Shown here piece after piece: positions 1 to 64,000 of a DNA stretch of 64,000 nucleotides; position 1 is the first letter of the stretch; each line of letters opens with the position of its first letter. The DNA comes from a virus (taxonomy: Duplodnaviria > Caudoviricetes). The translations under genes and the position numbers were made by a program. The stretch is taken from IMG/VR virus record IMGVR_UViG_3300028591_000100, positions 64,001-128,000 of that record; one strand, 5' to 3'. The notes under the pieces are model-generated. The model ran no database searches. It saw only the letters and a program-made list of their open reading frames with translations, and was not told where the DNA came from.

Positions 1-742
1 ATTCCTGAGCTCCTCCAACAATTAGACCAGCACCCTCTAAAGCCTTTAAATTATCTTCTGTGGCTACTAAACATCCTGTACCTGTTGGGCCATAAATCTT
101 ATGTCCAGAAAAAGTCATAAAACTAGCATGAGGGAATTGCTTACCTAGTTCTACATATTCTCCACCATAACTAACATATTGTGTGCAATCTACTAGACTA
201 TATATATGTCGTGCTGCTGTAAGTGTTGTAATTGCATTTACATAATTAAGCACACCTAATTCATTATTAATAGACATAATGCACACTAACAAAGTATCCT
301 TAGTTAAAACACTTAAAATGTCACCACCACGTATTCTACCTGTCATATGAGATGGCTTAACATATGTGACTCTAAAACCAATTTTTTCTAATTGTTTACA
401 TGCATTAATTACTGAATCATGTTCGGTGGCACCACAAATAATGTGTCTTCGTTGTTCTTCAATAGGTTTCCCTGAAGTTAGCTCTTTATAAGCTAACCCT
501 TTAATAACCATATTATTACTTTCGGTTGCACCAGAAGTGAAGATAACATTACCTACTTCTACTCCCATAATATCTGCAATTTTAATTCTAGAATCTTCCA
601 TAGCCATTTCAGCCTTAATGCCAAAAGAATGAATTGACCTAGAATTACCTACAAATTTCTTACTAAGATATGGTTTCATAGCCTTTAATACTTTTTTATC
701 CATCGCAGTATTACTTGCTGCATCTAAAAATACTTCTTTCAT
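1..742 (-). CDS. iscS: Cysteine desulfurase (IscS/NifS family), C-terminus runs off the window
   Basis: Not in the ORF track. Manual translation from ATG at 742 (SD GGAGAG upstream) gives MKEVFLDAASNT...FTSGATESNN...EHDSV...NNELG...SGHKIYGP, the class I desulfurase motifs including the PLP lysine. Confidence 0.9.
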   Translation of the reverse strand, partial: MKEVFLDAASNTAMDKKVLKAMKPYLSKKFVGNSRSIHSFGIKAEMAMEDSRIKIADIMGVEVGNVIFTSGATESNNMVIKGLAYKELTSGKPIEEQRRHIICGATEHDSVINACKQLEKIGFRVTYVKPSHMTGRIRGGDILSVLTKDTLLVCIMSINNELGVLNYVNAITTLTAARHIYSLVDCTQYVSYGGEYVELGKQFPHASFMTFSGHKIYGPTGTGCLVATEDNLKALEGAGLIVGGAQE

Positions 743-750
743 ATTCTCTC

Positions 751-1035
751 CTATCTCATACCTAAGGCAGATTTTACAACACGAGCACTTAAATCGCTAC
801 AACGGTTGCCAATAAATCTCTCAACAACTTTGTAATTAGTATTCTTATCGACTCTTAATGTGATTACATTAGAGCCTGTTTTATGATCAGACACTCTGAA
901 TAATAATGAGTAGTCTCCTGATTTAATTTTAAAATACCAAGAGTTCGTTGAAGATGATTTTCTCTCCTCAAAATCATAACCTTTTTGTTTAATAATTTGT
1001 TTTGCCATATTTCTAATCGCTTCCATGTTTAACAT
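751..1035 (-). CDS. Hypothetical protein
   Basis: ORF track 751..1053. The AGGAGG SD and the promoter at 1060-1087 favour ATG at 1035 (or 1041). Confidence 0.7.
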   Translation of the reverse strand: MLNMEAIRNMAKQIIKQKGYDFEERKSSSTNSWYFKIKSGDYSLLFRVSDHKTGSNVITLRVDKNTNYKVVERFIGNRCSDLSARVVKSALGMR

Positions 1036-1059
1036 AAGCATGTACCTCCTCACACTTAT

Positions 1060-1087
1060 ATTATAGCAGAAAGCATTTTAAAATCAA
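1060..1087 (-). promoter_or_regulatory. Conserved phage promoter TTGATT-N10-TTCTG-N-TATAAT
   Basis: One of seven copies of the same motif with a 16-bp spacer. Confidence 0.8.
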
Positions 1088-1650
1088 CTATTTTCTTCAG
1101 AAAGTCGTTTAAAATATGGAAAATACCATTCTTCACCGAATTTTTCCCTACGACTTTTGACTTTATCTCTAATTTTTTCTTGAAGCTCCTTCAATGAGAT
1201 AGGTTTGTAATCATATAACTCTGTGTTAACATTTATGAAATTTGGTAAATCAACTATAGCTTGATGCAAATGTCCATAAATGTTATATACATAAGGATTA
1301 CAAAAGGCCTCAAAAGCAGGTTCATGACTTAAGATTATACTAGAAGAATAGTATACAGGAGAATCTTTCACATCAATAAAACCCATCTTCTTATATTCTC
1401 CAATAGTTCCTCTATCATGATTACCTGTGATCAAAATCTTTCTGCCATTTAATCGTTTAATTAAATCTGCGCCTTTGGTAACAGGAGACCACAAACAGTC
1501 TCCTAAAATATACACCAAATCGTCTTTTCCTACAACACTATTATATTGTTTAATAATATACTCATTGTGCTCTTCAATACTATTAAATTTTCTACAGGTC
1601 TTTAAAATACCTGCGTGGTTTAAATGCAAATCTGATGTGACCCAAATCAT
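1084..1650 (-). CDS. Calcineurin-like metallophosphoesterase
   Basis: SDLH, LGD, GNHD, SH and GHLH motifs in canonical order. Confidence 0.92.
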   Translation of the reverse strand: MIWVTSDLHLNHAGILKTCRKFNSIEEHNEYIIKQYNSVVGKDDLVYILGDCLWSPVTKGADLIKRLNGRKILITGNHDRGTIGEYKKMGFIDVKDSPVYYSSSIILSHEPAFEAFCNPYVYNIYGHLHQAIVDLPNFINVNTELYDYKPISLKELQEKIRDKVKSRREKFGEEWYFPYFKRLSEENS

Positions 1651-1653
1651 AGG

Positions 1654-4014
1654 CTAGTCCCCATTTTCAAATTGCTTTAGGTAAAGCTGATGTAAATCAC
1701 CACGTAGCCATGTTTGTTTAACTTTAATATTACTTGTTCTACAAGCTGAGTTGATTGCTTTTGGTTGACCCACCAACACGCAATACTTCTTAGCTCTGGT
1801 TAAAGCAGTATATAACCACTCTCTCATTAATAACACATAAGCTGAGGTATCTAAGCATACGATAACAAAATCAGATTGAGAACCTTGTAATTTATGACAA
1901 GTGCAAGCCCAGCCATGAGTTACACTACCCCAGTCAGCTCTAGGTAGAATAACTTGCCCTTGCTCTTCTAGATCTACAATCATCATTTCATCATCAATAT
2001 CTGTAATATGTCCCATATTACCATTAAAGATAGGCACCTGAGTACCCCTTACAGTTCTCGCATGATAATTGTTTTTAATAATCATAACCTTATCATGTTT
2101 CTTATAAGTTACTTCAAACTTAGAACCTGAATCAAACACTTCTACAGTAACGCCACCTTTGGTTTCTGAATTAACCAATTGCTGCACTTCAGCATTAAAA
2201 GTTCTACAGCTATTCATACCGCGTGTTCTAACAGGCACTATGATTTGAATGTCATCAGGGTGTTTTCCCTTATTTAGAAGCTCTTTAAACTCGTTTATAG
2301 CTTGGGTATGAACAATTACAGCCTCACTATTACAAACGACCTTAAAATCGAATAAATCGCCCCTAATATCACTTCCTGAAAAATCATTTTTAACTAAATT
2401 CTTACCTTCACAAACCAATAATGATTGAGTGATAATACCACTCTTCAAAGCTTGACGATGAATTGCTGTTAAAATATTAGTTTTAATATAACCAGAAGCT
2501 ATGCAATCTGCTAATAAATTACCAACATTCATTGGAGGAAGCTGTTTGATGTCTCCGAGCATAATTAACTTTGCGCCTGAAGGAATTGCCTCTATCAATT
2601 TTAAAAATAATTCCTCACCAACCATTGAAGTTTCATCTAAAACTATAACATCATTAGGTAAAGGTTTGTTTTTGCCATAATCAAAACGTTCTTGTTCTGG
2701 TATGTATTTAAGTAGTCTATGAATAGTTTTGCCCTCTAGCTTAGTATAATCTGTCAATAAACTTGCAGCTCTACCTGATAAAGCACATTGTGCTACATTT
2801 AAATTGTAATGCTCAAAGATTCTAATCAACGGTGTAACTGTAGAAGACTTACCTGTACCACTGGAACCCGTTAAAATACTTAAATTATTATCTAATATAT
2901 TCCAGATGGCTTGTTTTTGTTCACGAGTATATTCAAAGCCTTGTGCTTGTTCAACCTCATGAATAATTTTTTCACAAACCTCTTTATTATATTTAAAAGT
3001 AGATTCTGCAGTTTGTATTCTTTCTAACTCACCTAAAATCTTACGCTCAGTTAAACGATAATGTAGCAAACCTACTTTTTTATTTTCATTTGAATAGAAG
3101 AATGAAGGGAACAATAAATCTTTTTTACCATTTTGTATATCAGCATATAGCTTTTCAAAGTCCTTTTGGCCCATCATATCTTCTTTTAAATATACAACTA
3201 AATCACTTTGTTGCACAGGATAACAAACTTCCATAATTTCATTGATTAACTCATCAATTGACATACATGAGTTACCATCATCAGCTTCTTTTTCTAGTCT
3301 ATAACGAGCATAGGCTACGCAACGTTCTCTACACCCACGAGAGAATCCTCTGCTTAACGCAATCTTGTCTGCTTTTTCCCAACCATATCCACGAACAAGT
3401 TTAATCAATGAATAGGGGTTATTTTCAATAATGTCTACCACCATATCAGCAGAACCAAATTGCTTAGCTAGACTATCAATAGCATGTTTTGTTAAGCCTA
3501 AATCTTTTAACGCTACATAAGCTCTACCGTTTGCTATATTATCTGAATATTTCATACAGATACGGTTAGCTGTAACGGGGCCTATTCCCTTAATTTTTGT
3601 TAAAGCATCAATATCATTGTTCTTTAACAAAGGTAGAGGATTGTCGTATAAAGAATAAAGTGATTCAATTTGGTTTTCAGTCAAGAAATAACTGAAAAAT
3701 TTAATTTGATCTTCCTTTTTGTCTAAATCATAGTTCATTTGAATGCTTTCGCAGTTATATTGTATACCCCATTTTGGGTCAACAACTTGTTTTGCTTGTA
3801 ATACATAATCAATACCTTTATCTAGCTTTGGCATTGTCCCTTTAACTATAATGGACTTTTCACCATAACCAGTATAGGCTTTTTCTGGTATTTCACCATC
3901 TCTGATTTCTTTTACATTTAAAAGCACAATAGAAGACTCCCCAGGTTGAGGATTTCTACCTTTAGGGAATCTATAATTATTTAATTGAACTACAGCTGTA
4001 ATAATTTCTTTCAA
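1654..4014 (-). CDS. recD2: RecD2-like SF1B DNA helicase
   Basis: HhH motif (IKGIGPVTA), Walker A GSSGTGKS, DETSMV, GDIKQL, HRQ, TCHKLQGSQ, LYTALTRAK. Confidence 0.93.
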   Translation of the reverse strand: MKEIITAVVQLNNYRFPKGRNPQPGESSIVLLNVKEIRDGEIPEKAYTGYGEKSIIVKGTMPKLDKGIDYVLQAKQVVDPKWGIQYNCESIQMNYDLDKKEDQIKFFSYFLTENQIESLYSLYDNPLPLLKNNDIDALTKIKGIGPVTANRICMKYSDNIANGRAYVALKDLGLTKHAIDSLAKQFGSADMVVDIIENNPYSLIKLVRGYGWEKADKIALSRGFSRGCRERCVAYARYRLEKEADDGNSCMSIDELINEIMEVCYPVQQSDLVVYLKEDMMGQKDFEKLYADIQNGKKDLLFPSFFYSNENKKVGLLHYRLTERKILGELERIQTAESTFKYNKEVCEKIIHEVEQAQGFEYTREQKQAIWNILDNNLSILTGSSGTGKSSTVTPLIRIFEHYNLNVAQCALSGRAASLLTDYTKLEGKTIHRLLKYIPEQERFDYGKNKPLPNDVIVLDETSMVGEELFLKLIEAIPSGAKLIMLGDIKQLPPMNVGNLLADCIASGYIKTNILTAIHRQALKSGIITQSLLVCEGKNLVKNDFSGSDIRGDLFDFKVVCNSEAVIVHTQAINEFKELLNKGKHPDDIQIIVPVRTRGMNSCRTFNAEVQQLVNSETKGGVTVEVFDSGSKFEVTYKKHDKVMIIKNNYHARTVRGTQVPIFNGNMGHITDIDDEMMIVDLEEQGQVILPRADWGSVTHGWACTCHKLQGSQSDFVIVCLDTSAYVLLMREWLYTALTRAKKYCVLVGQPKAINSACRTSNIKVKQTWLRGDLHQLYLKQFENGD

Positions 4015-4029
4015 AATAACACCTACATT

Positions 4030-7000
4030 CTATTTTTTAGTTCTGGTAAATCTAATTTCTAAAGAGCCATCTAAATTGACGCCCTCAATTAAGCCTACAC
4101 TGCGATAATATGTGTCGACTTTATAGTTTTTAGCAATAAACGTGTCTTCTCTACGTGTTCCATAAATTAATAATTTATTACCACGCTTAAACCAAGAATC
4201 GTCTATTACTCGTTTCTTTTTTGTTTTTGCATCTATTTCACTAATTTTCTTATTAAACTTAATATAGTTATCACCATAGAATTTAACATCTACAACACCA
4301 TATTTAGTTAAAATAGAAATAGTGTGTTTTGCATTAATAACATTAATGACAGTTCCTGCGATAGCCTTAATATCTTTTGGTGAAGAATTTTCAGATAAGC
4401 TATTAAAATCCACAACCCCATACATAGAGTCACACATCTTTTCTAATTCATGTCCACTATAGTAGAAGTTCATAGTATCCATTTCCCATTTTGATAAAGT
4501 GCCACCGCAATACTTTGCTCTTAGCTCATTTATAAATTCTTGCTTTAATAACTCATTGTATGCCCGAACACCATTTTCAGAATTAAACCACGTCATCAAA
4601 GGTGACATAAGCTGGTCAATTACTCGTTTTAACGCTGTCATTTTAATTGCAACCGCGTTATTTGGTAAGGATGTATATTCGTCTTTATCTAAATTTAATC
4701 TATCTCTAATATATATATTAAAGAATTTAATACATGCTTCATCGTCAATAATATATCTCTTTGATGTAGATTGTTTATCTACACAATTAGCATCTAAATA
4801 TGTTTTATACTTATAAGCACGAACGCTGTCCATGTATACACTAAGTTCAGGCATTTTTAAACTAATAGCCTTTTTAAGCTGAACAGTGGTTAGTTTTTCC
4901 TTAATAGGATTTTCTTTGCTTGCTAAATATTGTAGGAAGTTTTCCATGATGACAATTCTTTTCTTGTTTTCTAAAGCATCAAAACAACCAGCTTTTATTA
5001 AACCAATCATTTGTGCAGTAGTTGGCTGAATACGCTCATAGAAATCTAACATACTAGAATAAGGTCTACCAGCAATGATTTTATCAAACAACTCATCACT
5101 AACAACTGTAACAGCTTGTAAACTATAGAAAATAGCATTGTTCGCGATATCAGGAATAAAGTCTGCTTGAGTTTTATTGATATCAGGTAACTCTACCTTG
5201 ACTCCTGTCATTTGCATTTCAGAAATAGCCTTACTAATTTTACCATAGTTTGGCGCTACCTTTTTAGCTTTCTTTTCCTCTGTTCCCTCTTCTTCTAAAG
5301 CTTCTTCGGTATCCTCAACTTCTTCTTCATCTTCCCCAATATCACCAACATAATTGCCTGAGTTAACACACAAACAGGCACATTGCCAATAAAGTGGATT
5401 CCAACGAGTTGCTAGATTAGCTTCTTGCACCGCAACAACTGAATAAGGAACTGTATGGTTAATTGAGAATGAGTAGCCAAGTTGTGGTTCAATACAATAA
5501 ACCCAAACATAATTTAAAAATTCTTCACGAGTTCCACACTTATTTCCCTTTTCAAAGAAATCTTTTTTAAGTTGAATAATTTTAGCAGCTATCTTTTTAG
5601 CTATGGCTTTACGTGCGGCATTAGCTTCACCTAAAGTAAATGCACAAATTTCAGGGTCCATTAGAATTTGCATCAAAATTTCTTGTGAACCAGATACGCC
5701 ATAACTATCAACTAAATATTTTTCTAAGATATTAACCTCATGTTGATCTAAACCTTCATCGGCCATTTCTAGATACCATTGGTTAATATCATTTCTAAAT
5801 CTAACATATCTATCAATAGGTTGTTCACCAGACTCAGACTGTAATCTCATGATAGAATTTACTTCGGCTAATTGTCGAACATTTTCAGGTCTGGCTTTCT
5901 TCATAGCAACCGCACCGACAGGTGAATCCATTTGGAATAGGTTAGGAATAGAACCATCAGACATTCTTTCCCACATGATTGGATTATTGTATTCAAGAAA
6001 GTCTGGATGTAAGTATTTATTGTATGTTTGACGTAAGTTACCTTGCCACTCAATCTCGCCATCTTTTAATAATAAATCTAAACACTTAGCAATTTTAGAC
6101 TGAGCATCTGTACGCAGTACGTCCATTTTAAGAGCACCCATATCGTCTGAATCATGCATAGAAAATGCTGTCATCTTAGTTCCATTTGGTGCTCTCATTA
6201 AACTATTCTGAGGTAGATAACCATCATTAAATACATATAAAGCACTTGCATGAATACTTGCGTTTGTAGGTAAACCTTCAATTTTTTGTACAGCCTCAAA
6301 TAGGCCTGGGTATAATCTTAACTTAGCTTCAAAATCTTTAACAGGCTCGAAACCTTTTTCCTCATCACCATTTAAACATTCACTTAATGTATAAGTGTGT
6401 CCTCTATGTGCGGGAACCATTGCAGCTAAGGCTTGCATGTCATCATTATTGTAACCCAAACCACGTCCACAACTTAGTATTGCAGATTTTAAAGACTCTG
6501 TTTTGAAAGTCGCGCAATTTAATACATGGTCATCACCATATTCGCCCCTTAAAATGCTGATAATTTCAGCAGTCTTTTCTGGTTGGAAATCACTGTCCAC
6601 ATCAGGGAGCTCTACTCTTTCCTTATTTAAGAATCTCCACTCTTTTAAACCATACACAAATGGATCAATTTGAGTGATACCAATTAAATAGTTGATATAG
6701 AAACCTGTGCTTGAACCACGGCCTGGAGCTACCAAACTAGCCTGCCATGCAAGATTAATAATATTAACAGTTAAGTTTAAGTAAGCTGATAATTTTTGAT
6801 TTAAACGCTCGCTAATATATTCAAGGATATCTAATTCCCTTTCGATACGTTCACGCTTAACATCATCCATTTTCACTTTCTTTTCATGTATACCCTGTTC
6901 AATTTGATACATTAAGTATCTGTCTTGTTCATCATCACTATCATAGAACTTGTTAGTGATAGGATATTTACTATCACCGTAAAGTTCTTTAGTAAGTGTA

Positions 7001-7920
7001 AAATCAGGGATGTGAATTTTAGGAACTATTGTTCCATGTCTGAAGTCATATTCTTGAAATTTTTGACCAATAATAGCTGTGTTATTGATAGCTTCAAGTG
7101 CCTCGTCTTTTGTGATACCTTGTCCATTTAAAGTTAAGATATCTATCATTTCCTCTTCAGACATTATATATGTATATTTATAGAACTTTTCAGTTTCACG
7201 ATCTGTTGTTTGTTTACTATTTAAAAAAGCAGAGTGAATTTTAAAGTCTTCTTTGTCTAAATAATGGCTATCGGTTGTCACAATAAATGGTAAATTATAG
7301 TGACGAGCCAATTTAATTAAAGTTTTATTAACTATTACTTGTTCCTCATTATCAGATGGCTGCAATTCAAGGGCAAAATCGCCTTCTCCGAACGTTTTTA
7401 TACACCACCTGATAAAACTATTAGCCTCAGCTACATTATGCTCTAAAATCAAATAAGGAAGGCGTCCTCCAATACATGCCGTGCTTGCAAAAACGTGTCC
7501 TGGATTCTTACCAATAACCTCCTCTATTTTTTGATAGGTTGTAGGAACTCTAACTTGTCCTCTTTCCACATAAGAGTTCTCCCATGCAAAACTTGAAAGT
7601 TCTCTTAGTTGGTCCCAACCATCTTTATCTTTAGCTAATAAAATAAAGTGATAGTATTTATTTGTGTTTTTAATTTCTGTTTCATCAATTAAATATATCT
7701 CATTACCAAAAATGATTTTAAAATCTGGATGAGATTCTTTAATCTTATCTCTTTCTTTGATAATTTCAACCGCAGCAGACAATGACTCATGATCAGTGAA
7801 CGCGATACCACCAAAATCAAGGTCAATAGCTTTTTTTATCATTGAGCTTGGACGGTTGATACTATCCAAAAAACGAATATTGGATGAATAAGTATGATTA
7901 TGGTATGAAAAATAACTCAT
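4030..7920 (-). CDS. dnaE: DNA polymerase III alpha subunit (family C)
   Basis: PHP domain (HNHT, FTDHE, TTDSHY), APGRGS, LPDVDSDF, SIHASA, KMDVL, YSFSINH, and a C-terminal OB fold. Confidence 0.96.
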   Translation of the reverse strand: MSYFSYHNHTYSSNIRFLDSINRPSSMIKKAIDLDFGGIAFTDHESLSAAVEIIKERDKIKESHPDFKIIFGNEIYLIDETEIKNTNKYYHFILLAKDKDGWDQLRELSSFAWENSYVERGQVRVPTTYQKIEEVIGKNPGHVFASTACIGGRLPYLILEHNVAEANSFIRWCIKTFGEGDFALELQPSDNEEQVIVNKTLIKLARHYNLPFIVTTDSHYLDKEDFKIHSAFLNSKQTTDRETEKFYKYTYIMSEEEMIDILTLNGQGITKDEALEAINNTAIIGQKFQEYDFRHGTIVPKIHIPDFTLTKELYGDSKYPITNKFYDSDDEQDRYLMYQIEQGIHEKKVKMDDVKRERIERELDILEYISERLNQKLSAYLNLTVNIINLAWQASLVAPGRGSSTGFYINYLIGITQIDPFVYGLKEWRFLNKERVELPDVDSDFQPEKTAEIISILRGEYGDDHVLNCATFKTESLKSAILSCGRGLGYNNDDMQALAAMVPAHRGHTYTLSECLNGDEEKGFEPVKDFEAKLRLYPGLFEAVQKIEGLPTNASIHASALYVFNDGYLPQNSLMRAPNGTKMTAFSMHDSDDMGALKMDVLRTDAQSKIAKCLDLLLKDGEIEWQGNLRQTYNKYLHPDFLEYNNPIMWERMSDGSIPNLFQMDSPVGAVAMKKARPENVRQLAEVNSIMRLQSESGEQPIDRYVRFRNDINQWYLEMADEGLDQHEVNILEKYLVDSYGVSGSQEILMQILMDPEICAFTLGEANAARKAIAKKIAAKIIQLKKDFFEKGNKCGTREEFLNYVWVYCIEPQLGYSFSINHTVPYSVVAVQEANLATRWNPLYWQCACLCVNSGNYVGDIGEDEEEVEDTEEALEEEGTEEKKAKKVAPNYGKISKAISEMQMTGVKVELPDINKTQADFIPDIANNAIFYSLQAVTVVSDELFDKIIAGRPYSSMLDFYERIQPTTAQMIGLIKAGCFDALENKKRIVIMENFLQYLASKENPIKEKLTTVQLKKAISLKMPELSVYMDSVRAYKYKTYLDANCVDKQSTSKRYIIDDEACIKFFNIYIRDRLNLDKDEYTSLPNNAVAIKMTALKRVIDQLMSPLMTWFNSENGVRAYNELLKQEFINELRAKYCGGTLSKWEMDTMNFYYSGHELEKMCDSMYGVVDFNSLSENSSPKDIKAIAGTVINVINAKHTISILTKYGVVDVKFYGDNYIKFNKKISEIDAKTKKKRVIDDSWFKRGNKLLIYGTRREDTFIAKNYKVDTYYRSVGLIEGVNLDGSLEIRFTRTKK

Positions 7921-7942
7921 ATAAATACCACCTTTCGTATAT

Positions 7943-7970
7943 ATTATAGCAGAAAATAAAATATAATCAA
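7943..7970 (-). promoter_or_regulatory. Conserved promoter upstream of dnaE
   Basis: TTGATT-ATATTTTATT-TTCTG-C-TATAAT. Confidence 0.8.
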
Positions 7971-8032
7971 GAAAAAAGAAACAAAAACACCCCGTAGGGT
8001 GCTTTAATAGCTAAATAAAATCGGGTTTTTAT

Positions 8033-8317
8033 TTATATTTCTATTTTCCAACTAACAAAGTCTTGTCCGCGTACACGGTTTGTTTTAAAACATAAAAATG
8101 GATATTTTTTATTTATTTTATTTACAAGCTTTTCTAAATGTTCACCCCAAGATTGAACAGCTTGAACTCCACCCGCAGAGAGTTTGATTGACGCATTTAA
8201 TTTTTTCCAATCTTGATGATAATTGGTAATAGTTTGCTTTTTGTTGTTTTTAAGAAGTCGTTTTTTGGTTTTTTCTTTTTTGTTTTTAATTATAGCTAAA
8301 TATTTTTCTTTTTTCAT
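8033..8317 (-). CDS. Hypothetical basic protein
   Basis: ORF with ATGA overlap to the upstream gene. Confidence 0.65.
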   Translation of the reverse strand: MKKEKYLAIIKNKKEKTKKRLLKNNKKQTITNYHQDWKKLNASIKLSAGGVQAVQSWGEHLEKLVNKINKKYPFLCFKTNRVRGQDFVSWKIEI

Positions 8318-8571
8318 AATATCATCCCTTCTAATTTTTTCTTTTCCCTATCTATTCTGCGTTGAGTCTGATATATTCGTTCCTTCATATCATCAATATA
8401 AAGACCTAGGGCGTCACTAATAAGTGCACTTTCATTACTCATAAAATAATCGACATCGTATTTCTCGTGTAGTTGTTCCGCCAATTGTAGACTTGTTTTT
8501 TCATCTTCAAGGTGTGATTCCAACCATTCAAGATTAGATTCAATTTGTTCTTTAGTTCTTGTTGTCTTCAT
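8314..8571 (-). CDS. Hypothetical coiled-coil protein
   Basis: SD AGGAG; directly downstream of the promoter at 8601-8628. Confidence 0.7.
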   Translation of the reverse strand: MKTTRTKEQIESNLEWLESHLEDEKTSLQLAEQLHEKYDVDYFMSNESALISDALGLYIDDMKERIYQTQRRIDREKKKLEGMIL

Positions 8572-8600
8572 AATTATACACTCCTATTATATTCACTATT

Positions 8601-8628
8601 ATTATAACAGAAAACAATTCATAGTCAA
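8601..8628 (-). promoter_or_regulatory. Conserved promoter
   Basis: TTGACT-ATGAATTGTT-TTCTG-T-TATAAT. Confidence 0.8.
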
Positions 8629-8708
8629 GATAGAAAGCAAGACACACCCCGACCGAGGTATGTCTCGGTTCTAAAATGTTTTTAGGAAAAAAAGTAATTT
8701 GCCCAAAA

Positions 8709-9203
8709 TTATTTAATGATTACTCCCTCTCCTGTGTCATCACCATCGTCCACTTCGATTTGTTCAAATGTTCTAAATACAATTTCATTATCTTCTAAGT
8801 CATCATCTTCTGTGGGACAATATTGACTAAAATTCCATACTAAACTAGATTCTACTTTAGAGCTAAGATTTTTAGCGTAATGCTTTTCATGGCCATATTG
8901 ATCATCCTTCCAGAAAACATGATTATCAGCATCTATATCAATAGAATAAATTTTCCATTGGTTTTTAATAAAGTTTTTTAAGTTAATTAAAGTGTTAAAA
9001 TTACAAGCAAGATTATCTAAGGCTGCAATTTGCTTACCTGATTGTTCTTTATATTCTTCTAAATACTTAAGTAAACCTATAGCTTTATAAAAAGATACAT
9101 AACTATAAATTGGAAGATTGTCCTTTTCAGGGTCTTTGTAGTCTTCTAATTCACTTAAATCAAAAGTTAGTTTTACCACATCAGTGTGTACATACTTTTT
9201 CAT
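8709..9203 (-). CDS. Hypothetical protein at the end of the replication operon
   Basis: ORF with SD GAGGTG; no recognisable motif. Confidence 0.75.
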   Translation of the reverse strand: MKKYVHTDVVKLTFDLSELEDYKDPEKDNLPIYSYVSFYKAIGLLKYLEEYKEQSGKQIAALDNLACNFNTLINLKNFIKNQWKIYSIDIDADNHVFWKDDQYGHEKHYAKNLSSKVESSLVWNFSQYCPTEDDDLEDNEIVFRTFEQIEVDDGDDTGEGVIIK

Positions 9204-9218
9204 CCTTTCACCTCTTTT

Positions 9219-10229
9219 CTAAAATTCAAAATCAAATTCATCAGCAATCTTTTTTACTGTGATATTTTTACCATAACGTAATAAGAAGTGTTGTAAAACT
9301 TCTTCATGATGCTCCATACCATCCCACTTAGCAGCTACAGTCTTAACTTTCTCATCAGGAGTCCAAAGACTATAGTAAGGACATAAGTTTTCTGCACCAG
9401 CAGGTTGTTCAGGATTCTGATTACAGTAAGGGCAATAATAACACAAGGCGCCTGGGTTTGGTTCCCAATCTTTATTCTTAATGCCATCTAAAATTGCTGT
9501 TAATTGCTTCATACCTCTTTTAATAAAACCTTTGGTGCCAGCATCTTGCTTTGTACCTAAGAAAGGTAGATCGTATTTACAGCTCATTTTTTCATATGGA
9601 ATATCTAATTCTTCATTCAAACCCATACAATAAATTATAAATTGAAGAGGTGTAGTTAATTCATCCTCTTTAAAAAGTTTTAGTTTAGTTTTAATATCTT
9701 CAATGATATATTCATCTGTAAGTTTATTATAGAATATTCTATCAATATGACCACTAAAAAGGAAACCCTCATAACTGATGGAAAAGTACTTTTCAGCTTC
9801 CCATGGTTCTAAATCTGGATTAGCTTTCAAATAGTCTTCTAAACGATATATGCCTGTAGCCATATAATCTAAAGCACGACTGTAAAATGATTGTCCTAGG
9901 TCATTTGTTTTATAGAATTCCTCTTTATATTTTTCTTTTAAAATGTTGATACCAAAAATACCACCATCAGTATCAAATTTATCTTTTTTAGGAATATTAA
10001 TAGTTTGAAAATCCTGTTTAAGTTTTTCATAATTAACAACCTGTTTATTCTTTAAGGCATTGAAAATTTGTTGCTCACAAAAATGGACTAATGTACCAAA
10101 ATCACTTGCCAAACTTTCACCGAAAAAGAAATTGTTTAATTCATATGTTAAATAATACTTAAAATGGCATTGTTCATAAGTGTTCCCCTTGGAGTACGAC
10201 ATTTTAGGTTGTTTTTTAGTGTAGCTCAC
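9219..10229 (-). CDS. PD-(D/E)XK nuclease, AddB/Cas4-like, probable Fe-S staple
   Basis: SYS..C (N-terminal Cys), GTLVH, AEKYF, GHIDRI, EDIKT, QFIIY, and C-terminal CYYCPYC..C. Confidence 0.85.
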   Translation of the reverse strand: MSYTKKQPKMSYSKGNTYEQCHFKYYLTYELNNFFFGESLASDFGTLVHFCEQQIFNALKNKQVVNYEKLKQDFQTINIPKKDKFDTDGGIFGINILKEKYKEEFYKTNDLGQSFYSRALDYMATGIYRLEDYLKANPDLEPWEAEKYFSISYEGFLFSGHIDRIFYNKLTDEYIIEDIKTKLKLFKEDELTTPLQFIIYCMGLNEELDIPYEKMSCKYDLPFLGTKQDAGTKGFIKRGMKQLTAILDGIKNKDWEPNPGALCYYCPYCNQNPEQPAGAENLCPYYSLWTPDEKVKTVAAKWDGMEHHEEVLQHFLLRYGKNITVKKIADEFDFEF

Positions 10230-11356
10230 GTGCGTTTCCTCCTTTTTTCAATCTTTTGATTATAAGAATATAATCTAATTCTACTATGATAAAGTTGTTC
10301 AAATACTTCTCTACCAGCATCTGTTGGACTCATTTTCTTCTTAGGAAGCAGATGGTTGTAATCCATGATTACAGATACATTAACATAAGGTACTAAAGGC
10401 GCCACTATCTTTAATAGCTTTTGTTCATACTCAATGGTATCTGGGTCACCCTTTTTACCATCAAATTCCCTATCGTATCCTAATATAATTTCTTCTACCC
10501 CTAATGATAGTAGTAAATTCATTTGAGCATTAGTAAAGTTAGAACCGCACGTAGCAACAGCCCAACAGTTCTTTACACCATACATGGTAGCAAGTTGCAT
10601 AACACTCTTTTCTGCTTCAACCACAAAAACCTTGCCTATCTTTCGAATAACATCTTGGTTCTCATAAATACCGAACAGATTTTTACCCAAAGGGTGATTA
10701 TACATTGTGCCCTCTATAAAGACAGGCATGTATTTTTTACCCTCGTCTAATTCTTTCTCATTAAAACTTCTTCCTCTGATACCAATTAAATTACCATTGA
10801 TATCTTTGTGTGGAATTATTATTTTTTCTAATGCTGAATCTACTCTAATATTATAATATCTCATAACTTTTGGTGAGATATGATCGTCTACCCACTCCTG
10901 AGGTGCAGCAAGTGGATAAAAATATTCTAATAGGTTTTCTTGAATAGGGGTTATCACTTCAGGGTCAACTGAAACCTCTTGTGAATAATCCTGTATCTTT
11001 TGGAAGATATCCCAGTCGCTGGTTAGTTCTTCCTCAGGCTCGTCATCAATAAAAACCTCATGTAAATTAAAGAACTTCACTACATAATTATAGGCTTCTT
11101 TAAATGTTTCTAATCCTTTTGCTCTTCTAACTAATTCAAATATGTCATATGAACTATTACATGTGAAACAAAAGAATTTTTTACTATCTGTAAAATAATA
11201 TAATTTTTCACTATCGCCACCATGACAGATAGATGTACTAAATATGGGATTCCCATAACTATCAAATAAGTTTGTTTCATATCCTTGTAAAGAGGAGCAC
11301 AACTTAATTACATCTTCTGTGGTTAGCATATCTTTTACCTTGTTACTGTCTAACAT
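10226..11356 (-). CDS. DNA primase (DnaG-like: Zn finger + TOPRIM)
   Basis: CH...CFTC zinc-binding motif, IIIPH..GIRGR, VVEAEKSV, and TOPRIM YDRE; adjacent to the helicase. Confidence 0.88.
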   Translation of the reverse strand: MLDSNKVKDMLTTEDVIKLCSSLQGYETNLFDSYGNPIFSTSICHGGDSEKLYYFTDSKKFFCFTCNSSYDIFELVRRAKGLETFKEAYNYVVKFFNLHEVFIDDEPEEELTSDWDIFQKIQDYSQEVSVDPEVITPIQENLLEYFYPLAAPQEWVDDHISPKVMRYYNIRVDSALEKIIIPHKDINGNLIGIRGRSFNEKELDEGKKYMPVFIEGTMYNHPLGKNLFGIYENQDVIRKIGKVFVVEAEKSVMQLATMYGVKNCWAVATCGSNFTNAQMNLLLSLGVEEIILGYDREFDGKKGDPDTIEYEQKLLKIVAPLVPYVNVSVIMDYNHLLPKKKMSPTDAGREVFEQLYHSRIRLYSYNQKIEKRRKRT

Positions 11357-11372
11357 ATACTATCCTCCTCTT

Positions 11373-12974
11373 TTAGAACTCAAAATCAAACTCTTCACCG
11401 CTAGAAGCGCCTGTGGCAGCTTCAAAAGTGTTTTCTTTTGTTTCGTCTAGCATTATTTCAATATTAGTATCTGTAACGGAAATAATAGCGCCTGAGCCAT
11501 CAGTTACAAAACAATCATGCATTTGACATGTAGCACGGTCAAAATACATATATACTTTGATATTTTGATAACTACCTGCACGCACCTTATATACAGACAT
11601 GACAAAATTAGGTGTTAACTCAAAACCTTTAGAAGCAAATGCTTGAATAGCTGCATTATCCTGTTCTCTAACAGGCATTAAAATTGAACCAACATCGACT
11701 TTATCAGCAATACTCTTAGCTGAACGTAAGAAACCAGCATCTAGTTCTTTAGCGTTCTTATAATCTCCTGATAACTGTGATGCTGTCCAAATATAAATAC
11801 CTAATGTCTTAGCGGCATCTTTTAAAGCAGAGGCAAACATTAGTAGTATTTGATCAGTTCTAAGCCCCCGCACTTTTGTTTGACGAGCAGCCCCAGCTGT
11901 CAACTTTAAACTTTCACCTAAATAATCAAAATACACATAATTAACATTGTGTAGTTGTTTATATTTTTTAATGATATTAATTATATCGTCAATATCATAA
12001 TTAGTAACACTAACAAAATATAGGTTAGATTTCTCTATTAAATCAATAGCATGGTCAACACGCTCTTCTTCGCCTGTCATATAACGACCATCTTTGATTT
12101 TACTTTCAGACACACCAGCAACATAAGCCATCCACATTTGTTGACACTCAGATTCTTCTAGCTCGGTTGAAATAACCAATACTGATTCTTGTAGGTTCGT
12201 TTTTACCCATTTTTTATTAACAACATCATAGTATTCTGGAATTGCCAAATGACAAGCCTCTCCGTTAGCTATTCTTGACTTACCCGTACCGCTTGGTGCT
12301 GACTCAATAAACAAACAACCCTTACGCTGTCCTCTGTAAATTGTAGTTAATTTTGGAGACATTAAAGGTAATCCCATGTCAGGCGTTTGTTTAAATTTCT
12401 CTTTTAAAGCACGTAGACCGTCTCCTGCATGATTTTCCACACGATCAACATTACTACCAAATTGCTCTTTTATTAAAATTAATTTAGTTTCCTCTGTTAA
12501 GATAATATCATCAACGCTTAAGCTGTCGAATTTTGCATGCATTTTTGCACTTTCAACAGGGTCAATAATACTATCATCATATAAGTCTGTTGTATCAATA
12601 CCTGCAGAGGTTAATTTATTGATAAGACTATATTTTTTTAATGTATGATAATAATAATCAAATTTCTTTTCATCGTAAATAGCTAGAATGTTTTGTATAT
12701 ATTCAACACCTTTATTGGTTGTAAACACTTGATATTGGACAGCATATTGCTTTAAGAATTGGTCTATATCAATATAGCCAATGGTTTCCATACCATTCTT
12801 AGCTAAATGCTCAATAGCCCCATACAAAATTCTATGGAACTGTTCAGGAAAGTCGTCGATTGAAAAGTTATATTGATTATCTGCAAATAATAATGGGTTT
12901 TTAATTAAAGCAGCTAACACATGTATAACAGCTAATTTATTTGTAGAAACTGTTTTTACATCGTCCTTATTCAA
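11373..12974 (-). CDS. dnaB: Replicative DnaB-like helicase
   Basis: SAPSGTGKS Walker A, ISTEL, FDYL, ASQL, IADKVD, YKVRAG. Confidence 0.9.
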   Translation of the reverse strand: MNKDDVKTVSTNKLAVIHVLAALIKNPLLFADNQYNFSIDDFPEQFHRILYGAIEHLAKNGMETIGYIDIDQFLKQYAVQYQVFTTNKGVEYIQNILAIYDEKKFDYYYHTLKKYSLINKLTSAGIDTTDLYDDSIIDPVESAKMHAKFDSLSVDDIILTEETKLILIKEQFGSNVDRVENHAGDGLRALKEKFKQTPDMGLPLMSPKLTTIYRGQRKGCLFIESAPSGTGKSRIANGEACHLAIPEYYDVVNKKWVKTNLQESVLVISTELEESECQQMWMAYVAGVSESKIKDGRYMTGEEERVDHAIDLIEKSNLYFVSVTNYDIDDIINIIKKYKQLHNVNYVYFDYLGESLKLTAGAARQTKVRGLRTDQILLMFASALKDAAKTLGIYIWTASQLSGDYKNAKELDAGFLRSAKSIADKVDVGSILMPVREQDNAAIQAFASKGFELTPNFVMSVYKVRAGSYQNIKVYMYFDRATCQMHDCFVTDGSGAIISVTDTNIEIMLDETKENTFEAATGASSGEEFDFEF

Positions 12975-12992
12975 TTAAACGCACCTCCTGAC

Positions 12993-13487
12993 TTATAAAT
13001 CTTCCATATTGTATGTAAACTTAGGTTTAGACTCTGTATCTAAATCTGATTTGTTTATCTTTATTGTAACTTGTTCGGATTTTATTTCTACATTTTTATT
13101 GGCTTCTAAAATCCTGTCTTGCTCTTGTTTATATTCAATGGCTTCCTTGTAGTATCGACGAATGTTAGCGATAATAAAAGATGGGTCTAAGTCAGCATTA
13201 TTCACCTTATATACATAATAAATAGTATACAAGATATTATCTTCGGTAAACCCATCTTTCACACAACGGTCTATCCCATCAACAATTGACGACGCCAAGG
13301 AGTTTATACTAAATGTTTTCTTCAAATAGTCATAAATTTCCTGTTGTTTCGTCTGCTCTTGCATAATACGGCCAGCTTCGATTTCATGGCAGTCAAAACA
13401 AAAAGTTCTTCCCCTAATAGTATATCGTAAGCCATTTTTTAGAATCTTACCACAACGAGAGCACTTGCCACCACTAGGACTACTCAC
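12993..13487 (-). CDS. Zn-finger protein, possible helicase accessory or loader
   Basis: N-terminal CSRC...CFDC; lies immediately upstream of dnaB. Function is inferred from context only. Confidence 0.55.
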   Translation of the reverse strand: MSSPSGGKCSRCGKILKNGLRYTIRGRTFCFDCHEIEAGRIMQEQTKQQEIYDYLKKTFSINSLASSIVDGIDRCVKDGFTEDNILYTIYYVYKVNNADLDPSFIIANIRRYYKEAIEYKQEQDRILEANKNVEIKSEQVTIKINKSDLDTESKPKFTYNMEDL

Positions 13488-14388
13488 CGTAGCCGCTAGC
13501 GATTAACTTATTACGAATTGCAACAACAGTATCGTAATCTGCTTCTGTAGCAACGTTACACTTGAATGTTGTGCCTCCTGTAACTTCCTTAACAATGTCT
13601 TTATACTTAGCTGCAGAACCTTCTTTAGTTTGAAGTCTCTTTACCATGTTACCGATTTCTCTTATAACAGATGTTAAATCTTCTTTTTCTAATACTTCAC
13701 CTGTTTCAGAATCGACATCAACTGTTGGCTTTTCTTCAACCTTCTTAGTTTCTTTTACTTCTTTAACCTCTTTTTCTGTCTTAGTAGGAGTTTTCTTAGT
13801 CTTAGCAGACTTGTCTTCTACACCAAAATCAAGGTCTTCAGCCGCCGCTAAAGTCCTCTTAGTAGGCTCCATCGTCCACACAACGTTACCTTCTTTAGCA
13901 CTGCGAATTTCTAAGTCAATGATAGTCTTTGTTTTTTCATCATATTTAATTTGTGAAACATACCAGCTGTCCTTTTTATCCTTTAAAACATACTTATCAC
14001 CCTTAGCTGTCTCTACGGTAGGAAGGTCAGCCCAAATTTTTGGAGAAGAATAAAGTTCTCTACCAATACCTAAACGAGAGCATGCTCTCTTGAAAGCGTC
14101 AGAAGCTTCAGCCTTCTTTTCTTGACCATCGTCTTGGTCTGATTCAATACCGCAGTCCCACTTCCAAACGAAAGATTGGTCTTCTTTTTCTCTAATACCA
14201 ACACCGCAGTATAAATTGCCTTTGATCTCGGCATACTGACACTCCCAATTCATTGGGCCTACAGTTTCATCCAAAATCTTAGCATCTGTTCTAGCAGTCT
14301 TATATAAAAGTAATAAAGCACCAGTTTTAATAACTTGTTTTACTTTTACCTCTATATCTTCTGCTTTTAATAATGGGAAATTAATCAT
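13480..14388 (-). CDS. Rad52/Sak-like single-strand annealing protein
   Basis: YKTAR..LDETVGPMNW...KWDCG...KAEASDAFKRA...GIGRELY Sak signature. SD AGGAGG favours ATG at 14388 over 14412. Confidence 0.85.
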   Translation of the reverse strand: MINFPLLKAEDIEVKVKQVIKTGALLLLYKTARTDAKILDETVGPMNWECQYAEIKGNLYCGVGIREKEDQSFVWKWDCGIESDQDDGQEKKAEASDAFKRACSRLGIGRELYSSPKIWADLPTVETAKGDKYVLKDKKDSWYVSQIKYDEKTKTIIDLEIRSAKEGNVVWTMEPTKRTLAAAEDLDFGVEDKSAKTKKTPTKTEKEVKEVKETKKVEEKPTVDVDSETGEVLEKEDLTSVIREIGNMVKRLQTKEGSAAKYKDIVKEVTGGTTFKCNVATEADYDTVVAIRNKLIASGYGE

Positions 14389-14422
14389 ATGTATATACCT
14401 CCTATTTTCCATATCTACGTAT

Positions 14423-14450
14423 ATTATAACAGAATTATTCCCAAAGTCAA
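14423..14450 (-). promoter_or_regulatory. Conserved promoter of the Sak-helicase-primase operon
   Basis: TTGACT-TTGGGAATAA-TTCTG-T-TATAAT. Confidence 0.8.
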
Positions 14451-14495
14451 TAAAGTAAATAAAAATTCTATTTTATTTTTATATATATAATAATG

Positions 14496-14552
14496 TAATT
14501 CAATCGAATAATGTTGAAAAATGATAATTCAATCGAAAAATGTTGAAAAATG
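14496..14552. repeat. Tandem 28-bp repeat (2 copies, 29-bp period) next to an AT-rich tract
   Basis: TAATTCAATCGAA(T/A)AATGTTGAAAAATG at 14496-14523 and 14525-14552. Confidence 0.9.
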
Positions 14553-14678
14553 GCGCACATATACGTGCATGTAGAAACCCCTAATTTGTTGTTTTAGAGG
14601 TATTTTAGCTTCACCAAGACATTTTTATTATAGGGATGCATAAACTTACATCTTTCCGTCAAAAACGTCTTAAATAGG

Positions 14679-14707
14679 CAAAAAAGAGGAGTCATGGATT
14701 CCTCTTT
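14679..14707 (-). terminator. Intrinsic terminator
   Basis: AAAGAGGA/TCCTCTTT stem followed by a U-tract, just after the exonuclease stop codon. Confidence 0.7.
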
Positions 14708-14715
14708 GTTATTTT

Positions 14716-15363
14716 TTAATTATTTTGTTTAGCTATTTGAATATATTTTTCATAAAAAGCTTCCTGAAAAATCCGAATCGGTCTTAGTCTACATGTAAGA
14801 CCACTTAAATGAATTGCAGCTAACTCAGTAATTTCTCCTTTTTGGAAATAACCAGATTGCTCACATGCTATCTTGTATAAGTTTAATTGATCAGAAACTA
14901 GCTTTAGATTTAAACTAGTGGTGGTTTTGAAGTCACAAAGGGCTTTCCGATGTGTTTCTAAATTCTCAGCTGCTAAATCAAATCTACCTGCAGCTATTGG
15001 CTGTTGCTCTTTATCATATAAGACAACAACAATTTCAGTGTAAAGGGGTTTTATCTTATAAACAGGAGCAACTATCTTAAAATAGTTACAAGTTTCTTGA
15101 GTAGATTTTTCTAAAAAAGGTTCAATATCTATACCTAGTTGCTGAAGTTCAATTAAATCTTGTATTTCTTTATGAACTTTAGTTCCATATATAGCAGCAC
15201 GCTCTACAACCTCAGGGTCTACAAATTGTAAATGGTCACCATAAGCGCGCTCAAGCAGTTGAGTGATGCTGGGCACTGTTACACCTCTTACAGTGTAAAT
15301 ATGTGACTCAGCATCAAACTCTACTTTTTCACCATTTGGTAAAGTGAAATTTTCAAAAGACAT
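14716..15363 (-). CDS. PD-(D/E)XK exonuclease
   Basis: PSITQLL, GTKVH, TEIVV, AGRFDL, DFKT, QLNLY. Confidence 0.85.
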   Translation of the reverse strand: MSFENFTLPNGEKVEFDAESHIYTVRGVTVPSITQLLERAYGDHLQFVDPEVVERAAIYGTKVHKEIQDLIELQQLGIDIEPFLEKSTQETCNYFKIVAPVYKIKPLYTEIVVVLYDKEQQPIAAGRFDLAAENLETHRKALCDFKTTTSLNLKLVSDQLNLYKIACEQSGYFQKGEITELAAIHLSGLTCRLRPIRIFQEAFYEKYIQIAKQNN

Positions 15364-15364
15364 A

Positions 15365-15802
15365 TTAGAAATCTATATCTTTATAGTCTGCTGCAACAGT
15401 CTTGTCTTCAGCTTCTTTCTTCTTACGTGGAGTAACTCTTAGTGAGCCAGATACATTGCTAGTCTTAACATACTTAGCATATAACTCAGGATTGTCTTCT
15501 TTAAGCTTCTTTGAATCAAAAGAAGTCTTAGTAGATGGAGCCACATAAGTAAAAGTGTAGTCTTCGGAACGAATTGAAGATTCACCTTTTTCTTCATAAT
15601 CAGCTTCAATAATTTTTTGAATACCTGCATTAACTGCCTTCTTAATAGTAGTTAAGTAGTCAATAAGATTGTCTAAACTTTGATATTTCTTTGAGAAGTC
15701 TTCAGATTTAATAAGTTCTGCGGTTACAACCACATGGTCTAATTCAGACGCTAAAACAACTTGGTTAACATTTTGTTCTTGAATATTTGACATAATAATC
15801 AC
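15365..15802 (-). CDS. Hypothetical recombination-associated protein
   Basis: FDSKKLKEDNPELYAKY segment of the type seen in phage YqaJ-associated proteins; acidic C-terminal tail ending in Phe. Confidence 0.55.
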   Translation of the reverse strand: MIIMSNIQEQNVNQVVLASELDHVVVTAELIKSEDFSKKYQSLDNLIDYLTTIKKAVNAGIQKIIEADYEEKGESSIRSEDYTFTYVAPSTKTSFDSKKLKEDNPELYAKYVKTSNVSGSLRVTPRKKKEAEDKTVAADYKDIDF

Positions 15803-15811
15803 CTCAGTAGA

Positions 15812-16831
15812 CTAAAAGTCCATGTCGTCTGCAAACTCTTTCTTTACTTCTTTTTTAGGAGTTTCCTTTTTCTTATCGTTTTCAGATGCTCTCTTACCAT
15901 TTTCAATAGCTTTAGTTTCTCTCTTAACCATACCAGCCTTAGCAGCTTCTAATGTGATACAGTTTTCATCGCCTTGCTTAATAGGTCTCTTAGAGCAACC
16001 CTTAATAACTCTTTCTCTTGTGAAGATAGTTCTATATTGAGGACCTCTTTGTTCACCAATAAACTCATCGTCATCATCGTCGTCAGTTTCTGTTTCAACT
16101 TTCTTGTCCATATTAACTAAATCACCCTTAAGAGTAACAGTATCACCTTTTGAATAGTTTTCAAGAATGAAAGCAGCAAGTTCAATAGTTTTTACTTCTT
16201 CATTAATTTCAACTTGAACTTCCTTTGGAGCGATGAAATCAATGCAATAAACAGAATCATCATAAACAGGAAGTAAACCTGTAAGAATAGCTCTACCTGT
16301 TTCTGTTCCTTCTTCATCATCCTCGTCTTCATAAACGATTTCAGGTTCAAGTTTATAAACAAAAACGTCTACTGAGAAGTTTGCATGTGGATTAAAAGTA
16401 TCTTCAACTCCTTTAATACCTGCTCTGAAACCTTTGATTAAAATCATATTCTTACTTCTACCTTCAACCTTAGATACAAATTCTTCGAATCGTGCTGCAG
16501 CCCATACCTTAGTTGCGTTTGCAGCAGCTTCTGCATAGTCAGCACCTGGATTGTTCTTTAAATAAGAAGCAATAGATGTAGTGTTATCTGGTAATAAAGC
16601 ACTTAACTTATCAAACTCTTCGTTTGCTTCACCGTCTTTAGTTGTAGATGGCACATAGTATTGCACCTTATAATTACTAGATTCATCAGTTGCAATAATA
16701 ATAGAGCCTCTGATTACCTCACCCTTGTCCTTAACATCAACCTTTTCTAAGTTATTTTCCTTTAGATAACCTGTAATGCTAACTGAATTTTGTTTCTTCT
16801 TCTTTTCTGTGTTCTTTGTTTTTTCTGCCAT
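15812..16831 (-). CDS. Probable single-stranded DNA-binding protein
   Basis: OB-like N-terminus (NSVSITGYL), very acidic, C-terminal EFADDMDF. SD AAGGAG favours ATG at 16831. Confidence 0.65.
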   Translation of the reverse strand: MAEKTKNTEKKKKQNSVSITGYLKENNLEKVDVKDKGEVIRGSIIIATDESSNYKVQYYVPSTTKDGEANEEFDKLSALLPDNTTSIASYLKNNPGADYAEAAANATKVWAAARFEEFVSKVEGRSKNMILIKGFRAGIKGVEDTFNPHANFSVDVFVYKLEPEIVYEDEDDEEGTETGRAILTGLLPVYDDSVYCIDFIAPKEVQVEINEEVKTIELAAFILENYSKGDTVTLKGDLVNMDKKVETETDDDDDDEFIGEQRGPQYRTIFTRERVIKGCSKRPIKQGDENCITLEAAKAGMVKRETKAIENGKRASENDKKKETPKKEVKKEFADDMDF

Positions 16832-16908
16832 GTTCGTAAAATCTCCTTTTCGTTTCGTAAAAATTTTTTTGAAGGCAATAGCATAGCACACTGTTGCTTT
16901 CTAGTTAC

Positions 16909-16936
16909 ATTATAGCAGAATAAAATTTTTTGTCAA
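16909..16936 (-). promoter_or_regulatory. Conserved promoter of the SSB operon
   Basis: TTGACA-AAAAATTTTA-TTCTG-C-TATAAT. Confidence 0.82.
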
Positions 16937-16954
16937 CACTAAAAATATAAAATT

Positions 16955-16982
16955 AAAAAAAAGACGAGGTAAAACCCCGTCT
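16955..16982 (-). terminator. Intrinsic terminator closing the tail/adhesin/enzyme operon
   Basis: AGACGGGG-TTTTA-CCTCGTCT stem followed by a long U-tract. Confidence 0.75.
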
Positions 16983-16990
16983 GCTTGAAC

Positions 16991-17449
16991 TCATCGTTCA
17001 AAACTTTTAATGATTTCCTCTAAATTATAGTTAGGGTCATCAATTAATATTAAATTAATATCGTTTTCTTTTGCAATTTCTGTGGCTCTAGTGACAATAG
17101 TGTCAAAATTATTAATAACCCAGTTAATAGTTCTTAAAGACCAATTTCTTTCTGTATCGTTTAATCGTTGATTTATTTTATCTAAGCAATAATCTTTAAG
17201 ACTAAGATCGTAAGCTATCATAAGATAATTTTGTGCTCGCTCTTTTAGGTATTGATGTATATGCTCATTAAAAGACACCATGACCACATATCCTCTGCGT
17301 TCTAAATACAGCGCTATTTTGCAATACGTATAAATCCAATTAGGGTTAGTTTTTATATCATTAAATAATCCTGAATCTAAATCTATGACATTATGATTAC
17401 TTTTTGACAATGTTGTTTTACCAATGGTAGGCATTGCGCTAACTATCAT
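16991..17449 (-). CDS. Small P-loop kinase/ATPase
   Basis: N-terminal Walker A-like SAMPTIGKTT, then IDLD. Confidence 0.7.
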   Translation of the reverse strand: MIVSAMPTIGKTTLSKSNHNVIDLDSGLFNDIKTNPNWIYTYCKIALYLERRGYVVMVSFNEHIHQYLKERAQNYLMIAYDLSLKDYCLDKINQRLNDTERNWSLRTINWVINNFDTIVTRATEIAKENDINLILIDDPNYNLEEIIKSFER

Positions 17450-18513
17450 AACTCATCCTCTTTAAGAATATTTTTACATTTCTCTTTGCCCCAATAGTCA
17501 AGTATGTTTTGAGCCTCTGGAATTACATCCTCGTACTCTTCGTAAAAATTGTAGGAACTATGATTGTACTTCTCAAACAATTTTTGCGTAGTTATTAGTG
17601 GCAAGTTTGCTAGCTCAGGGGCTAGTAACATAAGCATCACCGCTCTAAATACTCTTTCACTTGGGAGTTTAATTTGTAAAAACAAATCATCAGCAAAAGG
17701 TCTTAATTGAGCACTCCATCGCGTGGAATGTTGAATATAAGCAAATAAATGTTCAGGGTTATTTATATAAGCTGAGCCAAAAGTCTCACAAGGATATCGT
17801 CCACATAATGTTTTTAATCCATTACGAACACCAACGTGATTAGGGCAACTCAATGTGTTAGCCACCGCTAAAGCACACCCTAAGTCTGCCTGACTTAGTT
17901 CAATATGATTTTTACCGTCATTTTTAATATCAGCAAGGTAGAATTGATCGCCCTGATAAACACCCTTCCATAAACTACTTAAAACACGAGTATCTAAACC
18001 ACCACTTATTGTAGGAATAAACAAGTCTTTATCAACATAGTTTTTAACTAATCGCTTATATTTAAGAAGAAGATTATGTAATAAATCATATGCGTCTTTT
18101 AACTCAGTTGAGAATAATTGCAGTGGATAATCTTCCTTTTCAAAGGTTCCATCTTTATGTACAACCACCCTTTTCCAATTTTCTATAAATTGAACATGCT
18201 TATACCAATAATCTCCTTTAACACTTTTAGCCCAATGACAATAGGGCTCTTCTAACTCGTTTTTAATATAATCATTTGGAAAATGGTTTTGAATAAATTC
18301 TTGAATATTATCTCTATCTAAATCAAATACAAATTTGTTTTCAATAACACAATATGCGATTCTAGGGCAAGCAAAAAAATCAGTTGTAAAAACTATGTCC
18401 TCACCAACTCTCTCCCAACGATACATAGAGCCATTGGCTTCAATATTCTCAAAAAACAAACCCTCATCCAAATTAAAAGTTTCATCTGTTATATATTTTT
18501 CAAACGTTCGCAT
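17446..18513 (-). CDS. Asparagine-synthetase-like (PP-loop) amide ligase, paralogue 2
   Basis: ISGGLDTR PP-loop in mid-protein and RPFADD (AsnB RxPFLD-like); no N-terminal Ntn cysteine. Confidence 0.65.
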   Translation of the reverse strand: MRTFEKYITDETFNLDEGLFFENIEANGSMYRWERVGEDIVFTTDFFACPRIAYCVIENKFVFDLDRDNIQEFIQNHFPNDYIKNELEEPYCHWAKSVKGDYWYKHVQFIENWKRVVVHKDGTFEKEDYPLQLFSTELKDAYDLLHNLLLKYKRLVKNYVDKDLFIPTISGGLDTRVLSSLWKGVYQGDQFYLADIKNDGKNHIELSQADLGCALAVANTLSCPNHVGVRNGLKTLCGRYPCETFGSAYINNPEHLFAYIQHSTRWSAQLRPFADDLFLQIKLPSERVFRAVMLMLLAPELANLPLITTQKLFEKYNHSSYNFYEEYEDVIPEAQNILDYWGKEKCKNILKEDEL

Positions 18514-19535
18514 TTTTCCTCACCCCAGTATTTTATAATTTCTTTAGCATCGCTTATAACATCTTTATATTCATCAAAAAAACTATAAGGACCGTAGTTA
18601 TATTTTTCAAACAATTTCTGAGTCCCTATACATTCTATATCTAACATATCTGATGCAAACAACAGCATCATTAAACATCTAAATACGCCTTTTTTGGGCT
18701 GTTTTATCTGCAAAAATAGGTCATCAGCAAAAGGCAACAATAAAGTATTTCCTCTAATTTGATGTTGAATAAATTTGTAAATAAACCTATCATCGTTAAC
18801 ATCCATATTATACATACCACGAGTTGATTCAGTATACATGCCAGATAAAGTTATTCTACATTGTCTGTCACTAGTGTGTTTAGTTAAATTAAATTTTTTA
18901 GCAACTTTCAATGCAACCTGTAAATCCGCCCAGCCTAGATCAACTCTATTATTATTATCCTGTTTAACTTCTCGTATGTAAAAATCATTACCCTTGTATA
19001 TGTTTTTCCACAACACAGTTAAACATCTTGTATCTAAACCACCCGTAATAGTTGGGATAAAATTATTTTGTTGTGTAAGTAATTCGACGCCACGTTTATA
19101 TTTAACTAATAAATTATAAAGATTATCATATGCGTCTTTTAATGGAACTGAATAGGGCTTTAATGGATAATCTCTCTTATCAAAAGACCCATCAGGATAA
19201 ACTATCACCTGCGACCAATTTTCTATAAAGCTCACATGTTTCAGCTCATAGTCTTTTTTTACTGACTGTTTAAATTGGGAATATGGTTCTTCTGAAACTG
19301 CTTGAACGGTGTCATTTGGGTAGTGTTTATTTATAAAACTTACTATTCCATTACTTCCTAAATCAAAAATAAAATCATCATCAAAATTACTATAAGCAAT
19401 TCTAGGGGCAGCGACGTAGTTGCATTCAAATACAACTACGTCGTTTACTTTATACCATTTTACATAGTCACCTAGTATATTTTTGACTTCATACATATCA
19501 CCATTTAATGTTTTGTTTGTTATGTATGCTATCAT
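18489..19535 (-). CDS. Asparagine-synthetase-like (PP-loop) amide ligase, paralogue 1
   Basis: ITGGLDTR and LPFADD; collinear with the next gene. Real start is probably ATG 19535 (ATGA overlap with the radical SAM stop). Confidence 0.65.
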   Translation of the reverse strand: MIAYITNKTLNGDMYEVKNILGDYVKWYKVNDVVVFECNYVAAPRIAYSNFDDDFIFDLGSNGIVSFINKHYPNDTVQAVSEEPYSQFKQSVKKDYELKHVSFIENWSQVIVYPDGSFDKRDYPLKPYSVPLKDAYDNLYNLLVKYKRGVELLTQQNNFIPTITGGLDTRCLTVLWKNIYKGNDFYIREVKQDNNNRVDLGWADLQVALKVAKKFNLTKHTSDRQCRITLSGMYTESTRGMYNMDVNDDRFIYKFIQHQIRGNTLLLPFADDLFLQIKQPKKGVFRCLMMLLFASDMLDIECIGTQKLFEKYNYGPYSFFDEYKDVISDAKEIIKYWGEEKCERLKNI

Positions 19536-20488
19536 TTTAGCAAAACCTCCTTTTCTTGACTGATGCTTATTTGACCACAAAGAGTGCAAACAGAATTTAC
19601 ACAAACAGCAGGAGATTTTAAAGGATGAAAATCTTTTAAGTTGTTTGTGGACCTACAAGTAGAGGTTTCATCTGCTCGCCCTAAATGTTTATCTATCTCA
19701 ATATATACATAATCATAGTCTCGAGAGCAATAATAACCACATGGTTCAACAGTAGTTTTATCACTATCTAAGTTGGAGGTTAAAAACTCATTTCGTGTTT
19801 TATACATTTTTATATACCCCTCATCATCAATCACCTTATATCTGTCTTTTTTAGTACTACTAGATTCACATATTAGTTTTTCTTTATCATCGATGCTAGC
19901 AAACATATCTCTCTCAATAAAATAAGAGAAACCAGCCGCCCTACATCGTTCTATTAGTGTTCGAATTTCTGGTTGATTGTTTATTAAAGAAACAGCCTCT
20001 ACTCTAATACCCTTTTGGTTTGTGGGTGATTTGATTTGACTAAATTTGGCTAAAAAATCATCCATAGAACAAAACTGATAATGCCATGAACATGTAATGC
20101 CTATCTCAGAGTTGTACTGATAGCACAACTCTGTTAGGTCATTATAGTAATCTGCTGATTGACTCATATTGGTAGTTAAATTAATACGCTTTAATTTTTC
20201 TCCACATATTTTAAATAATTCTTCTAAAATATAATGAAGATTAAAAATTGTGCACTCACCACCGATTAAATCAAGTTTAACGAAACCAGGTAACTCTTTA
20301 ATTATTCTAGCCACTTCAGGAATAGTTTTTACTATTCTATCCCAATTTTCGCTCATAGATTTTTTATTATCAATAGACACTGTTTTTTTTCTAATACAAT
20401 AGCTACACTGATAATTACACAAATCAGTCAACCTCCACTTAATAGTAGAAGCACACATCCCATTTAAACTAATTATACTTTTATACAT
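19532..20488 (-). CDS. Radical SAM protein with a Cys-rich C-terminal (SPASM/twitch-like) extension
   Basis: CNYQCSYC (CxxxCxxC), GGE, TTNMS, and additional C-terminal cysteines. Confidence 0.9.
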   Translation of the reverse strand: MYKSIISLNGMCASTIKWRLTDLCNYQCSYCIRKKTVSIDNKKSMSENWDRIVKTIPEVARIIKELPGFVKLDLIGGECTIFNLHYILEELFKICGEKLKRINLTTNMSQSADYYNDLTELCYQYNSEIGITCSWHYQFCSMDDFLAKFSQIKSPTNQKGIRVEAVSLINNQPEIRTLIERCRAAGFSYFIERDMFASIDDKEKLICESSSTKKDRYKVIDDEGYIKMYKTRNEFLTSNLDSDKTTVEPCGYYCSRDYDYVYIEIDKHLGRADETSTCRSTNNLKDFHPLKSPAVCVNSVCTLCGQISISQEKEVLLK

Positions 20489-20505
20489 AAAAACACCTTC
20501 TGTTA

Positions 20506-23500
20506 TTAATCGCTAAAACAAGCATAGGTTTTACCACTAACTGGAGTAATAGTAACAGAGTCCACATTATCAGATCCGATTGCCCATCCAATATCTTCCG
20601 ACCACTCATCTCCTATACAACTTGAAGTCATTACTCCTTGACTCAACCATCCATCATGACTACTACCTCCTGAAGCGTACATGCATTTAACAGTCATTTG
20701 TCCTTTTCCAGTAATAGTTAATCGCTGATTTCGTCCTGTTATAACGGCATTTTGTGCCACACCTGATGTGTCAGTATAATTAAAACTCATATATGAATAC
20801 CCATTTGAAAGAACAGGGTAATACTGTCCTCCCATTAAAGCTATAGTCCAAGAAGTAGCTGCATAGGTTACATTAACTGTTTTAGGTGAGCTTGAGCTGT
20901 CTCCAAAACTAAATGTTGCAGGACTAATAGTAAAACCAGTTGCATTGACGACAAGTGCGCCTGCTGATCGATATGAATAAGGGCATATTACCAAACGGTT
21001 ACTTGAAGATGCAACACTTGCGCCCGTGCTAGTATTTTTAATTGTGGTAGGTAGATTAATACCTGAAATATAAGCCGCAGAAGAGTTTGTTTGAGTTACA
21101 GCTAGCCTGTGGTTATCATTATCGGTACCTAAGTAAGAAAATTCTACTCTATGATAAGCGTTTCCGCTTCCAAGCCAGTTTCCTGTTAAACTATCAGTAA
21201 ACACATTTATTGTAGGTGGACCCCACGCTGTATAGCCTGTAATTATTCGGTCATCTGCTGGATAGCCATAAGGATAGTAACCATTAGCTAATTTACCATA
21301 AGAAGTGACTGTTCCTGCGCTAGGAGCATAAACTTCTTTACTCATAACAGTTAAACTATAATTAAGAGTTCCCTTAGAATAGTATTTAGTAAAATCAGAT
21401 GTTGTAGTAGAGATACTTTCTACTGTTCCATTTGGATAGGTAATAGTTCCACTATAAGGCATACCGTTAAATGAAGTTGAAAGAGAATAGTATGCAGTAG
21501 TTGTAGTAGACATAGTTTTACCAGCTGTTATGTTACTATATGTGAATTTATACACTGAAAAAACATTGCTGTTGTTAACAGTTACAGGTGGAGCTGCCTC
21601 TGCAACTGTTGCACTTGATGCAGAATAACTTGAAATGTAATACCAACTATTTGATGTAACATAAATTTCAGGACTAGAATTATATAAAACTGAATATGCA
21701 GTACCACTTGTCATGGCTGAGCCGTTTAAAGTTGCAGTTGCATTTGTACCCGTCCATTTTACAGTAGGGTTTGGTGTAAGTGAATATGTACTACCACCTG
21801 TAGGACCCGCAACATCCCAAAAATCTACACGATAAATTGCTCCTGTGTCATATTGAGTTCCACCTGTACAATATTCTGTTGAATAATATCCTGCAGCGGC
21901 AACTGCGAATACATAAACTCTAGTGCCACCTGGGTATGTAGTTCCGCTTGGGCTACCACTAGTTGCAAAACCATCAGTTGACAAGAAGATAGAAGATACA
22001 CCTGTACCAGCTGTAACTGTAACGGCACCAGACTTTGGAATTTCATTAACTTGAACAGAAAAACCACATCCATCAGTAACAATACTTTCGCCCGTATCAT
22101 TGCTAATGTAATCAAAACTGTAAGTATAATGAGAATCCCCTGAACTAGTAACCCAAGTATACGTTGTTGAACCAATGGTTACTCTATTACCAGAAACAGA
22201 TACAGGGTCTCCATAGTGCGCTGTAATCTCAATATAGCCCTCGTTATATCCTTGCCAATATCCGTAAGAACCACTTAAATAAACAGTAATCTCACGACCC
22301 ACTCTAGATACAAGTAGTGCAATTGTAGTGTTGCCTGTTATTTGTCCACCATCGGTAATACCACTTATGCCGTTGAAACTATAAGAGTAATTACCATCAT
22401 CTTGTGGTAAGTATCCTTCAAAATCCGCAGTGTCTGTCCTGTCGTAACCACTATTATAATAATACATGACCTCATTAAGTCTAAAAGTAATATCACTAAC
22501 AGAGACTGAAGTGCCATAGTATGCTCTCATAGTCCACTCATCATTAGGGAATCCAATACCTCCTAATGTTTGGTTTATCCAAGGGGAGATACCTTGTGCA
22601 CTGTAGTCAGATAAATATTGAGCAGTAACTGTAATAGCATAATCTCGCAAAGTCTCGTCAAATTGAGCCGTTCTTGTTACGTTACTTGTAACATAAGAAC
22701 TTGAACCTGACCAAGATCTAAATGTATAAGTATACTGAGCGGTTGTAGGTCTTGTAGGTGTAGAACCACCATATGATGCAGAACCACCATAAGGAACATT
22801 CGAATCTGTTTCTAATGTTGTGCCATCCCAGTTCTTCCATGTAACAGTATATGTGTTTCGTGCAGCTGTTGTGTGGCTTGTTACGCTAGACCATACATCT
22901 TGATACTCTGTTGTATCAGAACGGGAGAAGACAAATGAGGCTGTAACATTACCACTAACACCATTAGTTCCTGTGTAGTTGTCATTACTCTTAGAATCAA
23001 CGTGCTTTGTACGAGTAGCTTGTCTATATGCACTACAATAATATGTAGTTGAGAATGATAAACCAGATTTTGTCTTAGTTCCACCTGCAGCAGTAGAGCC
23101 TAAAGAGGTACCGCCAGCGGCATTACTAGTATTATAATATAAAGTAACTGTACTACTATCATTATTTTTTACAGTAATATTACCTGTAGTTGAAGCACCC
23201 GTAGAAGTAACAGTTGGAGCAGTTACTGAACTAACACTCCAAGATGTGTAGCTAGTACCATTACCACTTGATGTACCACTTAATACGTCGTTTTGATAAA
23301 TTGTTGCTCCATTAGATAATACACCTGTTCCTTGACCAGATTCAGTATATGTTCTGCTAACAGAATATGTACCATAACTACTATTTGTAACATTAATAGT
23401 TAATGTGTATTGTCCTAAAGCAGAGGCAACTAATCCAACGCTTGCGTTAGAAGTGCTTGTGGCCTCTACCGAATCGGTATAATATACACCAGTATAATAA

Positions 23501-26500
23501 TGTGTGCTACCGTAGTCTGCATAATAACCAGCATTTGGCGTAGCTCTAAAGTATGCAGCATAACCATAATATCTCCATGTAATAGTGGAACTATAGTTTG
23601 TGGTTGTATACCAAGCACCAGTCCAATTTGTTAAGACCTTACCTAAAGTATATTGAGTAGGAGATAACACTAGAGACTTAGTTGTAGTTCCAGTGATTGT
23701 ACCAGAAACTGATTGTGTGGTATAACCTGTTTTTGCATAAGAATAACTATAGCTCTCACCATAATAATATGTGTGAGTCCATGCAGTTTCTGCAGTTGTG
23801 CTACTTGATGCACTGTTAACACCTGTAATCTTATAATAATTCCTATTAACAGTTAACACATAAGAATTTCTTGCAGCTGTTGTATGAGAAGCTACTGAAG
23901 AGTAAATTACACCTGATTCTTCACTTACAGCTCTGCTGAATGAAAAAGATGCTGTAACGTTACCTGTGACACTGTTAGTGCCTGTGTAGTTACCACTGGC
24001 CGCAGTATCATTGTATTTATCTCTAGTTCTACTACGAGCTGCACTACAATAATAGGTTGTACTGAAACTTAAACCTGTTTTAGATTTTGTAGCTCCAGAA
24101 GTCGCATCACCTAAGCTTGTGCCACCTGTTGTATTAGTAGTATTATAATATAATGTTACAGTATTTGAATCGTTATTTTTAACTGTAATATTACCTGTTG
24201 TTGCATCACCTGTTGAAGTCACAGTAGGTGTTGTTACCGAAGTAACACTCCAAGCACCATAGCTTACACCATTACCTGATGAAGTTCCTACTAATTTATC
24301 ACCATAATAAATAGTTGCACCATTACTTAAGGCACCAGTAGAAGCACCCTCATATGGTGATGCTTCTCTAGCTACAGAGTAAGTACCATAAGAAGGATTT
24401 GTTGTAGAAATTGTTAATGTGTAGCTCTTAGTTGTTCTTGTGCATTGAACAGTGGTTGATTGAGTTTCACTACTGCTACTATAACTAAATGTTCCTGTGC
24501 CTGTTGGTGTTCCATAGTTATATGGAGTCTCAGATTGTGCTGTTCCTGTTACAACTACACTTGTAGAATAATCAAGAGAACTTAAGGTAGCAGAAGTTGT
24601 GACTTCTACCTGAGCTTCACTGCCAACTTTATAGTAAACTTTTGACATGTTGCTGCCCTTTGTAATGGTTAAAGACCATGTTCTTCTTCCGCCTGCACTT
24701 AAACCTGAAGTTGCAACAGATGTTAAAGATGCACTATTAGGACCCGTAAAGCTATAAGCATGAGATGAATCATAATAAGTTAAAGATGGATTATAATATC
24801 CTGTAGTCGCACTTGCTTCCCAATAGAACTTATCACCATAATAAATAGTCCCACTTGTAAACGTTGAATATGAGTTACCGTTCCAAGGTTTTCTCTTGCA
24901 AGTAAGGCCTGAAACACCCGTTGGTAATGTACCTTGAGATAGTCTACCAGAAATTCTATCTAGATTAATAGTACCAAAGTTTACATCACCTGCAATTTCC
25001 CACCAATCTACTCTATATTTACTACCTGAAATTTGTGTCCAAGAAGAAGGAATTACGTATCCTGTTTCAACTACAGCAAAACCATAAACGATGTCTCCAC
25101 CATTATAAAGTTGAGTACCACTAGCAGCACCACTGGTCGCTGTAGAAGTTGTTGATAAATAAACACTTGAAACGCCCGTTCCTGCTGCAATATAAGCTCT
25201 ACCAGGTTTTGGTGTTTCTGTGCAGTACGGAGTAATCAAGTTATCACTAGAATCAGGATTTACATAGCTAGCAGGTTCGCCATCAGCGGTAAATTCAATA
25301 TGATTGAAACTTATATTGTATTGTGAAGTTTCTGTAGTATCAAGTACCCATGTATATGTATGGACATATTCGGACCACTCTCCCACTGGGTTAGGTCCTA
25401 CTGTAACTGTAGCACCTGAAATAGACACATAATCACCATTAAGAGCGGTAATTGAGGATATTGTGTCACCATTGGAATCTTCCCAATGACCATAAAGACC
25501 GTCGTCAAGATTAACTGTTACTTGTTGGTCGCCAAGACGTGCTATTTGTGCTATGATAGTTGGTGTGGTTGAATTAAATGCATGGTATCCCCAAGAAATA
25601 CCAGAAATACCCGCAAAACCATACGTATAGCCAGATAACTCAGGTAACTCTAAATAAAATTCAAATTGACCTTGGGCAATCCAATTATCATCCCCAGATG
25701 TATCTCTATAGTATAGAGTAGCATTTTCAAGCATTAAATACAAGTTTCCAGACTGCCATTCAAATGTATAATAAGTATCATAATGAACTTTAAAATAATA
25801 GTAACCACTGCTAGGGTCCTCTGGGTCACGACTTGGGTCTGGGAAGTATTCAGTATAATCATGAAGATCTGGGTTAAAACAACGCCAAGGTCCCCTGTCT
25901 GAAGAATAGTCGCCAAGATAATTAGAACTTAAAACTAAATCATACTCAAAATAATCAATATCAAACTGAGCAGTTTTAGTTAAATTGCCTGTAACCGTGT
26001 CACTACCAGTCCAATAATGGAAAGTATACACACCCACGTTATCAGTAGGTCTTGTAGGTGTTGCACCGTCATAAGAAACAGTTGAACCATAAGGAACATT
26101 TGTATCTGTTTCAAGAGTAGAACCATCCCAGTTCTTCCATGTAACTGTATATTTATTAACAGTGCTACTAAATTGCGCTGTGTAAGTTTGATCACTAGTA
26201 ACTGTCGTTTGCTCTGGACTCCAGCTACTAAAAGTATATGTATATTGTGCTGTTCTAGCTCTTGTAGGTGTTGCACCATCATAGCTAGGTGTTGAGCCAT
26301 ATGCCACGTTACTGTCAGTCTCAAGTGTTGTGCCGTCCCAATTTTTCCATGTAACTGTGAATCGTTTGATAGAGCCAGCTACTAAACCTGAAGCTGAAAC
26401 AGAAGTAATGCTTCCACCTTGAGAACCTGTCCATGTGTATGGATTTGAACTACTGCCATATGTAACGGTTGGATTGTTATATCCCGTTGTTGCTGTGGCT

Positions 26501-29500
26501 ACCCAATAGAATTGGTCTCCATAATAAATTCTACCACTTGTAAATAAAGAATAAGAGTTACCATCCCATGGTTTTCTATAACAAGTAATTGAAGCAACTC
26601 CTGTTGGTAAATTTCCTTGTGATAAACTACCGTAGATTCTTGCTGCTGCTCCTAAGCTAATGCTAGCAGTCCAAGGATTACTACTGTAATTTAATGTAAA
26701 GTTTGTAGGGTTCAAAATTTTAGTTGTTGAGGTACTATTGTATCCTGTATTTCCAGTTCCTATACAGGTTATAGTATCCCCATAAGAAGCAGATGTGATA
26801 ACTTGGTTATTTGCATTTTTAAATGATACACTACCATTAGTATAAGTACCACTTAAAGTATATGTGTTGATTACTGCGTTAATAGTACCAGAGTCCTTGT
26901 CACCCGCTATAGACCAATAATCTACTCGATATATTGCGCCGTCCTCATATTCTGTTCCACTAATTAATTCCCATCTAGGATATGCGTTACCTGGTCTATG
27001 GTATCCTGCCTGTACAACAGCAAAAACATATACAAGAGTATCTCCTGGGTAAGTATAAGTTCCACTAGCATGACCACTTGTTGCTGTAGCGCTAGTTGAA
27101 GTATAAACACTGGTAACGCCTGTTCCCGCTGTAACATAAACTTTACCAGGGTTAGACGTAACATTGCAATATGCGTAGGCTAAATTCATAGGTCTGTACT
27201 CCGAAGCGGCCACTTGTTCATTGGCAACTGCATAGTTAGTTTGTTCACCATCAACCGTAAATTCAATATGGTCAAAACTAATTGTTTCTGCTGAATCAGA
27301 ACTATCAGTTATCCATGTATATGTGTGCACAAAATCTGACCAAGAACCAGCAGGATTAGGTCCCACTGTTATTGAACTACCTGAAATATCGACATAGTCG
27401 CCATCGTATGCTAGAATGTCTATTTGTTCATTTCCATCAGAATCAATCCAATGTCCTCTATCTCCCTCGCAAACAATTGTGGCAGTATGACTACCTAATC
27501 TAGCGACAGACGCTATAGCCACTGCATTTGCAGTGATAATTGAAGGCGCTGTAATATTTAAAAATTCATACGAAAAATCGCTAGTGTCTGAAGGAGCATT
27601 AAATGTTATTGTATATGGGCTTTCTCCATATTTAGTCCGATCATCTGAAATTGTTATAGTGTTGTCTTCACAAGTAATAGTTGTTCCATAATGTACTTCA
27701 ACTATTGGATAATCTGATTCTTCCCCATTTAAGCGGTCATAATACTCCCAATCCCATTCTCCATAATTACACTGTAATTCTAGTTCATAAGTGTTTGGTT
27801 CAGTGTATTCATGCCATGAGTCAGGAGAACCCGTAACAGTGCGTCCTGAGAATGTTTTTAAATTATCGTCATTATCAAGACCAAAATTATAACCTGTGTT
27901 AGCAACCGCTTTTCCACTTAAAATATCTCCATAATACACTGTAGCTACGGCATAACCATTGGTAGTGTATAACAAAGGGTCTGATTCAGTTGAGCCCTCT
28001 GTAGCACCTTGATATGGTGACGAAGTTCTCCATACCTTCATATAACCACTACAAGTACCACCAAGTGCAATTCTATAATCCCAGTGTTTTACATAAGGTG
28101 CAGAATTGCTATTGACACCAGCCACAACTGTAGAATTGTCACTGTCTAGATTGTTTGTGTTAAAAGCATATGCCGCTGATGCTAACCAATAAATAACAGT
28201 GCCAGCATTATACCAACCCACTGTAAATGGAGTTGTATGGGTTGAACTTGTATAAGCAGAACAATTAGTACCAGCTAAGCTTGTAACATTATATTGTCTA
28301 GTATATTGAGCTTCAATGGTTCTTGCCATTATAGATTCAGTTAAAGGAGTTAAATTGTCCCATGAACCATTTATATCACGGGCATTAGTTCCTGTAACAT
28401 TGCTAGGGTTTGCTCTACTTGGAGTATCACCATATCTATATGTGGTTGAATCTGTAACAGTGGTCCAAGTTCCATATGCAGTTTGATAATGCCAGCTGAC
28501 TGTAAATGGGTTTGGTGTAACAGTTATGTATGCAATTGCCCTAGAAGCAACCCCCTCTTCAGGAACCTCTGTTGTAGGTATCCACTCATCCTCTTGTGCA
28601 TCATATTTTGCAAAGCCTAAACGATTAAACGTATAAGTGTACTCTGTAGGGCTTGTTGCGGTAACCCATGTATATGTATGAACATATTCTGAATAAGGAC
28701 CAACAGGATTTGGGCCTATGGTAATTGTGTTATTTGAAACAATAATCGCGTCCCCAACACATGCTGTGATATATGTGCTAGAAATTTCATCACCATTTTC
28801 ATCTTCCCAATGACCAAATTCTGCTGAGATATACTCAGGGTCTTGTGAAGGTTCAACATATAATTCAACATCAACTTCGATAGAACTATGTCGAGCAACA
28901 GCTGCATTAACCGTAACATCACCGTCAACTTCATCAGGACCTGAAAAAGAATCAAAAGCCCAACTATAACCTGTTGTTGTTGGTATTGTAAAATCAATAG
29001 TGTAGTTAGTTGGACCATCATTATCTGCGTCGTAAATTGTGATGTATGGGTCGCTTGTTGCATCATAAGTAATAGTCGCACCATAGTGCGCGATAACAAC
29101 AGGTACCAAACTTGTGGTGCCAGCAACAGTAGTGTAGTTATCCCAATTCCAATAAGCACCGCGGGATAAAACAGCGGCACTAATAATAGCATCGGTCCCT
29201 GATTCATTCTCCAAATAAATTGAAAGACGAGATATTTCCACATCAACAATACCATGTTCACGCTCATAATATTCTGCGTCCACATCTACAACACGATGAT
29301 TAGCACCTTGTGTAAATGGAATGTTTTCTTGTAAAACCACAGAATTCGTTTCATCAATAATACTATATGTACCTGATATATTGTTGCTAACAGTAAAGTC
29401 TAATGAATATGTCCCCGCGCCAATATTTGGTAGACGCATCTCAAATTGTTGTTCTCTAGGTAATTCATCCAAATTTTCTATTAAATTTTCACCGACACCT

Positions 29501-31776
29501 GGGACTGTTTGTGTTAGGAATATATTATATACATTAGAATCCATGTCAATTATCCATGATGTATAATCAGGAACTGTTCGATTACTAAAAGTTCTTATTG
29601 TATCTGTGTTTCCATCGCCTAAATTGTAATGGATATTAGTTCTCTCAGCTTTTCCATTAAACACATCACCAGAGTAAGCCCAAATTGTTTGATTGTTTCC
29701 ATTTGTTACACTAGCTGTAGGATTACTTTCTGTTCCTGTCTCAGCACCTGCATATGGTGACGATGTTCTCCATATTTTCATATAACCTATTTCAGTGTCG
29801 TCCACAGAATTTGGGTTGTGTAAGGAAATAAAATACTGATATCTGTAAACATTAGTTGCAGAAGCGCTATTTACACCCGCAGCCACATCTACTATAGAAG
29901 TCGTAACATTATAAGGATATATGTTACTATAATCAAAACAATAAGGCATAGTAGATTTCCAATAAATTTTTACATTTGTATCATACCAACCTGTAGAAAA
30001 AGGAGTTGAGTATGAACTAGAAGTGTAAGCTGAACAATGTGTGCCAGATAAACTTGTAACATTGTATTGAGGCTTATAAGTCGCATTAATTGTTCTATCG
30101 TCTGTGATGTCACTTAAATCATCCCAACCAAGTGAATAATTACGTACATTACCACTTGTAACAGTTGGTGCAACTGCTCTAGATGGTGTATCACCATAAT
30201 GTAATGTCTCTGTGGCGGTTGTCCATGTATTATAAGCGTCTTGCCAACGCCATGTAACTGTAAATGGATTTGGAGATTGTGTTACCTCCGCCTCCAAAGA
30301 ATCATCTGAACCTAAAATTTCAAATGTTTCTTCTCCGTTGTAAAATAAAATATCGTTAAATATATATGAATAATCATGATCAGCAGGTTGTGTTGTCCAC
30401 GTTAAAGTAATAACATCCTCTGTATAAGGGCCAACAGGATTTGGTCCTACTGTAACAGTATTTCCTGAAATAATAACTGCGTCTCCAATATGAACAGAAA
30501 CCTCACTAATTTCACTACCATACCGTGGGTCATCACAAGACCAAGAACCATAAGAACCGTTTAAATGTAAAGTTGCTGTTTCAATACCTTGTCGAGCCAC
30601 AGATGCAGTAGCTACCGCATCACCAGAAATAGTTGTAGCGCCTGTAATACCAATTAATGTGTAATTGTATAAGGCTGTATCCCCTGGAGTATTAAATGCT
30701 ATATCATAAGCCTGATTGTCGTATTCAGGAACATAATCTGTTATAGCTATTCTAGTTGGGTCTTGTGCACCATCGTGGTCGTACCCATAAGCAATTTCTG
30801 TTCCTGTATGAACAAACACGATTGGATAATCACTTGACTCACCATCTAGGTGAATATGACCAATTTCGTCCCCCCTTGATGTATATGAGTCCCATTCTCC
30901 ATAATTTTGTACTAAAGCTAGTTCATATGGGTTTGGATAAATTGTTATAGTCCAATCTGTATTACTAGTAGATAAAACTGTTTCATCTGTAAAAGTCTCT
31001 AGCACTTCACTACGATCGTCTATATCTGAGTAGCCACGTAAGTTCCATCCAGTATTACTTTCTGTTTTACCAGACAAAACATCTCCATAGTATACATACT
31101 CTGTGACACGACCTTCTGTCGTATAAAGCAAAGGGCTTGATTCGGTACTTAGCTCTGCATGTTGATATGGTGAGCTAGTTCTCCATACTTTTGCATAACC
31201 ACGAGAAACACTTTGGTCAGCTTGATATGGGCACCATAACTCAAGGTCATACCCCCATCTTTTTACAAGATTTGCTGAACTACTGTTGACACCAGGTACT
31301 ACATCAACGGTCTCCCACTCAATAAAGTTATCGCCTGTCCAACTATAACAATATGCAGCAGTGGCATACCAATAAATTTTATCGGTTGCACGATGCCAAC
31401 CTGTTGTAAACGGTGTTGTCCATCCCCATGCTTGATAAGCATTACAATTTGTTCCATTAAGCTGTGTAACATTATATTCTATGTGATATACCGCATTAAT
31501 GGTTCTATCCTCTGTTACAGGAGATAAGTCATCCCATGCGTCAAATACTTGTCTAATATTGCCGTCCACAACCGTAACAGCTGGGTCACGAGATGGAATA
31601 GCGCCATCATCATATTCTTGCGTAGTGGTTGTCCAAACACCATAAGATGCCTGCCAACGCCATGTAACCACATGGGTCCCTTTCCATAAAACAGTTCCGT
31701 CATGGGTAACTTGTTTTACTTCTTTCATTACCCCGTTAACGGGGATTTTCCATTTTTTCACTTTCGAAAAATCCAT
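20506..31776 (-). CDS. Giant (3756 aa) repeat-rich tail fibre/adhesin
   Basis: T/S/G/Y-rich beta composition; InlB B-repeat-like units (TVTWKNWDG..TPTR..YTF..W) and several other internal repeat families; lies downstream of the tail genes. Confidence 0.8.
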   Translation of the reverse strand: MDFSKVKKWKIPVNGVMKEVKQVTHDGTVLWKGTHVVTWRWQASYGVWTTTTQEYDDGAIPSRDPAVTVVDGNIRQVFDAWDDLSPVTEDRTINAVYHIEYNVTQLNGTNCNAYQAWGWTTPFTTGWHRATDKIYWYATAAYCYSWTGDNFIEWETVDVVPGVNSSSANLVKRWGYDLELWCPYQADQSVSRGYAKVWRTSSPYQHAELSTESSPLLYTTEGRVTEYVYYGDVLSGKTESNTGWNLRGYSDIDDRSEVLETFTDETVLSTSNTDWTITIYPNPYELALVQNYGEWDSYTSRGDEIGHIHLDGESSDYPIVFVHTGTEIAYGYDHDGAQDPTRIAITDYVPEYDNQAYDIAFNTPGDTALYNYTLIGITGATTISGDAVATASVARQGIETATLHLNGSYGSWSCDDPRYGSEISEVSVHIGDAVIISGNTVTVGPNPVGPYTEDVITLTWTTQPADHDYSYIFNDILFYNGEETFEILGSDDSLEAEVTQSPNPFTVTWRWQDAYNTWTTATETLHYGDTPSRAVAPTVTSGNVRNYSLGWDDLSDITDDRTINATYKPQYNVTSLSGTHCSAYTSSSYSTPFSTGWYDTNVKIYWKSTMPYCFDYSNIYPYNVTTSIVDVAAGVNSASATNVYRYQYFISLHNPNSVDDTEIGYMKIWRTSSPYAGAETGTESNPTASVTNGNNQTIWAYSGDVFNGKAERTNIHYNLGDGNTDTIRTFSNRTVPDYTSWIIDMDSNVYNIFLTQTVPGVGENLIENLDELPREQQFEMRLPNIGAGTYSLDFTVSNNISGTYSIIDETNSVVLQENIPFTQGANHRVVDVDAEYYEREHGIVDVEISRLSIYLENESGTDAIISAAVLSRGAYWNWDNYTTVAGTTSLVPVVIAHYGATITYDATSDPYITIYDADNDGPTNYTIDFTIPTTTGYSWAFDSFSGPDEVDGDVTVNAAVARHSSIEVDVELYVEPSQDPEYISAEFGHWEDENGDEISSTYITACVGDAIIVSNNTITIGPNPVGPYSEYVHTYTWVTATSPTEYTYTFNRLGFAKYDAQEDEWIPTTEVPEEGVASRAIAYITVTPNPFTVSWHYQTAYGTWTTVTDSTTYRYGDTPSRANPSNVTGTNARDINGSWDNLTPLTESIMARTIEAQYTRQYNVTSLAGTNCSAYTSSTHTTPFTVGWYNAGTVIYWLASAAYAFNTNNLDSDNSTVVAGVNSNSAPYVKHWDYRIALGGTCSGYMKVWRTSSPYQGATEGSTESDPLLYTTNGYAVATVYYGDILSGKAVANTGYNFGLDNDDNLKTFSGRTVTGSPDSWHEYTEPNTYELELQCNYGEWDWEYYDRLNGEESDYPIVEVHYGTTITCEDNTITISDDRTKYGESPYTITFNAPSDTSDFSYEFLNITAPSIITANAVAIASVARLGSHTATIVCEGDRGHWIDSDGNEQIDILAYDGDYVDISGSSITVGPNPAGSWSDFVHTYTWITDSSDSAETISFDHIEFTVDGEQTNYAVANEQVAASEYRPMNLAYAYCNVTSNPGKVYVTAGTGVTSVYTSTSATATSGHASGTYTYPGDTLVYVFAVVQAGYHRPGNAYPRWELISGTEYEDGAIYRVDYWSIAGDKDSGTINAVINTYTLSGTYTNGSVSFKNANNQVITSASYGDTITCIGTGNTGYNSTSTTKILNPTNFTLNYSSNPWTASISLGAAARIYGSLSQGNLPTGVASITCYRKPWDGNSYSLFTSGRIYYGDQFYWVATATTGYNNPTVTYGSSSNPYTWTGSQGGSITSVSASGLVAGSIKRFTVTWKNWDGTTLETDSNVAYGSTPSYDGATPTRARTAQYTYTFSSWSPEQTTVTSDQTYTAQFSSTVNKYTVTWKNWDGSTLETDTNVPYGSTVSYDGATPTRPTDNVGVYTFHYWTGSDTVTGNLTKTAQFDIDYFEYDLVLSSNYLGDYSSDRGPWRCFNPDLHDYTEYFPDPSRDPEDPSSGYYYFKVHYDTYYTFEWQSGNLYLMLENATLYYRDTSGDDNWIAQGQFEFYLELPELSGYTYGFAGISGISWGYHAFNSTTPTIIAQIARLGDQQVTVNLDDGLYGHWEDSNGDTISSITALNGDYVSISGATVTVGPNPVGEWSEYVHTYTWVLDTTETSQYNISFNHIEFTADGEPASYVNPDSSDNLITPYCTETPKPGRAYIAAGTGVSSVYLSTTSTATSGAASGTQLYNGGDIVYGFAVVETGYVIPSSWTQISGSKYRVDWWEIAGDVNFGTINLDRISGRLSQGTLPTGVSGLTCKRKPWNGNSYSTFTSGTIYYGDKFYWEASATTGYYNPSLTYYDSSHAYSFTGPNSASLTSVATSGLSAGGRRTWSLTITKGSNMSKVYYKVGSEAQVEVTTSATLSSLDYSTSVVVTGTAQSETPYNYGTPTGTGTFSYSSSSETQSTTVQCTRTTKSYTLTISTTNPSYGTYSVAREASPYEGASTGALSNGATIYYGDKLVGTSSGNGVSYGAWSVTSVTTPTVTSTGDATTGNITVKNNDSNTVTLYYNTTNTTGGTSLGDATSGATKSKTGLSFSTTYYCSAARSRTRDKYNDTAASGNYTGTNSVTGNVTASFSFSRAVSEESGVIYSSVASHTTAARNSYVLTVNRNYYKITGVNSASSSTTAETAWTHTYYYGESYSYSYAKTGYTTQSVSGTITGTTTKSLVLSPTQYTLGKVLTNWTGAWYTTTNYSSTITWRYYGYAAYFRATPNAGYYADYGSTHYYTGVYYTDSVEATSTSNASVGLVASALGQYTLTINVTNSSYGTYSVSRTYTESGQGTGVLSNGATIYQNDVLSGTSSGNGTSYTSWSVSSVTAPTVTSTGASTTGNITVKNNDSSTVTLYYNTSNAAGGTSLGSTAAGGTKTKSGLSFSTTYYCSAYRQATRTKHVDSKSNDNYTGTNGVSGNVTASFVFSRSDTTEYQDVWSSVTSHTTAARNTYTVTWKNWDGTTLETDSNVPYGGSASYGGSTPTRPTTAQYTYTFRSWSGSSSYVTSNVTRTAQFDETLRDYAITVTAQYLSDYSAQGISPWINQTLGGIGFPNDEWTMRAYYGTSVSVSDITFRLNEVMYYYNSGYDRTDTADFEGYLPQDDGNYSYSFNGISGITDGGQITGNTTIALLVSRVGREITVYLSGSYGYWQGYNEGYIEITAHYGDPVSVSGNRVTIGSTTYTWVTSSGDSHYTYSFDYISNDTGESIVTDGCGFSVQVNEIPKSGAVTVTAGTGVSSIFLSTDGFATSGSPSGTTYPGGTRVYVFAVAAAGYYSTEYCTGGTQYDTGAIYRVDFWDVAGPTGGSTYSLTPNPTVKWTGTNATATLNGSAMTSGTAYSVLYNSSPEIYVTSNSWYYISSYSASSATVAEAAPPVTVNNSNVFSVYKFTYSNITAGKTMSTTTTAYYSLSTSFNGMPYSGTITYPNGTVESISTTTSDFTKYYSKGTLNYSLTVMSKEVYAPSAGTVTSYGKLANGYYPYGYPADDRIITGYTAWGPPTINVFTDSLTGNWLGSGNAYHRVEFSYLGTDNDNHRLAVTQTNSSAAYISGINLPTTIKNTSTGASVASSSNRLVICPYSYRSAGALVVNATGFTISPATFSFGDSSSSPKTVNVTYAATSWTIALMGGQYYPVLSNGYSYMSFNYTDTSGVAQNAVITGRNQRLTITGKGQMTVKCMYASGGSSHDGWLSQGVMTSSCIGDEWSEDIGWAIGSDNVDSVTITPVSGKTYACFSD

Positions 31777-31793
31777 ATTGTTTTTCCTCCTTT

Positions 31794-32798
31794 TTACGAA
31801 TTAGTTATAGGGAACGTTCTTAATTTTACGTTTACATCAGAAGTGGTTCCGTCATTGTTTTTAACAGTGAAAGTCCATGTTTGGAATGTTCCCACATTTC
31901 CATCTGTGATTGCTGAATAAATTGCAGCTGCATCTGCCCATTGTGTGTTTGTAGATTGACTATTAATAGTGTTGGTGTGGGCTGATTTTGGCACATATGT
32001 ATCGGCAGCATCATCTGTTGTTAAATAATTACCTTTTGGTTGATAATTAGTTGAAACATATGTATATACACCACCACTTGTAATCAAAGCAGCAGAACCT
32101 GGTGAAACATCATCAGTGGTATTTAATTTAATTTCTAAAGTATAAAAAGTAATTGTATTTGTGCTTGTATTAATAGCTCCTACCCACCAATCTGGGACGT
32201 TATTTTGAATAACAGGAATAATATCTCCCACCTTCAAATTTTTTAACAAAATATCGATAGGATTATTATCTGAATCTAACATAACAGTTCTAATTTTAGT
32301 GTTGTTATTAAAAGGAATCTCTATGCTTAGATGTGCGTTATCATTAAAATTTGAGTTAACTATATCTGTTCCTGTTACTTGGTCATCGATAACATAATTA
32401 TTGGTCTTACCTTCAGCTATTTCTCTGATATTTTGAAGTGCTGTATATACACCACCAGATGTTACGGGTTTAGTAGACGAAGCAGTTGGTGCTGTATCAA
32501 AACCTGTAGAGTCAGTTGTGTACTTAAATAAAAAATCAGACCGACTATAATTTGAAGCTGCAACTTCACCGCTTGAACCTTTCATTAAAAATTTGCCTTC
32601 TGAAACCTGAGCCCACGCGTCTGCTACCAAAGCAACTTGGCTTTGATTAAATGAAGCAGTATGTAATAAGCCATCATTGTCAATATAAATCATTTTACCA
32701 TGATTCCGTGCAATATCAGTAGCAATTTGCTGCACCATTTCATATGCGCGATCTATTTGTTCACCACTATAAGGGCTGACATATTTATCACTAGCCAT
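31794..32798 (-). CDS. Putative tail/baseplate-associated protein
   Basis: Two TSGGVYT repeats and YQPKGNY, typical of tail-fibre-associated proteins; SD GGAGG. Confidence 0.6.
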   Translation of the reverse strand: MASDKYVSPYSGEQIDRAYEMVQQIATDIARNHGKMIYIDNDGLLHTASFNQSQVALVADAWAQVSEGKFLMKGSSGEVAASNYSRSDFLFKYTTDSTGFDTAPTASSTKPVTSGGVYTALQNIREIAEGKTNNYVIDDQVTGTDIVNSNFNDNAHLSIEIPFNNNTKIRTVMLDSDNNPIDILLKNLKVGDIIPVIQNNVPDWWVGAINTSTNTITFYTLEIKLNTTDDVSPGSAALITSGGVYTYVSTNYQPKGNYLTTDDAADTYVPKSAHTNTINSQSTNTQWADAAAIYSAITDGNVGTFQTWTFTVKNNDGTTSDVNVKLRTFPITNS

Positions 32799-32848
32799 GT
32801 TTTATTCCTCCTTATTATAATAAATTTGTATGTATATATCAAATTATA

Positions 32849-34108
32849 CTATATATTCATTGTTTCTATATTAGTTGACAAATTTAGCACATTAGAAAAA
32901 CTTATACTCATTTGTCCACTTGTATCTAAATTAAAAGAAATAGATTGCAACAAAAATCTTTCTTGAGTTAACTCATAAAAATCACTACTAATTGTAATTA
33001 AATTGTTTACTGCCAAAAAAGGATTAAATAATATAGTAGAATTTGATGTTGTTTTTAAAATTAATTTTTGTCTGAGTTCATACTCAGCTCTTTCTTTAGC
33101 CAAAACGTCAGAATAAATATTATTGTCATTAATAATATTTCCTGTTCGATATCCAACTCTTTGATAACACAAAGGAGATCTTTCATCATTATTGACAGCT
33201 ATAGCCCTATAAGCATACCCATCTTTAGCATTACCTACAACAATAATTCTGTTAACAATAGAACTATAATCATAATCAAAACTTAATTGAGTTAAATCTC
33301 CTTTGTCGGCATCAAATGAATATAATATAGGTTTATACTTGTCTTCTGTTACCTCTTGAGTTGGTATTATAGTTAAATGGCCATCGGAATTATAAAAAAT
33401 CTCAGCCGATAACTGAGTGGCTAATTCTAATAAAAGATCACCATATGTGTCACCAGCATTTTTTGTAATTGTTACTTGAGTTTTCTTTCCTTTTAAACTT
33501 TCGTGAAAAATTAACGCCTTTGTATCAAATACAGAACCATCACCGACTTCTGTTAGCTGAATAGATTTAATTACCTCTTCGATATCATTTCCCTCAGGAA
33601 TTTCATAGGTATCTGTAAGTCTACCAGTGGCGCCCTCAAACCAACTAAACTTATCGTTAGCGGTAATACCTACCTCCCTACCTTCGGGAGTAAGAGAAGG
33701 GGATGTTTTGGTTATAACAAAATACCCCTTTGTAAAAGTCACCGTCTCTCCTAGATACTCTAAGACAACGTCTAATCTTAATCGTGTCCCCGCCCATAGT
33801 TGATAGATATTTGGAGTATACTCCCCACTTTGGTTATATAATGTAAACGATAATGTACGTCTTTGTCCATTTTGGTAGTTCTCATTATAAGACCCTCCCT
33901 CTTTTATCATAGAGGAAGGAATCTCATAATTAATTGTTTCATCGGGATAAAGCACGTAAATTTTAAAAGTCGTAGAAACATAGTTTAAATCAATAGCTTT
34001 TTCTAAAGTTTGAATATCTGTATTTTGGTCAATATATAAGCCACCTTGTATAGAAAAAGGGATAATATCCCCACTAGATAAGTTGGCGTATTGTTTTACA
34101 ACACTCAT
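32849..34108 (-). CDS. Putative baseplate hub/tail tip protein
   Basis: Hub-like layout (EIFYNSDGHL, IVNRIIVVG, A..RA.YEL); position after the tape measure gene. Confidence 0.6.
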   Translation of the reverse strand: MSVVKQYANLSSGDIIPFSIQGGLYIDQNTDIQTLEKAIDLNYVSTTFKIYVLYPDETINYEIPSSMIKEGGSYNENYQNGQRRTLSFTLYNQSGEYTPNIYQLWAGTRLRLDVVLEYLGETVTFTKGYFVITKTSPSLTPEGREVGITANDKFSWFEGATGRLTDTYEIPEGNDIEEVIKSIQLTEVGDGSVFDTKALIFHESLKGKKTQVTITKNAGDTYGDLLLELATQLSAEIFYNSDGHLTIIPTQEVTEDKYKPILYSFDADKGDLTQLSFDYDYSSIVNRIIVVGNAKDGYAYRAIAVNNDERSPLCYQRVGYRTGNIINDNNIYSDVLAKERAEYELRQKLILKTTSNSTILFNPFLAVNNLITISSDFYELTQERFLLQSISFNLDTSGQMSISFSNVLNLSTNIETMNI

Positions 34109-34122
34109 ATTATCCCCTCCTT

Positions 34123-37100
34123 TTAAGATTGATGCTCAAGCTGATGTTCTCCTACATAAGCATATATAATATTTTCATCGTCTTTTGATATTTGCCCTAA
34201 ATATTGACCCTCACGGTCTGCGGGCACACTAATAGTACCGCCGCTTTGATATAGTAAATACATTGCGTACACATCATAAAGTCCTACATCGTCAAAAACC
34301 CATCGTAAATGAGTTCCAGATATATTCTGTGGAAACTCAGGTGGATTATCGAGGTCGATTTCAATATTAGTAATAACCACATAGTCTGCATTATATCCTA
34401 ATGAGTAATAATACACAGTATCACCATTTAAAGCTGAGATCGAAGAAACTTCAGCTCCCTCGCTGTCCTCCCAGTGGCCACTAATTGCGCTTGCTGGTGG
34501 AGCTGCAGTATCATCGTCTGGTGTGGTTTCAAGGTTTACAGGGTCCTCTTCTCCTGAAGTTAGTGTAACCTCACAGCTAAAACGGCCCTCTCTATAAGAA
34601 AATCCGATAACATTTTGAACAGACCCTTCCCATTGACCTACATAGTCTGGACCTTGAACGTGTCCACTGTCATATGTAAAATCTTCAGTGTCCTCATCAG
34701 GAACAAAATAGAAACGGCCTTGTATACGTCCATATTCCTCATGTGTATAGTATATTAGACATCCTTCATAATCTTCATGTCCAGGCACTCTTGTATCCTC
34801 ATTTGTGTACTGAATCGGCTCACCATATTCTACACCTGTAATTTGAGAAACAGGCGCAGGCTCTAGTCCCGATAACTCCTGTAAATCCTCATACCATGTG
34901 CCGTTCTGTGGTAAAAACTGGACGCTGTAAATAGATTGAAATATGGCAGTGTAAGTTACATCCTGTGTTACATTTGTTACGTCAGGTGTCCAACCTGTGA
35001 ATTCATATCCAGGTTTACTAGGTTCATCACCTGTATATTGCGGATACTCACCATAAGAATATGTTTGAACTAATTCGCCATCATCCCATTGCCATGTTAC
35101 TGTGTAAGTTCTAAGAGTTTTACTGTATTGTGCTGTGTATATTTTATTTTCTGTAGCCTTAGTTAGCTCAGGTTCCCATTTTGTAAAACTATAGGTATAT
35201 TCAGCTGTTGCCTCTCTAGTAGGGGTATTTGTTGGAACTGTAGGAATTTGATTATATTCTACAACTTCATCATAAAATCGTGAACCATCCCAATTTTGCC
35301 ATACAATAGTAAACCTATCATTTGGCGTAGAACCAAATTTAAACTTTGGCTCCCAAAGTTCTGAACCGTAGGCCTGCATTTCTGTTTGCAACTGTCCAGC
35401 GTCAGAATAAATAATCGTATTAAACGTATCGTCAACCTGCTTCCATTGGAAAGTGATAGTATCAGGTTGGTTTGTGTAAAAATTTTTTGGATTATTTGAG
35501 CTTGAAACAATTTGAACTATCCAACTTTGTCCTTTGATATCTTTCAATAGTTTAGGATTTTTTGAGTAAACAAAATCACGCCAAGCTGCCAACATTTTTA
35601 CTTTCTCATTTGTTGATAAAGCTTCTAATCTACTCTTCTTTAGTCTTTCAATATATTTAGCGTCTGTGCCTAAAACAAGTTCACTACCTAATAATGCAGT
35701 AACTTCGCCAGAGGCATAGTTTAGATTACCAAAACCCATTTTTACATATGTTCCCAATGTCTGAATATCTTTACGAGAAATATTTTGATTTTGACTACCA
35801 GTCTCTAATGAATACTTAAACAACCAAACTTGATCTTTATTAACTTTGTAAGCTTTTTTAATACTTGGAGTATCTTCAATATTGGTATCAGGGATTAATT
35901 CGCATATACTCCACTCATCCCATTGTGTAACAACAGGCGCTCCTGTTGTTGTAGACAGTGCAGTAGAGCCGCTCACTATCCTACCTTGGTTTGGATATTC
36001 AGCATTTTCCTCCCAAACATTGTATGAGTCATCACTGTTTGCAAAAATTTGCTCATTTGAATTAGCTAAATAAACACCCTCATCGATATCAAAAGACATT
36101 GTATCATTAGGGTATAACAAATATTGATATCGTTTCCCTGAAGTTACGTTATAATCATATAATGCTTTAAGCTCTGTTTTTAAAGCCACCAAACTCCATT
36201 CACCTTTATAAATACGTACAGCATCAACCATTTTTATAAATTTATACACCACTTTTTTGTCATCTACTTGAATTTCTATCGGTTTTTGCGTCTCATCTAA
36301 TTCATAATAATAATCTGTACGTTCATCTACATAAATAATATTTGGTTTACAATCCGCTACCTTATAACCATCTGGAGTCGGAATAGTAAAATACAACTTA
36401 CCTGTTTTAGACAACTCCTCTGCTCTGCCAAAAACCTTTAGACCTGGACGTTCATAAACTTCGTATTCCCTACGATAAATAGTCGCCTTATTACTGTTAC
36501 TACCTATACCCCGAGGAATATAGTCTAGTCTAACAGCATGATTATCGCAATCAAACTTTGCCGTGAAATTCGAAGCAGATGTAGCTACTGAACCTTTTTC
36601 TACTTCTACTTTGATTAGATAAATTAACTGATTCTTCTTCTCATCCTCCACCTCTAATACAACATAATAATTAGAGTTTTGTACGCTATCATTTGATAAA
36701 CCATAAAATACAGCTGCAATACTTTTATCATATTTTACCCCAGAATCTTGTAATAAAACACCATCAGCATTAAATAAAGTCCAACGATATGATTCCCATG
36801 ATAAACCATCAAACTGAGTATATTTAGCGCTAAATTTAACTGCACGGTCTAAAACCGCTGCACTATCGGTATAACTCTTAAATAAATATACTTGAGTATC
36901 GCCAGCAGAAGGCGTAACATTGAACTGTTGTAAAATATTTAGCTCCACCGTAGTCCAATATTCTTGATATAATGATGAATTTCTAAGAGTACTGTATTCT
37001 TGATTGTTTTTATATAAAATCAGATAAGGTGCTTCACATACAGAGAATGGGTTTTCGTCTGACGCCTTAAAATAGCTTCTGACCTCATATTTATAAGGTG

Positions 37101-39468
37101 TATTATTGTCAATAGAAATTTCTGAAACAAAAGGAGTTTTTAAAACTGAATGCTTAACACAATGAACGGTTTTATCAACATCAGAAATTTTTAACCAGCT
37201 AGTTGTTGTGTCATTACTTAATGTAATAGATTTATTTTGCGTTAATTTTAAACACATTGTTTTTTCAACATTTAAAGCTGGCGTAATAAAAGTATATCCA
37301 GTGGTGTTACGTAATACTGTAGCCGTATACAGACTCCAGTCAGGTGTTATAGACAAACCTCTAAACATTTTTTTACCAAAATTTTGTCCTTGTGTAATGT
37401 AGTATAATTGATTATTGGTTGGGGCCAAAGAATCAGCTAACACTATATAACGTAGTTCATTATTAAGCATTTGTGCTTTTACTACACGCACACCGTTGCC
37501 TGTACCTCCTCTACATAAAACTGTAAATCCTTCTTGCACAGGGATGCCATCTATTTCACCACCTGCAACATCAATTACTTTTGTATAACCAACAATAACT
37601 TCATCGTATTTTAAATCATAGGTGTAGTCGTTATTAAAATTCTGGCCAAATAATAAAATCGGTCTTTCGTTCGTAAAATATAGAGGGCCTCCTCCTTTCG
37701 TTTGTTGGACACCAGGTTGATCAGGGTCCCATAAAACATAATTACCACTACCTGCCAAACTTTCTAAATTCACAGCTTGCGCAACCATGGTATCTTGAGA
37801 ACCAAAATAGTTAGGGCAATACACAACTTTTCCTAAATAACCACCCCATGAATCATATGAGGCTGCTCTTTTTAGCCACAACACTTCCGTAGGAAGGTCA
37901 CTATTATTAGGATCGTAAACTTGGTATACCCCATTTTGACAAATATCAGTATTACCTAAATCAGAATCCTCCCCAGTAAATATGATTTTATCTCCTGGTT
38001 TAATTTGTTGTAACAATATACTAGGTAACTCACTTTTATATACTCCATATCGTCTATTATTCACCCCAACTGCACTAAACTCATCTAAATCATGAATCAT
38101 AGTAGATGGACGACTAATGTCGGCATATATAAACCCAACACTGTACCCACACCCATAAGCAACTTTGTCTGTTTCCAAAATACTATCAGGGTTGTTTGAA
38201 TATTTAAAGAACTGTGCTTTTTTGTATTGTGCGATACTACCGACATCCAACGCACCATCTAATGTATATACATGTCCATATGAGGAGTCATAACTTTTAA
38301 CATAAAATCTGTTGTTTGATAAAACAGTATTACTTGTACCACTACCTAAGGCCATATATTTTCCTTGTAATACCAACACACCTTGTTTTAGCCCTGGTAA
38401 TATTGGAGCGGTTTCACCAAACGGTGTAGTAGAAGCGATTTGAATTCGTGAACTAGTACTACCTAAAATAGTACCAGAAGCAACGGTCATATCATAATCT
38501 TGATACCCCAGAGAATCATAAGTAATATATTTGCCATAAGAATCACCAACAACGGTACCTTCGCCCTGATATAATGTAATTTCCCATTTATAAAAACTAT
38601 TAGACACTCGCATGTTTGGTACAGTGACGTAACCATCCGAAGGAGTTGATGTGTATGGTGTTAGTTCTTGAAATAAACCACTATCTTCCGCAATATAATT
38701 ACTTCTGCTCCACACAGTATTATGGAACATTTCCCCATGGGTGACTAACGCTTGAGTATTAGTAATGTAGTTAGAAAACTGTAAAACAGTTTGAATTATA
38801 GATTGTCCATCTACCACGGCTTGTGCTTTAGTAACAGTATAGATACCCCTACGAATACTTGTTGCTCCCGCTGCTGCGACAAGAACTTTTTGCCCTTCTA
38901 ATAAAGTCTCTCCATCAAGCTGTATATTATTAGAGATATGATCCTCTACAGAAGTAGGCGGCCAATTATATTTTAACCAGTAATAATCTTCACCGATATC
39001 CTCCTGCCAATTATCAAGATTATTAGCCCCAGAAATTGTTGAAGGAGCGCCCTTAAAAAGACTATATAGTGCATTGTCAAGTACAATATGGTCCACCCGA
39101 TATTGAGGTGTATAATATAAAGCATTAAATGAATAAGTTTTATTTGCCTTTAAATTTTGAAAAAACGGAATATATAAATAGGTTCCATTTAATCCTGAAT
39201 TTATACCATTTCTTTCATAAATATCTTCCATGTTTCCTGTTTGTAGCTCACTAATAGGACTAATATAATCTCTTCCTTTTAATGGAAACACTTGATTATT
39301 TGCTTCATCTAAAATTCGAATTTTATAACCAGTAACTTGTTTGTTAGAAGTATCGACCTTACACTTTAAATATTGCACTGGCTGCTCGTTAGAATCTAAT
39401 GCTTGAGTTACACGAATATCTACGTTATTTAAAAATGGATAACAACGAGTACTTTTATATACTGCCAT
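34123..39468 (-). CDS. Large virion (distal tail/baseplate) protein with C-terminal B-repeat-like domains
   Basis: First gene after the tape measure; C-terminal TIVWQNWDG..TPTR..YTYSF..W repeats shared with the adhesin. Confidence 0.7.
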   Translation of the reverse strand: MAVYKSTRCYPFLNNVDIRVTQALDSNEQPVQYLKCKVDTSNKQVTGYKIRILDEANNQVFPLKGRDYISPISELQTGNMEDIYERNGINSGLNGTYLYIPFFQNLKANKTYSFNALYYTPQYRVDHIVLDNALYSLFKGAPSTISGANNLDNWQEDIGEDYYWLKYNWPPTSVEDHISNNIQLDGETLLEGQKVLVAAAGATSIRRGIYTVTKAQAVVDGQSIIQTVLQFSNYITNTQALVTHGEMFHNTVWSRSNYIAEDSGLFQELTPYTSTPSDGYVTVPNMRVSNSFYKWEITLYQGEGTVVGDSYGKYITYDSLGYQDYDMTVASGTILGSTSSRIQIASTTPFGETAPILPGLKQGVLVLQGKYMALGSGTSNTVLSNNRFYVKSYDSSYGHVYTLDGALDVGSIAQYKKAQFFKYSNNPDSILETDKVAYGCGYSVGFIYADISRPSTMIHDLDEFSAVGVNNRRYGVYKSELPSILLQQIKPGDKIIFTGEDSDLGNTDICQNGVYQVYDPNNSDLPTEVLWLKRAASYDSWGGYLGKVVYCPNYFGSQDTMVAQAVNLESLAGSGNYVLWDPDQPGVQQTKGGGPLYFTNERPILLFGQNFNNDYTYDLKYDEVIVGYTKVIDVAGGEIDGIPVQEGFTVLCRGGTGNGVRVVKAQMLNNELRYIVLADSLAPTNNQLYYITQGQNFGKKMFRGLSITPDWSLYTATVLRNTTGYTFITPALNVEKTMCLKLTQNKSITLSNDTTTSWLKISDVDKTVHCVKHSVLKTPFVSEISIDNNTPYKYEVRSYFKASDENPFSVCEAPYLILYKNNQEYSTLRNSSLYQEYWTTVELNILQQFNVTPSAGDTQVYLFKSYTDSAAVLDRAVKFSAKYTQFDGLSWESYRWTLFNADGVLLQDSGVKYDKSIAAVFYGLSNDSVQNSNYYVVLEVEDEKKNQLIYLIKVEVEKGSVATSASNFTAKFDCDNHAVRLDYIPRGIGSNSNKATIYRREYEVYERPGLKVFGRAEELSKTGKLYFTIPTPDGYKVADCKPNIIYVDERTDYYYELDETQKPIEIQVDDKKVVYKFIKMVDAVRIYKGEWSLVALKTELKALYDYNVTSGKRYQYLLYPNDTMSFDIDEGVYLANSNEQIFANSDDSYNVWEENAEYPNQGRIVSGSTALSTTTGAPVVTQWDEWSICELIPDTNIEDTPSIKKAYKVNKDQVWLFKYSLETGSQNQNISRKDIQTLGTYVKMGFGNLNYASGEVTALLGSELVLGTDAKYIERLKKSRLEALSTNEKVKMLAAWRDFVYSKNPKLLKDIKGQSWIVQIVSSSNNPKNFYTNQPDTITFQWKQVDDTFNTIIYSDAGQLQTEMQAYGSELWEPKFKFGSTPNDRFTIVWQNWDGSRFYDEVVEYNQIPTVPTNTPTREATAEYTYSFTKWEPELTKATENKIYTAQYSKTLRTYTVTWQWDDGELVQTYSYGEYPQYTGDEPSKPGYEFTGWTPDVTNVTQDVTYTAIFQSIYSVQFLPQNGTWYEDLQELSGLEPAPVSQITGVEYGEPIQYTNEDTRVPGHEDYEGCLIYYTHEEYGRIQGRFYFVPDEDTEDFTYDSGHVQGPDYVGQWEGSVQNVIGFSYREGRFSCEVTLTSGEEDPVNLETTPDDDTAAPPASAISGHWEDSEGAEVSSISALNGDTVYYYSLGYNADYVVITNIEIDLDNPPEFPQNISGTHLRWVFDDVGLYDVYAMYLLYQSGGTISVPADREGQYLGQISKDDENIIYAYVGEHQLEHQS

Positions 39469-39509
39469 ATCTATCCCTCCTTTTATTATTATTTTAGTAT
39501 ATACTCCAC

Positions 39510-39566
39510 TCTTACTTTAGTTAAAAATATCTTACTAGGAGCAAAATACTTTTGACTAAAGTAAGA
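39510..39566. repeat. 21-bp imperfect inverted repeat upstream of the tail operon
   Basis: TCTTACTTTAGTTAAAAATAT (39510-39530) versus ATACTTTTGACTAAAGTAAGA (39546-39566); 2 mismatches. Confidence 0.8.
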
Positions 39567-39573
39567 ATATTTT

Positions 39574-39601
39574 AAAAGAGAGGGAGTGGAGACCCCCTCT
39601 C
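39574..39601 (-). terminator. Intrinsic terminator after the tape measure gene
   Basis: GAGAGGG/CCCTCTC stem followed by TTTT. Confidence 0.75.
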
Positions 39602-39632
39602 AAAATAATAAATATTAAATTGTAAATTGTGT

Positions 39633-42600
39633 TTATCTAGAGTTTTTAGTAAGTGCGACTTTTGACCTAATAGCTGTCACAAGCTTTTCAAGATCAAATC
39701 CAGAGTCAGCATCAATGTTCATAACTAGATTAGCTATGTTCATAGACTCATCTGTTCCCATGTTACCAAAAATAGATTGACCGATTTGGCCAGAAGAAAC
39801 TCTATCACCTAAGAATCTTAATAACATTGGTGTAACTTCACCAAGCTCCCATAAGTTCTTTGTGATATCAGCTGGAACAATACCAGTTCTAGAAGGCAAC
39901 GCTGTTAAGGTTCCTTGTGGTGTTACAATAGCTTCGGTACCCATCTCATTAATTAAGTTTAATGCTGAAGCGCTTAAACCATATGAACCATGAGCATGCT
40001 TACCTTTAATTTTTGCCCACTCACTTTCAGGCATGCCAGAAGGTTTGCCATCACTATAACTTGCTGGTGCTGTAAGGTGTTCTGCAGCGAACTCACTTTC
40101 ACTTAATACACCCTTATATAAATGTAAACCATTAACATCGTTTGAGTCCCCAGCATCATTAGTAATCTTCCATGCTGCTGAGCCGTCATAGTAAATAGCC
40201 TCGCCACCACCTTCAGGATCTGCTACAATAAAACTAGAAGACCCCAAAATAGATGAGACTCTTACTAAATAGTCGCCGAATGTTTCCTTACCCTCACGTT
40301 TAAGCTGTGAAGTGTCCCCTGTTTTATACCATTTACCATCACTGGTGTAAATCCATGCAGAACCATCTGCTACATCATTTAATAAACTATCTTTAATAGT
40401 ACCTTCTGCTAAGTCTCCGTTGGTGTAGCCTTTAAAATATCCTTCCCCTTCATGGTTTGCGATAGCAAAATGCTGATTGTAATACATTTCTTGATTACTA
40501 TAGCTTCCTTTACCAACACTGTAAGCACCCCGTCCTTGTAAAATACCTCTAGCGTTTGACTTACCATAAGTTTTAAAAGAAGCAAAATCTTCTTCTGTAG
40601 CTCCAGCCGCAATCGCGTCATTAAATGCTGAATGATAAGCTTTTAAAGCAGTATTATATTCACCTGTACCAGGATTTGCGCTCAAAACTTTTTGCCATGC
40701 TTGATCGGCAACCTTAAGCTTATTTGCTTTTTCGGTTTCTTTTGACGCTTTTTCTTTATCTAGGTAGGCATCTAATGACTGTTTAATACCATCTATTGCA
40801 CCAGAAATCATAGAAATATTAGAATTTATATCTTTAGTTACATCCCCCTCTTTTTGGGCTGCACCATACAATTTTTCTAACATTTCATAATTCTCTTTTT
40901 CAAAAATACTACTTAATTCTTCTTTTTGTTTTTCTTTAAGGGCAATTTGGTCGTCTAAAACAGCAATTTGTTTTTCTCTATCAACCGCGTCTAATTCTTT
41001 TTGAGCGCTTTCTATTGCAGATTGATCAGCTTCATAAACCCAACCAACACCAGCTCTATAAACACGCTTCTTTTGTTTTGCTGCATCCTCTAACTTTAAA
41101 CGAGCCTCAACAAGTTTGTTTTCATACTCTCGTTGACTATTAATTTCTTTTAATGCAGCCTTTTGCTCATTTAGATTCTTAATTTCTTTATCTAAAGTGG
41201 TGGTTTGATAGCTAATCAACATTTCATAATAACTCTTCATACTAGAGTCCATTAATTGAATACCAGATTTAACAAAAATATCTGACATTAAATTAGCCAC
41301 TTCAGAAGCTTCTTCAGTTAATTCCCACTCACTCTTTTCTTTGTTGTAATGGTATTGAGAAACAACCCAATCTAAGACACCCGCAAAACTACTAGGGCTA
41401 GCCTCTCTTAATTGAGCAGCAGCTTTTTCTGATAAACTATCATAGAATCTATCTACACCGTTTTCATCTAATGTTAAATATTTATTAAAGAAATCTGTGC
41501 TACCTAAAACTTCATCGCCTTGTGCATTTAATGCAGCATTAGATAGTTGTTTCATATTTGAAATAGCTTGTGTGAACAATTCTGAAGTATTGCCCATGTA
41601 TTGAATCAACGAAGGATATTGAGATATAATTGTCTCCATCCAAGTAGAAATATCTCCAGCTCCATTTGTAATAGAAGACATTAAATCAGCAAAACCACTA
41701 ATCTTAGTATGAATATCTGTTGTTGAACCTAATAAGTCTGACACGGTTAACATACCAAATTGGTCAGTGACATTCTCTAGCTCATCAACAGTTACACCTA
41801 AGGCGCTAGAGAAATTTTCTAAGATTCTCCGAACTGTCTTACTGTCTTTATATCTAGCTCTTAAATTCAAAGCTTCCTGTAATGAATAACTACCACCTGT
41901 AAGAACAGCGTTAATTTCATCATCACCTTGTTTTCTTAATTGCTCATAAAGATAGTCATACCCAACGTCAGTTAAGTTACCATCTTTGTCAAAAACATTA
42001 AGTCCACTTAAACCACCACTCGCATCAACGGCATGGCCATAAGTTTTTAAAATTTCATCAATACCTAAAGCTTTTAATTCGGAAATTGACATTTGGTCTA
42101 AATATCTACCTGTGCCCTCTCCGTCGCTATTTTTAAGTTCAGCAAGGGTTAAAGCTTGTTGGAGAGTAACCTCGTTAATTTCATCTCTAATTTGAGACTG
42201 CATAGCAATTTGACGATCAAGAGCATCCAATAATTGTTCGTAATACTCTAAAAGCTTCTTATTCTTTGTATAATTCTCATATGGCTTAAGTATATCGTTG
42301 GTGTAGTAGTCTTTACTATTTCCGTACTCGTCCCGTGCCGTAAACATACCGACATCTTTTAATCGTAATGCTGTTTGATATAAATATGCTTCCCTCTCAT
42401 GCGTTGCGAAGTACTCGTCAATAGCATCTACACTCGTTTCTAACTCGGCAATCTTCTCTTCAGCAGTGGCTTTACGTTCTAATGCGTTCTGAGAACCCCA
42501 GCTACCGACAGAACCTAAGTTATGTTTTTTTCTATTGGAAGATTTGGCATCTTCTGCCCAATTAGCGCCATAAGTACCGCCAGCTATCGCACCACTAATA

Positions 42601-44070
42601 GCACCAATTAAACCACCAACAGCTATTCCAATAGGACCAAAAAGTGCACCTGCAAGCATTCCAGTAAGAGCGCCTCCTGCAGTACCCGCAGAAGTTATGC
42701 CTACCGCACCCCAACCTATACCACTATTAGAGCCATCATAATCATCAATTTTAGAATAAAGCTTACTTAAATCTTCGCTGTCTTGAAATTGTGTGGAAGC
42801 GTATTTATTGGCAATTTCTTGTTTTTGTAGTTCATATTGAGCAGCTTGCACTGTCTTTAAAGCAGAAGTATCATCTTCTATGCCACTCAATAAATCTGAC
42901 AAACTCTTACCTTGAGCGCCAAGTTGCTTTCTTAACTGATTGCGCAAAGCTTCATTTTCACTGTCAAAAATTTCTTGTTTAAAACTTTGTACAAGCTTAT
43001 GTCTCTCAGCACTACTTAATTCTGTCTTTTGGATATTGTCTAAAGAAGACTGCACTGATTTTAGTTTATTTAATCTCTCATTAGCACGCTCTGTTGTTAA
43101 ATTTGCATTGTCTCGCGCTTTATCAATTTCCGTCGCGATTGCCTCTCCCCGCATTGGGCCAACAATACCCCCAATAACTGGAATTAACGAAATCGCCGCT
43201 GATACAGCAGCCCCTTGTTTTTGAGCCTCTTTTGAACTCTCTACTGTTTTACCCTCAGCATTTTTGTGTGTCGTCGCAGCGGTAACAAATTGTGATACAG
43301 ATGTCATTAATGTAGTCAAAGCAATATCAGCAACTGCCAACCCTGCGTTTAATTTTCCAACTTTTGATGCTGTAGCAAAGAATGGAATATTCGTAGCTCC
43401 GTTGGTAGTACCAGCATCGCCTCCTTGTTTTTTCCCAATAGCACCTATTGCCCCACCTAAGCCATTTGCTCTCATGTTAGTCATAAACTTAGCACCTGAA
43501 GACAATAGCCCTTTTCCTTGTACACCCATCATGGTAAAGAAAATATTAGCAATTGCAGGTAAATAAGGATAAATCCGTTGCAATACTTTTAATAAATTTG
43601 TTTCAACTTTAACAATATCAGTTAATAATTTTGAAACTTCAGAACTATTAGCTAACTCTTCTAGCGCAGCAGTTAACTCATTTCTCGCAAAAGCATAAGA
43701 TTCTCGGTAAGATTGATATTTTCTTTCTGCGGTTCCTTTTGATGTTTCAGAAACCTCTAATAAATCTTTATATTTATCATAGTTCTCCATTAATACCAAG
43801 AAGGCTTCATTTTGTCTTACACCCGCAAAAGCGTTAGCCATGGCTCTCTTGGTAACATTATCAAGAGTTCCCCATCTATCAGCAATTTCATCTAGAACAT
43901 CATCAAAATCTTTAAATTCAAGATTTGTCTTTCTAATTGAAATGCCCATTTTATTCAGTACTCTTTCAACGTCATTTAATTTTTCTGAAGTATCACTTGA
44001 CTCAGAATCAACATTCAACTTATTGTAGGCACCAGCCTTAACATTGCCATAACGAGACATTATAGTTTTT
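39633..44070 (-). CDS. Tape measure fusion protein, exon 2
   Basis: Continues the TP901-type core (KTIMSR...AGVRQ.EAFLVLMENY), Gly/Ala-rich hydrophobic segments, and the C-terminal HAHGS..INEMGTEAIV motif. Joins exon 1 in frame. Confidence 0.9.
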
Positions 44071-44214
44071 CACTTTGTTACTCTTTTAATCATGAAGATT
44101 AAAAGGACTGAGGTGCTTCCAAGAGTGTCTTTACACTCGACCTCAGTTCACGGGCTTCTTTTGTTATACCCGTGGTCAGACTATCGCACCCCCTTCGAAA
44201 AGGGGTTTATTCAT

Positions 44215-45252
44215 TTAGTCGTTCAAGGCTTTGTTGTTTGAAAGTAATTTATCATAATCATTTTTTCTGTCCATATAACCAACCAACTTATTCTGTGACA
44301 GCGTAATTTGATTATTTTCTATAACGTAATTAAAAGAATTATAGTCTTCTAATTTTCCATTATTATCCAAGTATAATTCAATTAATTGTTTACATAATTC
44401 AAGATTTTTATTAATATCTTCTTCCCATAAATAAAGTATATTAATACCAAATTTATGAAAAATATATGTTTTCTTTCTTTTATCTTGGATAATATCTCTT
44501 TTTTGTATTTCATTGATTAATGTGTTTTTTCGAATATCTGCATGCCAATAGGTTCCCATTACTTCTATCATTAGGCCACTGTCAACACAATAATTATCTA
44601 CTGTAAAAAACAAACCACAGTCATATTCATTTTGATATTTGATTCCCATATCTTCAAGTAGTTTATTTATTTTTTGTTGAGGTAAACTATTGGTTCTCTG
44701 TGCCCATGTTTTTTGTAAGCGAGCGGCCTGTATCATTCCCGCATGCTTACACTGTCGACTACAGAATTTAGAAGTGTCTATTAAATGAGGGGACACCTCA
44801 TATTCTTTTCCACAATATTGGCACTTTAATGTCCTTTGTTCTTTTGAAAAATCATGATTGTAACTAGGATGATTTTCTCCTACCCTAGGATTAGCTCTTT
44901 GCCAATCATTTTGGCATTTAATTGAGCAAAATCTTTTAGGATCAGAATGAATAGTGATAAAAGTCTTATTACAAAATTCACATATTCTTTTATCTTGACT
45001 TTGTTTGGAACTATATTCTCCAACACATTTATTACAACAAAAAACTCTATTACTACGCGCTCTAAATTTTCTAGTAAACTCTTTTCCACAATTAGCGCAT
45101 ACATATTTATAAGAGTATTTTGTATTATTATATTTATTTTTGCATTGTGGGGAACAAAATTTTATTAAGTCTGGTCTCCCAGTTGTTGGTATAAACTCTT
45201 GTCCACACCCCACACATTTTTTAGGTTTCCCTAAAAGTTCTTTTACTATCAT
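44215..45252 (-). CDS. Intron-encoded homing endonuclease (Vsr/DUF559, EDxHD-like) with four Zn-finger repeats
   Basis: Four CxxC...FC(S/C)xxC repeats; C-terminal VDNY..IEVMGTYWH..DKRK..LYLWE. The stop codon overlaps intron P7 (GACTAA). Confidence 0.88.
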   Translation of the reverse strand: MIVKELLGKPKKCVGCGQEFIPTTGRPDLIKFCSPQCKNKYNNTKYSYKYVCANCGKEFTRKFRARSNRVFCCNKCVGEYSSKQSQDKRICEFCNKTFITIHSDPKRFCSIKCQNDWQRANPRVGENHPSYNHDFSKEQRTLKCQYCGKEYEVSPHLIDTSKFCSRQCKHAGMIQAARLQKTWAQRTNSLPQQKINKLLEDMGIKYQNEYDCGLFFTVDNYCVDSGLMIEVMGTYWHADIRKNTLINEIQKRDIIQDKRKKTYIFHKFGINILYLWEEDINKNLELCKQLIELYLDNNGKLEDYNSFNYVIENNQITLSQNKLVGYMDRKNDYDKLLSNNKALND

Positions 45253-45296
45253 ACAACAAATTCCTCCTTGTTGCCCACTTCTGGGTTTTCAAGCAT

Positions 45297-45325
45297 AATA
45301 TACAACATTGTATACACAATGTCAA
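45297..45325 (-). promoter_or_regulatory. Intron-internal sigmaA-type promoter for the homing endonuclease
   Basis: TTGACA-17 nt-TATATT about 45 nt upstream of the HEG ATG, followed by the SD AAGGAGG. Confidence 0.6.
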
Positions 45326-45393
45326 TATTAATCATTAGAATAAATTTTGCCAAAGGGGTTATGTATTATCCCCTTAAATCCCCATAAAAGTTT

Positions 45394-48300
45394 AGGGATT
45401 GTCCTACTGTAATACCTGACATTTGATTTACGTCAGCAATTGTTGCAACATAAGCAGCCGCTTGATCAATACTAACGCCACCTAAACGAGCAATATTAGC
45501 AAATTGTGATAAACCTTGAGCAATATCACCAGCTGTAGTTGCAGCCTTAACATCTAGAGCTGTAAATTTATCAACAATGTCCATCGCATCAGATGCTTCA
45601 AGTTTAAAGCCATGCATAGCAGAAGTTAGGTTTTGAGTTGCAGTTGCAGTATCAATCATACCTAATTTACTTAAATACATTGAAGATTTAATTAAATCAT
45701 TAACTTGCGCGATATCATAACCTTGTCTTAACCATGCTGTAGCACTTTGTGTGACTTCAATAGTTGTAGCACCTAATTGTTTGCCTAGTTCAGCATATTG
45801 TCCAATTAAGGTTCTAGCATTCTCTGCATTTTTACCTGTAACAATACGTAAATTAGTCATAGCTTGGTCAAGTTGCTTAGCCTTTTCTGTTATATCCTTT
45901 AAACCTTTGCGGATTGTTCTAATAACAGAGTAAATTAAACCACCGTTCATCAAACGGCTAAACCAACGACTTGTAGCAGCGTCAATTCCTAGGAATCCAC
46001 CACCACCGCCACCATTTCCACTATTTGACTGAGTTGGTTTATTTTCCTTTTGTTTATGATAAAGCTCTGCAAGTCTTTCCATCTTCTTTCTGGATTCAGC
46101 ATTGCTTCCAGCCATATGGTCCAAATCATTTTTTGCTCTATCTAGCTCTAACTCTCTTATTTCTCTTAATAACTCAAGTTCAGTGGTTAACTGTTCGATA
46201 CGTTCTGATTCATTAGAAGAGGTAGCTTTATCAAGCTCTTCTTCTTTTTGTGCTATTTGATCATCAAATGAATACCTCTGTTCTTCATATTTTAAAACAG
46301 CCTGTTCATATTGAGCTACTTTTCGACGGTCTGAAATCGCAGCTTCCTGTTTAGCTTGTTTACGATTTCTTCTATTGATTTTATCAAGATTATCTAAAAC
46401 CCCGTATGTATTATCTGCTTTTTCGTTTGTAAAAGGATTAATAATATTACCATCTTCATCTTGAAGAAAAGCTTTTTCTTTCTTGATTGTTTCAGCATAT
46501 ACTTCTAGTGTTTCACGTTCGCGTTCCCGATCAATTTTTGCCTGTTGTCTAATAGCCGACTTCTCTTTACCTTTTAATAAAGGACTTTTTGCTGCAATAT
46601 CAGCTGCTGCGGCTTTTTTAGATTGCTCCTTATATTGTTGAATATGTTTAACTAAATTTTCAAAAACCTGCTCTTTTCCTGCTTGTTCATTGAAAGCCTT
46701 TAGTTGTTGGTTGGAAGCTGTTATGTATTCATTCATTTGGTCTAGCAGACCCTCGCCCACTGATTTACCCTCAGCGTTAGTCAACATAGAACCTTGTTCT
46801 GAATACATTGTTTTAGCGCCTAGTTTCGCAACCTCCTCATCATAAACTTTCTTAGCCTCATTAAAAGCTGTTTCTTTTTCAGCAATTTCAGCCCTAAGTT
46901 TATCTAATGCAACTTGTTTTTGTGGTGAATCAATTTCACCAGCTAGAGATGCTTCTTTAAGCTTTAAGACATTTAATGCTTTTTGAACTTCAATAATAGC
47001 ATCATAACGCTGTTTAAACTCATCAAGTTCTTTCTTATAAATCGTTTGAGCACCCTCGAAAGTACCACCATAAAACGTACCAGTGTGCTTAACAGAGCTA
47101 TTAAAAGCAATATTAGCTTGCTCTCCATTAAAATCTATAAAATTATCAATAGGTTTGTCAGATTGTAGATAAAGGTCAAAAATATCTTGTAATTTTTGAT
47201 CCATTAAATTAACTTCATAGGTATTTATAAAACCATTGTCTCCTGAAGCAATAATATGCCCCACTACATTGGACCACCCAGCTTGAGCGACCTTCATTTT
47301 TTTCTCAAAATCGGCTACACGAGCAGCTAAAGCTTTTTCAAATGCTTCACCTTCATTGACCCCCGCATCTTGTTCTGCCCCATGTTGAATAGAGTCCCAC
47401 CAATTACGAGTATATTCATTATCTATAGCAAAAAAGTCGTAAGCATTTGTAACTGTTTTTCCCTCTTTTTGAAAAGCCTCTAATTGAGAACGAAGCAACT
47501 GCATTGACCTTGCATAGTCTTTAACCTGTATAGCATAAGGCAATGAAGCTTGACCACTTTCTGGGTTTTTAAGATCTGAAATATGTAAGGTTGTACGACC
47601 ATCTTTATCTTCTTCTACCCACATAGCATCGGCAATTTGATGTGATAAAGCATATCCGCCGTTACTACCCACATGAGAATATCCAACTAAAGGTTGTTCG
47701 GCACCTAGGAATTTACCATTTGGCCCCATTACATACTCTTGAACTCTAGTGTTTGCCAAACCTTTATGAGCAGCTTTTTTCAAAAAAGCTTCTAATTCTT
47801 CATCGTTGTTAAACTTATCAGGCTTAGCAAATCTTAATTGCTCTTTATAATTATCAAGAAGTTCAGGTTCGTATTTTAAAAGAAAATTATACGCCTCATC
47901 TCCATGTACCCATGCTTGGTAATTTTCTTTTTTACCCAAGTCTGAGGTAAGAAGCTCCGCCACTTTATGGGATACTAAACCTCTGATTTTATCTTCTACT
48001 CCTTCTTTATTTCTAAAAGAAGGGGCGTATCTGTTTAACTCTTGTAAAATTGCTTGTTTTTCTGATTCTTCTGTAGCTGCAAAATACTCAGTAGTCAACC
48101 TTTCAATTACATTATCTGTTTGTGGATGTTTGTTTGTTGAACCAATAATACGAGATATTTCTGAGGAAGGACTTGTATGATATAAAACATGACCCTTGTT
48201 AATTTGTTCAATTTCAGGAATATAACGAGTAGAGGCCTGCTTCTTTTGTTCTTTTAATACCTCACCAAAACGAGCCATTACATCTGTAGTATAGCCGCCA

Positions 48301-51300
48301 TTGTTATAAACCTTACCTAAATAAGGAATTAAATTATCCTTACTAGACATATAACCAGGAATACGTTGCCACTGTTGTGTCATCTTAGTTCCTAAATTAA
48401 CACCATCATGCTTTTTCACCATATTTCGGAAAGAGCCTTCATAATTACCCATTATAATGGCGTTAAGCATTTCAAAACTTATTTGATTATAATATTCTTG
48501 ATTACCTGCTTGGACAGCATTAATTTGAGCAATATCGTTTTCAATTCGTTTAACTTCGTCAGACTCCTCGCCATATTGCTTTATTAATTTTTCTTTAGCA
48601 TTTACTGCTACTTTATGTAGTTCCTCAAGTAGCTTTTTATCTTTCTTGGTAACTTCACCCAATGCTTCCAAAGCTGCCCCTTCGAACATCTTATCTTTAT
48701 CGAATACACCAAGTTCCACCCCTTGTTGTAGGAAAGCACGGAAGATTCGTTCATCATTCCATGTCCCCGCAGAGGTAGACATACCCATGGTACTCAACAT
48801 TTGACTAAAAATTCTGTCTGCTTCTTCATCTAAAGGAAGAAGTTCTCCGTTTTCTCCTCTTTTTAAGTTTTTAATGTTAATACCTTTTTGATATAGAGTT
48901 TGGAAAATTGCTCCAAAAGCACGACCGCCTAAAGCTCCTATGTCTTTACGCTGTCTACCTTCTGTGCCTAAGACTTCTCCAATAATATCCTCTGCAATAA
49001 ATTTAGCATTTCCGTAACGTCCTGCACCTTCTTTACCAAGCCAAGACGCTGCTACAGTAATCCGTTTTTCTTCTTTGTCTGTAACACTATTAGCTTTAGT
49101 AATGTCTGCTGCGGTAGTAATATTATCTAGTGCGCCTTCTTTCCCTTTTAGTTCGGGATGTTCTTCTAAAATATGTGCCTTAATGTCGTTTAAGGTTTTT
49201 TCATCTTTTTTAGCTTCATCTTCTTGAATCTTTTTTTGATACTCTTGTTGATGTGTGAAATATGAATTTAATGCCTCTCCTGCTGTCTGAAAATCTCCAG
49301 CGTTAAGGGCGCTAAATAGGGTAATCAAGTCACCGTCCATATCACCTTTTCCAATAGCGGCGTAATGTTTGTTGATAAGTAAACGACCACGGGCAACTAA
49401 TTTTCCATTACTAGATGCTACTACACCGCCACCAAGTAAGTCGTTGATAAAATTAATTGTAGGGTTTCTATTAGACCAAAGGTTGTTAAGAATAGTTCCG
49501 TCCCAAGCTCGCTTGCCGTCTTTTGTTCGTCTAGAAATATCAACCTTGTTTACTATAGATTTAACAATCTGACTATTTGTTTTTTTCCCTGCCCCACGAT
49601 TAAAAAGAGCACTATAAAGACCTAAAACACTATCTCTATTCTCTTTTAATTCTTGGAACAATAGATCGCTTAAATCTTCTGTTGACATAATTCTTGAAAC
49701 ATTACCTAAATTAGCATCCTTTTTACCAAGAATCTCCTCTAATACTTCTTGAGAATCTTCGGTCATACCTTGTAATAAAAGATAACCAGAACCCTGTCCA
49801 CTTTCAATGGTATGATATTTATCGAAAGTTTTACCAGTAGCTATCTCTTTACCATAGCTACTAAGTTCTTCAATAAGATTTCTAATGAAAAATTCTTCAG
49901 CTTTATCCCCACCAAAAGCTGCACCGTTTTCAGGATGAAAATAGTCATTAGCGCTACGTAATATTCTAGTTGCATACTTTAATCCTTCATCTGGTCGATA
50001 TGTATTTTTATCTCCTTGATCATATTCTCCCAGTGGCAAAGTAATCATTCTAGTATTATATAGCTGTCCGTTAACCATGGCAGCCACAGTCTTGTCACCT
50101 AAATCTAATCCAAAAGTTTTTAAATCTTCTACTTTTGTAATAGCATTAAGTTGCCGTTGTTGTTCTTTGGTAAGTTTAGACCATGCCTCTTTATCTTCTT
50201 TAAGTTCCTGAATTTGTTTAAAACGTGCCTCACGTTTTCTTTGCAAATAAGGTCCTACTAAATTAGACGCTCTAACGTCGCCATTATCAACTAATATTCC
50301 ACCTTGTTCATCATAATCAAGGTTATAATCCATTTCTAATAAATCATCTAATGTTAACTTAACAACAGACGCATCTGCACGCATGCTTTCTTGGAAACGT
50401 TCTGCATCTTTTGAAAAAGTTTTTTCAATATACTGTGCATTCTTAACGTACTTATCATATTCTTTTTTTCTGTCTGCCATTTGGTCACGCACGCCGTTTA
50501 CATAATCTCGGATAGGTTTTATGGCCATATCATAATCTTTTTTCGGATCTGCGTTACCACTTGTATAACCATTTTCTAATAAATATCGACTAACATCGCC
50601 TAAGGTTGCTTCTAAAGACCTTAACTCATTAACCCCGATTTTTGCGACAGATTTACTACCTTGACCTAAGTTCATCCACTCAGGAGAAGAGCTTAAACCC
50701 AATTCTTCTGCAAAAATCATTGGATTTTCAGTAGTAATATAGGTTTTTCCCCCTACCTCATGTTTACCAAAATAGGTTTTCTTAGGATCGTAAATATTGG
50801 CTGCTTGACCTACTCTTACTGCTGCGAAAAGCATGTTAGTAGCGAACTCTTTATCCGCCTCTTTTTTTTCTGCTAAACGTTCTTCCAATGCTTTATTATC
50901 AGTAAGAAACATACCCGTTTCAGGGTCAATCGAAAAGATACTGTCTTCCTTTCCAAAAAACTGTTTAAAAAATTCATCATTTTTATAGTAGTTGGCAATA
51001 TCTTTACCACTTTTTTTCTGCACGTCTCTTAACTGAGAGTTTACGTGCGTAAGAATTTGCATAATACGAGATCTAATATTTTTGTTTGTTATAGGAGCAT
51101 TTTCAATAAAATTTTGAGCTCTTAAACCCCCGCCATTTTGCAATTTTTGTTTAGCGTCTCTAAAAATTTCTTCTTCACTATAACCTTCTTCTAGCATGGC
51201 TGCGGCCATTAAAAGGTTAGTAGATACAGATTTAGTTGTACGCTCATCCGCTGTTAAGCCAGCACGAAAGACTGATGTACTATTATGTCTTTGTCTGGTT

Positions 51301-53060
51301 GCCACTAGGTTTGAAAGATTCTCACCAGATTTTCCAGTATAATCATAATCAATTGAATAAGTATTGTCTAATTCATAAACTTTTCGAATATATCGTTGAA
51401 ATTTATCAAAAACTTTTTCTTGTTTATAAACATATTTTCCAGAAGCCTCTTTTTCTAAAACATTTAAAGTTTCTTGCGAAAATTTTTCGATATCTTGATT
51501 TAATTTTTCAATTTTTTTAATATCCGCTTCTTTTGTGCTGTTTTTTATTTTTTCTAATTGTCTCTTTTTGGACTCTAGAATTGCCTCTCTTACATAGGTA
51601 TTAACTTCATCAAACTTAATAGTCCTTCCTGTTAAATGTTTAGGGTCTTTTATATCTCTAATATCATGGGCTAGCTCTGGTCCCATAAAAGAAGCATCAG
51701 CTCCAAAGCCTTTAAGAGACATTTCTAAAGATTTATGGTACTGTTTTTTAAAAGCTTTTACATCTAAACCAAATTTTTGTTTGATTTCTTCTGCCCCTGA
51801 TGCAGTATCTGCAATCTTATATAAACGTTTAAGAGTTTCTCTACCTTTATTAAGACTTTTTTTACTTAAGGTCGCTGTCGTATAGATATCTTTATACAAA
51901 TCTGTATCTGAATAAATCCCTTCTGAAATACCTTGCTGTAACATTCTAAGTTGTTCTTTAGACATTACAGAGGTCATACCTGTTGCAGCTCTTGGTTTAC
52001 CTTTTAGATAGGTATTTTTTTGACGTAAAACTTGCGCGTTTTGTTTTAATTTTTTACCTTGAGCCCGCAAAGGAGCTAGTGCTGCCTCAACATCTGTAAC
52101 ACCAAATTTTCCAACAGTACCTTCTGTCATACCTGCCTGAGACATTTTCCCAGCAAATGAACTGAAGACATTCTCAAAATCACCTTTCCAGATGTTTCTA
52201 TAAATCCATCCATAATGACTCTTTACATAATTACTGATTTGTTGCGGTGTTTTAAAACCACGCGCAGCGTTCATAATTTTTTCAACATCTCTAGTAAACT
52301 GTTCAACAGTAGGAGCTCCTGCTTTCCCTTTATTGGCATTATATAATTGTCTTTGATATTGGGCTGTTAAAATATGACCCATCATAGCCCACAAAGCTTC
52401 AGGTCTCAAATTATTTATAGACTTATCATTTAATTCTTCATATTCATTAATTTGATGAGTGCTATATACACCCGTAGTTAGTTGCTTTACAGAAGCCATT
52501 GAGTTATTAACTTTTCTTTTTAAATACCTTAACCCCTCTTTGGTATTTTGCTGTATTTTTTGTCGAATAAGACGATCATTTTCTTTCCAATCCTCTAGCA
52601 CTTGAGCAACGCCTGTACTTAATGCACTCGCTAAGCCAACCTCTCCGTTCATACCTCTAACTAAAAGAGGACTATTAGGATTTAACATACCGTCTTTTAA
52701 AGTATAATTTCCATCTCTTCCTGTTCGAGATATTTCAAGAAACGGACAATCATCATCTGATATATCTCGAGCTTCTTGACCTCTTGGTCTGAACACTATT
52801 TTAGTTCCCCGACCATTAGGTAGTCGTCTAAACTCAGGGTAAAGACCATAATTAGCAGCCGCCCAAGAAGAAACCCGACGTAGCTCTTGCTCTAAATTAT
52901 GAATAGCTTTTCCTCGTTCAACCTCTTTATCAAATCCAAGCTTTTTCATCATGTTTAAGTTGTCGTGTGCTAAGGCGTTTTGACCCAAAGCATCCTTTAA
53001 CCAACTATCTAAATCATAGAAAACATCAACTTGTTTATTATTATTTTGATTATTTGCCAT
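45394..53060 (-). CDS. Tape measure fusion protein, exon 1: two-barrel RNAP-like domain, PD-(D/E)XK nuclease domain and start of the tape measure core (spliced product ~4034 aa)
   Basis: NRNPT (aa 1197) and GDMDGD (Asp 1240/1242/1244); nuclease motifs RGLVSH..E, AEQPL, ADAM, SDLK, QVKDY; tape measure core LDQAMTNLRIVTG...GATTIEV...WLRQG. Confidence 0.85.
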
Positions 53061-53074
53061 ATAGCTGCTACCTC

Positions 53075-53494
53075 CTATTCTATTCCATCTTTAATAGTGT
53101 CTATAAATGAACAGAAATCATATAATGTATCCATATTATATGCTCCAGCGTAAAAGCCTTTTCCTTTATAGATTACAAAATCTTGTTGCCCATAATCATC
53201 ATTATATACAGGGATTTTTTCTCCTCTATACACCAACCATTGATATGGGTAGTAATAATTATTAAACTCGTCCACATAGATAAGCTGTTCTGATTCTTTT
53301 TTTGACATTTGCTCTGTTTCAGGTGTAAAGTTACAATGTAACTTCATAAATTGAAGCCATTTATACATTGCTTTCTTATACCCTCTCCAATATTCCTCAG
53401 TTTTCTTATAAAAAGATAGGCACTCAGGACTAAGCATTCTATTGGCATAATTGATCTCGCTCTCATATTTTTCTAAAACTTTTGTAAATTCCAT
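53075..53494 (-). CDS. Hypothetical protein
   Basis: ORF with SD AGGAGG. Confidence 0.7.
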   Translation of the reverse strand: MEFTKVLEKYESEINYANRMLSPECLSFYKKTEEYWRGYKKAMYKWLQFMKLHCNFTPETEQMSKKESEQLIYVDEFNNYYYPYQWLVYRGEKIPVYNDDYGQQDFVIYKGKGFYAGAYNMDTLYDFCSFIDTIKDGIE

Positions 53495-53532
53495 AATATA
53501 CCTCCTATGTTTTTATAAAAAAATTATGAAAA

Positions 53533-53562
53533 TCCCCCAGCACCTTTATGGGTACTGGGGGA
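53533..53562 (-). terminator. Probable terminator hairpin
   Basis: CCCCCAGTACC/GGTGCTGGGGG stem followed by ATTTT. Confidence 0.6.
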
Positions 53563-53669
53563 GCCTATGTCAATTTAGGCAATAAAAAAGCGAAAGCTGT
53601 TCGCCTCCGTCCTTCTTATTTAAACCTTTTATTTCCTTTTACTCCGCCTCAGTTATTTCCTACTATATA

Positions 53670-53996
53670 TTAAAATATAAATGGAAGCGCTGAAAGTGCC
53701 ATCATAACTAAATCTTTTTGGCAATCTAAATACTCTTGTGAGTTTAAAAATTGCCTTATATCCATTGTTTTGTGTATACCTTGATACTTTTCTAAGAACT
53801 TACGTAAAAGCTCGTCTGCGGCCTGTTTTTGGGCCTCTACTTGCTTATAAGCCTCTTTTACTTTCTCAAAATCTTTTTTTCTTTCTAAATCTTTTTTGTT
53901 TTGCAACTCAAGCTTATCATTATAAGCCTTTTCTGCTTCTAATAAATCCTTTTCTGTTTCATAAATCTTTTTTGTTAAATCTGAATAATATTTCAT
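53670..53996 (-). CDS. Hypothetical coiled-coil protein
   Basis: ORF with SD AGGAGG. Confidence 0.7.
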   Translation of the reverse strand: MKYYSDLTKKIYETEKDLLEAEKAYNDKLELQNKKDLERKKDFEKVKEAYKQVEAQKQAADELLRKFLEKYQGIHKTMDIRQFLNSQEYLDCQKDLVMMALSALPFIF

Positions 53997-54102
53997 AATA
54001 ATAAACCCTCCTAATTGGTTAAAATTTTCTCGCTAAATAAAAGCCCATTTTTATTTAGCTAATATTATTAATGATTTACTGAGGCTCTACCTCATTAATA
54101 AA

Positions 54103-54177
54103 TAGTCGCAGGAGATGGATTCGAACCACCGATATCAAGGAGGTGACCCTTGTGAGTTACCACTACTCTACCCTGCC
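54103..54177 (-). tRNA. Atypical tRNA: initiator-like body with CAC anticodon (possibly a pseudo-tRNA)
   Basis: Full cloverleaf GGCAGGG-TA-GAGT..ACTC-A-CAAGG GT CAC CT CCTTG-..-GGTGG TTCGAAT CCATC-TCCTGCG-A; ends in CTA rather than CCA. Confidence 0.75.
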
Positions 54178-54189
54178 ATGTAAGAAGAG

Positions 54190-54384
54190 CTATAAAAACT
54201 CTTCGTCTTCTAGACTTGAAACCACGATATTTCTAACATTTCCCTTATAATCACTATTAGCACTTCTAATGCGCACATGATCAGGGTTTTCTGGCTCTTT
54301 TGATAAATCTATTGAAAATACAATAACACCATTATCCTCAATGATATAAGTGTTAGTAAAAATATCTATATAATGTTTTAGCAT
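54190..54384 (-). CDS. Hypothetical protein
   Basis: 64-aa ORF with SD GGAGG, between the ncRNA and the tRNA. Confidence 0.6.
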   Translation of the reverse strand: MLKHYIDIFTNTYIIEDNGVIVFSIDLSKEPENPDHVRIRSANSDYKGNVRNIVVSSLEDEEFL

Positions 54385-54402
54385 ACATCCTCCGTATAAG
54401 CA

Positions 54403-55051
54403 AAAAACTTAATACCTTAATTTTATGTATCTGCCAGGTTTTTATTCGCCTTACTTTCTATATAAGTTCTTATTCGCACATAGTGACGATAAGTCTGAGC
54501 GATAGGGAGCTACCCTAAGGCTTCTTACCGTGGTCTAGCACTAACGGGACTAGTACCCGCACCTTTCACCAAGCTTCAGAATATTTGTTCTTTTACTTTC
54601 TTCTCATGTATTATAAAAAGAATATAGCTACTGCAAATAATAGAGATTTAGCTACTAGGACCTTCTACTCGTCTTATACACATCTTTCAATGCTTCAACT
54701 CTACCGAGTGCCTTGCACAGCACTCTACGGCTTATTGGTAATTTCCAAGGTCTGACCGCGGCACCACCCGCTCGGCGCCCTAACTTGGATTGTTCTCCAC
54801 AGGAGCGTCTATTACGCCGTCGACAAGAAAGGTTGCTTAAGAATAATTATATAAATCACACAACACTCCAGCGGAATGGGATTTCCCCTTGTGGACTTCA
54901 AAGTCGCCAATGAAGCCTCGACAGCAGTTGCCCAAGTATCCTTAGGTACTTACCGCTCCACATATAGCCTTCTTGGGAGTGTTTCTCAGCAGGAACGCAA
55001 TTCCTCATGCACTGAGTTGACATATACATAAAATTAAGATATTAAGTTTTT
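54403..55051 (-). ncRNA. Large structured RNA, ROOL-like (ROOL/GOLLD class)
   Basis: Own promoter; 28-bp terminal stem (55024-55051 with 54403-54430, one G.U); many hairpins; ~650 nt near phage tRNAs. Motifs such as CUUGGGCAAC and GGGUAGCUCCC..GCUCAGAC resemble ROOL from memory and were not verified by search. Confidence 0.72.
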
Positions 55052-55059
55052 ACAATTAT

Positions 55060-55087
55060 ATTATAACAGAATTATTTTAATAGTCAA
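55060..55087 (-). promoter_or_regulatory. Conserved promoter driving the ROOL-like RNA
   Basis: TTGACT-ATTAAAATAA-TTCTG-T-TATAAT. Confidence 0.82.
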
Positions 55088-55094
55088 GAAAAAG

Positions 55095-55517
55095 TTATTT
55101 TTTATTATAAACTTTATTTCCCCATCGAGTTGCCTGACCTTCAAACCAAATTGAATCATACTCAGTTGGAGGTGTTACTCCCTTACGATAGTATTTTAAC
55201 TCACGATACCAATAGCGCACAGCACTTGGTATACAAACTACAAACGGCATCAATGGACCCCATATTAAATTTTGTAAACCATGACCAGCTTCATGATATT
55301 TAGTGGTGTTTTCACCAGCAGCACTTGTTAAGAAAAATGCTCCAAGCTCAACTCCACCCCAATTCTTGCCAACTACAAAATATACATTTGGGCCCAAATG
55401 TTTAGGTTTGTGACCTGTAACTAATAAACCTAGAGCTGCAACAGCTCCAATAAAAGTCATAATTCCACCCCATGTAAGTGAAATCAACCAATATGGTACA
55501 TAAAGAATTTTTTTCAT
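55095..55517 (-). CDS. Membrane protein with an HExxH metallopeptidase-like motif
   Basis: Hydrophobic segments, HEAGH, and downstream WFEGQA. Confidence 0.6.
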   Translation of the reverse strand: MKKILYVPYWLISLTWGGIMTFIGAVAALGLLVTGHKPKHLGPNVYFVVGKNWGGVELGAFFLTSAAGENTTKYHEAGHGLQNLIWGPLMPFVVCIPSAVRYWYRELKYYRKGVTPPTEYDSIWFEGQATRWGNKVYNKK

Positions 55518-55538
55518 TATATCCTCTCCTAAATTAAA

Positions 55539-55826
55539 TTAATTACGTTCATCGTAAAGAGAAATTAGTTTATTAATAAATCTTTCAAAATTTGGAGCAG
55601 AATAATTTTCATTTTCTCCAACAATTTGAACTGTAATTGTTGTAGTTAAATCATAACGTAAACTAATTAAACCTAACATTGATTTAGCGTTTACATATTG
55701 ATGATCATCAATCTTCATATTTACATCATCAGATGTATATGAATTAGCCCTTTCTACAACAGAAGCTGCAAAACCTAAATTACTGATTTGAACCCCTTGC
55801 GGAACTTTTACTGTAAATTCTCTCAT
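55539..55826 (-). CDS. HPr-family protein lacking His15 (Crh-like)
   Basis: VNAKSMLGLISL (Ser46 motif) and ITVQIVGENE align with HPr; the GLHARP motif is absent. SD favours ATG at 55826. Confidence 0.8.
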   Translation of the reverse strand: MREFTVKVPQGVQISNLGFAASVVERANSYTSDDVNMKIDDHQYVNAKSMLGLISLRYDLTTTITVQIVGENENYSAPNFERFINKLISLYDERN

Positions 55827-55896
55827 ATAATATCTCTCCTTTTGTTGTCGGTAGGCGTCAAACATTGTTTGCTAATTAGAAGGATACTACCAATCC

Positions 55897-56121
55897 TTAA
55901 TGGAAGACTTCCTCCCACCAATAAGCCGCGCCATTTCTTCTAAATAAAAAATGTCTGTGGCTATAAAATGAAATAATCTCTATTGTAAATTCATTAATTG
56001 GTGGAATAATATCATCTTGAACAACTTTTACATCTATCTGTGAGTTATTGTATATATAAAGAAAAACATCACCATCACCAATGTCTACAAAGAGAGTGTC
56101 GGATAATTGAATTGTTCTCAT
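55897..56121 (-). CDS. Hypothetical protein
   Basis: ORF with SD GAGGTG. Confidence 0.6.
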   Translation of the reverse strand: MRTIQLSDTLFVDIGDGDVFLYIYNNSQIDVKVVQDDIIPPINEFTIEIISFYSHRHFLFRRNGAAYWWEEVFH

Positions 56122-56155
56122 AAAAACACCTCTATTTTAAATTATCCTTTTACCT

Positions 56156-56389
56156 CTACATAGACTCGTGAATAGTTCTTCTTATAACTTCATCTTGTTG
56201 TTCCTTTGTTAATTTTATAAAATTAATCCGATAACCACTAACCCTAATGGTTAATTGAGGGTATTTTTCAGGATGCTGTTGAGCATCTAATAATAGCTCT
56301 CGGTTAAATATATTAACATTAACATGGTAACCATCATGCTCAAAATATGTATCTAATAACGTTACTAGATTATCTACTCTTTCACTCAC
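56156..56389 (-). CDS. grcA: Autonomous glycyl radical cofactor (PFL spare part)
   Basis: [43 protein letters not shown], the PFL C-terminal glycyl radical domain as a stand-alone protein. Confidence 0.92.
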
Positions 56390-56413
56390 AAAATTCCCCT
56401 CCTAAAAATAAAA

Positions 56414-56489
56414 TGGTGCTAAAGATAGGATTCGAACCTATGACCTCTTCCTTACCATGGAATTGCTCTACCAACTGAGCTACTTCAGC
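56414..56489 (-). tRNA. tRNA-Thr(GGT)
   Basis: Cloverleaf, anticodon loop AT GGT AA, encoded CCA. Confidence 0.93.
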
Positions 56490-56493
56490 AAAA

Positions 56494-56567
56494 TGGAGCA
56501 CGTGACGAGAATCGAACTCGCGTATGCACCTTGGGAAGGTGCCGTTCTACCATTAAACTACACATGC
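56494..56567 (-). tRNA. tRNA-Gly(CCC)
   Basis: GCACC TT CCC AA GGTGC anticodon arm, U73 discriminator, encoded CCA. Confidence 0.93.
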
Positions 56568-56585
56568 AAAAAAACAAATTTCGCA

Positions 56586-56666
56586 TTAACGAAAATCATT
56601 TATATTAGTATTTGTTAAAATAAAAATATCTGCAATTCTCATTAATGCTCTCATAATTTTTTTCAT
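56586..56666 (-). CDS. Possible 26-aa peptide MKKIMRALMRIADIFILTNTNINDFR
   Basis: Strong SD GGGAGGGG that can be sequestered by an upstream anti-SD sequence; below the ORF-track size cutoff. Confidence 0.4.
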   Translation of the reverse strand: MKKIMRALMRIADIFILTNTNINDFR

Positions 56667-56731
56667 TTTCTCCCCTCCCTGTTTTAGTAGGTTTTAACGT
56701 CTTTGTCTTGACGAAGGGAGGGGAAAATAAA

Positions 56732-57361
56732 TTATAATACTTTATTGTCTTTTAACCAAGGAATAGCATCTGATTTTATAATCCATGATAGACCGAAGAA
56801 AAACAAGGCTATAGCCTCAATTATCCAGGTTAAATTATAACAATTAAAGCCTGGAATATATTGTAGTAAGAATAATAGGAATGAACCTATCATACCAATA
56901 CCGCACACCCTATAGATAATATTCTTAATCTTTTTTTGTTGTGTCATTTGTCCATTTGTCTTAGTGAATAAGAAAAAAGACATGAAAGCTAATGTTCCAA
57001 AGAACACTACTGCACTAATGCAGTGGAATATATTGCTAATATCTGACCTTAAATGTAAAATACCTGTTGCGATACTTGGATCAGGTAAATATGTCATGGG
57101 AAATAAACAAATTCCAATACCAAAAATACCCGCGATTGTTGCTGTGATATCGTCGGTTTTATTATACCCCTTATAATTAATTAATAAAATACCTGCGCTG
57201 CCTAGAACAACCATAAAAGTTCCAACAGCAAACAATGAATAATAAGTGATAGAAATTGATTGAGGCCAAGATAATGTGATCAAAGCTACCAACCATGGTA
57301 GTAGCATACCTAAGATTCCTATCATAATTCTCATTCTTTTTGTATTAACTGTAACATTCAT
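56732..57361 (-). CDS. Multi-pass membrane protein (DUF998-like)
   Basis: Five or six hydrophobic helices; SISITYY and H..SA motifs. Confidence 0.65.
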   Translation of the reverse strand: MNVTVNTKRMRIMIGILGMLLPWLVALITLSWPQSISITYYSLFAVGTFMVVLGSAGILLINYKGYNKTDDITATIAGIFGIGICLFPMTYLPDPSIATGILHLRSDISNIFHCISAVVFFGTLAFMSFFLFTKTNGQMTQQKKIKNIIYRVCGIGMIGSFLLFLLQYIPGFNCYNLTWIIEAIALFFFGLSWIIKSDAIPWLKDNKVL

Positions 57362-57391
57362 ATAAACTTACACTCCTTTTACAAAATCATA

Positions 57392-57466
57392 TGGCAGAGG
57401 TGCTAAGACTTGAACTCAAACTAAAGGTTTTGGAGACCTCCGTGCTACCATTGACACTACACCCCT
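57392..57466 (-). tRNA. tRNA-Trp(CCA)
   Basis: AGGGGTG/CACCTCT acceptor stem, CT CCA AA loop, G73, encoded CCA. Confidence 0.93.

Positions 57467-64000: not shown

Follow-up and report, generated by a model that had tools for sequence, protein, structure and literature searches.

A giant tape measure protein with an RNA polymerase-like N-terminal module in an uncultured phage

Tape-measure-fused virion two-barrel RNA polymerase (RNAP) is represented by gp96 of the Thermus phage P23-45 (Chaban et al. 2024, PMC10770324), which has homologues in P74-26, G20c and TSP4 (PMC10770324). The 5002 aa gp96 carries its DFDGD motif at 779, within the crystallised fragment 327-1124, and is described as flat and clamp-less (PMC10770324). 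In the literature that we searched, such fusions are documented for this one Thermus phage lineage only. We analysed a stretch of 64,000 nucleotides (the window; positions 64,001 to 128,000 of IMG/VR record IMGVR_UViG_3300028591_000100) from the 155 kb genome of an uncultured phage. An earlier note on this DNA had proposed a two-barrel RNAP delivered through the tail as part of the tape measure and had called this a delivery architecture not known to be characterised. That claim to novelty fails because P23-45 gp96 has the same architecture. The protein described here, whose gene very probably encodes a cell-type (beta-prime-like) RNAP module in its front half, is a new, sequence-unrelated example of a known design, not a new principle.

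All four motifs reported in the earlier note (NRNPTI, GDMDGD, GAGRYGN and LYQKGINIK) are present at the claimed places in ORF 45366..53060(-), which is 2564 aa long. Judged from the sequence, this ORF is exon 1 only of the tape measure gene 39633..53060(-), and its predicted spliced product, after removal of a group I-like intron of 1323 nt, is a tail tape measure protein of 4034 aa (Table 1). Homologues with an uninterrupted gene measure 3947-4297 aa. The insertion is precise when set against these intact homologues, and the exon junction, between GQSL and KTIMSRYGNVKAG, is uninterrupted in one of them (P0009). By inspection, the 5' splice site lies directly after U45394, the U of a U.G pair in the P1 helix (UCCCU/...GGGGA, with the slash at the splice site), and the terminal base of the intron is G44071. 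An R-like element (44214-44223) and an S-like element (44179-44185), also found by inspection, form P7 (GACUA with UAGUC), with a P8 hairpin (44190-44205) in between. An Rfam search of the insertion returned no group I match, even at E up to 10. We consider that the insertion is probably a group I intron. It is possible that the gene is simply split instead of spliced, and an ATG is found 3 codons into exon 2. An intein was ruled out because the insertion contains in-frame stop codons.

Table 1. Features of the tape measure locus in window coordinates
Feature	Position	Strand	Remarks
Exon 1	45394..53060	(-)	2555 codons + 2 nt; N-terminal extension with RNAP-like module, then coiled-coil region, poly-Gly linker (aa ~2363-2371) and first part of PF10145
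Second barrel, candidate basic residues	51240..51269	(-)	conserved motif F598-R599-A-G-L-T-A-D605-E-R607; lead only, no statistical support
Second barrel, alternative candidate	50637..50936	(-)	aa 709-808; lead only
Beta-prime-like module	48291..50411	(-)	aa ~884-1590; collinear with E. coli beta-prime 23-1340 (VIA alignments, Foldseek)
Catalytic double-psi barrel (DPBB-A)	49281..49790	(-)	aa 1091-1260
Predicted Mg-binding triad DMDGD	49329..49343	(-)	D1240, D1242, D1244; invariant in 26 homologues
GAGRYGN, candidate bridge helix	49008..49028	(-)	aa 1345-1351, inside long predicted helix
Trigger-loop-like segment LYQxGIxxKN	48867..48896	(-)	LYQKGINIK = aa 1389-1397
Candidate nuclease domain, PD-(D/E)xK / RecB-like motif set	47514..47705	(-)	aa 1786-1849
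PF10145 domain, first part	45394..45791	(-)	aa 2424-2555; cut by intron
Intervening sequence	44071..45393	(-)	1323 nt; probable group I intron
Intron-encoded HNH homing endonuclease ORF	44215..45252	(-)	345 aa; phrog_1271, E 8e-22
Exon 2	39633..44070	(-)	remainder of tape measure protein; phrog_4211 profile positions 788-1719, E 4e-19

The exon 1 ORF matches PF10145 (PhageMin_Tail) with an E-value of 3e-18 (66.8 bits; cut-off 33.2) and phrog_4211 with an E-value of 2e-27. The gene is continuous once the intron is removed, and the RNAP module and the tape measure domain form one polypeptide. These matches and the length of the intact homologues confirm that the RNAP-like module is part of the tape measure protein. 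It sits in an N-terminal extension of about 2370 residues for which no match was found in Pfam and PHROGs, in PDB sequences (phmmer and profile search) or in 50,697 phage records (tblastn). In the same extension, family conservation points to a nuclease-like motif set (E1788, D1811, D1829-x-K1831 and Q1845xxxY1849); Pfam finds no match in this region, and a language model gives a weak hint of Mrr_cat and Tox-REase-7 (0.77). The spliced product has hydrophobic segments at aa 2841-2862 and 3022-3054.

The NRNPTI motif (aa 1197-1202, window 49455-49472) and the GDMDGD motif (aa 1239-1244, window 49329-49346) are spaced by 42 residues from R1198 to D1240, and DMDGD is the sole DxDxD of the ORF. 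Conservation of DxDGD among homologues had been proposed as a check on the RNAP assignment, and the motif proved invariant in 26 out of 26 homologues with identity down to 26 %. Equally invariant are P1200, I1202, D1207, G1345, G1347 and G1350 and, in the trigger-loop-like segment, L1389, Y1390, Q1391, G1393, I1394 and K1397, while R1198 is conserved in at least 90 % of the homologues. Across ~2100 residues, conservation within the family is highest at the four motifs. The two-barrel RNAP filter used in PMC10770324 (Supplementary Data 4) looks for [RK]xP 20-100 residues ahead of DxDxD; here R1198-N-P1200 lies 42 residues upstream of DMDGD. From composition, we estimate that a DxDGD with [RK]xP 30-50 residues upstream is expected by chance about 0.003 times per protein of equal size. 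An EF-hand reading of DMDGD was ruled out because Leu stands where Gly is needed.

The assignment of the RxP...DxDGD stretch to a double-psi barrel of the beta-prime type is supported by a fold search, by structural alignment and by profile alignments that are in register, in agreement with the fold that had been proposed from the motifs. The predicted barrel elements follow in the order S1091-G1092 (corresponding to beta-prime S350-G351), helix TEDSQEVLEEIL, N1197-R-N-P-T-I and G1239-D-M-D-G-D. An AlphaFold model of aa 900-1420 has a pLDDT of 71, with the DMDGD loop itself below 50. When this model was compared with 350,542 PDB chains using Foldseek, 50 of the 50 top matches were RNAP largest subunits, with weak E-values, the best being AR9 nvRNAP 7s00_d (E 9.5e-3) and phiKZ nvRNAP 8que_A (E 1.6e-2, prob 0.94). 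In the structural alignment, aa 1091-1271 correspond to residues 350-489 of E. coli beta-prime (117-118 residues, rmsd 4.5 Å), with aa 1238 aligned to N458 and D1240 superposed on D460, and the alignments are collinear for two independent models. Upstream of the barrel, the clamp region of beta-prime is matched by aa 884-1083. A shape search of the ESM Atlas relates aa 1092-1257 to a PF00623 (RNA_pol_Rpb1_2) cluster (TM 0.40, 98 residues, rmsd 3.9 Å).

At the profile level, hhalign of the barrel slice gave P values of 0.036 against rpoC, 0.034 against the gp96 family and 0.031 against the YonO-like family, equally strong as those of proven RNAP families against one another (0.0046-0.037). The RxP and DxDGD motifs are in register in all three alignments, and the scores (18.7-20.3) are higher than those of 20 column shuffles (maxima of 13.5-17.7). 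At full length, hhalign found nothing significant in comparisons with rpoC, rpoB and the YonO-like and gp96 families, and Pfam gave no RNA_pol_Rpb1 match in the module. A first model covering aa 520-1700 (pLDDT 66) had no RNAP in the first ranks of Foldseek and only helical bundles in a wide VIA search; for the second model, the list of the wide VIA search was filled by long helices. It is conceivable that a low-confidence model produced spurious fold matches and that the region is a metal-binding domain of another kind, such as a hydrolase that attacks the cell envelope or DNA. We find this very improbable given the uniform Foldseek ranks, the collinear placement of D1240 on D460 by two independent models, the PF00623 result obtained for the same residues from a separate library, and three profile alignments in register above shuffles.

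Past the barrel, the alignments reach beta-prime 805-807 and 927-929 at an rmsd of 8-10 Å, and the long helix containing GAGRYGN aligns with the bridge helix of beta-prime; hhalign slices around the bridge helix found no match. The LYQKGINIK segment has no counterpart to the Asp in the trigger-loop motif (V/I)DxxK. Of these later motifs, GAGRYGN, with its long helix and its likeness to gp66, is a candidate bridge helix, and the missing Asp counts against LYQKGINIK as a trigger loop. The same missing Asp would fit an RNAP-derived module that is inert, its fold retained to bind or guide DNA as a 'pilot' within the ejected tape measure, as would the failure to find a second barrel and the presence of a complete YonO-like RNAP in the genome. 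However, over ~2100 residues in 26 sequences with identity down to 26 %, invariance singles out the Mg-binding triad, the RxP and the bridge-helix motif, which is the pattern expected of an active site under selection, and we consider an inert module unlikely.

The second barrel (DPBB-B) with its two basic residues was not located. The two lysines had already escaped confident placement in the earlier note, and this stands: hhalign gives no signal of this second barrel, and we can offer leads only. Aligning aa 545-700 with DPBB-B of gp96, rpoB and the YonO-like family gave nothing above shuffles, in a test that is without power because the positive control of gp96 against rpoB also failed. One lead is the R599/R607 pair, with a further basic residue 8-11 upstream; another is aa 709-808, where strand-strand-helix is predicted twice with a pLDDT of ~70-89. 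A complex prediction of aa 1080-1420 with aa 540-880 scored 0.31 against a mark of 0.32 and counts neither way. What had been described as one unit of the first ~1600 aa is beta-prime-like only at aa ~884-1590, behind ~880 aa.

The tape measure may alternatively carry a beta-prime-like half only, completed in trans by a separate beta-like protein of the virion or the host, as in phiKZ and AR9. The best fold matches are indeed the beta-prime pieces of these split enzymes and no second barrel is recognised in cis. Yet a search for a beta-like match among the other large ORFs of the window found none, the ~880 residues ahead of the beta-prime-like part are conserved and leave room for a reduced beta, and PMC10770324 cites only single chains among the known two-barrel enzymes delivered by tail or virion. 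We consider completion in trans improbable.

The same genome encodes a separate YonO-like RNAP (PF05183, E 1e-8; YonO homologue, E 1e-36), the gene for which lies at the genome ends; a relative with 28 % identity also has this second RNAP on its 130-kb contig. For the tape measure protein, a phmmer search of 1.84 billion representatives yielded only 13 proteins, all with E-values of 1e-33 or lower and none of them among the gp96 relatives P0147-P0150. The tape measure family found here belongs to phages of the anaerobic gut or rumen, and the host is probably an anaerobic gut or rumen Bacillota; for the host of a relative, the Clostridium sp. CAG:343 bin is a lead.

We favour, with a probability of roughly 0.7, a tape measure protein with an N-terminal single-chain RNAP that is packed in the tail, ejected and transcribes the first genes. 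We infer both the RNA polymerase activity of the module and, by analogy, its location in the virion. A compact beta-prime-like module (aa ~884-1590) would consist of a clamp-like part (884-1083) and the catalytic barrel (1091-1260) with Mg at D1240/D1242/D1244, followed by the bridge-helix-like helix (GAGRYGN) and the trigger-loop-like segment (LYQxGIxxKN), and the ~880 residues ahead of it may supply a beta-like half with the second barrel. As for P23-45 gp96, the lumen of the tail would hold the protein until infection, when it would be ejected, with its hydrophobic C-terminal part as a conduit. The polymerase part would then transcribe the first genes of the incoming DNA without need of the host RNAP, and the YonO-like RNAP would act later. 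More tentatively, and with more doubt than belief, we hypothesize that the fusion evolved independently from the multisubunit lineage, joining a reduced beta-beta-prime single chain that kept its clamp, a RecB-like nuclease domain and a tape measure.

A second, sequence-unrelated family would show the tape-measure-RNAP strategy to be general. If the fusion is independent, virion RNAPs have entered tail tape measures on at least two occasions, and siphoviruses of the gut and rumen may often carry such fusions. With a YonO-like enzyme alongside, the family would provide a mesophilic system for studying the passage of a polymerase through the tail tube and any coupling of transcription to the entry of the genome. 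For annotation, giant 'tape measure' ORFs can hide enzymes missed by Pfam and PHROGs.

Compared with the single-chain RdRP-like clade (SPbeta YonO, crAss-like phi14:2 gp66 and QDE-1), the module shares the presumed single-chain format, a short spacing of ~40 residues from the candidate bridge helix to the trigger-loop-like segment, and a candidate bridge-helix motif (GKEGAGRYGN) similar to GKSGVGITAN of gp66 and GTGVGGFSN of the YonO-like family. It differs from the YonO family in having no PF05183 match and in aligning with YonO-like proteins out of register at full length (hhalign E 0.15), with only the barrel slice giving P 0.031; the true YonO homologue of the genome is another gene.

The best fold matches are to multisubunit beta-prime, including the split non-virion RNAPs of AR9 (7s00) and phiKZ (8que). 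The clamp-like part, the barrel (SG...RxPT...DxDGD), the candidate bridge helix and the trigger-loop-like segment follow one another in the same order as in beta-prime, and the NRxPT(L/I) and SG(R/Y) motifs are of the beta-prime type. Unlike beta-prime, the module is ~700 aa long instead of ~1400, has no Pfam RNA_pol_Rpb1 match, and lies within a structural tail protein with no separate beta subunit known.

Outside the barrel there is no significant sequence similarity to P23-45 gp96 (full-length hhalign E 0.29; barrel slice P 0.034). The gp96 module starts near the N-terminus with DFDGD at 779, whereas DMDGD is at 1240 here; gp96 is described as clamp-less, whereas the alignment here pairs aa 884-1083 with the clamp region of beta-prime. 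A metallopeptidase domain (PF01551) is present in gp96 and none was seen here, the gene described here probably has an intron, and P23-45 infects a thermophile, whereas the probable host here is a Bacillota of the anaerobic gut or rumen. In both phages, nevertheless, a two-barrel-type RNAP module with DxDGD is placed towards the N-terminus of a giant tape measure protein (5002 aa there, 4034 here), with local similarity in the barrel (FRNPVMG...VVVNQEYAKSTGVDFDGD in gp96, NRNPTIN...LLINKHYAAIGKGDMDGD here), and a second, free-standing RNAP is encoded in the genome (gp64 there, the YonO-like enzyme here).

The tape measure gene of this phage begins in an ORF in which tape measure families are the only ones recognised, over the last ~190 residues (PF10145, 66.8 bits; phrog_4211, E 2e-27), and this match breaks off mid-domain. 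The earlier note had read a two-barrel RNA polymerase catalytic domain fused to the tape measure into the same ORF, and the four motifs on which it relied all lie where it placed them. We aligned 26 sequences, down to 26 % identity, over aa 900-1420. The invariant residues fall into four clusters (G1188, P1200, I1202, D1207, G1225; D1240, D1242, G1243, D1244; G1345, G1347, G1350; L1389, Y1390, Q1391, G1393, I1394, K1397) that coincide exactly with those motifs, DxDGD included. The family is rare, with 13 matches among 1.84 billion representative proteins and 18 in a word-indexed search; its members are publicly named 'hypothetical protein' only and come from rumen or gut bins.

Features of the tape measure locus, its surroundings and the contig ends (window positions unless stated; aa positions refer to ORF 45366..53060)
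Feature	Position	Strand	Details
ORF with RNAP-like module and tape measure start	45366..53060	-	2564 aa
NRNPTI	aa 1197-1202
GDMDGD	aa 1239-1244
GAGRYGN	aa 1345-1351
LYQKGINIK	aa 1389-1397
Structural alignment	aa 1091-1271		beta-prime 350-489; 117-118 residues; rmsd 4.5 A; unlabelled column 4.5
Structural alignment	aa 884-1083		beta-prime 23-342 (clamp region); 138-140 residues; rmsd 4.2-4.8 A; unlabelled column 4.7-5.0
Structural alignment	aa 888-1238		beta-prime 25-458; 214-246 residues; rmsd 14-15 A; unlabelled column 4.4-5.0
Structural alignment	aa 888-1590		beta-prime 25-1340; 241-260 residues; rmsd 7.8-15 A; unlabelled column 4.6-4.8
E...D...DxK...QxxxY motif set	aa 1786-1849; 47514-47705	-	conserved
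Six-Gly run (NSGNGGGGGGFLG)	aa ~2363-2371; about 45948-45974
HNH homing endonuclease ORF	44215..45252	-	next after exon 1; phrog_1271, E 8e-22
ORF continuing tape measure profile	39633..44060	-	phrog_4211 positions 788-1719
tRNA-Val	54105-54177
ROOL RNA, full-length	54417-55040	-	RF03087, 273.7 bits, E 4e-62
tRNA-Thr, tRNA-Gly, tRNA-Trp	56414-57466	-
Stretch past tRNA-Trp	about 57467-60321		zero ORFs of 80 aa or more
nrdD piece	62724-63644	-	phrog_487 positions 414-712
nrdD piece	genome 128419-129753 (outside window)		phrog_487 positions 3-402
YonO-like single-chain RNAP ORF (L002, L003)	genome 152822..154703 + 1..1225 (ORF 152822..154702, continued in 23..1225)		PF05183, E 1e-8

Plain sequence methods (Pfam, PHROGs, PDB sequences by phmmer and profile) returned no matches for the module, and no significant similarity emerged when its full-length profile was compared with those of the YonO-like family, rpoC, rpoB and the family of gp96, the RNAP-fused tape measure protein of Thermus phage P23-45. 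Because the established two-barrel families likewise have no significant similarity outside the DxDxD region (PMC10770324), we compared the catalytic-barrel slices alone. The tape measure slice aligned with E. coli beta-prime 330-500 (P 0.036), the gp96 family (P 0.034) and the YonO-like family (P 0.031), each time over ~100 columns that bring the RxP and DxDGD motifs of the two sides into register, and in none of 20 column-shuffled controls (maxima 13.5-17.7) were the scores of 18.7-20.3 reached. When proven RNAP families are compared with each other in this way, P is 0.0046-0.037; the tape measure barrel thus stands no further from the known RNAP barrels than they stand from each other. The nearest named cluster in a protein-language-model search was PF05183 (0.81), a lead only.

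A structural model of aa 520-1700 (18 sequences, pLDDT 66) had no clear match in fold searches. In BFVD this model matches A0A8S5SD80_1, piece one of a Siphoviridae sp. ctnpt50 'minor tail protein' (E 9.6e-6, 774 columns, 11 % identity), so that the extension may also occur in tape measures that are more distant. With a model of aa 900-1420 (26 sequences, pLDDT 71), a Foldseek search gave RNAP largest subunits in all of the first 50 PDB matches, led by phage AR9 7s00_d (E 9.5e-3) and phiKZ 8que_A (E 1.6e-2, prob 0.94). In the alignments to beta-prime, whose numbering was checked on rpoC, the barrel region (aa 1091-1271) is 14-17 % identical, S1091-G1092 falls on S350-G351, and K1238 falls on N458, so that D1240 corresponds to D460. 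LYQKGINIK is placed close to beta-prime 927-929, and the GAGRYGN helix close to where the bridge helix ends. The ESM Atlas, searched independently by shape, gave a PF00623 cluster for aa 1092-1257 (TM 0.40, rmsd 3.9 A). The DMDGD loop is modelled with pLDDT below 50. Though all single scores are weak, independent methods agree on one register, and a beta-prime-type barrel is the clear best reading of models and profiles.

A second barrel was not found in the extension by hhalign, a test without power here since gp96 against rpoB fails too. Two leads, both without statistical support, are an invariant R599-x-G-x-T-x-D605-x-R607 that has a basic residue 8-11 positions ahead of it, and a strand-strand-helix repeat (aa 709-808) with Lys before a Pro-ending strand, a pattern similar to the KG...P of gp96, gp64 (the non-virion RNAP of P23-45), beta and PolD in a published alignment. 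A motif set typical of RecB-like PD-(D/E)xK nucleases follows the RNAP-like module, ahead of the coiled coil; a Pfam search of this segment gave no match, and the language model offers a weak lead to Mrr_cat and Tox-REase-7 (0.77). The six-Gly run between extension and tape measure domain could serve as a flexible linker or mark where the protein is processed.

The tape measure gene is split. Intact homologues read ...GQALKTIMSRYGNVKAG... uninterrupted across the junction, while in the window 1323 nt separate GQSL from KTIMSRYGNVKAG. This insertion shows several group I intron features: it starts after a U able to pair U.G in a P1 helix (UCCCU/AAAC...GGGGA, the slash marking the start), its last base is G, and an R-like element AACGACUAAA inside it would pair with the S-like GAUAGUC to give P7, a GC hairpin (P8) lying in between. 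Rfam gave no group I match for the insertion. Its predicted splicing is likely, and the joined product of 4034 aa, with two hydrophobic segments, agrees with the 3947-4297 aa of intact homologues. In six relatives (P0002, P0003, P0005, P0007, P0008, P0018) the gene is also cut inside the PF10145 domain. The cuts follow GQSL (the site seen here), ATQNL or ATGW, and the sites number at least three, which suggests that insertions have entered this conserved stretch repeatedly.

The window covers 64001-128000 of a 154,703-bp IMG/VR record rated complete by CheckV. Upstream of the tape measure, the same strand carries the terminase, portal and structural genes, with nrdD/nrdG, four tRNAs and a ROOL RNA in between; the ROOL RNA sits ~1.3 kb from the tape measure gene on its upstream side, with tRNA-Val between them. 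The nrdD gene, for the anaerobic ribonucleotide reductase, is itself divided over two ORFs ~750 nt apart, a split that suggests a second intron or insertion. On the downstream side there are two ORFs (1781 and 3756 aa) that belong to no recognised family, and genes for Pol III alpha and a RecD2-like helicase.

A second polymerase gene runs over the contig ends. Its product matches the YonO protein found in SPbeta-like phages (E 1e-36) and has further matches in Enterocloster phages and phage c-st. A stretch of 41 codons is present at both ends, which differ in the first ~20 nt; this indicates a circularly permuted or terminally redundant record. The protein has 771 homologues, the full-length ones of about 990 aa; many are just 553-572 aa long, covering 88 % of the 627-aa query piece, and may derive from genes that are split too. 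A relative's 130-kb contig, binned as Clostridium sp. CAG:343, carries the pair too, at 28 % identity for the tape measure module and 73 % for the YonO-like gene.

The earlier note took delivery of an RNAP on the tape measure to be uncharacterised. This does not hold, as it is already known from P23-45, where the N-terminus of the 5002-aa gp96 (DFDGD at 779-783) is an active virion RNAP that transcribes pre-early genes, among them that of gp64 (PMC10770324). What stands is the catalytic barrel, supported by fold and in-register profiles, and the fusion, supported by PF10145 in the same ORF; RNAP activity of the module and a second barrel are predicted. Our literature search found no further tape-measure-fused RNAP family besides gp96, and the gene family described here is an additional case of a known principle. 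It differs from gp96 in having no significant full-length sequence similarity to it, in the position of the module (DMDGD from 1240), in an apparent clamp-like region in our model (gp96 is reported to be flat and to lack a clamp), in a partner polymerase of another type (YonO-like rather than gp64), and in the putative intron within its tape measure gene.
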